Made by a program: the position numbers and the translations under genes. This document shows positions 1 to 64,000 of a DNA stretch of 64,000 bases, one piece after another. Numbering within the stretch: the stretch's first letter is position 1; each line of letters starts with the position of its first letter. The stretch covers positions 186,001 through 250,000 of the forward strand of contig NW_027590385.1 in NCBI RefSeq assembly GCF_964213995.1. Reading direction: 5' to 3'. The notes beneath the pieces were generated by a model, which saw only the letters and a list, made by a program, of their open reading frames with translations, searched no databases and had not been told where the DNA came from. This DNA comes from Mustelus asterias (Eukaryota).

Positions 1-321
1 TGGTTAGCACTGCTGCTTCACAGCTCCAGGGACCTGGGTTCGATTCCCGGCTTGGGTCACTGTCTGTGTGGAGTTTGCACATTCTCCTCGTGTCTGCGTG
101 AGTTTCCTCCGGTTTCCTCCCACAGTCCAAAGATGTGCGGGTTAGGTTGATTGGCCATGCTAAAATTGCCTTTAGTGTCCTGGGATGTGTAGATTAGAGG
201 GATTAGTGGGTAAAATATGTAGGGATATGGGGGTAGGGCCTGGGTGGGATTGTGGTCGGCGCAGACTCGATGGGCCGAATGGCCTCTTTCTGTACTGTAA
301 GGTTTCTATGATTTCTATGAT
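1..321 (+). mobile_element. HE1-type shark V-SINE (5' end outside window)
   Basis: tRNA-like head (TGGTTAGCAC...GGTTCGATTCC), V-domain (TGTGTGGAGTTTGCACATTCTCC), CR1-type 3' end (GGGCCGAATGGCC) and TTCTATGAT tail; near-identical copy at 20566-20908. Confidence 0.9.
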
Positions 322-504
322 CCACTATCCCGGGCAAGCTCTGAGATATTTGATGAAGATATATAGCTCGGGCAATACCGATACGTCTCCGGATTTGTCA
401 GATAGGTTCTCGGCTGCGTTGCACAAAAGAAACAACACTGTTCCCTTAAAAATCGCCAGGGCTCTTAGGACTGACTGCGCCGTGTATTTCTGTGCCATGG
501 AGTT
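320..504 (+). pseudogene. T-cell receptor (TRAV/TRDV-like) V gene segment, FR2-FR3 part, interrupted by SINE
   Basis: Translation IHYPGQALRYLMKIYSSGNTDTSPDLSDRFSAALHKRNNTVPLKIARALRTDCAVYFCAME has V-set hallmarks (PGQ in FR2, RFS, VPLKI, DxAVYFCA); it ends directly at an RSS. Confidence 0.85.
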
Positions 505-543
505 CACACTGGTGCAGAAATACAGCGAACCCCGCACAAAAGC
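505..543 (+). promoter_or_regulatory. V(D)J recombination signal sequence, 23-bp spacer
   Basis: Heptamer CACACTG (505-511), 23-nt spacer (512-534), nonamer CACAAAAGC (535-543), right after YFCAME codons. Confidence 0.85.
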
Positions 544-566
544 CCCAGACTGGGAGTTCCGGTTAG

Positions 567-585
567 AGATCAGCAGAGGGCGCTC
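567..585 (+). promoter_or_regulatory. Putative CTCF-binding element
   Basis: AGATCAGCAGAGGGCGCTC closely matches the CTCF core consensus CCASYAGRKGGCRS. Confidence 0.55.
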
Positions 586-959
586 CCGCACCGATAAACA
601 GAAACAATTATATCGTGTCCACAGAAAGAGTCACAGGATCATAAATGAAATATCAAATCAAAACAGAACACGCAACATGAATAGCTGTGCCGCAGTTGGG
701 TTTTTAACTTGCAACTATACTAAAAATAGAGTTATGGTTCGTTCACTCACGCGTCGTCCTTTGATGATATTCCCTTGCCTGCGTGAATTACTGTATAGCA
801 CTTTCCCCATCTTGACTCTCCGCTTCGAGGTCGCTTTGCTCAAAGAGTCTGTTTGGTCAGAGTATTTTGCTGTCTAATGAACAGCTTAAATTAAATATAC
901 ATTTCGCAAGGTTGTCATTGTGCTATTTAAAACAATCCCTGGGAACAAGTTACCAGGGC

Positions 960-1696
960 TAACGGGAGGACTTTGAATAGTGTGGAGGAGCAGAGGGATC
1001 TAGGTGTATGTGTGCATAGATCCCTGAAAGTTGGGAATCAAGTAGATAAGGTTGTTAAGAAGGCATATGGTGTCTTGGCGTTTATTGGTAGGGGGATTGA
1101 ATTTAGGAGTCGTAGCGTTATGTTGCAACTGTACACAACTCTGGTGCGGCCGCACTTGGAGTACTGTGTGCAGTTCTGGTCCCCACATTACAGGAAGGAT
1201 GTGGAGGCTTTGGAGAGGGTGCAGAGGAGGTTTACCAGGATGTTGCCTGGTATGGAGGGGAGATCCTATGAGGAGAGGCTGAGGGATCTGGGATTGTTTT
1301 CGCTGGAAAGGCGGCGGCTAAGAGGGGATCTTATTGAAACATATAAGATGATTAGAGGTTTAGATAGGGTGGATAGTGATAGCCTTTTTCCTCTGATGGA
1401 GAAATCCAGCACGAGGGGGCATGGCTTTAAATTGAGGGGGGGTAGTTATAGAACCGATGTCAGGGGTAGGTTCTTTACCCAGAGGGTGGTGAGGGATTGG
1501 AATGCCCTGCCAGCATCAGTAGTAAATGCGCCTAGTTTGGGGGCGTTTAAGAGATCCGTAGATAGGTTCATGGACGAAAAGAAATTGGTTTAGGTTGGAG
1601 GGTCACAGTTTTTTTTTTTAACTGGTCGGTGCAACATCGTGGGCCGAAGGGCCTGTTCTGCGCTGTAATGTTCTATGTTCTATGTTCTATGTTCTA
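960..1696 (+). mobile_element. CR1-clade LINE (HER1-like), 5'-truncated, ORF2 C-terminus plus tail
   Basis: ORF 973-1593 with RPHLEYCVQFWSP, LERVQRRFTRM, FFTQRVV; GGGCCGAAGGGCC hairpin and (TTCTATG)n tail. Confidence 0.95.
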
Positions 1697-2365
1697 TTAA
1701 TGTTCATTCTGATTTTAAATGTCGGTGAAATGTTTTCTGACACAATTCGTAACCCAGTGCTTCCGCCTTGCATTACCGGGGACTTCATTCCCACCCGTGT
1801 GCCTAACAATATAGCGATCTTCCCAATAGGCACATTGATTAAATCCCAGATTGGGATATTTCTGCTCACTGAAAGGCAGGCCCCCAACATTGGGAAACAT
1901 GCAAATAACATGAGAGGATGCAATGCAACTAGAGCAGATTAACGAGAGTGCAGATTAGATCGAGACTTCTCTTATTTCAACTTCCCTTTTACAGAGCGGA
2001 CAGCGACAATGTGCTGTGTATCCTGGAGGTGGGAGGGGGAATTTCAGACTGACACAAATATCGCCTAGATCTCGCTCCAAATCTCGGACTAAATGATAAT
2101 CTTCGCATTGAATCTACTCAGTCCCATGAGGTCACAGGAGCTGAACACAAGTGAAGAAGGTGGATTTTGCAGTAATGGGTTGTAGGATGAAAGAAATACT
2201 GTGAAGGCAGCAGCAGTGGGGATAAAATGAAACAATTATCGAAAGTTACAGTAGAGGAACAGCTTATTAGTCTTGGCATATTGCTTTGAAACAACAGTTG
2301 TGATTAGTTGATCAGGAATAAGAAAGAGACAAGTTGTTTCATACGAAATTCTATTTTCACAATTT

Positions 2366-2432
2366 GTCACCTGTCATTGAGCCTGGGCCTTGGCGGTTAA
2401 AGCCTTGAATCTGAACCACGAGACCACCCGCT
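2366..2432 (-). pseudogene. Degenerate tRNA-Glu pseudogene
   Basis: Aligns with many mismatches to reverse complement of tRNA-Glu (AACCACGAGACCACC). Confidence 0.5.
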
Positions 2433-3306
2433 CTCCAGCATCACCTGCTCAATGTTGCCCTGTCTATCATTCCTTGTGTCAGTTAATCCACCTTGCCTTA
2501 CTCTCTACCACAGACCTTCACTTTTGTTGTTTCTACCGAGTGACTCCTGACTTTGCAATCAGAAAATGCTGGAAATACTCAGCATATCAGTTGACATTTA
2601 GCAAAAACACAAATTATGAAACGTTTCCCTGACCCTGTATTGAAAAGCATGCAGAAATATTGCTGTCCGGTTTCGAACCCTCAGAAATAATGTAATAATT
2701 GAAGTGGCGAGTTTGTTGTACGTTGTCAATGGCTGAACATATCACTGGTATTGAAGCAAATTGTGTCATTTTTCAGGAGAATCCCTTTGGTTCAAGTGTG
2801 CTTTCAGCGTGCTTAAAAATGACAAAAGGAGCGTGGATAAAGCAAATTTTAAAACATGCTGCAACCTGCTGGTCTGATGGATAGAGTTTGACACTTTCAC
2901 TGCTGTTTTGATTACAGGTCAGGATATGAAGATTTATTGCTCGTGTCCAAACCATGAAACACATTTCAGTTATTTCCCTGTAGAATGCAGGAATCCTGGT
3001 CTCGCCTCATGTCCTGCCCTTATTGAAGTGAAGACCCTGACCAAATTCAACAGGAAGTTTTATTGTCATTTCTGGCGGGAGATTAGGAACCAGACGAGGT
3101 TAAGGACAGTTTAAATCGTACAGGCCCTTCACTGAAGCTCATTGTGTTTCTGACTGGAGAAGATTTCTCTTTGTTGCATGGATCACTTCTCTGATTAAAT
3201 GACGGAACGGACTCGAAGTACCCAATGGTTCATAGCAAATTCTTTGCCTCTGAGCTATTTCACTAGCAATACCGTTAAAATACCTGGTGATCGTTTGCAC
3301 TTCGGT

Positions 3307-3388
3307 GGTAGCGGGTCCGAGTGGTCCAAGACGTTGGGTTGAGGTTCCAGTCTTTGGGGAGGCGTGAATTCCAATTCAAACGCTGCTA
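3307..3388 (+). pseudogene. tRNA-Leu pseudogene (anticodon reads GAG)
   Basis: 82-nt match to the Leu-TAG gene at 53526, with broken B box and stems. Confidence 0.8.
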
Positions 3389-3839
3389 CAAGTGGTTTTA
3401 GTTCTGGATACTACGCTGGAGATTTTCAGCTGTGAAGAGGGACGAAATACACTGGGGCTGATTTCGCCTGAGCATTGAATGCTGAGGGCCGACATGATTG
3501 AGTGTGCAAAACTTTCAGGGACATGGATTGGCAGATAGGAATAGTCGTTTCCCCATAGCAGAAGGGTGAACAACCAGGCGGCATAGATTTAAGGTATGGA
3601 GAAAGAGCTTCAGAGAGGATCAGAGGGTGATGGCAATCTGGAACCCACTGCCTGAAAGGTTGTTAGAGGCGAGAACACCAACACTAAGAACACTTAAGAA
3701 CCATTTAGAAGAGAACTTTAAATGCCTTGATATCACAGGCAGCCACATTCGTCACACCTCTGGAGAACAGCTCTTTTGTCCATGTGTGAACAAAGGCTGA
3801 CTGGAGAAGGTTTCTCTTTGTTGCATAGTTCAGACTTCT

Positions 3840-4110
3840 CTGAGTAACTGTTAGCTGGTTACTGCGAAGTCAGTGCTTCTTGATACCATGTTTGTTGACC
3901 CCTTCTATCACATTCCTGATGACCGAGGGCAGACTGGTGGTAATTGTCTTGATTTGATTTGCAGCTTGGCAGGTAATGACAGTGATGCAGTTGGACTGAA
4001 ACTGCTTGGCTCGGAGCACGGCAAGTTCAGGAGCACAACGCTTCAGTAAAATTGCTGGAAGATTGCCAGTGCCGGGAGCTTTCGTTGTTTCCAATGTATC
4101 CACAAACATC
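3840..4110 (-). mobile_element. Degenerate non-LTR retrotransposon RT fragment
   Basis: Translation NLPAILLKRCAPELA... same family as 4960-6510. Confidence 0.65.
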
Positions 4111-4149
4111 TTTGTCTTCCAATCAACGCTGCACTGAAAGTGATTGTCG

Positions 4150-4320
4150 AATAGTGGGCACCGCGGTGGCTTCGCAGCGCCAGGGACCCGGCTTCAATTC
4201 CAGCCTTCGGTAATTGTGCGGCGTTTGCACGTTCTCCCCGTGTGTGCCTGAGTTTCCTGCGGGTGTTCCAGTTTCCCCCCACAGTGTCCAGGTGTGCATG
4301 TTAGGTGGATTGGCGACGTA
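4150..4320 (+). mobile_element. Old V-SINE fragment
   Basis: Degenerate tRNA head plus GTTTGCACGTTCTCCCCGTG V-domain. Confidence 0.7.
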
Positions 4321-4442
4321 TTTGCTGTAATTGCTTATAAATGATAGATTGACTGTGTGACTATCTGGCAAAGTTTAGACAATGACATGAAATGAGGCAA
4401 TGGGAAAATAGATGATTATGGTCTAATTGCAAATCTCTCTTA

Positions 4443-4502
4443 TGAGCTTTTCTAGTGGTCAGGATTAGGCGCCGTGCCCGGGATTGATTCCCAGTCACGG
4501 GG
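4443..4502 (+). pseudogene. tRNA-Glu pseudogene lacking anticodon loop
   Basis: TCTAGTGGTCAGGATTAGGCGC-CGTGCCCGGGATTGATTCCCAGTCA; paralogs near 17044, 37484, 48910. Confidence 0.65.
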
Positions 4503-4838
4503 TGAACATTTTTTTGTTTAACTCTTCATTAAATCAAATTAGGCCTCACATCGTCTGCGAAGGGAGAAACAAGGGTTAATCTTCAAACTGGGTGAATTGT
4601 ATCAGACGTGGAAAAGTCAGAGATGTAACAATAAGTATAAGCTCAGAAGAAGAATTTAACGGCAGGCACACGGCAAACATTGATCGTTTGAAGTAACTGG
4701 CACATGTCAAATTCTGCCCCTTTATCGCCACATATTCTAACTCCCTGCTCTCCCGCTCAAACACATCGATTTCTATCTGAAAATGCAGTCTGTTCCACCG
4801 ATTATTATACATTTATTCCAACGGAATTGCAAAGGGTT

Positions 4839-4911
4839 GGCTCCATGGCTCAGTGGTTAGAGCACTGGTCTCGTAAACCAGAGGTCGCGAGTTCGATCCT
4901 CGCTGGAGCCT
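4839..4911 (+). tRNA. TRNAT-CGU: tRNA-Thr(CGT)
   Basis: Full cloverleaf: acceptor GGCTCCA/TGGAGCC, D stem GCTC/GAGC, anticodon arm CTGGT-CT CGT AA-ACCAG, T arm GCGAG/CTCGC; TTTT terminator follows. Confidence 0.93.
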
Positions 4912-4959
4912 TATTTTCAACTTTAGTTTATAGCCGCAAGTTACATTTGGTAATTTAAA

Positions 4960-6510
4960 CGCTCGGTCGAATGCGGCCTTGATGTCAAGACCGATCACTC
5001 TCAGCTCACCTCGGGAATTCAGCTCCTTTGCCCATGTTTGAACAAAAGCTCAAATGAGGACAGCAGCTGAGTCACCCTGGCGAAACTCAAACTGGGCTTT
5101 GCTGAGGAGGTCTGTTGATGACCCTGCCATCGTCTAATTTGGCGGTAATTGGCTAGTTGGATTTGCCGTGCCTTTTTTTGTGCAGGACATACCTGGGCAA
5201 TTTTCCACATTGTTGCGTAGATGCCAGTGTTGTAATTGTCCGAGAAGAACTCGGCTAGGGGAGTGGTAACTTCTATAGCACAAGTACTTTTGCCGGAATG
5301 TTATCAGGCTCCATTGCCTTTCCAGTATCCAGTGCCTCCAACCGTTTCTTGGTATCAATTGGAGTGAATCGAATTGGCTGGAGACGAGCATTTGAGATGC
5401 TGGGGACCACTGGAGGAGGCCGAGATGGATCATCCAGTCGACACTCCTGGCTGAAGATTGCTTTGAATTCTTCAGGTTTATCTTTTGCATCGAGGTGCTG
5501 GGCTGCACCCATCAGTGAGGATGAGGATATTTGTGCATTTTCTTCCTCCAGTGAGTTGTTTAATTGTCCACCACTATTCACGACTGGATGTGGAAGGACT
5601 GAAGAGGTTAGACCTGATCTGTTGGTTGTGGGATCGCTTACCTCTGTCTATCACTTGTTGTTTTTGCCATTTGGCATGTACATAGTCCTGTTCGGTAGTT
5701 TCTCCAGGTTGACACCTCACATTTTGGTATGCCTGGTGCTACTCCTGCGCCCCCCCCCCTCCCCCACCCACACACACACACCCTTGCACTCTCCATTGAA
5801 CCAGAGTTGATTCCCTGACTTGATAGTAATGGTTATTTGGGGTATATTCTGGGCCATGAGATTGCAGATTGTGCTGGAGTACAGTTCCCCTGCTGTTGGT
5901 GGCCCACAACGCCCCATGCATGCCTAGTCTTGAGTTGCTAGATCGGTTCGAAGTCTGTCCCATTAAACACGGTGATAGTGCCACATAACACAATGGAGGC
6001 TATTCTCAATGCAAAGGCGCGACTTCGTCTCCACACGGATTATGCAGTGATCACTCTTGAGGATACCGTCGTGGACGGTTGCATCTGCAGCCGGTAGATT
6101 GGTAAGGATGAGGTCAAGTATGTTATTTCCTCTTGTTGGTTCCTTCACCAGCTACTGCAGATCAAGTCTAACAGTTACATCTTTTAAGACCCGACCAGCT
6201 CGATCAGTATTGCTGCTACTGAGCCATTCTCGGTGGTGGACATTGAAATCCCCCATCTAGAGTACATTCTGCGCCCTTGCCACCCTCAGTGCTTCCTCCA
6301 AGTGTATTTCAACATGGAGGATCACTGATTCATGAGCCGAAGGAGGGCGGCACCTGGTATCCAGTAAGAGGTTTCCTTCCACATGTTTAACCTGAAGCCA
6401 TGAGACGACAGAGTCGATGTTAAGAATTCCCAGGGCAACTCACTCCCGATTGTATCCCACTGCGCTGCCATCTCTGCTAGCTGGCGGCACAGTGGTATAC
6501 AGTCGCTGGG
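4960..6510 (-). mobile_element. Frameshifted non-LTR retrotransposon ORF2 (APE endonuclease plus RT N-terminus; CR1/L2 group)
   Basis: Fragments EPTRGNNILDLILTN...SDH, PDNIPAKVL, MWKIAQVCP, DIKAAFDR in successive minus frames. Confidence 0.85.
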
Positions 6511-6559
6511 AGTTTGCTGGGGCATGAAATTGACACTGAGGCGAAATCGTCCCACAAGA

Positions 6560-7062
6560 CGCTGAAGTGATCGAATTACATAAAATTTTACGAGGGATGA
6601 TAGAGTGAACATAGACAAAATGTTTCTTCTTATTGGGCAATCGAGATCAAGAGGTCACAATTACATAAAAAAACAAAATACAATGAATGCTGGAATCTGT
6701 GCAAAAAACAGAAAATGCTTGGAAATCTCAACTGATCTGACAGCATCTGTGGGGAAGGAATAGAACCAACCTACTGTCACATGGATAGGTAGAGAGGCGG
6801 TAGATTTAAAACGGAGATGCTGGGGAACTACTTATTGCTAATGGTCGTCGACTTTTGGAACTCGCTGCCCCATAGGACGGTGGAGTCTGAATCATTAAAA
6901 AGGTTTAAAGAAGGAGACAGATATATTTCCAATACAACATGAATTAACAGATAAGGGGCAGTGGATTTGAGACCAGGGAAAGATCAGCCATGAACTGATT
7001 GAATGCTGGAGCAGGCTCGAAGCGTTGAATTTGCCCACTGCTGATCTTAATTCCTATGTTCC
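6560..7062 (+). mobile_element. Old CR1 3' end with nested small repeat
   Basis: Degenerate ORF2 C-terminus and GATCAGCCATG...GGCTCGAAG...TTCCTATGTTCC tail. Confidence 0.65.
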
Positions 7063-7139
7063 TAAGTGTAACTTTCAATTTTCAGAACCCACCAACCACA
7101 TCAATGAGGCAGATGTGCAACCTATCTGCCAAAATACTT

Positions 7140-7708
7140 GTTTTGGCAGATAAGGCAAAGGAGGATCCAAAGAGCTTCGACAAAGACAGAAAGGGCAAAA
7201 GAGTAGCAAGGGAGAGAGTAGGGCCTCTTAAGGATCAACAAGATCATCTGTGTGCGGATCCACAAGAGATGGGTGAGGTGCTAAATGCATATTTCTCATC
7301 AGTATTTGCTGTAGAGAAAAGCATGGATGTTAGGGAACTTCAGGAAATAAATAGTGATGTCTTGAGGAGTGTACATATTACAGATAAGGAGGTGCTGGAA
7401 GTCTTAACGCGCATCGAGGTAGATAAATCCCGGGACCTGATGAAGTATATCCCAGGACATTGTGGGAGGCTAAGGAGGAAATTGAGGGTCCCCTAGCAGA
7501 GATGTTCGAATCATTGATAGTCACAGGTGAGGTGCCTGAAGATTGGAGGGTGGTAAATGTTGTGCTTGTTTAAAAAGGGCTGCAGGGAAGAGCCTGGGAA
7601 CTACAGGCCAGTGAGCCTCACATCTGTAATGGGTAAGTTGTTGGAAGGTATTTTGAGAGACAGGATCTACAGGCAATTAGAGACGGAATGAATTATTAGA
7701 GATAGTCA
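7140..7708 (+). mobile_element. CR1 ORF2 internal fragment
   Basis: LADKAKEDPKSF...VGPLKDQ...MGEVLNAYFSSVF and VPEDWRV/PGNYRPVSLTS motifs. Confidence 0.85.
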
Positions 7709-7709
7709 A

Positions 7710-8018
7710 CGACTTGCCTAGGCTTGCAAAATCTCACCAACCATCCTGGCTGGAGATAATACACACCTCTTTAACCTGTGCTTAACCCTCTCTCCACTCA
7801 CAATGTCTGTACATTTAAGACCTGATTACCTGTAAAGTCTCGCATTCCAACCATTATTTTGTAAATTGAGTTTGTGTCTATATATGCCCTGTTTGTGAAC
7901 ACAACTCCCACTCACCTGATGAAGGGGCAGTGCTCCGTAAGCTTGTGGCTTGTGCTACCAAATAAACCTGTTGGACTTTAACCTGGCGTTGTGAGACTTC
8001 GTACTGTGTTTACCCCAG
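7710..8018 (+). mobile_element. Penelope-like element 3' end / pseudo-LTR
   Basis: Homologous to ends of GIY-YIG elements at 19390 and 54480-54765; AATAAACCTGTTGGACTTTAACCTGG signature. Confidence 0.8.
7913..7947 (+). ncRNA. Minimal hammerhead ribozyme motif, mutated (GAAA>GTAA)
   Basis: CAC-CTGATGA-A-GGGG cagtg CTCC-GTAA-GC-TT-GTG. Confidence 0.55.
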
Positions 8019-8645
8019 CGGGTGGTGGTGGGGGTGGGGAGGAGGAGAACTGGGGGGAGCGGTGGAAACAATCCTTCAGCATGCACACTATCAAACAGTC
8101 TCGCCGTTGCAGACTTGTCAATGGGATCACTTTTTATTATTCCAAACTCTAGAGAGAAAAGGGTAACCACAATGAATCTCTCCTCCAAGGGCAACTGTCT
8201 CATCACAGCAATCAATCCATTGAACCTTCGTTACACAGACAGCGCGAGAATAGAGGGAAATAAGAACACACTATGGAAAGTGGATAGAGGCACAGTGAGA
8301 GACTGAGAGAGTGCAAAATAATGAGGTCGTTACACAGAAACAAAGAGAGACAGATATAGACAGTGCGTGGGGGAGTCAGCCACATCGTATGAATGAATAA
8401 CAATGTACACAAAGCCAGCGGCCGGAACCCACAAGCATTGGGTCCTCTGAATTGTTGACTAGGGATAAAGAGAAGGTCCAAAAGAAGAGTCAGCTTTTGA
8501 AAACATCTTGAACTGCCTGTGAGTGCGTTGTGTTGTTAGATTCCTTGTGTTGTCAGTTTCCCAAACCAAACCACGGGAAAACTCATCCTGCCGTGTGCAC
8601 GGCAAAGAAATGAACAGGACTTTGCCATTGCAAACAACAACAATG

Positions 8646-8735
8646 GGGCTCGTCCTGGAATTGAACCCGGGACCTCTCGCAGCCTTGCACATCACAACAC
8701 CCAAAGCGCGAATCATACCCCTGGACCAACGAGCC
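8646..8735 (-). tRNA. TRNAP-UGG: tRNA-Pro(TGG) with 18-nt intron at 37/38 (two stem mismatches; possibly pseudogene)
   Basis: GGCTCGTTGGTCCAGGGGTATGATTCGCGCTTTGGG[TGTTGTGATGTGCAAGGC]TGCGAGAGGTCCCGGGTTCAATTCCAGGACGAGCCC; insert at 8682-8699. Confidence 0.75.
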
Positions 8736-9859
8736 GCTGTTGCGGGAGCTCCTCAAATACGGATATATATTGTCATACAAATCTGATCAGACAGCTGCCC
8801 TGAAAGCTGGAAGCGCTGGAGAAACTCAGGAAGCCAGGCAGCAAGTGCACACAGGGAAAGGACTCTCTTCTTACACCTTCATAACCTTTCATTTTACCCT
8901 TTAAGCTGGTAAAGTTTGAAAATGTAGGAAGTTTTAAACAAGTGAAATCCAGGAGGAGCGAGGAAACATAACAACAGGAAAGGGCCCTGACCGGGTACAA
9001 TTCAAGAGAGATAAATGAACAACTTGTTTACAGTCCATGGTCTGAGCGTGAGGAAAGCAGAGTATCATAGAATGTTTGCACCTCAGAATGAGACCATGCA
9101 CAAAATCTTTGAAGAAGTCACGTGTGCTGTGGATAATAGGGAGCCGGTGGGTGTACTGTACAGCGATTTCACAGGAGCTGCAGTGATGAGGTTGGTGGAT
9201 TTGGGAAATTGAGAGGAACACATGAGCAGCTTGTCTGACTATTTCATCTCTTTACCGCTTTCATGCTGCAGCGAAAAGTAATCCTTGTTGCCATTGGATG
9301 AAGGACTAACTTCTGTTCTACCTGAACAGAACATTTTGAAAGAGAGACTTGCCTCTGGTGGAAATAGATCTGAGATGAAAATAATGAAATATAAAACGAA
9401 GTAAATTAGATTAAACATCCAACGTGTTAGAAATATTGGGTCATCCAAACTATTAGAAATATTGGGTTGACAGTAAGTGGCATGAATTGATGCTGTGATC
9501 GCAGATATAGAACTGGAACCCACCATCACACTGAGTGAATCCGCTGTCTGTTTAAATGTTGATCAAAGAAAAATGTTAATCACTTTACACAATGGAACGT
9601 ACGGTAACTCAGTCAATAAGCACCCTCCACTCACAAATAACAGAAAGGGTTAATTTCATCTCACAACTTTAAACTTCTTGCTGTTCCGTACATTTACCAT
9701 GAAGGTTTATAAAGTAAGTGAATAGAATTTGTGATGGTAAAAAACATGTCCACGCCCATGAGGTACGTAAGCATAGTGGCGGACACAGAGGAACAAACAT
9801 AACCATAGACCACGCGAGACAGAGGACAAAGGAGCAACAAAACGGAGGTTAGACATTGA

Positions 9860-9930
9860 AGGAATATAGCTTAGGAGTCGAGCATTTGACTGCAAGTCAA
9901 GACGCTTCTGCATTCAAATCGGATGCCTCT
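9860..9930 (+). pseudogene. tRNA-Cys(GCA) pseudogene
   Basis: GAGCATTTGACTGCA core retained; acceptor and T arms degenerate. Confidence 0.75.
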
Positions 9931-9965
9931 GAATATTCCCTTAATATCAATGAGCTATACCCCTT

Positions 9966-10939
9966 CAGGGCATTTTTGCAATCAATGATGAAGTACAAAC
10001 TAACATTTTGTTTGCTCTAATTCAGTTCATATGCAACAACGATCTAGAATCGGGGAAATTTTAAAAAATGTTAATTTCAATTATGTTTCGACCTTATTTT
10101 AAATCGGGGAGCCTTTCGTATATGAAATGAACATGTTAACTCCTACAATCCAGAAGCTCTGCTCATGACCAATGTGACCGGCCTAGAATATCAAACAGTG
10201 CAGTCTGATTGCAATTTAAATCCTTGCTTTGTAGAATTATAATTCTGTTGAAAACCTTAGCCATGTGGCAGTCATTCATCTAACATAAGATTTAGAAAAT
10301 AGCATTTGTCCCGAATTTTATCTCTTTCTCCATGACTGCAGTTGCAGAATATTATTCAAGCATTGGGGAATTGTAAATACCACATGGCTGTGAGGTAATG
10401 TGATTCCTTAATATTTAATAACACTTAGAGATGGGACAGCTGTTTTGAAAAGGTATTATCAGTTTTTTTGAACACAATAATCAGTATACTTCAGGAACAC
10501 AGGTGACAAATGGAAGTGTTTCGAATTTGATGCGTGTCCACAGATTCTGCCAAACCTGCTGAGAATTTCCACCATCTAATGCTTGTATTATAAATGCAGG
10601 TTTTATCAGAACATAAAACACACCGCAAGACGGCAACGATAAATGAAATAGTCCCACAAGCTGTTCACGTGTAAATTTTAATTTCCGAAACCCACCAATC
10701 TCATCATTACTGATCCTGTGAAACTTACCTTGTAAAACACGGCAGGCATTCATCTCTCAAAGAACTGAAACGCCTCAAACATGAACTCTCTGCTCTCAAT
10801 CTCAGGACTTTGCAATTATAAAAAACAGCATGCTGGTGAAAGTTTAACTCAGTCCTCACTCCACTGATCTTTGCCGACTTACTGTGTATTTCCCTCATTG
10901 AACACATTTCAGGTTGGGACAGACAAATTCCTGATCTAT
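9966..10939 (-). repeat. Inverted duplication of ~24582-25555
   Basis: Minus ORF 10725-10973 shares RSGICLSQPEMCSMREIHSKSAK with plus ORF 24536-24718. Confidence 0.9.
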
Positions 10940-11816
10940 TGGCAGCGCTTTGCAGCCTATCACTGTCCTTCACTATCTGTGTTTGTTCTTGAACTGTTGC
11001 CCATGTGACATTTCCAATTCGGACACAAATATAGATCTAACTCCACTGCTTCTGACAGAGCTGTTTTCGATCAGGAAACAACTCAGGTTTGTTAAATGGA
11101 TTATCAAAAACTTTAAATCTTAGCATATTGAAGCCGATCAATGACCCTGAAAGCGCCAAATCCTCAGCACTGGACCATGAGGATTTCATTCTCCTGGTTC
11201 TCCCATAGACTGAATACAGGAATTCCACAGTGCCAATTATTCACAGTCGCATTCTCCTTCCAGTCCTGTGCACGTTGTTCAGCTTTGAAATTATTCATCT
11301 TTTCACATTAGCTTCCAGTGTGATGAAAGCAGAGCAGTGATAAGCTGAAGGATTTCAACAGATTTACCACAATAAGGTTTATAACAAACATTACTCTTTG
11401 AATGTGGTGAGCTACAGTGAAATTTTATGCAGTCGAAGGTAACTCACTCATTCTGACAGTTGGTACCAGCAATTGCAATGTAAATATGATGTCGAGATAC
11501 CGGCGTTGGACTGGGGTGGGCACAATAAGAAGTCTGACAGCATCATGTTAAAGTCCAACAGGTTCATTTGCTCCGATAATAAAATCAATTTGCTTTATGT
11601 TATCAGCGCCCCGAAAGCTCCTGACTCCAAGTAGACCTGGTGTTGTAAGACTTCCTAATGTAAATATGAATTGTTGTGGAATTGACAGGATTGTGGAATG
11701 GGGCAGATTTTTCCTTCTTCCTGTTCAACCTGCCACAAGTATCTCTCCCGTTTTCGACCAGGAAGCAATACCCACTCTCCTTAATTCATGTGTTGCACGA
11801 GAGCAATGAATCATCA

Positions 11817-11888
11817 TTCCCTAACCGTGAATCGAACCCAGACCATGGCAGTTAAATAAGCGAATTCTATCGACGAAACCAACATGGA
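11817..11888 (-). pseudogene. tRNA-Glu pseudogene
   Basis: TTCCCTAACCGTGAATCGAACCC = reverse complement of Glu 3' end/B box; rest degenerate. Confidence 0.75.
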
Positions 11889-12444
11889 AATTGAAGTGAT
11901 CTGAGCACTATTGAGCAATTGTGGGCGTGTGTGTGCGTGTGTGATTTGGGAGAAAGGTCACGTGCTCTCGGGTAATCCCTGATGAATGAAGCCTCCGACC
12001 TCTTTATCGCTGAGCGTTTTGTGTTCTTGAGAAATCGTCCTCTGGAGCTGATGCAATGAGGCCAGGAGAGTAATTCACTGCACCGTCTGCAATGTGATTG
12101 CGGTGCGATTTGCTGAAAGCTGTTAATTTTATAAAATTAATCTTTTTGCGAATTCTAAATGAAATGCCCTTCAGTACCCGGTAAGAATTCTCACAACACC
12201 AGGTTAAAGTGCAAGAGGTTTGTTTGAAATCACGAGCTTTCGGAGCGCAGCTCCTTCATCACTCACGCTGAGGATTCACCACATTTTTCTGTCTTTGAAT
12301 GAAAGCAATAGATATCGCGTCAATTCCCCTGTATCCTGAGTGTACGACACTGATTTCCACAGTACACTGCTTTAAATGTTTGTTTTCAATGTGAAATTAA
12401 GTAGTTTGATTCCATGTGAAGCATTTAAACTTACACTCTTCCGG

Positions 12445-12755
12445 GAAGATGGTGACATAGTGGTAAAATCAGTGGAGTATGAATCCTGTGACCCAGGCTC
12501 ACAGGTCACGATCCCAAAGCAGTCTAGAACTGAAACGGAATTGAAAGCTAGTCTCCGTAATGAAGCTTTGTTTTCTGATTGTCATGAAAACACATCTTGC
12601 ACAAGGAAATCTGCCATCCTTCTCCTTTCTGGCCTCCATGGGACTCCAGAGGAAAGGCAATGTGATTGACTCTTAACTGCCCTCTGAAATGGCCCAGCAA
12701 AATACCCAATTCAGAGGGAAATAGGGATGGACAACAAATGCTGGCATTGACAACA
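12445..12755 (+). mobile_element. Old tRNA-derived SINE-like repeat (paralogs ~31632, ~42963)
   Basis: A-box-like GGTGACATAGTGGTAA head; AACTGCCCTCTGAAATGGCC...GGGATGGACAACAAATGCTGGC tail. Confidence 0.55.
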
Positions 12756-13437
12756 AAATATATATTGCATTAGCAGCATTTTATGAAATGATTGATTCTC
12801 ATTTTGTTTCATTTCATGTGAAACAGGGTGATATATTCCAGTGTCTTATTATTTAAAACCTCAACCTTTCAACAGTTCAAACAGGTAAGATTCAGTCAGA
12901 GAAAAGTGAACCACTGTGATCCAAACCTAGGTTTTGTAGTTGCTCCGTATCCCACCTCAAAACAGAAAATGTTGGAAGGACTCATCGGCTTCAAGAGCTT
13001 CTGTGAAGAGGGAAAGAGAGTGAATGATTCAGGTTGCTGACCTTTGACCCTAACTGGAAAAAAGTAGTGATTTAATGATTTTCAAACAAGTACAGAGTCA
13101 AGGAAAATAGAGAGGGAGAGGAGGAAAGAACAAACGGTATTTTGATCGGATGGAAGGCTGCAGCGATTGAATTACAATGGAGATGATTATTGTTCCCACT
13201 GACACAATCTCGCAGATCTGGGTTTGAATCTCATAATAAATGAGAACAAAACCTCTCTCGGAGTTCAGCGCTAAACTCCCCGCCTTCCAGTGAACCGGAG
13301 GCAGTTTTCAGCCACAAACCCACAACTGTGAGATAAGCAACGTAGAAAGAAGAAAGACTCAGCTTGAGCGGTGACACTTCGGGAGGAACGGAGATCTGGA
13401 ATTCACCCAGGAATGAGGCAAAGTTTGAAACCAATGT

Positions 13438-13510
13438 CGCCCAACGTGGGGCTCGAACCCACGACCCTGAGATTAAGAGTCTCATGCTCTACCGACTGAG
13501 CTAGCAGGGC
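13438..13510 (-). tRNA. TRNAK-CUU: tRNA-Lys(CTT)
   Basis: Matches canonical vertebrate Lys-CTT except G5>T (T:T pair in acceptor stem). Confidence 0.9.
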
Positions 13511-14338
13511 ACATGTGCTAAGCTGCTTTCCATAACCTAAAATGCATGGAGCCAACTATGGATTTTTCATCTGGTGTCTCAGCTTGTTCTGATTTCAAAG
13601 TTCACAATGAATCCACCGACAAAATCCCCAAAGTTCCTATCCATTCCTCTCAATCATTAATTACATTATTCACATCTTCCAATTCTTAGCTTCACCTCTC
13701 CCAAATATTCCAAACTCCTCTTACATCATTCACCTTATTATTCTTTGTTCTTAATAATTTAGCCAGGGGTGGGGGGAACTCAACATTTACACTGTTAAAC
13801 TGTTTCCCAGTTTCCGACTTTTCAGTAAGATCAACTCTGATAATTCTAAACTCCAGAGCGAACAGACTCATCCCACTGATTCTCTCCTCCCAGGAGAAAC
13901 GGAGAAATCAATCCAGTGAACCTCGGTTACACACAGACAGCGAAATAATGGACAGAGCAAGGAGCAAAAGATGTCAACGTAATAAAAACATAGAGAGAGA
14001 GTGTGAGGGAGATATATAGAGACAATGAAAAACAGAAATAGCGAGTGCGGTACACATCCACAACCCACGAATGAATAACAATATACACACAGCCAGCTGT
14101 CTCAACCAACAAACATGGGGTCCTCTAAACTGGTGACCAGAGATAAAGTGAATGGCCACAAGCATATTAACCTTTTAATGTCTTGATTTTCTTGTGTGAA
14201 TGTTGTGTTGATAGATTGCCTGCACTGTGTGATCAGGTTCTCAAACCAAATCCCACGTAAACCAATCCCAACGTTTGCACTGCAAATACATTTATAAAGC
14301 CTATGACTTGTCCAATACGAAACAACAGCTGATTGAGG

Positions 14339-14428
14339 GATCTAGCCCGACTTGTGAACCCGAGATCGCTCACACGTTTGTGGTTGTTTACTAACCAGGC
14401 CCGAGTAATACCCCTCGTCCAACGAGCC
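14339..14428 (-). pseudogene. tRNA-Pro pseudogene with 18-nt intron remnant
   Basis: GGCTCGTTGGACGAGGGGTA 5' end, insert AGTAAACAACCACAAACG, degenerate 3' half. Confidence 0.7.
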
Positions 14429-15406
14429 GCTGCTGAGGATGTTGTTCAATAAAAATATTTCCATTGACATCCAAAGCTGCTCAGACTTCTGCAGTGAAAG
14501 GTGAAAATGCTGGAAAAACTCAGAAAGCCAGACAGCTTGTGTGCACAGGAAAACAAATCTTATATTTTAGCACCATAACCTTTCATTGGGAAGAACTGGG
14601 AATTTCTAGAAATGTAAGAAGTTTTAAACAAGTGTTATCCAGCAGCATAACAAGAGGGTTTGAGGCCTCTTGCCGGGTGTAAATCAGGAGAGATTAAATG
14701 AGGGAAACAAAGAATTTTAAAGTAATTAAACCACAAAATGGGGCCATTCCTCAGTCCCTTACAGGACGCAGTTGTGGTGAGGATGAAGGGGAACCTGTGG
14801 ATGTAATGTACGTAGATTACATTGGAGCCACAGTGATGAGTTGGTGGGTTTTGAAAATTGAAAGTTACACTTAGGAACATAGAATTAGGAGCAGAAGTGG
14901 GCAAATTCACCCCTTCGAGCCTGAACCGTCATGCAATCAGTTCATGATTGATCTCTCCCTGTTCTCAAATCCACCTCCCTACCTGTTCCAATATCCCCTC
15001 ATCCCTTTAATTATCAGGAATATATCTGTCTCTTTCTTGAAATCATTTAATGATTCAGACTCAACCGTGCTATGGGGCAATGCATTCCACAAATTCATGA
15101 CCTTCAGTGAGAAGCAGTTCCTCCTCATCTCAGTTTAAATCTACCACCTCTCAACCTATACATTTGACATGGTGTTCCCGATTGCGCATAAGAAAAAAGA
15201 TTTTACTTTCTTCAATCCTATTTAGAATTTTATATACCACGATCACTTCAGCATATTGTGGGACTATTTCACCTCACTGTCGATTTCATGTCCCAGCAAG
15301 CACAATTGGTGTTGTCATTAGCTGAAGCAGTCACTTATGTTCCACCCAAACTGGGCACATTAAGGGATATGTGGTAAGTCATTTTGAAAAATACAGTTCA
15401 CCCGTG

Positions 15407-15476
15407 ACCCTGGGAGTCCAGTGGGTTGTATTCAGTACTCCCCAGTGTTGTTTGTTTTCAATTCCCGCTCAGGAAA
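15407..15476 (+). pseudogene. Degenerate tRNA-Glu pseudogene (paralogs ~34594, ~47435)
   Basis: CCCTGGGAGTCCAGTGG...TTCAATTCCCGCTCAGGAAA ends match Glu. Confidence 0.55.
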
Positions 15477-16412
15477 CGATCATTTATAGGTCTCAGCAAA
15501 CTATTAAAAAATAACCTGATTGACTATCTGATCGAAAGCAGATCTACTAATTTCAGCCGAGTGAGTTTTGCAAGTCTACATCACAGCTGGAAATGTCACA
15601 TGTGCAACAGTCAAGAACAAACACAGTAGCAGAAAGATAGTGATAGGCTGCAAAGCGCTGACAATTGAGATGGTGATGGAAGGTAACATTTGGATGGTAA
15701 AAAGGTCAGATTTTGGCGTTCACACTGAATTATTCACCTTTCCCCTCACTCTGCAACGAAAATATTTGGAAAAGGTTCTCTCTCGTTTCAAACAGTCGAA
15801 AGTGGAATTAATAACTGTAAGTGGAATGTCTGTTGTATGTTGTCACTGATTGAATGTATCACTGGGATGGAAACAGAAGGTGCCATATTGCAACAGAGAC
15901 TTGCTTGTGGTGAATGTAGTCTGGCCTGGCGCGAAAAATAAAGCAATACATGCAGTGTGTGTAAAGCAAGTTGTAAAACAGGCGAAAAGCAGCTGGTCTG
16001 GTGGTCAGAGTTTGACACTTTCACTGCTGTTTGGATTGGTGGTCAGGTAATGGAGATTTGTTGCTCTCATCCAAACCGTAAAAACAAATGTCAGTTATTG
16101 CCTTGTGGAACATATAAAACACAATCTCGCCTCATGTCCTGAAGTGAAGACTGAGCAAATTCAGCAGGAGGTTTTTTTCTTGTCATTTCTGGCAGGATGT
16201 TGGGAACCAGACAAGGTTAAGGGCAGTTTAAATGGTGCTGGTCCTTCACTGCAGCTCATTCTGTTTCTGACAGGATGTGATTCCTGCTTGTTACAGAGTT
16301 CAGGATAAATTGATTCAGTGAAGGAGCAGGCTCAAGCCATCTGATGGACTGTCGCAGCTCCTTTGCTGCTAATTTTAATAACAATACCAGTAAAGGGCAC
16401 AGCTCCTGACGT

Positions 16413-16493
16413 GGTAACGTAGCCGAGTAATCTAATCCAGTGGCTGAAGGTCCAGTCTTTACGGAGCTGTTGGTTCGACTGCAGCCACTGCCA
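16413..16493 (+). pseudogene. tRNA-Leu pseudogene
   Basis: GGTAACGTAGCCGAG...TCCAGTCT...GGTTCGA...CACTGCCA; flanks homologous to those of Leu-TAG at 53526. Confidence 0.7.
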
Positions 16494-17043
16494 GAATGGG
16501 TTTGAGTTTTGGTCCCTGCAGTTGAAGTCCAGCATTTCAGATTGAATGCAAGAATTTGTGCCGTGTCGTTTTTGGCATGAAGAAAGAGGAGCGACAGAGC
16601 AATGTAAGCAGTTGTTGAGGTAAAGGAACGAGTGTGGAAGGAGCAGCAAATTATCGTGGATTCTGGAATCGGAAACAGAAAGAGAAAATGCTGGAAAATC
16701 TCACCAGGTCTGGCAGCATCTGTAAGGAGTGAAGAAAGCTGACATTTCGAGTCCAGACGACCCTTTGTCAAAGCTGGGAGGAGTGGAGTTGCTCCGATAG
16801 AGAATATAAACGGCAACACCGGTTGAATGGCTGTCTGTCGAAATAAACAGCAGGATTGCAAACATTGAGACTGCAGTCCCGGCCGAGGGGATGTATTGGG
16901 ATTTTCAAACTGAGGTTCAAATCCTGTCATGTGCGCTTCCCGTCATTCCTCATTGTGACTTTTTTTTATTGAACGTTATTAGAAATGAAGCAATGGGTGC
17001 CGAGATGATCAACTCACTGCAAATTTGTCACATCAGCGTCACT

Positions 17044-17102
17044 GAGGGTCTCGTGATCAGCGTCGGCGCCGTGACGCGGTTTCGATTCCCACACACGGAG
17101 TG
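17044..17102 (+). pseudogene. tRNA-Glu pseudogene lacking anticodon loop
   Basis: Same internal deletion as 4443; B-box-like GTTTCGATTCC. Confidence 0.55.
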
Positions 17103-17444
17103 AATACATTTTTGTTCATTTATTCATTTAACAAAAACAGCGTCCGTGAAGTGAACAACAAGCTAAATCTTCCAGCTAGATGAACTTGTATCAGAGCTGG
17201 AAAAATCAGAGATGTAACATTGACGATAAACTCTGAAGAAGAACCACATGACACACACAACATACATGTCAAGTACATACACAATACACATGTCAAATCA
17301 TGTCACTTTCAACTTCTGTCTTTTAACTTCCGGCTCTCCACCTCAGACATTTCCACATTCATCAAAAATCTCCGTCCTCAAATCCCATCCTGGTCCTCAA
17401 TCCACGGATAACGCTGCACTAACTGGGAGCGCCTTGCAGCATTT

Positions 17445-17517
17445 GGCTCCATAGCTCAGTGGTTAGAGTGCTGGTCTTGTAAACCAGGAGTCGCGAGTTC
17501 AATTCTCGCTGGAGCCT
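17445..17517 (+). tRNA. TRNAT-UGU: tRNA-Thr(TGT)
   Basis: Full cloverleaf, anticodon arm CTGGT-CT TGT AA-ACCAG; no immediate T-run terminator. Confidence 0.88.
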
Positions 17518-17699
17518 ATGAGCAAGGTTCAGCTAATAGAAGCTGTCGGAAAAGGGAATAGAGTCTGGGAGATGAAATGGGGAGCTTTGATGAGTGGAGG
17601 CGCAGATCGAGTGCAATTATGGAAAGCGAACAGGTATTTCTTTCTTCGTCAAAAAATAGAAAAAGCAGCGCATATTTGAAGAGCTGAAAAAGGTAAGTG

Positions 17700-18425
17700 T
17701 CGATATTCAGCATAGAATACATGCGTTTGTACAAGGAATGCATAAAGCTGGCATGGAGGTGGAGGCAATGATTGGAAGGAAAATTGCATTTTGGTGTTTA
17801 TTGACGGCAGACTGGAGTCCAGGTATAATGAGGTGTTGCTGAAGTTGCACAGGGTTTTGTTGAGACCACATGTTGAATATTCTGTGCAGATATGATATTC
17901 ACATTTAATAAAAGATGTGTTTGCATTTGAAACGGTGCAGATAAGGTTCAGCAGATGATCCCTGGGATGAGGGAGTTGTCGTATGATGAGAGGCTGAGTA
18001 AATTTGGCTGAAAGTCTCTGGAGTTTGGAAGAATGAGAGGCGATTTCGTTAAACCTGCACAAGACTGATTGGGTTTGACAGGGTGGAGGCTGAGAGATTT
18101 CTTCTGCTGCTCGGGAAATCTAACCCACGGCAGTACAGTCTCAGGAAAATGGGCTGATCATTTCGGCCTAAGAAAAGGCGAAATTACTTCACTGAAATGG
18201 TTGCGAATCTTTGAAATTCTCTATGCCAGACAGTTATGGAAGCTCCATCATCGAATACATTTAAGGTTGGGATAGACAGGTTTCTGGCCTCTCCGGGAAT
18301 TCAGGGACAGGGAGAGCTGGTGAAAAACAGAGTTGTACCCAAAGATCAGCCATGACGGTATTGAATTTCGGGAACACGCTCGATGGACCGAGTGGTCTAC
18401 TCCTGCTCCTAGTTATTGTGTTCAT
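17700..18425 (+). mobile_element. Old degenerate CR1 3' fragment (paralogs ~39300-39950, ~50060-50750)
   Basis: Remnant GAGACCACATGTTGAATATTCTGTGCAG (RPHLEYCVQ) and CR1 tail. Confidence 0.75.
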
Positions 18426-19389
18426 GTGTATGATCAAGCTAGTAATTCATGTTAAAATAAAAACAGAAAGTTCTGGAAGTTCTCAGCAGGTCTTGGAGCA
18501 AATGTGAAGCGGACAGAGAGTTAAGGTTCTGAGTCTAATATGGCTCTTTTTAAACTAGCAACTGAGTGTGAGTTACAACAATTAGCACAATATCGAGACA
18601 GGGAATTGAATTGAATGCAGGCAGTGAAAGCCCTGAATTTAAACTCCTGTATTATTTCTGCAGTAAACTTGTTCTGGAAACTTACCTGCCAATTGAAAGT
18701 GTGGAGGTTTGAGAGCACCCCGAGCCAAATGGACTCCCGCTATTCCTGTTTCTGCTTATATTCCCGACACAGATTTACTTTGTGCCCTTCTGTAACAGTG
18801 AAATATTGTCCAAACTTTGCCAGTCTTGCTGTTATTCAGTAAATTACCATACTGTTATGACACAGAGGCTCATCCCCTTTATCTCACATCGTAATCTGGA
18901 AAAACTATTTGTGAAACTGCTAACTGTTTTTAATTAACGTTCAGAGGCTTATTAATGATAAAAATGCCTGTCACTCACTTTGACTGAATAATTAACAAGC
19001 TATTTTATTCAAACAACCAAGAACTTTAAGTAAACAAGTAAAACATGTTAATTAAGGTACGGTTCGACTGAAATGCAGTTCAAATAATACTAGGAACATT
19101 CATTACCAAAACTGTAATAACAGAATTTCAGTCACTCTAAAAGAAATTATACAAACGGCCTCGATGGGATTCAGAAGATTTTGGAGTTCTTCAGTCATTG
19201 TGCGGTGTCTGTAAGGTCTTTCTAACTCCGCATCCTTCTGTTAGATAGTTTTCTTGAGCGAATTTTAATCTGTCAGGGGTGGAGAACTGCTGTAGAGGCA
19301 AATGTTTTTTTGACTGGCTGCCCTGGCCTCTGGAGATGGTCACCCAAGATATTATCGAGAGATGGCTGTTCCTCTGGCCTTTTTTTACC

Positions 19390-21845
19390 TGATGTGGAGA
19401 TGCCGACGTTGGACTGGGGTAAACACACTGAGAGTTTTAACAACACCAGGTTAAAGTCCAACAGGTTTATTTGGTTGCAATTGCCATTAGCTTTCAGAGC
19501 GCTGCCCCTTCGACAGATGGAGTGGATATCTGCTCGCAAACAAGGCACACAGAGACAGAAAATCAAGTTACAGAATACTGATTAGAATGCCAATCCTTAC
19601 AGCCAACCAGGTCTTAAAGATACAGACAATATGAGTGGAGGGAGCATTAGGCACAGGTTAACGAAATGTGTATTGTCTCCAGACAGGAGAGCCAGTGAGA
19701 TTCTGCAAGTCGAGGAGGCAAGCTGCGGGGGTTAACGAAAGTATGACATGAATCCAATATCCCGGTTTAGGCCGTCCTCATGTGTGCGGAACTTGGCTAT
19801 CCATTTCTGCTCAGCAACTCTGCGCTGTCGTGTGTCGTGAAGGCCGCCTTGGAGAACGCTTACTCGGAGATCAGAGGCTGAATGCCCATGACCGCTGAAG
19901 TACTCCCCCACAGGGAGAGAACAGTCATGCCTGGTGATGGTCGAGCAGTGTTCATTCATTCGTTGTCGTAGCGTCTGCATGGTTTCCCCAATGTACCATG
20001 CCTCGGGACATCCTTTCCTGCAGCATATCAGGTAGACAACGTTGGCCGAGTTGCAAGAGTAGGTACCGTGTACCTGATAGATGGTGTTCTCACGTGAGAT
20101 GATGGCATCCGTGTCGATGATCCGGCACGTCTTGCAGAGGTTGCTGTGGCAGGGTTGTGTGGTGTCATGGTCACTGTTCTCCTGAAGGCTGGGTAGTTTG
20201 CTGCGGACAATAGTCTGTTTGAGGTTGTGCGGTTGTTTGAAGGCAAGAAGTGGGGGTGTGGGGATGGCCTTGGCGAGATGTTCGTCTTCATCAATGACAT
20301 GTTGAAGGCTCCGGAGGAGATGCCGTAGCTTCTCCGCTCCGGGGAAGTACTGGACGACGAAGGGTACTCTGTCCACCGTGTCCCATGTTTGTCTTCTGAG
20401 GAGGTCGGTGCGGTTTTTCGCTGTGGCGCGCCAGAACTGTCGATCGATGAGTCGAGCGCCATATCCTGTTCTTATGAGGGCACCTTTCAGCGTCTGGAGG
20501 TGTCTGTTGCGATCCTCCTCATCAGAGCAGATCCTGTGTGTACAGAGGGCTTGTCCGTATGGGATGGCGGCACGGTAGCACAGTGGTTAGCACTGCTGCT
20601 TCACAGCTCCAGCGACTTGGGTTCGATTCCCGGCTTGGGTCACTGTCTGTGTGGAGTTTGCACATTCTCCTCGCGTCTGCATGGGTTTCCTCCGGGTGCT
20701 CCGGTTTCCTCCCACAGTCCAAAGATGTGCGGGTTATGTCGATTGGCCATGCTAAAAATTGCCCTTAGTGTCCTGAGATGCATAGGTTAGAGGGATTAGT
20801 GGGTAAATATGTAGGGATATGGGGGTAGGGCCTGGGTGGGATTGTGGTCGGTGCAGACTCGATGGGCCGAATGGCCTCTTTCTGTACTGTAGGGTTTCTT
20901 TCTATGATTAACGTGTTCAGGGTGGAAGCTGGAGAAGTGGAGCATCGTGAGGATATCCGTGGGCTTGCGGTACAGTGAGGTGCTGAGGTGAGCGTCCTTA
21001 ATGGAGATGCGTGTGTCCAAGAATGCAACCAATTCCGGAGAGTAGTCCATGGTGAGTCTGATGGTGGGATGGAACTTGTTGATGTCATCATATATTTGTT
21101 TCAGTGATTGGTCACCACGAGTCCAAAGGAAGAAAATGTCATCGATGTATCTAGTGTATAGCATCGATTGAAGGCACTGTGCGGTGAAGTCGTCTTGGTC
21201 GAATCTGTGCATGAAGAGGTTGGCATATTGAGGTGCGAATTTGGCCCCCACGGCTGTTCCGTGTGTCTGGATGAAGAACTTGTTGTTGAAGGTGAAGACA
21301 TTGTGGTCCAGGGTGAAGCGGATGAGTTGTAAAATTGCATCTGGAAACTGGCAGTTGTCGGCGTTGAGTACTGAGGCCGTTGCAGCAATGCCATCATCGT
21401 GGGGGATGCTGGTGTAGAGTGCCGAGACATACATTGTGACGAGGAGTGCTCCTGGTTCAACTGCTCCATGTGTGTTGAGTTTCTGTAGGAAGACGGTCGT
21501 GTCGCGACAAAAGCTGGGGGTTCTTTGTACCATGGGTTTCAGGATGCCCTCGACATAGCCTGAGAGGTTCTCGCACAGGGTCCCATTGCCCGATACGATG
21601 GGACGGCCGGGTGTTTTTGCCTTGTGTATCTTTGGGAGGCAGTAGTGATCTCCAACGCGGGGAGTACGTGGGATGAGAGCACGGAGGGTGCTCTGAAGGC
21701 CCGGATCAAAGGATTTGATCGGAGTGCTGAGTTGACGGGTGTGTTCTTTAGTCGGATCTGTGGGTAACTGTCTGTAGTGTTCCTCGTTGTTCAGTTGTCG
21801 GTACACCTCTTTGCAGTAATCCGTTCTGTTCAGTATAACGATGGC
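19390..21845 (-). mobile_element. Penelope-like element (RT plus GIY-YIG endonuclease), 5'-truncated, split by a SINE
   Basis: ORF 20796-21806 with LPKIHK, RPIVS, SALYTSIPH, YTRYIDDIF, YRKPT; ORF 19732-20376 with NVVYLICC...WYIGET...RQRMNEH...GLN. Confidence 0.93.
20566..20908 (+). mobile_element. Full-length HE1-type V-SINE nested in the Penelope ORF
   Basis: GGCGGCACGGTAGCACAGTGG A box, GGTTCGATTCC B box, V domain, CR1-type tail; interrupts HPEHV|AIPYGQAL. Confidence 0.92.
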
Positions 21846-22562
21846 CTCTGAGTGCGGAATTGTCTCCTCAACTCAGTCCTAAATGGTTGACACACCATCC
21901 GGATAATGTGAGCCCAGTTCAAAGCATTCCAGACTCCAGAAAGAGGCGGGGGAGGAGTGGGGGTGGGGGCTGGAGGGGGTGTTGCGGGGTTGGGGGGGTG
22001 GGGAGAGCGGCGGTGGAAACAATCTCTCAGCATGTACACTGTCAAACAGTCTCGCCTTTCCAGACTTTTCAATGGGATCACTTTTCATTATTCCATACCC
22101 CAGGGAGAACATGGTAACAGCAATGAATCTCTCCTCCAAGGGCAACTGCCTCATCACAACAATCAATCCAGTGAATCTTGGTTACACAAACAGCGCGAGA
22201 ATAGAGGGAAATAAGAGAAAAGTATGGAAAGTTGATAGAGGCACAAAGAGAGACTGAGACAGTGAAAGAGACTGACGTCGATACACAGAAACAAAGAGAC
22301 AGATACAGACAGTGAGTGGGGGAGTCAGCCACATCTAATGCATGAATAACAATGTAGACAAAGCCAGCGGCCGGAGTCCACAAGCATTGGGTCCTCTGAA
22401 TCGTTGACGAGGGACAAAGAGAATGTTCAAAAGCATAGTCAACTTTTGAAAAAATCTCGAATTGCTTGAGAGGCAGTTTCCCAAACCGAACCGTGAGTAA
22501 ACTCATCCTGCCCTGTCCACGGCAAAGAAATGAGCAAGACTTCGCCATTGCGAACAACAACG

Positions 22563-22652
22563 GGGCTTGTCTGGGATTTGAACCCAGGGCCTTTCGCAAA
22601 TTGGCAAATCACAACACCCAAAGCAAGAATCATACCCCTACACCAACGAGCC
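22563..22652 (-). pseudogene. tRNA-Pro(TGG) with 18-nt intron, probable pseudogene
   Basis: Insert TGTTGTGATTTGCCAATT (22599-22616) after G37; mismatches in acceptor, D and anticodon stems; T stem CTGGG/CCCAG intact. Confidence 0.75.
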
Positions 22653-23771
22653 ACTGCTGCAAGGGGCGCTCAAATACAGATATTATATTGCCATACAAAT
22701 CTGATCTGACAACTGCAGTGGAAGTTGGAAGCGCTGGAAAAACTCAGGAAGCCAGGCAGCATGTGCACACAGGGAAAGGAATCTCCTCTTACACCTGCAT
22801 AACTTTTCTTTTCAACGGGTAAAGGTTGGAAATGTAGGAGGTTTTAAACAAGTGAAATCCAGGAGCTAGAAAGCATAACAACAGGAAACAGCTCTGATAA
22901 GGAACAATTCAGGAGAGATAAATGAACAAGTACTGTGTAGTCCATGGCCTGAGAGTGAGGAAAGCAGAGTATCACAGAATGTCTGCACCGCAGCATGAGA
23001 CCATTCACAAGATCTTTGAAGCAGTCGCGTGTCCTGTGGATAATAGGGAGCCGGTGGGTGTACTGTACAGTGATTACACAGGAGCTGCAGTGATGAGGTT
23101 GGTGGATTTTGGAAATTGAGAGGAACACATGAGCAGCTTGTGTGACTATTTCACCTCATTGCCGCTTTTATACGGCAGCGAAAAGTAATCGTTGTTGCCA
23201 CTGAATGAAGAACTAACTTATGTTCAACCTGAACAGAACACTTTGAAAGAGAGACTTGCCTCTGGTGGAAATAGATCTGAGATGGAAATAATGAAATATA
23301 AAATGAAGTAAATTAGATTAAACATCCAACGTATTAGAAATATTGGGACGTTCAACCTATTAGAAATATTGGGTTTCCAGTAAGTGACGTGAACTGATGC
23401 TGTGATCGCAGATATAGAACTGGGACCACCATCACACCGAGTGAATCCGCTGTCTGTTTAAATGTTGATCAAAGAAAACTTTTAATCATCTTGCACAATG
23501 GAACATACGGGAACTCAGTCAAGAAGCACCCTCCACTCACAAATAACAGAAAAGGTCAATTTCATCTCGCAACTTTCAGCCTTTTGCCATCTTCAGTACA
23601 TTTACCAAGAAGATTTATAAAGTAAGTGAATAGAGTTTGTGATGGTTAAAAAAAAAAGCGTTCACACCCTTAGCGTACGTAAGCACAGTGACGCACACAG
23701 AGGAGCAAACATAAGTAGAGACCACGCGAGACAGAGGACTAACGAGCGACAAAACGGGAGCTTAGCATAAA

Positions 23772-23843
23772 GGGAATATAGCTTAGGGATAGAGCATTTG
23801 ACTGCAGGTCACGACGTTTCTGCATTCAAATCGAATGCCTACT
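23772..23843 (+). pseudogene. tRNA-Cys(GCA) pseudogene
   Basis: Paralog of 9860; TAGAGCATTTGACTGCAG core. Confidence 0.75.
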
Positions 23844-24235
23844 TCCGCGCTTAATTGATTTTTTTTCAATTAAAACTGCCCTTCATTGACTGGAAAGTGC
23901 TTTGTGACGTCCGCTGGTCGGGATAGGTTCTATATAAATGCAAATATTTCATGATCTTCATTCCAAGTCCTCTGTTACTGAGCCCAGTCAGTGGGAACAG
24001 TCTGTCCCTCCCTGCTGTTTCAAACGGCCCTTTTCCATGTTAGGAGAAGGGATGAACCATTACACCACAACAACACTGTGGGGTAAAATAATAAAATATA
24101 CATGTTTAGATTTGTAAACGATGTCATCATTTGGTCTTTCTGTGTCAGGTTTGGTGAAAATTGAATTGGCGTCTAACTTGCAGCCAACACGCTGTCACCC
24201 TGATTTAGGATGCCTTGTAAGCTCCAGTTGCGTCA

Positions 24236-24252
24236 GTCTCTGTGGCGCAATT

Positions 24253-24285
<33 letters not shown>

Positions 24286-24309
24286 ATGGTTCGAGACCAT
24301 CCAGGGACG
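24236..24309 (+). tRNA. TRNAN-GUU: tRNA-Asn(GTT)
   Basis: 74-nt cloverleaf; T stem GATGG/CCATC is a compensatory change relative to the usual GGTGG/CCACC; long T-run terminator. Confidence 0.94.
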
Positions 24310-26344
24310 GGGCTTTCAGTTTTTTTTCCTCTCCATCTGCTTTCATTGTCTCTCGGTTTTTGAGTGTCACTGAGTCCTTGGGCAACATTTAAAAAAAACT
24401 TATCGTGTGTTTCTGCCTCTACTGTTAGCCGACGTTAGTTTATTGAACATTTATCTCTGACATATTATGTGTAACAATTTATATATTTCAAAAATTATTA
24501 AACTCAATAACTGAACTCGAAACTTTAACCCATGTTTGATCTTGGGTTTCCATTTTCCTGCCCATTCCTCTTCTTTCTCAGATAGATCAGGAATCTGTCT
24601 GTCCCAACCTGAAATGTGTTCAATGAGGGAAATACACAGCAAGTCGGCAAAGATCAGTGGAATGAGGACTGAGTTAAACTTTCACCAGAATGCTGCTTTT
24701 ATAATTGAAAAGTCCTGAGATTGAGAGCAGTGAGTTCACATTTGAGGCGTTTCAGTTCTTTGAGAGACGAATGCCTGCCGTGTTTTACAAGGTAAGTTTT
24801 CACAGGATCAGTAATGATGAGGTTGGTGGGTTTTGGAAATTGAAAGTTACACGTGAACAGCTTGTGGGACTATTTCATTTATCATTGCCGTCTTGCCGTT
24901 TTATGTTCTGAAAAAACCTGTATTTATAATACAAGCATGAGATGGTGGAAATTCTCAGCAGGTTTGGCAGAATCTGTGCACACGCATCAAATTCTAAACA
25001 CTTCCATGTGTCACCTGTGTTCCTGAAGTATACTGATCCTTGGGTTCAAAAAAAGTTGATAAAAACTTTTCAAAGCAGCTGCCCCATCTCTAAGCGTTAT
25101 TACATATCAAGGAATCACATTATCTCACAGCCATGTGGCATTTACACTCCCCCAAAGCTTGAATAATATTCTGCAACTGCATTCATGGAGAAAGAGATAA
25201 AATTCGGGACAAATGTTATTTTCTGAATCTTATGTTAGATCAATGACTCTGCCACATGGCTGAAGTTTGCAACCGAATTATATTTCAACAAAACAAGGAT
25301 TTAAATTGCAATCAGACTGCACTGTTTGATATTCTCGGCCGGTCACATTAGTCATGAGCAGAGTTTCTGGATTGTAGGAGTTAACATGTTCATTTCATAT
25401 ACGATGAGTTCCCCGATTTAAAATAAGGTCGAAACATTATCGAAATTAATATTTTTTTGAATTTTCTCCGATTCTTGATCGCTGTTGAATATGAACTGGA
25501 TTGGAGCAGACAAAATGTAAATTTGTTCTTCACCATTTATTGAAAAAAAATACCCTCAGCAAAGTCGCCGCTGGCATTCTGTTGCTTTTCTGCTTCCACT
25601 GTCACACTCACGATGCAGCTGATGCAGGCTGATGGATTTGCCATGGCAAATGAGTGATGTTCCGGTTCGACAGTGGCAAAAGTGCCTCAGTAAGGTACTC
25701 TGGGCGTACATTTTCTGGTTAATGTTTCAGCCATTCATGACTGAGATATGGAGATATTTCTTCACTCCAAGGCTTGTGAATCTTTGGAATTCTTTGACTT
25801 GTTATTGTCACATGTATTAGCATACAATAAAAAGTATTGTTTCTTGCGCGCTGGACAGACAAAGCATACCGTTCATAGAGAAGGAAACGAGAGAGTGCAG
25901 TTTGTAGTGTTACAGTCATAGCCGGGATGCTAGAAATTGAATTGAAGCATTGTGAGAGAGTTTAAAAGAGTTAGAATGAAGTTTTAGAAGCATAGAACGA
26001 GAGTAAAAGATAGAGTTAGAAGGTATGCTGGGCACAGCTTCCAAGAGTTCGCCTCGCTCGGACGCCATCTTGCATCAATTCTGTAGCGGCACAGAGGTCT
26101 GTGAATCTTCAGTTGATGAAGACTTTGAAGGTTGAGGTGGAGAGTTGTTGGAATCTAAGTGAATGAAGGGCTGTTGGTATAAGCTGGGAAATTGGGATTG
26201 AGGCTGTGGATCTGCCTTGATTCAGTCATGGAGGAGGCTCAATGGTTCATGTGACCCAATTCTACTCCATTGATGCTGTTCATTGGCAATACCAGATACG
26301 GCATCAATAGGTTCTGCTGGTACCATTGATGAGCTCAGGGCAGT

Positions 26345-26555
26345 AATGATGTGGAGTTTCCGGCGCTGGACTGGGGTAGGCACAGTAAATAATCTCACAG
26401 CACCAGGTTAAAGTCCAACAGGTTTATTTGGTAGCACAAGCTTTCGGAGCACGCCCCTTCATCACGTGAGTCACCTGATTCGGACAGTGCTCCGAAAGTT
26501 CGTGCTACCAAATAAACCTGTTGGACTTTAACCTGGTGCTGTGAGAGAACTGACT
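26345..26555. mobile_element. Palindromic non-autonomous Penelope-derived element
   Basis: Two inverted copies of the PLE end (26393-26452 vs 26487-26546); GGGCAGT on both flanks. Confidence 0.75.
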
Positions 26556-26731
26556 GGGCAGTGATAGTAGTTGAAGCGTGTGATCGAATCTCATCACCGC
26601 TATATGTCCAGTTCCTTAACTTTATGAAATACCTTTGTTATCACACAAATTCCAATGGAACGCAAATGTAAATTATTGTTTGCAATTGATGGGTTTGTGG
26701 AACCAGTTTCCTTGAATCATTGCATCGCAAT

Positions 26732-26803
26732 GTCTCTGTGGTGCAGTGGTTGTCACATTCGCCTTACACACGAAAGATCCCTGGTTTGATCGCGGCAGAA
26801 ATA
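26732..26803 (+). pseudogene. tRNA-Val pseudogene (anticodon reads TAC)
   Basis: TTCGC-CT TAC AC-ACGAA arm; degenerate T arm. Confidence 0.75.
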
Positions 26804-26814
26804 CTTTCATCATA

Positions 26815-27025
26815 AACAGAAAAGGTTGGAAGGTCTGAAGAGACATGACAGCATCTGTGGAGAGAGGAAAGAGCCAACTTTCAAGTCTGGATGACCCTTC
26901 GTCAGAGCTCCGGACTCGAAACGATGGCTCTATTCTCTCTCGACAGCTGCTGTCAGACCTGCTAAGATTTTCCAGCATTTTTCTATTTTTGTTTCAGGTT
27001 CCAGCATCCGCAGTATTTTGCCTGC
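26815..27025. mobile_element. Palindromic small repeat with hammerhead-like core (second family)
   Basis: Inverted TGACAGCATCTGTGGAGAGAG / CTCTCTCGACAGCTGCTGTCA arms; minus-strand CTGACGA...GAAA at 26872-26909. Confidence 0.6.
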
Positions 27026-27936
27026 ACAAAAAAAAACAAAAGCTTTTAATTTCAGAGGGATTCGACTACTGGAATTATTTGCGCGTTTGTCACTAAACAT
27101 GAACTGACCGACTGAGTATTCCCAGTATTTTCTGATTGTAAAGTGAGGAATCACTCAGCGAAAGGGGAAAAAAAAGGATTTTTGTGATAGGGCACAAAGC
27201 AGGATGGATTACATGACACCATGAATGGTGGAAAAGACAACATCGAGGAAGTGATGGTGGAGCCTGGGTGGTCTAGTGGTTCAGAGTCAATGTTTCCATA
27301 GCTATGGCCCGGAATTGATGATAAACTGTTAACTAAACAGAGCGCTTTGCTCAGCACGGACTGAATTTCTGGAGATGAAAGTATCTGAACATAAAGGAAG
27401 AAGGCATAATTTGCTTCAGTTGGTCATAAGATGTTAGAATGACTGTGTGACAATGTCAGTAGCGAAAGTGACTTGAAATGAAGCGGTGGAGACAGAGATG
27501 GTTATCAAAGAATTTCAAATCTCTGATATTAGCTTCCCTGGCGTGCCGTGGTCAGGTTTCATCGCCATGTTCCACGTTGGAGTACCAGGCAAGTAGCGAA
27601 TAACTTCTTATTTAACTCTTCATTAAACGAAAGCACGCCTCACAGTGTCTGTTAAGGGAGAAACAAGATCAATCTTCAGCTGTATGAATTGTATTAGAGC
27701 CGGAAAAATCAGAGATGTAACAATACAAACTCTGAAGAAGAATGACACGGCAGACATTTATCACAAAAACAACTGACACACATGTCAAATTCTTCCTCTT
27801 TCAAGTCTCATCGATTGACGCCTTGTTCTCCACCTCGGATATTTCCACATCCATCAAATATCACCCACCTGAAAATTCAATCTCTTCTTCGCTCCACTGA
27901 TGATGATACACCAACTCCACGCTGGGCGCAGGAATT

Positions 27937-27956
27937 GGCTCCATAGCTCAGTGGTT
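27937..27956 (+). pseudogene. 5' fragment of tRNA-Thr
   Basis: GGCTCCATAGCTCAGTGGTT in the module's Thr flanking context, truncated next to a SINE. Confidence 0.65.
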
Positions 27957-27974
27957 GCATCAGTTGGACAGTTT

Positions 27975-28262
27975 AAAGTTTATTTATTAGTGCCACAATT
28001 AAGCTTACTTTAACACCGCAATGAAGTTTCTGTGACAATTACGTCATCGGCAGAACCGCCACCTTCTCGGGTAAATTGACAGCTAATTTAGCATGGCCAA
28101 TGTACCAAACCAGCACATCTTTCACTGTGGGAATAAGAAGGGGCACCCGCAGGAAACCCACGCAACACGGAGAAAGCATGCAGACTCTGCACAGACAGTA
28201 ACCAATGCCGGGAATTGAAACCGGGCCCCTGGCGCTGTGAGGCATCAGTGCCACCATGTTGC
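27975..28262 (-). mobile_element. Old V-SINE
   Basis: Reverse V-domain (GGAAACCCACGCA...TGCAGACTCTGCACAGACAGT) and tRNA head (GGAATTGAAACC). Confidence 0.75.
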
Positions 28263-29342
28263 CCAGAAAGATCTTATCTTGTTCATAAACGGAGAAAGAG
28301 CAGACAATGTTTGTGAAGGTGACCTAGTTCTTTTTTAATTGATTAGAAATGGGTGTCGCTGCCGGCCAGCATTTATTGCCCATCCTGGTTGCCCTGGGAC
28401 AGTTAGGATCAAACACTTTGCTGCAGCTCTGGAGTCAGTGTAGGCCAGGCCGGATAAGGGACGGCAGGTTTCCTTCCGTAAAGCACATTACCGAACTCAA
28501 TGTTTGTTTTTCCGACAATCGACAATGGTTTCATGGTCATCAGTAGATTCTTAATTCCAGATAGTTTTTATTGAAAAACAATTCTACAACGTGCCGTGGC
28601 AGGATTCAAAAGCGGGGCCCATAAAATTGGATGAGTTTCTGGATAAATAATCTCACGATAATATCACCAGGCCATCGTCTTTCCTAATATAAGCGTTTGT
28701 CTTGAGAGATTTGGGTGTGTTTGTACAAGGAACGCAGGAAGATAGCATGGTGGTGCAGCAAACAATAGGAAGGGAATAGCATTTTGGTTTTTATTGCCAA
28801 CAGATTGCTGTATAAGAATAAAAACACCAATTTACATTTATACAGGGTTTTGTTGGGAGCAAGTGTGAAATATTCGGTGCAGTTCTGATATCGACAATGC
28901 TTTTTATTTTCGAAAAAGGCTACCCTTCCATCGGAGACGGTCCACTGGGTAGGTTCCTGTGATGAGAGAGTTCTCCTGGGATGAGAGGCTGTGTAAATTG
29001 CGCTGAAATTCCCTGGAGTTTAGAAGACTGAGAGACAATTTTATTGAACCTACAGAATACTGAGACATTGTTTCCCAGTCTCAGATGAGGACTCATCGGA
29101 GAACTGACACACAAACACATCCAGCCAAGACTCTAATTCTTAACTTTAATTGCATATTTGAAATGAATATATATTATACCATGTGATATGGATGATATGA
29201 ATATTCATTAAATAAATAATGTTGACAACACCTGACAACAGTCGAGCGGCAACACTTGAGAAATATTTTTATTGTTGCCTCTATTCACAAGCCGGAACTG
29301 CACGACAATGAATGCTTATGGGGAAAATAAAAGTACAACCAC

Positions 29343-29415
29343 CGCCTCTGGATGGTACTGAGCCACCAAACATTTGCTTAAAGTCGAACGCAATAACGAA
29401 TTCCGCCACTTAGAC
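29343..29415 (-). pseudogene. tRNA-Asn pseudogene
   Basis: Degenerate reverse complement of Asn; flank is an inverted paralog of the 24236 flank. Confidence 0.6.
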
Positions 29416-29792
29416 GAAGACACACTATATTAGGGTGTCAGCAAGTGCTGTTATATATCCAACCCCAATTCTCTTTTTTAAAAACATAGTCGAGAACTAC
29501 AACATGACCACATCGTTTACAATACTATGCAAACCCCTTTGACTACTTTACCCCCCACAGTGTTGCAGCGATTTAGGGGTTTCCCGCTTCTCCCAACATG
29601 GGAAAGGGCCGTTTGATAGAGCAGAAAGGGACAAACTGTTTCTATTGACGATTGTCAGTAACCAAAAATTGGGACTGAAGATAATTTATGAAAGATCGAA
29701 TTGTATTTATGCGACGCCTTTCCCGGTTGGTGGACGTCACAATGCGCTTTGCAGCCAAAGAAAGACAACCACAATCGAAGCTAAGACAAAGA

Positions 29793-29864
29793 AGGGGGCA
29801 CTCGGATTTGAACCGAGGGCCGTTTGATCTGCAGTCAAATGCTCTACCACTGAGCTACACCCCC
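29793..29864 (-). tRNA. TRNAC-GCA: tRNA-Cys(GCA)
   Basis: GGGGGTGTAGCTCAGTGGTAGAGCATTTGACTGCAGATCAAACGGCCCTCGGTTCAAATCCGAGTGCCCCCT; all stems pair. Confidence 0.92.
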
Positions 29865-31003
29865 TCAGCTGCGAACTGGTGCTCGGGATCCAGCATAGTC
29901 TTATTAAGTGGTGGAGGGGGTTCCAGTGGTCAGACTGCATCACGCTTTGTCTCAGAGTTACTGGTTTCTGAGTGAAGTCGGAGAGCTCAGCGTTTAAGTT
30001 AGCGAGATGTTTTCTTGTAATTTGGCTGAGATTTGGATCCAGGTCTGGGAGATGTTTGTGTCAATCTATCCGATAAAATCAACCCCATTTGTCATGCAGA
30101 TTTGAACTTGTATCCCCATCTCTATTGGCAGCGCTTTGCAGCCTATCATTGTCCTTCACTATCTGTGTTTGTTCTTGAACTGTTGCCCATGTGACATTTC
30201 CAATTCGGACACAAATATAGATCTAACTCCACTGCTTCTGACAGAGCTGTTTTCGATCAGGAAACAACTCAGGTCTCTTACATGGATTATCAAAAACTTT
30301 CAATCTTAGCATATTGAAGCCGATCAATGACCCTGAAAGCGCCAAATCCGAAGCACTGGACCACGAGGATTTCATTCTCCTGGTTCTCCCATAGACTGAA
30401 TACAGGGAATTCCACAGTGCCAATTATTCACAGTCGCATTCTCCTTCCAGTCTTGTACACGTTGTTCACCTTTGAAAGTATTCATCTTTTCACATTAGCT
30501 TCCAGTGTGATGAAAGCAGATCAGTGATGAGCTGAAGTTTTTCAACAGATTACCACAATAAGGTTTATAACAAACATTACTCTTTGAATGTGGTGAGCTA
30601 CAGTGAAATTTAATGCAGTAGAAGGTAACTCACTCATTCTGATAGTTGGTACCAGCAATTGCAATGTAAATATGATGTCGAGATACCGGGTTGGACTGGG
30701 GTGGGCACAATAAGAAGTCTCACAGCATCATGTTAAAGTCCAACACGTTCATTTGCTTCGATAATAAAATCAATTTGCTTTATTTGATCAGCGCCCCGAA
30801 AGCCCCTGACTCCAAATAGACCTGGTGTTGTAAGACTTCCTAATGTAAATATGAATTGTTGTGGGTAATGGACAGGATTGTGGAATGGGGCAGATTTTTT
30901 CTTCTTCCTGTTCAACCTGCCACAAGTATCTCTCCCGTTTTCGACCAGGAAGCAACATCCAGTCTCCTTAATTCATGTGTTGCACGAGAGCAATGAATCA
31001 TCA

Positions 31004-31075
31004 TTCCCTACCCGCGAATCGAACCCAATCCGTGGCAGTGAAAGCAGCGAATTCTAGCGACGAAACCAACACGGA
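31004..31075 (-). pseudogene. tRNA-Glu(TTC) pseudogene
   Basis: Paralog of 11817; anticodon CT TTC AC readable. Confidence 0.75.
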
Positions 31076-32624
31076 AATTGAAGTGACCTGAGCATTATTG
31101 AGCAATTGTGGGCGTGTGTGCGCGTGTGTGATTTGGGAGAAAGGTCACGTGCTCTCAGGTAATCCCTGATGAATGAAGCCTCCGACCTCGTTATCGCTGA
31201 GCTTTTTGTGTTCTTGAGCAATCGGCCTCTGAAGCTGATGCAATGAGGCCAGGAGAGTAACTCACTGCACCGTCTGCAATGTGATTGCGGTGCGATTTGT
31301 TGAAAGCTGTTAATTTTATAAAAATAATCTTTTTGCGAATTGCAAATGAAATGCCCTTCAGTACCCGGTAAGAATTCGCACAACACCAAGTTAAAGTGCA
31401 ACAGGTTTGTTTGAAATCACGAGCTTTCGGAGCACAGCTCCTTCATCACTCACGCTGAGGATTCACCACATTTTTCTGTCTTTGAATGAAAGCAATAGAT
31501 ATCTCGTCAGTTCCCCGGTATCCTGAGTGTACGACACTGATTTCCACAGTACACTGCTTTAAATGTTTGTTTTCAATGTGAAATTAAGTGCTTTGATTGC
31601 ATGTGAAGAATTTAAACTTACACTCTTCCGGGAAGATGGTGACATAGTGGTAAAATCAGTGGAGTATGAATCCTGTGGCCCAGGCTCACAGGTCACGATC
31701 CCAAAGCAGTCTAGAACTGAAACGGAAGTGAAAGCTAGTCTCCGTAATGAAGCTTTGTTTTCTGATTGTCATGAAAACATATCTTGCAGAAGGAAATCTG
31801 CCATCCTTCTCCTTTCTGGCCTCCATGGGACTCCAGAGGAAAGGCAATGTGATTGACTCTTAACTGCCCTCTGAAATGGCCCAGCAAAATACCCAATTCA
31901 GAGGGAAAGAGGGATGGACAACAAATGCTGGCATTGACAACAAAATATATATTGCATTAGCAGCATTTTATGAAATGATTAATTCTCATTTTGTTTCATT
32001 TCATGTGAAACAGGGTGATATATTCCAGTGTCTTATTATTTAAAACCTCAACCTTTCAACAGTTCAAACAGGTAAGATTCAGTCAGAGAAAAGTGAACCA
32101 CTGTGATCCAAAACTAGGTTTTGTAGTTGCTCCGTATCCCACCTCAAAACAGAAAATGTTGGAAGGACTCATCGGCTTCAAGAGCTTCTGTGGAGAGGGA
32201 AAGAGAGTGAATGATTCAGGATGCTGACCTTTGACCCTAACTGGAAAAAAGTAGTGATTTAATGATTTTCAAACAAGTCCAGAGTCAAGGAAAATAGAGA
32301 GGGAGAGGAGGAAAGAACAAACGGTATTTTGATCGGATGGAAGGCTGGAGTGATTGAATTACAATGGAGGTGATTATTGTTCCCACTGACACAATCTCGC
32401 AGATCTGGGTTTGAATCTCATAATAAATGAGAACAAAACCTCTCTCGGAGTTCAGCGCTAAACTCCCCGCCTTCCAGTGAACCGGAGGCAATTTTCAGTC
32501 ACAAACCGAAAACTGTGAGAAAAACAACGTAGAAAGAAGAAAGACTCAGTTGGAGCGGTGACACTTCAGGAAGAACGGAGATCGGGAATTCACCCAGGAA
32601 TGAGGCAAAGTTTGAAACCAATGT

Positions 32625-32697
32625 CGCCCAACGTGGGGCTCGAACCCACGACCCTGAGATTAAGAGTCGCAGGCTCTACCGACTGAGCTAGCCGGGC
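32625..32697 (-). tRNA. TRNAK-CUU: tRNA-Lys(CTT) variant
   Basis: Canonical except A26>C and a C:T mismatch in the anticodon stem. Confidence 0.8.
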
Positions 32698-33525
32698 ACA
32701 TGTACTAAGCTGCTTTCCATAACCTAAAAAGAATGGAGACAACTATGGATTTTTCATCTGGTGTGTCAGCTTGTTCTGATTTCAAAGTTGACAATGAATC
32801 CACCGACAGAATCCCCAAAGTTCCTGTCCATTCCTCTCAATCATTAATTACATTATTCACATCTTCCAATTCTTAGCTTCGCCTCTCCCAAACATTCCAA
32901 ACTCCTCTTACATCATTCACCTTATTATTCTTTGTTCTTAATAATTTAGCCAGGGGTGGGGGGAACTCAACATTTACACTGTCAAACTGTTTCCCAGTTT
33001 CCGACTTTTCAGTAAGATCAACCCTGATAATTCTAAACTGCAGAGCGAACAGACTCATCCCACTGATTCTCTCCTCCCAGGAGAAACGGAGAAATCAATC
33101 CAGTGAACCTCGGTTACACACAGACAGCTAAATAATGGACAGAGCAAGGAGCAAAAGATGTCAACGTAATAAAAACATAGACAGAGAGACTGAGGGAGAT
33201 ATATAGAGACAATGAAAAACAGAAATAGCGAGTGCGGTACACATCCACAACCCACGAATGAATAACAATAGACACACAGCCAGCTGTCTCAACCAACAAA
33301 CATGGGGTCCTCTAAACTGGTGACCAGAGATGAAGTGAATGGCCACAAGCATATTAACCTTTTAATGTCTTGATTTTCTTGTGTGAGTGTTGTGTTGATA
33401 GATTGCCTGCACTGTGTGATCAGGTTCTCAAACCAAATCCCACGTAAACCAATCCCAACGTTTGCACTGCAAATACATTTATAAAACCTATGACTTGTCC
33501 AATACGAAACAACAGCTGATTGAGG

Positions 33526-33615
33526 GATCTAGCCCGACTTGTGAACCCGAGATCGCTCACACGTTTGTGGTTGTTTACTCCCCAGGCCCGAGTAATACCC
33601 CTCGTCCAACGAGCC
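33526..33615 (-). pseudogene. tRNA-Pro pseudogene with 18-nt intron remnant
   Basis: Paralog of 14339. Confidence 0.7.
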
Positions 33616-35275
33616 GCTGCTGAGGATGTTGTTCAATAAAAATATTTCCATTGACATCCAAAGCTGCTCAGACTTCTGCAGTGAAAGGTGAAAATGCTGG
33701 AAAAACTCAGAAAGCCAGACAGCTTGTGTGCACAGGAAAACAAATCTTATATTTTAGCACCATAACCTTTCATTGGGAAGAACTGGGAATTTCTAGAAAT
33801 GTAAGAAGTTTTAAACAAGTGTTATCCAGCAGCATAACAAGAGGGTTTGAGGCCTCTTGCGGGTGTAAATCAGGAGAGATTAAATGAGGGAAACAAAGAA
33901 TTTTAAAGTAATTAAACCACAAAATGGGGCCATTCCTCAGTCCCTTACAGGACGCAGTTGTGGTGAGGATGAAGGGGAACCTGTGGATGTAATGTACGTA
34001 GATTACATTGGAGCCACAGTGATGAGTTGGTGGGTTTTGAAAATTGAAAGTTACACTTAGGAACATAGAATTAGGAGCAGAAGTGGGCAAATTCACCCCT
34101 TCGAGCCTGAACCGTCATGCAATCAGTTCATGATTGATCTCTCCCTGTTCTCAAATCCACCTCCCTACCTGTTCCAATATCCCCTCATCCCTTGACTTAT
34201 CAGGAATATATCTGTCTCTTTCTTGAAATCATTTAATGATTCAGACTCAACCCTGCTATGGGGCAATGCATTCCACAAATTCATGACCCTCAGTGAGAAG
34301 CAGTTCCTCCTCATCTCAGTTTTAAATCTACCACCTCTCAACCTATACATTTGACATGGTGTTCCCGATTGCGCATAAGAAAAAAGATTTTACTTTCTTC
34401 AATCCTATTTAGAATTTTATATACCACGATCACTTCAGCATATTGTGGGACTATTTCACCTCACTGTCGATTTCATGTCCCAGCAAGCACAATTGGTGTT
34501 GTCATTAGATGAAGCAGTCACTTATGTTCCACCCAAACTGGGCACATTAAGGGATATATGGTAAGTCATTTTGAAAAACACAGTTCACCCGTGACCCTGG
34601 GAGTCCAGTGGGTTGTATTCAGTACTCCCCAGTGTTGTTTGTTTTCAATTCCCGCTCAGGAAACGATCATTTATAGGTCTCAGCAAACTATTAAAAAATA
34701 ACCTGATTGACTATCTGATCGAAAGCAGATCTACTGATATCAGCCGAGTGAGTTTTGCAAGTCTACATCACAGCTGGAAATGTCACATGTGCAACAGTCA
34801 AGAACAAACACAGTAGCAGAAAGATAGTGATAGGCTGCAAAGCGCTGACAATTGAGATGGTGATGGAAGGTAACATGTGGATGGTAAAAAGTTCAGAATT
34901 TGGCGTTCACACTGAATTATTCACCTTTCCCCTCACTCTGCAACGAAAATATTTGGAAAAGGTTCTCTCTCGTTTCAAACAGTCGAAAGTGGAATTAATA
35001 ACTGTAAGTGGAATGTCTGTTGTATGTTGTCACTGATTGAATGTATCACTGGGATGGAAACAGAAGGTGCCATATTGCAACAGAGACTTGCTTGTGGTGA
35101 ATGTAGTCTGGCCTGGCGCGAAAAATAAAGCAATACATGCAGTGTGTGTAAAGCAAGTTGTAAAACAGGCGAAAAGCAGCTGGTCTGGTGGTCAGAGATT
35201 GACACTTTCACTGCTGTTTGGATTGGTGGTCAGGTAATGGACATTTGTTGCTCTCATCCAAACCGTAAAAACAAA

Positions 35276-36520
35276 ACAAAGAACAAGAACAAAGAACAAT
35301 ACAGCACAGGAACAGGCCCTTCGGCCCTCCAAGCCAGCGCCGCTCCCCGGTCCAGGATTGAATCCTGAATCCCCGCCCAATTTTCCAGCCTATCTACATA
35401 CTAATATCCTATCCACCGAGCTGTCCCTCACAGCTATGATGCTTTGTTCATCACAACCTATTAACTCACCCCTACCCCCCCATTCCAGACTATGTGATCT
35501 CCAGGGAGAGGCGAAAACCCAGAGTGAAAACCCCAGGGCCAATATGGGGAAAAAAAATCTGGGAAATTCCTCTCCGACCCCCTGAGGCGATCGAAACGAG
35601 TCCAGGAGATCACACTGGCCCTGATCTGAAAATGCTTCCCAACCCTATTCATTTCCACTTCCACGAACACCATATGAATTCCCTGCCCCCGAGACAGGTT
35701 CCCAACTATCCGCAGTCTCGCTCTGTACTGGCACCAGCAAGTTGATCATAGAATGAAGCCTTGAAACGAGAAACAAAGAACAATTAGCCCGCGCCGCTCC
35801 CTGGTCCAAACTAAGCCACTCTTTTGTATCCCTCCATTCCCACTCCGTTCATATAGCTGTCTAGATAAGTCTTAAACGTTCCCAGTGTGTCCGCCTCCAC
35901 CACCTTGCCCGGCAACCCATTCCAGGCCCCCACGACCCTCTGTGTAAAATATGTCCTTCTGATATCTGTGTTAAACCTCCCCCCCCCCCTTCACCTTGAA
36001 CCTATGACCCCTCGTGAACGTCACCACCGACCCGGGGAAAAGCTTCCCACCGTTCACCCTACCTATGCCTTTCATAATTTTATACACCTCTATTAAGTCT
36101 CCCCTCATCCTCCGTCTTTCCAAGGAGAACAACCCCAGTTTCCCCAATCTCTCCTCATAACCAAGCCCCTCCATACCAGCAACATCCTGGTAAACCTCCT
36201 CTGTACTCTTTCCAAAGCCTCCACGTCCTTCTGGTAGTGTGGCGACCAGAACTGGACGCAGTATTCCAAATGCGGCCGAACCAACGTTCTATACATCTGC
36301 AACATCAGACCCCAACTTTTATACTCTATGCCCCGTCCTATAAAGGCAAGCATGCCATATGCCTTCTTCACCACCTTCTCCACCTGTGACGTCACCTTCA
36401 AAGATCTGTGGACTTGCACACCCAGGTCCCTCTGCGTCTCTACACTCTTTATGGTTCTTCCATTTATCGTGTAGCTCCTCCCTACATTATTCCCACCAAA
36501 ATTCATCACTTCGCATTCAT
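35276..36520 (-). mobile_element. Young CR1 LINE, 5'-truncated, extended 3' UTR
   Basis: ORFs 36105-36509 and 35971-36174 (frameshifted); (TTCTTTG)n tail; absent from paralogous site near 16085. Confidence 0.95.
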
Positions 36521-36847
36521 CAAAAGTCAGTTATTGCCTTGTGGAACATATAAAACACAATCTCGCCTCATGTCCTGAAGTGAAGACTGAGCAAATTCAA
36601 CAGGAGGTTTTTTCTTGTCATTTCTGGCAGGATAGTGGGAACCAGACAAGGTTAAGGGCAGTTTAAATGGTGCTGGTCCTTCACTGCAGCTCATTCTGTT
36701 TCTGACTGGATGTGATTCCTGCTTGTTACAGAGTTCAGGATCAATTGATTCAATAAAGGAGCAGGCTCAAGCCGACTGATGGACTGTCGCAGCTCCATTG
36801 CTGCTAATTTCAATAACGATACCAGTAAAGGACACAGCTGCTTCCGT

Positions 36848-36929
36848 GGTAACGTAGCCGAGTAACCTAAGCCAGTGGCTGAAGGTCCAGTCTCTACGGA
36901 GTTGTTGTGTTCGACTGCAGCCACTGCCA
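36848..36929 (+). pseudogene. tRNA-Leu pseudogene
   Basis: Paralog of 16413. Confidence 0.7.
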
Positions 36930-37694
36930 GAATGGGTTTGAGTTTTGGTCCCTGCAGTTGAAGTCCAGCATTTCAGATTGAATGCAAGAGTTTGTGCCGT
37001 GTCGTTTTTGGCATGAAGAAAGAGGAGCGACAGAGCAATGTAAACAGGTGTTGAGGTAAAGGAACGAGTGTGGAAGGACTGGAGCAAATTATCGTGGATT
37101 CTGGAATCGGAAACAAAAAGAGAAAATGCTGGAAAATCTCACCAGGTCTGGCAGCATCTGTAAGGAGTGAAGAAAGCTGACATTTCGAGTCCAGATGACC
37201 CTTTGTCAAAGCTGGGAGGAGTGGAGCTGCTCCGATGGAGAATATAAACGGGAACACCGGTTGAATGGCTGCCTGTCGAAATAAACAGCAGGATTGCAAA
37301 CATTGAGACTGCAGTCCCGGCCCAGGGGATGGATTGGGATTTTCTAACTGAGGTTCAAATCCTATCATGTGCGCTTCCCGTCATTCCTCATTGTGACTTT
37401 TTTATAATTGAAAGTTATTGGAAATGAAGCAATGGGTGCAGAGATGATCAACTCACTCCATATTTGTCACATCAGCGTCACTGAGGGTCTGGTGATCAGC
37501 GTCGGCGCCGTGACGCGGTTTCGATTCCCAGTCTCGGAGTGAATAAATTTTTGTTCATTTCTTCATTCAATAAAAACAGCGTCCGTGAAGGGAACAATAA
37601 GCTAAATCTTCCAGCTGGATGAACTTGTATCAGAGCTGGAAAAATCAGAGATGTAACATTAACGATAAACTCTGAAGAAGAACCACATGTCACA

Positions 37695-38863
37695 TAAGAA
37701 CATAAGAAATAGGAGCAGGAGTAGGCCATCTAGCCCCTCGAGCCTGCCCCGCCATTCAATAAGATCATGGCTGATCTGACGTGGATCAGTACCACTTACC
37801 CGCCTGATCCCCATAACCCTTAATTCCCTAACCGATCAGGAATCCATCCATCCGCGCTTTAAACATATTCAGCGAGGTAGCCTCCACCACCTCAGTGGGC
37901 AGAGAATTCCAGAGATTCACCACCCTCTGGGAGAAGAAGTTCCTCCTCAACTCTGTCCTAAACCGACCCCCCTTTATTTTGAGGCTGTGTCCTCTAGTTT
38001 TAACTTCCTTACTAAGTGGAAAGAATCTCTCCGCCTCCACCCTATCCAGCCCCCGCATTATCTTATAAGTCTCCATAAGATCCCCCCTCATCCTTCTAAA
38101 CTCCAACGAGTACAAACCCAATCTCCTCAGCCTCTCCTCATAATCCAAACCCCTCATCTCCGGTATCAACCTGGTGAACCTTCTCTGCACTCCCTCCAAT
38201 GCCAATATATCCTTCCTCATATAAGGGGACCAATACTGCACACAGTATTCCAGCTGCGGCCTCACCAATGCCCTGTACAGGTGCATCAAGACATCCCTGC
38301 TTTTATATTCTATCCCCCTCGCAATATAGGCCAAGATCCCATTTGCCTTCTTGATCACCTGTTGTACCTGCAGACTGGGCTTTTGCGTCTCATGCACAAG
38401 GACCCCCAGGTCCCTTTGCACGGTAGCATGTTTTAATTTGTTTCCATTGAGATCGTAATCCCATTTTTTATTATTTCCTCCAAAGTGTATAACCTCGCAT
38501 TTATCAACGTTATACTCCATTTGCCATATCCTCGCCCACTCACTCAGCCTGTCCAAATCTCTCTGCAGATCTGCTCCGTCCTCCACACGATTCACTTTTC
38601 CACTTATCTTTGTGTCGTCTGCAAACTTCGTTACCCTACACTCCGTCCCCTCCTCCAGATCATCTATATAAATGGTAAACAGTTGCGGCCCGAGTACCGA
38701 TCCCTGCGGCACGCCACTAGTTACCTTCCTCCAACCGGAAAAACACCCATTTATTCCGACTCTTTGCTTCCTGTCGGATAGCCAGTCCCCAATCCACTTT
38801 AACACACTACCCCCAACTCCGTGTGCCCTAATTTTCTTCAGCAGCCTTTTATGGGGCACCTTA
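37695..38863 (-). mobile_element. Young CR1 LINE, 5'-truncated, open RT frame
   Basis: ORF 37828-38904 with [19 protein letters not shown]; (TTCTTATG)n tail; TCACA duplication at 37690 and 38864; empty site near 17250. Confidence 0.96.
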
Positions 38864-39057
38864 TCACACACAACATACATGTCAAGTACATACACAATAC
38901 ACATGTCAACTCATGTCACTTTCAACTTCTGTCTTTTAACTTCCGGCTCTCCACCTCAGACATTTCCACATTCATCAAAAATCTCCGTCCTCAAACCCCA
39001 TCCTGGTCCTCAATCCACGGATAATGCTGCACTTAGTGGCAGCTCCTTGCAGCATTT

Positions 39058-39130
39058 GGCTCCATAGCTCAGTGGTTAGAGCACTGGTCTTGTCAACCAG
39101 GGGTCGCGAGTTCAATTCTCGCTGGAGCCT
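39058..39130 (+). tRNA. TRNAT-UGU: tRNA-Thr(TGT) variant (A37>C)
   Basis: All stems intact; anticodon loop CT TGT CA. Confidence 0.82.
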
Positions 39131-40374
39131 ACGGGCAAAGTTTAGCTGATAGAAGCTGTAGGAAAGGGGAAGAGAGTCAAACAAGAGGTAAGTCGAGGTT
39201 CAGATCGGGTGTGATTTTGGAAAGCGAATAGATATGTCCTTCTTCGTAAAAAAATCGAAAGAGCAGGACATATTTGAAGAGCTAAAATAGGTTAGTGTCG
39301 ATATTGAGAATAGAATAGATGCATTTGTACAAGGAATGCATAAAGCTGGCATGTAGGTGCAGGCAATGATTGGAAGGAAACTTGCATTTTAGTCTTTATT
39401 GACGGCAGACTGGAGTCCAAGTATAACGAGGTGTTGCTGCAGTTGCACAGGGTTTTGTTGAGACCACATGTTGAATATTCTGTGCCGATATGATATTCAC
39501 ATTGAATAAAGGGTTTATTTGCATTGGAAACGGTGCAGATAAGGTTCAGCAGATGATCCCTGGGATGAGGGAGTTGTCGTATGATGAGAGGCTGAGTAAA
39601 TTGGGCTGAAAGTCTCTGGAGTTTGGAGGAATGAGAGGCGATTTCATTAAACCTGCACAAGTCTGATTGGGTTTGACAGGGTGGAGGCGGAGAGATTTCT
39701 TCTGCTTGTCGGGAAATCTAACCCACGGCAGTACAGTCTCAGGAAAATGGGCTGATCATTTCGGCCTAAGATAAGGCGAAATTACTTCACTGAAATGGTT
39801 GTGAATCTTTGAAATTCCCTCTGCCAGACAGTTATGGAAGCTCCATCATCGAATACATTTAAGGTTGGGATAGACAGGTTTCTGGCCTCTCGGGGAATTC
39901 AGGGATATGGGGAGCTGGTGAAACACTGAGTTGTACCCCAGGATCAGCCATAACAAGCTATTTTATTCAAATAACCAAGAACTTTAAGGAAACAAGTAAA
40001 ACATGTTAATTAAGGTCCTGCCCTTCATTGACTGGAAAGTGCTTTGTGACGTCCGCTGGTCGGGATAAGTTCTATATAAATGCAAATATTTCATGATCTT
40101 CAATCCTAGTCCACTGTTACTGAGCCCAGTCAGTGGGAACAGTCTGTCCCTCCCTGCTCTATCAAACGGCTGTTTTCCATGTTAGAAGGGATGAACCATT
40201 ACACCACAACAACACTGTGGGGTAAAATAATAAAATATACATGTTTAGATTTGTAAACGATGCCATCATTTGGTCTTTCTGTGTCAGGTTTGGTGAAAAT
40301 TGAATTGGCGTCTAACTTGCAGCCAACACGCTGTCACCCTGATTTAGGATGCCATGTAAACTCCATTTTTGTCA

Positions 40375-40440
40375 GTCTCTGTGGCGCATTTGGTTAGCCT
40401 GTTAACCGAAAGGTTGATGGTTCGAGACCATCCAGGGACG
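40375..40440 (+). pseudogene. tRNA-Asn pseudogene (8-nt deletion)
   Basis: Paralog of 24236 lacking GCGTTCGG (includes 5' anticodon stem). Confidence 0.88.
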
Positions 40441-41077
40441 GGGCTTTCACTTTTTTTCCCTCTCCATCTGCTTTCATTGTCTCTCGGTTTTTGAGTGCCA
40501 CTGAGTCCTTGGGCAACACTAAAAAAAAACTTATCGTGTGTTTCTGCCTCTACTGTTAGCCGACGTTAGTTTATTGAACATTTATTTCCAACATCTTATT
40601 TGTAACAATTTATATATTTCAAATATTATTAAACTCAATAACTGAACTCGAAACTTTAACCTATGTTTGATCTTGGGTTTCCATTTTCCTGCACACTCCC
40701 CTTCTTTCTCAGATTTCTCAGGAATCTGTCTGTCCCAACCTGAAATGTGTTCAATAAGGAAAATACACAGCAAGTCGGCAAAGATCAGTGGAATGAGGAC
40801 TGAGTTAAACTTTCACCAGAATGCTGCTTTTATAATTGCAAAGTCCTGAGATTGAGAGCAGATAGTTCACATGGAAAAGGGCTGTTTGATAGAGCAGATA
40901 GGGACACACTGTTTCCGCTGACGAGGGTCAGTAACCAAAGGATTAGGATTAAAGATAATTAATGAAAGACCGACTTGTATTTATGTCGCGCCTTTCCCGG
41001 TTGCTGGACGTCACAACGCGCTGTGCAGCCAATGAAAGACAGTTCCAATTGAAAAAAAAGTATCAGCTAGACAAGGA

Positions 41078-41149
41078 AGAGTGCATTCGGATTGGAACCG
41101 AGGACCTCTTGATTTGCAGTCAAATGCGCTACCGCTGAGCTACACCCCC
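41078..41149 (-). pseudogene. tRNA-Cys(GCA) pseudogene
   Basis: Paralog of 29793 with acceptor, D-arm and T-loop mutations. Confidence 0.8.
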
Positions 41150-42284
41150 TCAGTCGCAAGCTGGTTCACGGGATCCAGCATATTCTTATTAAGTGTGGAG
41201 GGGGATCGAGTGGTCAGACTGCATCCCGCTTTGTCTCAGAGTTCCTGGTTTCTGAGTGAAGTAGGAAAACTTCGTGTTTAAGTTAGCGAGATGTTTTCTT
41301 GTGATTTGGCTGAGATTTGGATCCAGGTCGAGGAGATATTTGTGACAACCTAATTGATAAAATTTACCCCATTGTCATACAGATTTGTATCCCCATCTGT
41401 ATTGGCAGCGCTTTGCAGCCTATCACGGCCTTTCACTATCTGTGTTTATTCTTCAACTGTTGCCCATGTGACATTTCCAATTCAAACACAGAATTATAGA
41501 TCTAACTGCACTGCTTCTGACAGAGCTGTTTTCGATCAGGAAGCAATTCAGGTTTGTTGAACGGATTATGAAAAACTTTAAATCTTAGCATATCGAAGCC
41601 GATCTCTGACTCTGAAAGCGCCGAATCCTAAGCACTGGACCACCAGAATTTCATCTTCCTGATTCTCCCAGAAACTGAGTACAGGAATATGCACAGTGCC
41701 AATTATTCACGGTTGCACTCACCTTCCAATCTTGTGCACGTTGTTCAGCTTTGAAACTGTTCATATTTTCACATTCGCTTCCAGTGTGATGAAAGCGGAG
41801 CTGTGATAAGCTGAACCTTTTCAACAGATTAACTACAATATGGTTTATAAGAAACATTACTCTTTGAATGTGGTGAGCTACAGTGAAATTTAATGCAGCA
41901 GAAGATAGCTCACTCATTTTGACAGGAGGTGCCAGCAATTGCAATGTAAATATGATGTCGAGATACGGGCGTTGGACTGGGGTGGGCACAATAAGAAGAC
42001 TCACAGCATCATGTTAAAGTCCAACTGGTTCAATTGCTCCGATAATAAAATAAATTTGCTTTATTTTATCAGCGCCCCGAAAGCTCTTGATTCCAAATCG
42101 ATCCGGTGTTGTGAGACTTCTTAATGGAAATATTAATTGTTGTGGGTAATTGACAGGATTGTGGATTGGGGTAGATTTTTCCTCCCTGCTGTTCAACCTG
42201 CCACAAGTATCGCTCCCGTTTTAAATCAGGAAGCAATACCCACTCTCCTTAATTCATGTGTTGCACGAGAGCAATGAATCATCA

Positions 42285-42356
42285 TTCCCTAACCGGGAAT
42301 CGAACCCAGACCATGGCATTGAAGGCGGCGAATTCTAACGACTCGACCAACAAGGA
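42285..42356 (-). pseudogene. tRNA-Glu pseudogene
   Basis: TTCCCTAACCGGGAATCGAACCC intact B box; 5' half degenerate. Confidence 0.78.
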
Positions 42357-42386
42357 ATTTGAGGTGTCCTGAGCATTATTGAGCAA

Positions 42387-42466
42387 GTGTGCGTGCGTGC
42401 GTGTGCATGTGTGTGTGCGTGTGTGGGTGTGTGGGTGGGTGCGTGCGGGTGCGTGCGTGCGTGTGT
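42387..42466. repeat. (GT/GTGC/GTGG)n compound microsatellite
   Basis: Directly visible; much shorter in paralogs near 11925 and 31112. Confidence 0.85.
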
Positions 42467-43960
42467 GGTTTAGGAGAAAGGTCTTGTGCTCTAGGGTAAC
42501 CGCTGATGAATGAAGCCGTCGACCTCTTTATCGCTGAGCTTTTTGTGTTCTTGAGCAATCGTTCTCTGGAGCTGATGCAATGAGGCCAGGAGAGTAACCC
42601 AGTGCACCTTCTGCAATGTGATTGCGGTGCGATTTGCTGAAAGCTGTTAATTTTATAAAAATCATCTTTTTGCGAATTGTAAATCAAATGCCCTTCAGTG
42701 CCCGGTAAGAATTCTCACCAGCTAAAAGTGCAGCTGGTTTATTTGGAATCTCTAGCTTTCGGAGCGCAGCTCCTTCATCACTCACACTGAGGATTCACCA
42801 CATTTTTCTGTCTTTGAATGAATGCAATCGATATCTCATCAATTCCCCGGTATCCTGAGTCTCTGACACTGATTTCCACAGTGCACTGCTTTAAATCTTT
42901 GTTTTCAATGTGAAATTAAGCGGTTTGTTCCATGTGAAGGATTTACACTTATACCCTTCGGGGATGATGGTGACGTAGTGGTAAAATCAGTGGAGCATGA
43001 ATCCCGTGGCTCAGGCTCACAGGTCCCGATCCCACCGCAGTCTAGATCTGAAACGGAAGTGAAAGCTAGTCTCAGTAATGAAGCTTGTTTTCTGATTGTC
43101 ATGAAAACTCATCTGGACCTTTTGCAGAAGGAAATCTGCCATCCTTCCGCTTTCTGGCCTCCATTGGACTCCCAACTCAAGTCAATGTGATTGACTCTTA
43201 ACTGCCCTCTGAAATGGCCCAACAAAATACGCAGTTCAGTGGGAAATAGGGGTGGATAACAAATGCTGGCATTGACAATGAAATATATATTGCATTAGCA
43301 GCATTTTATGAAATGATTAATTCTCATTTTGTTTCATTTCATGTCAAATAGGGTGACATATTCTGGTGTCTCATTATTTAAAACCGCAGCCCTTTAACTG
43401 TTCAAACAGGTAAGGTTCAGTCAGAGAAAAGTGATCCACTGTGATCCCAAGCAAGGTATTGTAGTTGCTGCAAATCCCACCTCAAAACAGGAAATGTTAG
43501 AAGCACTCATCGGCTTCAACAGCTTCTGTGGAGAGGGAAAGAGAGTGAATGATTCAGGTTGCTGACCTTTGACCCTAACTGGAAGAAATTTGTCATTTAA
43601 TGGTTTTCAAACAAGTACAGAATCAAGGAAAATAGAGAGGGAGAGGAGGAAAGGACAAACGGTCTTTTGATCGGATGGAAGGCTGGAGTGATTGAATTAC
43701 AATGGAGATGATTATTGTTCCCACTGACACAATCTCGCAGATCTGGGTTTGAATCTCACAATAAATGAGAACAAAACCTCTCGCTGAGTTCAGCGCTAAA
43801 CTCCCGCCTTCCAGTGAACTGCAGGCAGTTTTCAATCTCAAACCCACAACTCTGAGATAAACAACGCAGAAAGGAGAAAGACTCAGTTTGAGCGGTGATG
43901 CTTCTGGAGGAACGGAGATCGGGAATTCACCCAAGAATGGGGCAAAGTTTAAAACGATGA

Positions 43961-44033
43961 CGCCCAACGTGGGGCTCGAACCCACGGTCCTGCGACTAAG
44001 AGTCTTATGCTCTACCTACTGAGCTCGCCAGGG
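43961..44033 (-). pseudogene. tRNA-Lys(CTT) pseudogene
   Basis: Paralog of 13438/32625 with multiple stem mutations. Confidence 0.82.
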
Positions 44034-44135
44034 ACATGGATCAGGTTGGTTTTCATAACCTAAAATGTATGGAGACAAATGTTGTTTTTCCAACTGGTGT
44101 CGATACTTGCCCTGATTTCAAAGTTTACAATGAAT

Positions 44136-44272
44136 TTAAGACTTACCTGGATAGTCACATGAGCAGCCTGGGAATGGAGGGATACAAACGATTGGTCTAC
44201 TTGGACCAAGGAGCGGCACAGGCTTGGAGGGCCGAAGGGCCTGTTTCCTGTGCTGTACTGTTCTTTGTTCTT
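44136..44272 (+). mobile_element. Short CR1 3' tail insertion
   Basis: ORF2 end plus GGGCCGAAGGGCC and (TTCTTTG)n tail; TGAAT duplication at 44131 and 44273. Confidence 0.88.
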
Positions 44273-45012
44273 TGAATCGACCTACAGAATCCCCAAGGTT
44301 CCTATCCCTTCCTCTCAATCATCAATTACATCATTCACATATTCCAATGCTTCGCTTCACCTCTCCCAAACATTCCGAACTCCTCTTACACAATTCACCT
44401 TTTTTTGTTCATAATAAACTAGCCTGGGGTGGGCGGAACAGCCTCTCAGCATGGACACTGTCAAACTGTTTTCTAGTTTCAGACTTTTCAATAAGATCAC
44501 CTCTGATTGTTCTAAACTCCAGAGCGAACAGACTCACCCCGCTGAATTTCTTCTCCCAGGAGAAACGCAGAAATCAATTCAGTGAACCTCGGATGCACAG
44601 AGACAGCGAATGAATGAAGACTGCAAGGATCAAAATCGGTCAACGTAATAAAAACACAGTCAGAGACACTGACAGATTCTGAGGGAGATATATAGAGACA
44701 ATGAAAAACAGAAATAGCGAGTGAGGTACACATCCACAACCCATGAATGAATAACAATATACACACAGCCAGCTGCCTGAACCAACAAACAAGGGGTCCT
44801 CTAAACTGGTGACCAGAGATCAAGTGAATGGCCACAAGCATATTCACCTTTTAATGTCTTGATTTTCTTGTGTGTGTTGTGTTGATAGATTGCCTGCTCT
44901 GTGTGCTCAGGTTCTCAAACCAAATCCCACGTAAACCAATCCCACCGTTTGCACTGCAAATACATTTACAAAACCTTTGACTTTTCCAATACGAAATGAC
45001 AGCTGAATGAGA

Positions 45013-45101
45013 CCTCTTGCTTGGCCTGTGAACCCAGGACCTCTCGCAAGTTGGTGATGTTAACACCCTCAGCCCGAATCATACCCCTCGTCCAACGAGC
45101 C
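45013..45101 (-). pseudogene. tRNA-Pro (AGG-like) pseudogene with 17-nt intron remnant
   Basis: ...CGGGC TG AGG G[TGTTAACATCACCAACT]TGCGAGAGGTCCTGGGTTCA. Confidence 0.72.
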
Positions 45102-45874
45102 GCTGCTGGCGAAGTTGTTCAGTGAAAATATTTCCATTTCCATTCAAAGCTACTCAGACTTCTGCAGTGAAAGGTGAAAATGCTGGAAAACAAATCTCAT
45201 ATTTTAGCTCCATAATCTTTGATTACCACGGGGAATGGTTAGAAATGTAGGAAGTTTTAAACAAGTGTTATCCAGCAGCACAACAAGAGGGGAGGCCTCT
45301 GGCCGGGTGTAAATCAGGAGAGATTAAATGAGGGAAACAAAGAATTTTATAGTAATGACACCACAGAATGGGGCCATTCCTAAGTCCTTTACAGGACGCA
45401 GTTGTGTTGTGGATGAAGGGGAACCTGTGGATGTAATTGGAGCCACAGTAATGAGTTGGTGGGTTTTGAAAATTGAAAGTTACACTTAGGAAATAGAATT
45501 AGGAGCAGAAGTGGGCTAATACAGCGCTTCGAGCCTGAACCGTCATGCAATCAGTTCATGACTGATCTCTCCCTGTTCTCAAATCCACCTTCCTATCTGT
45601 TCCAATATCCCCTCATCCCTTTTATTATCAGGAATATATCTGTCTCTTTCTTGAAGCCATTTCATGATTCAGACTCCATCGCGCTATGGGGAAATGCATT
45701 CCAAAAATTCACGACCCTCTGCGAGAAGTAGTTCCTCCTCATCTTAGTTTTAAATCTACCGCCTCTCAACCTATACATTTGAGCTGTTCTTCTCGATTGC
45801 CCCATGAGAAGAAACATTTCGTCGACGTTCAATCTATCAATTCTTTTTAGAATTTCATATACCCCGATCACTTT

Positions 45875-47272
45875 TGAGGCACGACTTGCCCTTCACAGAT
45901 TCGTGAAGGGCAAGTCGTGCCTCACAAATTTGATCGAATTTTTTGAGGAGGTAACTAAGTGTGTTGATGAAGGTAGGGCACTTGATGTCATATACATGGA
46001 TTTTAGTAAGGCGTTTGATAAGGTCCCCCATGGTTTGCTTATGATGAAAGTGAGGAGGTGTGGGATAGAGGTAAAGTTGGCCGATTGGATAGGTAACTGG
46101 CTGTCTGATCGAAGACAGAGGGTGGTGGTGGATGGAAATGTTTCGGATTGGAGGCAGGTTGCCAGCGGAGTGCCACAGGGATCAGTGCTTGGTCCTCTAC
46201 TCTTTGTGATTTTTATTAATAACTTAGAGGAGGGGGCTGAAGGGTGCATCAGTAAATTTGCTGATGACACCAAGAATGGTGGAGTAGTGGATGAAATCAT
46301 AGAAATCATAGAAACCCTACAGTGCAGAAAGAGGCCATTCGGCTCATCGAGTCTGCACCGACCACAATCCCACCCAGGCCCCACTCCTATATCCCTACAC
46401 GTTTACCCGCTAAGGTGTTGTAGGCTGCAAAGAGACATAGATAGGATGTAAAGTGGGCTAAAAATGGCAAATGGAGTTTAACCCTGATAAATGTGAGGTG
46501 ATTCATTTTGGTAGGACAAATTTAAATGTGGATTACAGGTTCAAAGGTAGGGTTCTGAAGACTGTGGAGGAACAGAGAGATCTTGGGGTCCATATCCACA
46601 GATCTCTAAAGGTTGCCACTCAAGTGGATAGAGCTGTGAAGAAGGCCTATAGTGTGTTAGCTTTTATTAACAGGAGGTTGGAGTTTAAGAGCCGTGGGGT
46701 CATGCTGCAACTGTACAGGACCTTGGTGAGACCACACTTGGAATATTGTGTGCAGTTCTGGTCACCTCACTATAAGAAGGATGTGGAAGCGCTGGAAAGA
46801 GTGCAGAGGAGATTTACCAGGATGCTGCCTGGTTTGGAGGGTAGGTCTTATGAGGAAAGGTTGAGGGAGCTAGGGCTGTTCTCTCTGGAGCGGAGGAGGC
46901 TGAGGGGAGACCTAATAGAGGTTTATATAATGATGAAGGGGATAGATAGAGTGAACGTTCAAAGACTATTTCCTCGGGTGAGTGGAGCTATTACAAGGGG
47001 GCATAACTATAGGGTTCGTGGTGGGAGATATAGGAAGGATATCAGAGGTAGGTTCTTTACGCAGAGAGTGGTTGGGGTGTGGAATGGACTGCCTGCAGTG
47101 ATATTGGAGTCAGACACTTTAGGAACATTTAAGCGGTTATTGGATAGGCACAATGAGCACACCAGGATGATAGGGAGTGGGATAGCTTGATCTTGGTTTC
47201 AGATAAAGCTCGGCACAACGTCGTGGGCCGAAGGACCTGTTCTGTGCTGTACTGTTCTAATTTCTAGTTCTA
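45875..47272 (+). mobile_element. CR1 LINE, 5'-truncated, with 5' fold-back and nested SINE
   Basis: ORFs 45804-46451 ([24 protein letters not shown]) and 46471-47190; CR1 tail. Confidence 0.95.
46295..46413 (-). mobile_element. HE1 SINE 3' fragment nested in CR1
   Basis: Reverse complement of the SINE 3' end seen at 200-321. Confidence 0.88.
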
Positions 47273-48289
47273 AAAACTCCAGCATGTTGTGGGACTATTT
47301 TACCTCAGTGTCGATTTCATGTCCCAGCGAACTCAATCGGTGTTGTCATTAGCTGAAGCAGTCCATGTTCCATCCAAACTGGACATATTAAGTGATGTAC
47401 GGTAAGTCAATTTGAAAAACACATTTCACCCGTGACCCTGGTTGTCCAGGGAGTTGTGTTCAGTCCCACCCCAGTGTTGTTTGGTTTCAATTCCCGCTCA
47501 GGAAACAATTATTTATTGCTCTCGGCAAACTATTACAAATAACCTGATTTGCTATCTGATCAAAAGCAGATCTACTAAAATCAGCCGAGTGAGGTTTGCA
47601 AGTCTCCATCAGAGCTGGAAATGTCACATGTGCAACAGGTCAAGAACAAATATAGGAGCAGAAAGATAATGATAGGCTGCAAAGCGCTGACGATAGAGAT
47701 GGTGATGTAAGGTAACATCTGGAAGGTAAATCGGTCAGATTTTAGCGTTCACACTGAATTATTAAACCTTTCCCTCACTCTGCAACGACAATGTTTGAAA
47801 ACGTTTCTGCCCAGTTTTGAACCGTCGGAAGCGAAAGTAATAACTGTGCGTGGAATGTCTGTTGTCTGTTATAATGGACTGAATATATCACTGTGGTGGA
47901 AACAGAAGGTGCCATTTTGCGATAGAGACTTACTTGTGGTGAATCATCCAAACCATAAAAACAAATGTCAGTTATTGCCTGGTGGAACCTATAAAACACA
48001 ATCTTTCCTCGTGTCCTGAGGTGAAGACTGAGCAAATCCAACAGGAGGTTTTCATGTCATATCTGGCAGTATATTGGGAACCAGACAAGGTTAAGGACAG
48101 TTTAAATGGTGCTGGTCCTTCACTGCAGCTGATTCTGTTTCTGACTGGATGTGATTTCTGATTGTTACACAGTTCAGGATGAATTGATTCAGCGAAGGAG
48201 CAGGCTCAAACCGACTGATGGCCTTTCTCAGCTCCTTTGCTGCTACTAAATTTCATTAACGTTTTCAGTAAAGAGCAGGATGGTTATGG

Positions 48290-48369
48290 GGTAGTGTGAC
48301 GGAGCAATTTAAACCAGTAGTTAGGTTCAGTTTCTGTATAAGCTGTGGGTTCAAATCCAGCCGTTGCGA
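48290..48369 (+). pseudogene. Degenerate tRNA-Leu pseudogene
   Basis: Positional paralog of 16413; GTGGGTTCAAATCC B box. Confidence 0.6.
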
Positions 48370-49088
48370 GAGTGGGCTTGAGTTTTGGTCTGTGCAGCTG
48401 AAATCCAGCAGTTCAGATTGAATGCAGGAGTTTCTGCCGTGGTGTTTTTGGCAGGAAGAAAGCGGAGACACTGACCAATGTAAACAGTTGTTGAGGTAAA
48501 GAAGCGGATGTGGAAAGAGTGGAGCAAATTATTGTCGATGCTGGAATCGGAAACAAAAAGGGAAAATGCTGGAAAATCTCATCAAGTCTGGCAGCATCAG
48601 TTATGAGAGAAGAGAGCTGATGTTTCGAGTCCAGATCACCCTTTGTCAAAACTGGAAGGAATTGAGTTGCTCCGACAGAGAATACAAACGGGAACACAGG
48701 CTGAATGGCTATCTGCCGATATAACCACAGGATTGCAAACATTGAGACTGCAGTCCCGGCCCAGGGGTAGATTGGGATTTTTTAACTGAGGCTCAAATCC
48801 TGTCATGTCCGCTTCCCGTCGTTCCTTATTTTTATTGAAAGTTATTGGAAATGAAGCAATGGGTACAGAGATGATCAACTCACTGAAAATCTCTCACATC
48901 AGCGTCTCTGAGGGTCTAGTGACCAGAATCGGCGCCGTGACGTCGTTTCAATCCCCAGTCACGGAGTGAATAACTTTTTGTTCAATTCTTCATTTCATGA
49001 AAACACGCCTCAGAGCGTCTGTGAAGGGAGCAATGTCTAAATCTTCCAGCTGAATGAACTTGCATCGGAGTTGGAAAAGTCAGAGATG

Positions 49089-49579
49089 CAAGTCTAGGAT
49101 GCCACCGGGACTTGATGGATTGAGTTATAAGGAGAGGCTGGATAGACTGGGACATTTTTCCTCTGGAGCGTCGGAGGCTGAGGGGTGATCTTATAGAGGT
49201 CTATAAAATAATGAGGGGCACAGATCAACTCGATAGTCAATATATTTTCCCAAAGATAGGGGAGTCTAAAACTAGAGGGCATAGGTTAAAGGTGAAAGGG
49301 GAGTGATACAATAGCGTCCAGAGGGGCAATTTTTCACACAGAGGGTGGTGAGTGTCTGGAACAAGCTGCCAGAGGTAGTAGGAGAGGCGGATACAATTTT
49401 GTCTTTTAAAAGGCACTTAGATAGTCACATGAGTACGATGGGTACAGAGGGATATGGGCCAAATGCGAGCAATTGGGATTAGGTTAGGGGTTTTGAAAAA
49501 AAAGGCGGCATGAACAAGTTGTGCCGAAGGGCCTGTTTCCATGTTGTTCACCTCTATGACTCTATGACTCTATGACTCC
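49089..49579 (+). mobile_element. CR1 3' fragment
   Basis: LSYKERLDRLG...FFTQRVV remnants, (CTCTATGA)n tail; absent from paralogs. Confidence 0.88.
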
Positions 49580-49813
49580 ATGTAACAACAACGAACAACT
49601 CTGAAGAAGAATCACATAACAAGCACAACATACATGTCAGATACACACACAGCACACATGTCAAATCATGTCATTTTCAAGTTGCGTCTTTTAATTTCCT
49701 GCTCTCCACCAAATCAAACTCTCCACCAGATCAAAAATCTCCGACCTCAAACACTATGCTGTTCCTCAATCCACTGATAATGCTGCACGTAATGTGAGCG
49801 ACTTACAGCGCTT

Positions 49814-49886
49814 GGCTCCGTAGCTTAGTGGTTAGAGCACTGGCCTTGTAAACCAGGGATCGTGTGTTCAGTTCTCATGTAGACCA
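49814..49886 (+). pseudogene. tRNA-Thr(TGT) pseudogene
   Basis: 5' half near-canonical; T arm and acceptor 3' strand destroyed. Confidence 0.8.
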
Positions 49887-51811
49887 AGCTTAGTTGAAAG
49901 AAGCTGTAGGGTCGAGTCCAACAGACTGTGAGATCAAACAGGAAGCTTTTATGAGTGAAGGGGCAGATCAGGTGCCAAGTTGAAAAGCGGAAAGATTTTC
50001 TTCGTAAAAAAAACAGAAAGAGTAGAATATATTTGACGAGCTGAAAAATATTAATGTTGATATTAAGAATGGAATAGATTCGTTTGTCCAAGGAATGCAT
50101 GACGTTAGCATGTAGGTGCAGCAGATAATTGGAAGGGACATTGCATTTTGGTCTTTATTGCCGGCAGACTGGAGTCCAAGAATAACGAGGTGTTTCTGCT
50201 GTTGCACAGGGTTAGTTGAGACCACATGTTGAATATTCTGTGCAGATGTGACAGTCAAATTTAAAAAGGGATGTGCTTGCATTGGAAACGGTAAAGAGAA
50301 GATTCACCAGATTGCTTCCTGGGGTGAGGGAGTTGTCCTGTGATGAAATTCTCTGGAGTTTAGAAGAATGAGAGGCGATCTCATTACACCGACACAGCTC
50401 TAAATAGGTTTGATAGGATAGAGGCTGAGAGATTGTTTTTTTTTCCTGCTGGTCGGGGAATCTTACCCACTGTGGCACAGATAAGGTGCTGATCATTTTG
50501 GGCTAAGATAAGGAGAAATGACTTTCCTCAAAGGGCTGAGAATCTTTGGCATTCTCTGTACCTGACAGTTATGTATGCCCCATCATCGAGCACATTTAAG
50601 GTTGGATGAACAGGTTTCTGGTCTCTTGGGGAATTAAGGGATATGGGGAGATGGTGGGAAAACTGAGTTGTAGCCCAAGATCAATCAAGATGGTATTGAA
50701 TCGCGGAACAGTCTCGATGGACTGAGTGGTCTGCTTCTTCTCCTATTATTCATTTTATAATAAAAGCAGAAAGTGCTGAAAGATCTCAACAGGGCTTGCA
50801 ACAAATGTGGAGCAAGATATAGAATTAAGTTTCCGAGTCCAATATGACTCTTTGCAAACCAGTAACTGATTGCGAGTTACAGCAATTAGCACAGCATCGA
50901 GAAAGGGAATTGAATTGGATCCAGGCAGTGAAACGCTGAATTTAAACTGCCGCAGGATTTCTGTTGGAAAAATGTTCAGGGAAGTTGCTGCCAACTGAAA
51001 GGGAGGAGGTTTGAGAGCATCCTGCGCCAAATAGACCCCCTCTATTACTGGTTCTACTTATGTTCCCAATATTGATATACTTTGTGTCCTTCTGCATCAG
51101 GGAAATACTGTCCAAACTTTGCCAGTCTTGCTGATATTCACTAAGTTGTCATACAAATCGATCGATGAATATTCATTTCAAATAAAACGAGATACATTGG
51201 ATCATGCTGCTGTATATTTCCAACCTATTAGAAATATTGGATTCACAGTAACTGATAGAAATTGATGCTATAGTTGAAGATATATAACTGGAACGCAACA
51301 TCACACCGAGTGAATCCACTGTCTGTTTAAATGTTGATCAGTGAAAATTTCAACCATCCACTGCTGTGTAACACACGGCCACTGAGTCAAATAGCAATAG
51401 CCAGTCAAAAAAAGCCTGCATCAGTCAATCTTTCTCGCAACTTTCAAACTTGTTGTTATTCTCTGTACCATTTGCCTTGAAGTATATGAATAAGTGAACG
51501 CAGTTTGTGATGGTAAAAAATGTGTTCACCCCCTCTGGGAACTGAATCACATTGATACACAGAGGAACACACACAGACACCGAGAGTGACAGAGGGCGGA
51601 CAAGACACAAACACCCATAGATCAAGGATGTCACCAACTGGGTTCAGTTTTCTTCCATTTCTGGCTGGGGCTTTGGTGAATTCTAGCTGATGAACAGAAA
51701 TGAAGGAATGCGAAGTGAAGCAGGAAAAACAGATGGGAATATTTGAAAGATTTTGATTTCATTGAAAGAATAATAATTCTGCAGTCATCTAAAGGAATGA
51801 ATGCTGAGCAG

Positions 51812-51889
51812 CGCATTGAGTGAGGTTCAAATCTCCGTGAGAAAACAATAATTTCAAATCCACCGCCTGAGCCGCTTGGCCACCACTGC
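51812..51889 (-). pseudogene. Degenerate tRNA-Ser(TGA)-like pseudogene
   Basis: Minus strand GCAGTGGTGGCCAAGCGG...GGTGGATTTGAAAT. Confidence 0.5.
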
Positions 51890-52059
51890 AACCGGTGTCA
51901 ATGTGTTCGTGTTACTCATATTAAATCATTGAATAGTGACAGCAACAAAAGTTGCTGTCGAGAACCTTCTGTTCTAGAAGGTCACACTGCACCTTTCATC
52001 CCTCCTTTTTCTTTCTTACAAAATGCCATTCGCTGAAAAGACAAACGAGCTGCACTTTT

Positions 52060-52141
52060 TGGCAGTGGTGGGATTTGAACCCACAGCAATTGAGATATTG
52101 AAGCTTAAATTTAGTAATTAAGACCATGCGGCTTCACTAAC
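52060..52141 (-). pseudogene. tRNA-Leu pseudogene
   Basis: TGGCAGTGGTGGGATTTGAACCCAC = reverse complement of Leu 3' end. Confidence 0.65.
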
Positions 52142-52423
52142 AGTCGAAGGTAACTATTGCTCGGAGTAATACCGGCAACGGGTTCGAATATAATTGAGAT
52201 TTTGGATAGAACATTTCGCCCCTCAAGCACCTCACAATATTTTGGAATCATAGCCAAGCAGTTGTTTTCCATCTGTTACATTTTCGACTTTTCCAGCTTT
52301 GATGAATGATCCAGCTGGAAGATTAACTTTGTTTCTCTCTCCACGGACGCTGCCAGATCTGGTTTCATTCAATGCGGAATTCCTTTTCAATGTGTCAGTT
52401 CACACAGCAATACAAACGAGTTA

Positions 52424-52495
52424 CCCTCTGGCTGGGGATTGAATCCAGTCCATAGTGATGAACGTGCCGAATCCAAACCACTAGACCAGCAGGGA
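52424..52495 (-). pseudogene. tRNA-Glu pseudogene
   Basis: GCCGAATCCAAACCACTAGACCAGCAGGGA = reverse complement of Glu 5' half. Confidence 0.72.
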
Positions 52496-53525
52496 AGCTG
52501 ACAGTGACTTTCCCAATCAGCGGATCATCGTCATTTTAGCCATTCTCTTCCTCATCTTCCGTCACACAATCGACAGGTTTCTCATTTAAAAAAATACTCA
52601 ACTTATTTCCACATTTGTCACCTGCCATCGAGACCATGGCCGTGAAGACGATGACTTTGCACCATTGGAACACCCGAGTTCCACCATCACCAGCTCAATG
52701 TTGCCTTGACTATCATTCCTTGTGTCAAATAATACATCCTCCCTCGTTTTCTGTGCCGAACCTCGCCTTCTGCCCTTTTTCAGGAGTGACCCCTGACTTT
52801 AAAACTAGAAAATGTAGGGGAAACCCATCAGACTAATTAAAATTTGCAAATATATGAATAATAGAACTTTTCCCTCAGTCTGCAATGAATGTGATTTGGA
52901 AAAGAAATTCTGCCCAGTTTCATGCCGTGGGAGGCGGACGCGATAACTGTCGTGGAAATATTCCTGTAATTGGCTGAACACTTCTCTGGTGTTGAAACAG
53001 AAGGTGCCATTTTGCAGGAGAAGTTTGTGGTGCAAGTGGTCTGGCGTGGAAACTAAAATAACAAAAGGATCGTGGGCAGAGCAAATTGTAAAACACGCTG
53101 TAATCTGTTGGTCTGGCGGTTAGAGTTTGAAACTTTCGCTGCTGTTTTGATTGCAGGTCAGGAAATGAAGATTTATTGCTCTCCTCCAATGCGTGAGAAC
53201 AAATATCAGTTATTTCCCGGCAGAACGCACAAATCCCAGTCTCGCCTTGTGTCCTGTCCTTTCTCAAGTGAAGACCCTGAGCAAATTCAACAGGAAGCCA
53301 TATTGTCCTTTCTGGGAGCTAAACGAGGTTAAGGACAGTTTAAATGGAGCCGGCCCTTCACTGCAGCTCATTGTGTTTCTGACTGGAGATGAGTTTTGTT
53401 TGCTGCGCATTTCAGGATCATCTGATTCGGTTACGATTTAGTCAGGACCCATCCCAACTCCACGGATTTTGATATATTTCAGTATTAATGCAATGAAATT
53501 ACATGATTATCAAGTCTGTCCGTGT

Positions 53526-53607
53526 GGTAGCGTGGCCGAGCGGTCTAAGGCGCTGGATTTAGGCTCCAGTCTCTCTCGAGGCGTGGGTTCGAATCCCACC
53601 GCTGCCA
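53526..53607 (+). tRNA. TRNAL-UAG: tRNA-Leu(TAG)
   Basis: 82-nt canonical Leu with variable arm; CTGGA-TT TAG GC-TCCAG; TTTTT shortly downstream. Confidence 0.95.
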
Positions 53608-53690
53608 GAGTTGACGGAAGTTTTTGTCCTTGGAGCTGAAGTCCAACAGCTCGGGTTGAACGCAGGAGTCTGTGCGGTGTCGCTTTTGAC

Positions 53691-54765
53691 AGACGCCCTT
53701 GTGAGAACAGGATATTGCGCTTGACTCATCGATCGACAGTTCCGACACGCCGCAGCAGAAACACGCACCGACCTCCTCAGAAGCCAAGTACGGGACACAG
53801 CCCTCAGAGTCCCCTTCCTCCTCCAGTACGTCCCCAGAGTACAGAAGCCAAGACATCTTCTTCGGAGTGGAGAAGCTATGACATCTTCTTCGGAGCCTTC
53901 AGCGTACAATCGATGAAGACGAATATCACGCGAAGGCGATCTCCACGCCCCTACTACTTGCCTTCAAAAAACAGAGCAACCTCAAACAGACCATTGTTCG
54001 CAGAAAACTGCCCAGCCTGCAAGAGAACAGCGACCACGACACCACACAACCCTGCCACGGCAACCTCTGTAAGATGTGTTGGATCATCGACCCGGATGCC
54101 ACCATCACACGTGAGAACAGAATCCACCAGGTAGACGATACATACACATGCAACTCGGCCAACTTTGTCTACCTCATACGCTGCTGGAAAGGATATTCCG
54201 AATAATGGTACATAGCCGAGACCATGCAGACGCTACGACAACAGATGAATGGACACCGCTCGACAGTCACCCGGTGAGAGTATTCCTGTCGGGAAACACT
54301 TCAGCAGTCAAGGGCATTCAACCACCGATCTTCGGGTAAGCGTTCTCCAAGGCGGCCTTCAAGACGCACGACAACGCAGAATCGCTGAGCAGAAACTGAC
54401 AGCCAATTTCCATACACGAGAATGGCCTCAACCGGGACCTTGGGTTCATGTCACACGACTTGTATCCCCCACCATTTGGCCTGGGCTTGCAAAATCCTAC
54501 TAACTGGCCTGGCTTGAGCCAATTCACACCGCTTTAACCTGTCATTGTCCCCCTCTCCACTCGCATTGTCTGTACCTGAAAAGACTTGATTCGCTGTTAA
54601 AACACGCATTCCAACCATTATCATGCAATTGAGCCTGTGTCTTTCTATGCCCTGTTTCTAAACCCACCTCTCCACTCTCCTGATGAAGGAGCAGTACTCC
54701 GAAAGCTCGTGCGACCAAGTAAACTGATTGGACTTTAACCAAGTGTTGCGAGACTCCTTACTGTG
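53691..54765 (+). mobile_element. Penelope-like element, frameshifted GIY-YIG region plus 3' end
   Basis: Homologous to 19390-20500 (PLLAFKK, TTQPCHGNLCK, WYIAET, VSVLQGGLQD). Confidence 0.9.
54677..54711 (+). ncRNA. Minimal type I hammerhead ribozyme motif
   Basis: CTC-CTGATGA-A-GGAG cagta CTCC-GAAA-GC-TC-GTG: intact core, 4-bp stem II, palindromic AGCT stem III. Confidence 0.7.
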
Positions 54766-55291
54766 AGGGAGATCAACAATGATTTTACTGAATGGCGGAA
54801 CAGGCCCTAATGAAGGAGCAAATAATCCATTGCAACACCTTTTCCCTATTCTCTGATGTTCTTCTGTTCAGCTCATTGTTCTGAGAACAGATTCAAATGG
54901 TTCCTGCTCCTCTCTCTGACGTCAAGAATTGGAGAAGAAAGACACTCGGAGCTGATTGGATGAAATGTAGGATAAAGGAGATGTGAGCTGATTTGGTGTC
55001 TCCTACTGGAAAAGAATGAACCAATCACTATTGGGGCCGGATATTACTCAACATCTTCTGAACTCTGAACTGAAACAATTGAGCTTTAACTCATTGAGTT
55101 CCCATAGGCATTTGCTGGAGGAACGCTTTTTAATTTGGAAGTACAAGATAAGTTGATACATCAGGTTGAAAGTAACGAATGTGTTCTTGCATTAAGTGGC
55201 ATGGGTTCTCAATCTAACCATGTGAACCTGCAGCAACACAGTGGAATTGAGTATTGTAGTCAGACCAATTGGAGGCGATATGCTGTCATTT

Positions 55292-55344
55292 GTTTCTGTA
55301 GTGTAGTGCTTGTAAAGGACCCCGGTCCGAAACCGGGCAGAAGA
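55292..55344 (+). pseudogene. tRNA-Val pseudogene, internally deleted
   Basis: GTTTCTGTAGTGTAGTG...CCCGGTCCGAAACCGGGCAGAA, anticodon arm missing. Confidence 0.75.
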
Positions 55345-55644
55345 ATACATTAAGATTTTTCATGAACGGGTGAGAGAAATCTGAAAGATTTCAGTTTGTT
55401 GGTGAACATTATTCAAATCTCGATTCGTATTATCTTTGCTTGAAGTCGGCCTCAAATGCTTCCTGAAAAATAAATGCTGAATATTTTCACGCACTGACAG
55501 GAAAGAAATGTTTCTATTTTGACAACACGCGCAAATTAGCATTTCGTTCAGTCCACAACAGAATTTAATGGGTTAATAGGTGCAGATTAACATAGTTAAT
55601 CACCATCTGAAACATGTCTAATGGTAGTGTGTGCTCAAAAAGAC

Positions 55645-55712
55645 AGTAGTGTAGTGTTTATCACGTTCGCCTCACACACGATAAGTTCCCGGTGCGAAAC
55701 GGGGCAGAAACA
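55645..55712 (+). pseudogene. tRNA-Val(CAC) pseudogene, 5' end lost
   Basis: TTCGC-CT CAC AC anticodon arm; T loop mutated. Confidence 0.75.
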
Positions 55713-56683
55713 CTGTTGGATCGTTCTCATTAAGCGTGAGCAAAGTCTGCATGATGTAAGTTCATTGCTCAACGTCATGCGAATCCGATTTCACGGTCAT
55801 GTTATATTGGCTTTGACGTCGGCCTCAAATGCATTTAGGAAAGTTCGAAATGCTGTTTTTCGGACGCAGGGAATAAAGAACTCCATTGTTTGTACACATA
55901 TTCGCAACTCGTGCAGTCCACACATTAATTTAATGGGTTTAGAGGTGCAGACTGACGTAGTTAATCACCATCTGAAATATATCGAATAGTATTGTGTGCT
56001 CATAAAGACAGACACAATTGAAAGTCAAACTGAACTGGGGGAAATAGGCGCATTTCACAGAAGCACCTTTGTAAAATTGCTCTTCACAGTAAAGAAATAG
56101 TTCAAACCACTCAGACAAATGTGGAAATCGAGATTCAGTGCGGACCTCCTGGACTTCCGATAGATGGACGAGATTTAGGCGCCAGAATACTTCACGCACA
56201 GAATAAAGAGGATTCAAGTACATTTTATTTTCTTTAAAGGATGAATGTGGTCAATCTCAAATAAACATCATGGCATTGGCATTACCGAGTGACTCTATTT
56301 CTTTTGTTGGTCAGACATGTTTGCAAGACAATGTTGTATATTTCAGAGATATTCAATTCAGAATGAGGACATCTGTGTTAAATAAACGTATTGAAATTAA
56401 ATGTTGAATAACTACAAATATTTGATATAACTCTGAAATTATTTGACGGAAGATGAGAATGATGTATTAGTGAATGAACAGAAGTCATTGCCGCCTGAGA
56501 CATTTGCCAGACGAACGCTTTTTAATTTTGAAGTTCAAGACAAGTTGAGATATCAGGTTGAAAGTAACGAATTTGTTCTTCTATTAATTGACATGGACCC
56601 TCAATGTGACCATGAGAACCTGCAGCAACACAATGTAGTTCAACATTGTAGTCAGGCCAATTGGCGGCGTGGCGCATTCTCTT

Positions 56684-56756
56684 GTTTCTGTCGTGTTGTG
56701 GTTATCACATTGGCCCAACACGTGAAAGATCACCGCTTCAGAACCGGGCAGAACAT
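56684..56756 (+). pseudogene. tRNA-Val(AAC) pseudogene
   Basis: Multiple substitutions relative to 60373. Confidence 0.78.
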
Positions 56757-57947
56757 TCATCAGCTTTCCCATGTAGGGTGAGGGAAATCTGTATGATTTC
56801 AGATCGTCGCTGAACATCAACCAAATCTCGATGTTACAGCCATCTTATCTTTGCTCTGAACTCTGCCTCAAATGATTTCTGTAAAATAAGAAATGCTGAT
56901 TCCTTTGACGCACTGACAGGAAATTTTCGATTTTGACAGTGTGCACACATTAGCATCTCTTTAGGCGGACAACAGAATTTAATGGGTTTAAAGGTGCAGA
57001 CGAACGTAGTTAATCACCATCTGTGCGCTCAAAAAGACAGACACAAGTGAGGAAAAGGCGCACATTTCCTACAACATTTTTTTTTGGAAATCGTTCTTCA
57101 TAACAAGGAAATAGGAAACAGCACTCAGCCAGATGGGGAAATCGAGACTCAGTGCGGATCTATTGGACTTTCCTAAAGATGGCCAACATTTATGCGCATG
57201 AATGTTTTACGCCCACAATTAAAAGGCTTAAGTGCAACTAACAGATATCTTTTCAATCTCTTTCATTTAAATGGAGTTGATTTTGTTTAACAGCAGACTA
57301 TGATCAATGTCAAAATTGCGATCTCCTTTACCCAGTGACTCGCTTCCAACTGTTGGGCAGTTATGTTTGCAATTCAGTGAAATTTAATTTCAGAGATATT
57401 CAATTCATAATGAGGACATATGTATTAAATAATACATTGATACTAAATATTAAAACAAATACTGAGTAAAATTGTAAAATGAGTTTCACGAATGCTATCT
57501 GAAACCGAAACGTCAGCCCTTTTCACTCCTTACAGATGCTGCCAGACATTTTGAGATTTTCCAGCACTTTCTCTGTTGGTTTCAGATTCCAGCATCCACG
57601 GTAAATTGTTTTTATTACTGAGTACAATTGGTTGAGATTATTCGAAGGAAGATGAGAGCGATGCATTAATGAATGAGCAGAAATCATTGCTCCCTCAGAT
57701 ATTTTCCAGACGAACGCTTCTAAGTTTTGAAGTTCAAGATAAGTTGAGCAACCAGTTTGAAAGCAGCGGTTATCTTCCTGAAACAAGACACATTGTTGAG
57801 GGGTGGGTGGGGGAGGGAGGTCGCGAGGGTGAATGGGGAGGGGAGGGGGGAGGAGACGAGGCTCTCAGTCTAACCATTTGAACGTGCAGCACAACTGCGC
57901 AGTTCAACATTGCAGACAGGCAGATTTGCTCAACCGCGTTTCAAGCG

Positions 57948-58020
57948 GTTTCTGTAGCGTAGTGATGATCACGTTGACCTAACACGCGAAAGGTCCCCGA
58001 TTCGAAGCCAAGCGGAAACA
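57948..58020 (+). pseudogene. tRNA-Val(AAC) pseudogene
   Basis: Stem mismatches relative to 60373. Confidence 0.8.
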
Positions 58021-59166
58021 TGCATTACGCTTTCTCGTGTCAGGAAAGTTGCTTGATTTCGGTTTGTTGCGCAACATTATCCGGACCTCCATGTTAAAGG
58101 CATGTTATCATTGCTCTGACAGCACCCTCAAATGCTTTCTGTGAAATAAGAAACGGTTTTTCTTTGACGCACTGACAGGAAAGTTCGGTTTTGACACCGA
58201 GCACATATTCGCACCTCGTTCAGTCGACACCCGAATTTAATGGGTTTATAGGTGCAGACTAATATGGTTGATCACCGTCTGAAATGTCAGATAGTCGTGT
58301 GTGCTCAAAGAGAGAGATACAAGTGATACTGTAAGTGAACGAGAGGAAATGGCGCACATTTCACAGAAGAATCTTTTTTTGAAAATCGTTTTTCATCACT
58401 ACGAAACAGGAAAAACCACTCAGACAGGTGAGGGAATCGAGACTCAGTGCGAATCTAAAGGACTTTCTTGTAAAGGGCCGGAATTTATGCGCATGCATGT
58501 TTCACGCCCATAATTAAAATGGCTCAAGTGTCACGAACAGATAATTCTTGATTCTTCTCCATTTAAATGCAGTTGACTTTGTTTAAAAGCTGACGATAGT
58601 CAATCTCAAAATTGCGATCTGTATTACCCGGTGATTCGATTCGTTCTGTTGGGCAGTTATGTTTGCAATTCAGTCTTGTTCAATTTCAGAAATATTCAAT
58701 TCATAATGAAGACATACGTGTTATATAATTCCTTGATACTAAATAGTGAAACAAATACTGAGTACAATTGTACAATGAGCTTTGATGAAGTGCCATCTGG
58801 ACTCGAAACGCACGCCCTTTTCGCTCCTTACAGGTGCTGCCAGACATTGTGAGATTTTGCAGCATTTTCTCTTTTCTCATCCGCAGTAATTTGCTTTTAT
58901 TACTGAGTACAATTGATTGAGATTATTCGAAAAAGATGAAAATGATGCATTAATGAATGGATAGAAATCATTGCTCCCTTAGATGTTTGCTAAACGAACG
59001 ATTTCAAATGTTGATGTTCGGCATAAGCCGTACAATCAGATTGAAAGTAACGGTTATCTTCCTGAATTCAGTGCCATGGGCTCTCAGTCTCACCATCGGA
59101 ACCTGTAGCAACACAGCGTAGTTGAACATTGCAGACAGGCAGATTTGCTCTATCGTGCTTCAAGCT

Positions 59167-59240
59167 GGTTCTGTAGTGTAGTTGTTGTCGCGTTCGCCTA
59201 ACACGCGGAAAGTTCCCCGATTCGAGACCGGACAGAAACA
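59167..59240 (+). pseudogene. tRNA-Val(AAC) pseudogene
   Basis: D-loop and B-box mutations. Confidence 0.8.
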
Positions 59241-60372
59241 TTCATTAAGCTTTCTCATGTCGGGTAAGGGAAGTCTGCTTGATTGCTGTTTGATGCTGAA
59301 CGTTATCCGAACCTCGATGTTAAAGACATGTTATCATTGCTCTGACATCACCCTCAAATGCTTTCTGTGAAATAAGAAACGATATTTTTTTGACGCACTG
59401 ACAGGAATGTTCGATTTTGACACCGAGCACTTATTCGCATCTCGTTCAGTCTACAACAGAATTTAATGGGTTTAGAGGTGCAGACTAATATGGTTAATCG
59501 CCATCTGAAATATCTGATAGTAGCGTGTGCTCAAAAAGACAGATGCAAGTGATACTGTAAGTGAACGAGAGGAAATGGTGCACATTTCACAGAATATTTT
59601 TTAAAAATCGTTTTTCATCACTGAGAAACAGGAAAAGCCACTCAGACAGATGAGGGAATCGAGACACCGCGCGGATCGACTGGACTTTCCTGTAAAGGGC
59701 CGGAATTTATGCACCTGAATGTTTCACGACCATAATAAAAAGGCTCAAGTGTCACGAACAGATAATTCTTGATTCTCCTCCATTTAAATGTAGTTGACTT
59801 TTTTTTAAAAAGCTGACTATGTTCAATCTTAAAATTGCTCGGTGACTCGATTCATTTTGTTGGTCAGTTATGTTTGCAATTCAGTGATGTTCAATTCCAG
59901 AAATGAAGACATATGTGTCAAATAATGCATTGGTACTAAATATTGAAACAAATATTGCGTACAATTGATGAGCTTTGACAAAACGTCATCTCGACTCGAA
60001 ACGTCAGCTCTTTTCACTCCTTATAGATGCTGCCAGTCCTTGTGAGACTTGCCAGAATTTTCCCTTTTCGTTTACGATTCCAGAATCCGCAATCATTTGC
60101 TTCTTTACTGAGTACAATTGATTGAGATTATTCGAAAAAAGACAAAAATGATGCATTAATGAATGGGCAGAAATCATTGCTCCCTTAGATATTTGCGAGA
60201 CGAACGCTTTTAACTTTTGATGTTCGGGATACGTCGTACAATCAGATTGAAAGTAACGGTTATCTTCCTGAATTCAGTGACATGGGCTCTCAGTCACACC
60301 ATCGGAACCTGCAGCAACACAGCGTAGTTGAACATTGCAGACAGGCAGATTTGCTGAAATGCCTTGCAAGCT

Positions 60373-60445
60373 GTTTCTGTAGTGTAGTGGTTATCACGTT
60401 CGCCTAACGCGCGAAAGGTCCCCGGTTCGAAACCGGGCAGAAACA
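60373..60445 (+). tRNA. TRNAV-AAC: tRNA-Val(AAC)
   Basis: Full cloverleaf GTTTCTG/CAGAAAC, TTCGC-CT AAC GC-GCGAA, CCCGG/CCGGG; G at position 37. Confidence 0.9.
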
Positions 60446-61584
60446 TCCATTAAGCTTTCCCATGTCGGGTAAGGGAAAATTGCTTGATTTCAGTTCATTT
60501 CTCATCATTATCCGAGCCTCGATTTTAAAGGCATGTTTTGATTGCGCTGACATCACCCTCAACTGCTTTCTGTGAATTAAGAAACATTTTTTTTGACGCA
60601 CTGACAGGAAAATTCGATTTTGACACCGAGCACTTATTCTCATCTCGTTCAGTCTGCAACAGAATTTTATGGATTTATAGGTGTAGACTAATATGATTAA
60701 TCACCATCTGAAATATCTGACAGTAGTGTGTGCTCAAAAAGAAAGTTACAACTGATACTGTAAGTGAACTGGAGGAAATGGCGCACATTTCACAGAAGAA
60801 TCTTTTTTTAAATATTCTTTCAACACGAAGAAACATGAAAAGCCACTCATACCGATGAGGGAATCGAGACTCAGCGCGGATATAATGGACTTTCCTGTAA
60901 AGGGCCTGGACTGATTCGCCTGAATGTTTCGCGCCCATAATTAAAAAGGCTCAAGTGTCGCGAACAGATAATTCTTGATTCTTCTCCATTTAAATGCAGT
61001 TGACTTTGTTTAAAAGCTGACGATAGTCAATCTCAAAATTACGATTTGTATTAGCCGGTGATTCGATTCGTTCTGTTGTTCAGTTATGTTTGGGATGAAG
61101 TGATGTTCGATTTCAGAGATATTCAATTAATAATGAAGACATATGTGTTAAATGATGCATTGATACTAAACAGTGAAACAAATACTGAGTACAATTGTAC
61201 AATGAGCTTTGATAAAGTGTCATCTGGACTCGAAACGTCCGCCCTTTTCACTCCTTACAGGTGCTGTCAGACATTGTGAGATTTTGCAGCATTTTCTCTT
61301 TTCTCATCCGCAGTAATTTGCTTTTATTACTGAGTACAATTGATTGAAATGAGTCGAAGGACGATGAAAATGATGCATTAATGAATGGGCAGAAATTATT
61401 GCTCCCTTAGATATTTCCTTTTTATATTTTGATGTTCGGGATAAGTCGTACAATCAGATTGAAAGTAACGGTTACCTTCCTGAATTAGGTGGCATGGACT
61501 CTCTGTCTAACCATCGGAACCTGCAGCAACACAGCGTAGTTCAACATTTCATCCAGGTAGATTTGCTCTAACGTGCTCGAAGCT

Positions 61585-61658
61585 GTTTCTGTCGTGTCGT
61601 GGTTATCACGTTCGACCAGCACGTGAAAAATTCCCCGGTTTGAAAGGGGGCAGAAACA
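61585..61658 (+). pseudogene. tRNA-Val pseudogene
   Basis: Degenerate anticodon and T arms. Confidence 0.78.
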
Positions 61659-62788
61659 TTCATTAAGCTTTCTCATGTCGGGTGAGAGAAAATTGCTTTA
61701 TTTCAGTTTGATGCTCAACATTATCCGAGCCTCGATGTTAAAGGCATGTTATCATTGCTCTGACATCACCCTCAAATGCTTTCTGTGAAATAAGAAACGC
61801 TTCTTTTTTGACGCACTGACAGGAAATTTCGATTTTGACACCGAACACTTCTTCGCATCTCGTTCAGTCTACAACAGAATTTAATGGGTTTATCGGTGCA
61901 GACTAATATGGTTAATCGCCGTCTGAAATATCTGATCGTAGTGTGTGCTCAAAAAGACAGATACAAGTGAGACTGTAAGTGAACGAGAGGAAATGGCGCA
62001 CATTTCACAGAAGAATCTTTTTTTAAATCGTTTTTCATCACTAAAACACGAGAAGCCACTCAGACAGATGAGGAAATCGAGACACAGTGCGGATCTACTA
62101 GACTTTCCTGTAAAGGGCCGGAATTTATGCGCATGAATGTTTCACGCCCATAATAAAAAAGGCTCAAGGGTCACTGGCAGATAATTCTTAAATCTCTTCC
62201 ATTTCGATCTAGTTGACTTCTTAAAAAAAACTGACTATGTTCAATCTTAAAATTGCAATCTGTACTACCCGGTGACTAGATTCATTTTGTTGGTCAGTTA
62301 TGTTTGCAAATCAGTGATGTTGAATTTCAGAGATATTCAATTCATAATGAAGGCATATGTGTTAAATAATGCATTGATACCAAATATTGAAACAAATATT
62401 GAGTACAATTGCACAATGAGCTTTTACAAAATGTCATCTCAACACGAAACGCCAGGTCGTTTCACACCTTATAGATGCTGCCAGTCTTTGTGAGACTTGC
62501 CAGAATTTTCCCTTTTCGTTTCCGATTCCTGCATCCGCAGTAATTTGCTTTTATTCCTGAGTACAATTGATTGAGATTATTGGAAGGAAGATGAGAATGA
62601 TGAAATGATGAATGGGTGGAAATCATTGCTCCCTTAAATATTTTCCAGACGAACGTTTTTAACTTTTGATGTTCGGGATACGTCCTGCAATCAGATTGAA
62701 AGGAAAGGTTATCTTCCGAAATTAAGTGCCCTGGGTTCTCAGTCCAACCATCCGAACCTGCAGCAACACAGCGTAGTTGGACATTGCA

Positions 62789-64000
62789 AAGAACAAAGAA
62801 CAATACAGCACAGGAACAGGCCCTTCGGCCCTCCACGCCCGCGCCGCTCCCCGGTCCAGGATTGAATCCTGAATCCAGGATCCCCGCCCAATTTTCCAGC
62901 CTATCTACATACCAATATCCTATCCACCGAGCTGTCCCTCACAGCTACGATGCTTTGTTCATTACAACCTATTAACTCACCCCCACCCCCCCCCCCCCCC
63001 CATTCCAGACCATGTGATCTCCGGGGAGAGGCGAAAACCCCGAGTGAAAAACCCCAGGGCCAATATGGGGAAAAGAAATCTGGGAAATTCCTCTCCGACC
63101 CCCTGAGGCGATCGAAACGAGTCCAGGAGATCACAATGGCCCCGATCGGAAAATGCTTCCCAACCCTAGTCATTTCCACTTCCACGAACACCATATGAAT
63201 TCCCTGCCCCCGAGACAGGTTCCCAACTATCCGCAGTCTCGCTCTGTACTGGCACCAGCAAGATGATCATAGAATGAAGCCTTGAAACGAGAAACAAGGA
63301 ACAATTAGCCCGCGCCGCTCCCTGGTCCAAACTAGACCACTCTTTTGTATCCCTCCATTCCCACTCCGTTCATATAGCTGTCTCGATAAGTCTTAAACGT
63401 TCCCAGTGTGTCCGCCTCCACCACCTTGCCCGGCAACACATTCCAGGCCCCCACGACCCTCTGTGTGAAATATGTCCTTCTGATATCTGTGTTAAACCTC
63501 CCCCCCTTCACCTTGACCCTATGACCCCTCGTGAACGTCACCACCGACCCGGGGAAAAGCTTCCCACCGTTCACCCTATCTATGCCTTTCATAATTTTAT
63601 ACACCTCTATTAAGTCTCCCCTCATCCTCCGTCTTTCCAAGGAGAACAACCCCAGTTTCCCCAATCTCTCCTCATAACCAAGCCCCTCCATACCAGGCAA
63701 CATCCTGGTAAACCTCCTCTGTACTCTCTCCAAAGCCTCCACGTCCTTCTGGTAGTGTGGCGACCAGAACTGGACGCAGTATTCCAAATGCGGCCGAACC
63801 AACGTTCTATACATCTGCAACATCAGACCCCAACTCTTATACTCTATGCCCCGTCCTATAAAGGCAAGCATGCCATATGCCTTCTTCACCACCTTCTCCA
63901 CCTGTGACGTCACCTTCAAGGATCTGTGGACTTGCACACCCAGGTCCCTCTGCGTCTCTACACCCTTTATGGTTCTTCCATTTATCGTGTAGCCCCTCCC
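62789..64000 (-). mobile_element. Young CR1 LINE with extended 3' UTR (continues beyond window)
   Basis: ORF 63332-63937 open; near-identical to 35276-36520; interrupts the next Val repeat unit. Confidence 0.95.

Follow-up and report, generated by a model that had tools for sequence, protein, structure and literature searches.

Does a tRNA-Pro gene that is split in its anticodon loop belong, in a shark, to a gene family that is spliced, or does it record a chance insertion in a dead gene? The question is raised by the gene at 8646..8735 on the minus strand of the window, by which we mean the whole 64,000-nt stretch of DNA analysed here (C353:186001-250000 of the genome). Animal tRNA introns are described as essentially limited to Tyr, Ile-UAU, Leu-CAA and Arg-UCU, according to a 2025 paper that draws on GtRNAdb (PMC12530127). 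The first-pass annotation of this DNA had listed five Pro copies with an insert exactly between tRNA positions 37 and 38, had proposed from them a spliced tRNA-Pro lineage in sharks, and had cautioned that every copy carries stem mismatches.

The interrupted gene and its neighbours

The 8646..8735 locus is a tRNA-Pro(TGG) gene of 72 + 18 nt with a canonical 37/38 intron, and is a damaged member of a 46-locus cluster defined by flanks. Read on the minus strand, its 5' exon (8700..8735) holds tRNA positions 1-37 with the A box and D arm, the anticodon TGG lying at 8703-8701 and G37 at 8700; the 18-nt intron occupies 8682..8699, and the 3' exon (8646..8681) holds positions 38-73, with the B box at about 8666-8658. 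A 43-nt 3' trailer (8603..8645, minus strand) ends in TTTCTTT (8610-8604), and a TATA-like element, kept in the subfamily and presumably functional, lies on the same strand at 8763..8769, about 30 nt upstream of the gene. Alignment of the copy with L034, an intronless Pro-TGG gene from this genome, shows four exon differences and places the insert exactly between G37 and T38. As had been claimed, the 3' end of this intron can pair with T32-G35, that is, G at -3 with U32, A at -4 with U33, A at -5 with U34 and C at -6 with G35. Two changes break stems, G28.A42 in the anticodon stem and A63.G51 in the T stem; there is no T4 run, the TTTCTTT at +36 being the only candidate stop, and a clean T4 terminator is absent from the whole subfamily. 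The copy lacks the intact stems and terminator of a functional Pol III tRNA gene, and is itself probably a dying one. It is labelled, wrongly, as Gln by ARAGORN; the output of that program with long introns and a low threshold was mostly noise and was set aside.

All five Pro copies lie on the minus strand of the window, which is a piece of a mixed tRNA gene array with internal duplications (Thr, Lys, Cys, Asn, Leu and Val genes, together with decayed copies). The second Pro(TGG) copy, at 22563..22652, has an 18-nt intron, seven exon differences from L034 and, as claimed, A at intron position -3; the 1.9-kb unit around it shares 85% identity with the 8646 unit. The decayed copy at 45013..45101 has a 17-nt intron and 17 exon differences from L034, while those at 14339..14428 and 33526..33615 each have 18 nt of extra length, with 22 and 20 differences, respectively. 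The copy at 33526 is a duplicate of that at 14339 (within a 5.1-kb block, 97% identical), and neither anticodon is Pro-TGG any longer (GGT in 14339, GGG in 33526). The exact 37/38 position of the insert holds for 8646, 22563 and 45013; in 14339 and 33526 it is given by length only, from which the intron ends of these two copies were set. The caution over stem mismatches was well founded, as all five copies are damaged. Rfam at its gathering threshold detected none of the five, and all are probably non-functional.

Other tRNA sequences are plentiful in the window. Between 4839 and 60445 there are 13 Rfam tRNA matches (Thr, Lys, Cys, Asn, Leu and Val), and duplicated blocks also hold decayed relics, Glu-like ones among them. 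Two such blocks, 10935-16088 and 30121-35275, are 97% identical. From 55088 to 62788, units of about 1.2 kb stand in tandem, each with a tRNA-Val(AAC) gene or relic.

Intron-bearing Pro and Arg-TCG genes across the genome

A DNA search of the 3.68-Gb genome with the 8646 gene returned 438 candidates, 40 of which were scored and 30 fetched; these 30 show the insert at 37/38 without any pattern demanding that position, and many have perfect exons. An exact-flank pattern, in which 25 exon bases are fixed around a gap of 10-30 nt and which therefore imposes the 37/38 position itself, matched 175 loci, an upper estimate for loci with intact flanks and a lower one for decayed loci, since many lie on small scaffolds that may include haplotype duplicates and inflate the counts. 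The reversed control gave no match, so the pattern is not a product of chance. The anticodons are TGG (94 loci), AGG (62) and CGG (19), with no GGG, and widening the gap to 8-36 nt left the total unchanged (94 TGG and 81 others). Our joint analysis covers 173 of these loci, the last two being AGG genes. The corresponding gap-free junction gave 10 exact matches and again none in the reversed control, a ratio of intron-bearing to intronless loci of about 17:1. With up to two mismatches the intronless matches number 27, of which about nine resemble real genes with flanks of their own and T-run terminators, and most of the remainder are retro-inserted copies. Intronless genes exist for TGG, AGG and CGG alike, and splicing of the Pro family is thus not forced by necessity. 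One intronless Pro-TGG locus (L037, minus strand, 2385, the same as L204; C4, about 147.247 Mb) carries a compensatory G31-C39 pair and C20, unlike the otherwise uniform mature sequence.

The exons of this family are strongly conserved. In 59 of the 173 loci they are identical to those of the intronless gene apart from base 34, and these loci retain the intact mature tRNA body that TSEN recognizes, which the five window copies lack. The absence of any intact intron-bearing Pro gene had been named in advance as grounds for rejecting a spliced lineage, and such genes are present. Zero or one exon difference is found in 103 of the 173 loci, and four or more changes in 26 of the 94 TGG loci. Over the 46 exon positions that the pattern leaves free, identity to the intronless gene has a mean of 95% and a median of 98%. 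Pairs of loci whose 40-nt flanks are 70-80% identical agree at 94% of the free exon positions and 72% of the intron, while pairs with flanks 80-90% identical reach 96.5% and 83%. A BLAST comparison of 800-nt flanks from 11 intron-bearing and 4 intronless representatives detected no gene-adjacent homology between seven intron-bearing lineages, or between these and intronless genes, the few short hits lying away from the genes; the exons are nevertheless common to all seven lineages. L047 and L048 are dispersed AGG genes, each in a single copy, that lie on an 85-Mb scaffold with 1.8 kb between them; both have T4-T5 terminators and the exon variant C20, and their introns are unrelated. Conserved exons in lineages with unrelated flanks and introns are a pattern that a chance insertion in a dead gene cannot yield. 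A T4 run lies within 60 nt of 128 of the 173 loci. A tRNA-derived SINE would be recognized by scattered copies that have a body or tail in common and differ in their flanks. The family does not look like this: array copies share kilobase flanks with their relatives, and SINE-fused retrocopies account for only 8 of the 173.

The introns are 13-18 nt long (13, 14, 15, 17 or 18 nt) and comprise 65 distinct sequences in the 173 loci, all at 37/38. In eukaryotic tRNA introns Y32 pairs with a purine at the third-last intron base, and a short helix extends this pair (PMC10275265; PMC10485636). Here, a purine is found at -3 in 157 loci and at -4 in 172, and a pyrimidine at -6 in 170 of the 173. All four pairs from U32 to G35 are possible in 47 of 66 distinct anticodon-intron types, and the helix has a mean of 3.65 of 4 pairs in these types as against 1.90 in shuffled introns, with shifted registers fitting worse. 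Bases 34 and -5 can pair in 54 of the 66 types compared with 30.7 after label shuffling, a contrast that the shuffle overstates because there are few independent lineages. Position -5 tracks base 34, with T opposite A34 in 20 of 22 types, A or G opposite U34 in 29 of 35 and G opposite C34 in 5 of 9; the 34:-5 pair is broken in L047 and L044. The genome contains one exon-sized match to the TSEN catalytic domain (PF01974) above the cut-off. Minimum-free-energy folds of three precursors gave no full cloverleaf, with z values of -0.9, -1.4 and -2.5.

The Y32:R(-3) pair is absent in 16 CGG loci, of which 15 come from one lineage. This 15-locus Pro-CGG lineage has T at -3 and keeps A at -4, mostly G at -5, and T at -6, so that positions -4 to -6 can pair; the loci recorded under T at -3 are L129-L136, L148, L149, L165, L170, L175, L179, L188 and L189. 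The lineage offers a natural test of the need for the 32:-3 pair.

Introns at 37/38 are also found in Arg-TCG genes, where the exact-flank search gave 58 loci, all with anticodon TCG, introns of 16-22 nt and, as read from the listing, G at -3 opposite C32 in all 58. They lie on C85, C102, C103, C130, C141, C155 and other scaffolds (for example L349, L350 and L358), and the single intronless match, L363, is an intact dispersed gene. Arg-TCG is thus a second isotype outside the four known animal intron families. Among other tRNA genes, a locus in the C91 array (L339, 7468-7543) combines a tRNA-Cys-type body with a GTA (Tyr) anticodon and is likely a point-mutated copy. tRNA-Sec has at least five strong matches, at C5:21.68-21.70 Mb and C2:45.65 Mb (L386-L390), four of them within 14 kb. 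These copies, the vertebrate-type tRNAs, the 3.68-Gb size and a SINE that is presumably of the HE1 type would fit a shark genome.

Traces of transcripts and the competing explanations

In eight of the 173 intron-bearing copies the head of a SINE, presumably of the elasmobranch HE1 type, is fused on just past a short trailer. A control for parent assignment comes from retro-inserted intronless copies, in which leader and trailer can be traced to a particular parent gene and SINE or LINE-like sequence comes next. The trailer pattern of the 8646 subfamily occurs at 22 loci, 19 of which are array-type genes, and the intron is kept in all 19. Two independent retro-insertions derive from this trailer type. 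L364 (C2) is a 5'-truncated, SINE-fused copy of the subfamily; L031/L366 (C3) is a full-length and precisely intronless Pro-TGG sequence that has the 4-nt leader and passes from its 43-nt trailer into LINE-like sequence. In L364 and L031 alike the tRNA-derived part stops at TTTCTTT, for this reason a likely Pol III stop. The L031 trailer is identical to that of L370 at 41 of 43 positions and matches none of eight intronless genes (scores 10-16, as against 56-76 for the best intron-bearing members). The simplest reading is that L031 is likely a retrocopy of a spliced, untrimmed precursor of the 8646 subfamily. A template switch or conversion could also have taken out its intron, since the intronless TGG genes of C3 are 5.5 Mb away from L031 and retrocopies of theirs are concentrated in this zone. 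Beside it lies L365, a partial inverted duplicate; the idea that this copy is a 3' half starting at the splice site was rejected, as it retains a TTTGG anticodon-loop remnant and is a 96% identical duplicate of L031. Read as traces of transcripts, the retro-inserted copies indicate that intron-bearing genes were transcribed in the past.

Other SINE or LINE insertions carry a whole pre-tRNA-Pro transcript, complete with leader and trailer, at the 5' end (L032, L033, L191-L203 and L206; C3 128-147 Mb, C4 about 147 Mb, C10, and C17 about 71-72 Mb). Most of these captured copies lie within about 15 Mb of the parent gene, a proximity suggesting that nascent Pol III transcripts are captured locally in the course of retrotransposition. 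At another locus (L043, 1367-1745; C14, about 65.108 Mb) an intron-bearing Tyr-like sequence, an intron-bearing Pro, an Arg-like sequence and a Thr stand head to tail, about 10-25 nt apart, ahead of a SINE; it is likely a chain of precursors, ligated or template-switched, that was retro-inserted. Chimeric retrocopies of small RNAs and LINEs (U6/L1 and tRNA/L1) are alike in that a Pol III transcript is fused to the 5' end of a retroelement (PMC11838501; PMC6789731), but in primates the tRNA part is typically a half in antisense, whereas here we find whole sense precursors with leader and trailer, often with the intron, and once four in a row.

We consider it very probable that the Pro copies of the window are damaged members of a large and old intron-bearing family, whose intact members are likely transcribed by Pol III and spliced by TSEN and RtcB to ordinary tRNA-Pro. 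The spliced lineage that had been proposed for sharks gains support from the 59 flawless-exon loci, the three anticodons and the 17:1 excess of intron-bearing loci. To judge from the retrocopies, the primary transcript would have begun with a short leader and run through the trailer to the T-rich stop, in the germline at least and at some past time. By analogy with TSEN chemistry, U32 would pair with the purine at -3 and bases 33-35 with -4 to -6, the mature body and the 32:-3 pair would guide TSEN to cut after 37 and before 38, and RtcB would ligate the two halves, yielding the same tRNA as the roughly nine intronless genes. The genes themselves owe their number to duplication of the DNA within large mixed tRNA arrays, a process of birth and death in which copies such as 8646 arise and decay.

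Two other explanations fit poorly with the pattern of conservation. The loci might be silent passengers, descended from an insertion in one dead tRNA-Pro gene that was copied along with the arrays, their exons kept intact by youth or by conversion from intronless genes. Consistent with this, many copies are recent, near-identical duplicates, many have decayed, including all five in the window, and intronless genes are available for every anticodon. We nevertheless judge it very unlikely, since exon conservation is far above that of introns and flanks at equal depth, seven lineages are without flank homology, the 65 different introns all lie at 37/38 and nearly all have the -3/-4/-6 pattern, and the retro-inserted copies are bounded by transcript-like ends. 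Alternatively, the genes could be transcribed and left mostly unspliced, with selection acting on the A and B boxes and the cloverleaf for some other role, in chromatin boundaries, tRNA fragments or free introns. Barrier and free-intron functions have been described in yeast (PMC10275265), the intron is kept in at least eight retrocopies and absent in one, and one CGG lineage is without the 32:-3 pair. Such a role would hardly account for a mature sequence that is identical throughout in 59 loci, acceptor and anticodon stems included, for the absence of the GGG anticodon in all 175, or for intron conservation at exactly those positions that TSEN reads (PMC10275265; PMC10485636), and we regard it, too, as very unlikely.

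A further possibility is compatible with the preferred explanation of a spliced family and refines it. The intron-bearing genes may be spliced but restricted to the oocyte or early embryo, with a few dispersed intronless genes supplying the adult soma, a suggestion that we put forward tentatively. Stage-specific use of tRNA arrays is known from frogs and zebrafish. Small scaffolds with large arrays hold most of the intron-bearing genes, those without an intron are scattered and have strong terminators, and retrocopies arose in the germline. Against such a division of labour stand L047 and L048, intron-bearing AGG genes that are dispersed and single-copy, with T4-T5 terminators, on the 85-Mb scaffold, and the finding of only one intronless gene for Arg-TCG.

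Relation to known tRNA introns and implications

The introns of the animal Tyr(GUA), Ile(UAU), Leu(CAA) and Arg(UCU) genes resemble those described here in lying at 37/38, in being short and variable in sequence, and in the Y32:R(-3) pair with its adjoining helix; moreover, intron-bearing and intronless genes are mixed for Arg-UCU and Leu-CAA in animals, as they are in the Pro family (PMC10275265). The differences lie in the isotypes, as Pro (AGG, CGG and TGG) and Arg-TCG are called essentially intron-free in metazoa in PMC12530127, and in copy number, which is about 175 for Pro and 58 for Arg-TCG compared with 5-13 per family in human. Among fungi, Saccharomyces cerevisiae has 10 intron-bearing tP(UGG) genes with introns of 30-33 nt (PMC13079951). 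Introns are common in the tRNA-Pro genes of yeast and of the microbial eukaryotes found in metagenomes. The tRNA-Pro introns of fungi and microbial eukaryotes are alike in isotype and position, those found here being shorter (13-18 nt), and we claim no sequence homology. Across eukaryotes, UCG, AGG, UGG and CGG are among the more intron-rich anticodons (PMC12168002, axis order of Fig. S7), and both gain and loss of tRNA introns have been documented among yeasts (PMC4090602). Among the metagenome matches listed, intron-bearing Pro sequences have U32 opposite a purine at -3 in 113 of 123. None of the full-length metagenome matches listed (at least 120 loci) has an animal-type acceptor stem or exons, the closest listed differing at seven or more sites (the difference counts for AGG and CGG being overstated by one), and the scan is thus uninformative about other animals.

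For shark genomes, the Squalomix preprint (10.1101/2025.06.08.657570) reports that tRNA loci with introns have expanded, that tRNA genes occur in clusters and that tRNA-Sec is present in several copies. The relevant passages of that preprint give no isotype, exon-intron analysis or splicing test, and its figure or supplements may list Pro; the multiplicity of tRNA-Sec matches the copies found here. Predictions of tRNA genes also exist for the elephant shark (PMC8450103), and database entries for genes of this kind may therefore already exist. Our literature search found no description of Pro or Arg-UCG introns in vertebrates, and automatic annotations (GtRNAdb, RefSeq) may already list them. 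Judged by its sequences, the family is real and under selection, and its introns are canonical tRNA introns in isotypes that are said to lack them in animals; automatic annotations possibly contain it already. The Pro and Arg-TCG introns likely account for the unexplained surplus of intron-containing tRNA loci that has been reported from sharks.

On balance we lean towards a broader view, in which sharks break the four-family rule and most of their genes for all three Pro tRNAs and Arg-UCG are spliced, the introns being either old eukaryotic ones that cartilaginous fishes kept and bony vertebrates lost, or rare new gains in a vertebrate, and in which retro-inserted fossils of unspliced and spliced precursors record the order of processing. 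There is no settled answer as to why tRNA introns persist or how they arise (PMC12168002, PMC4090602). G37 is present in both the intron-bearing and the intronless types, and in yeast Trm5 acts only after splicing (PMC10275265). The distribution of these introns over chimaeras, rays, lampreys and amphioxus would tell gain from loss in vertebrates. A vertebrate in which hundreds of Pro and Arg-UCG genes have an intron, next to intronless counterparts that encode the same mature sequence, amounts to a natural experiment, in which modification, stage-specific use and the load on TSEN could be compared with and without an intron.
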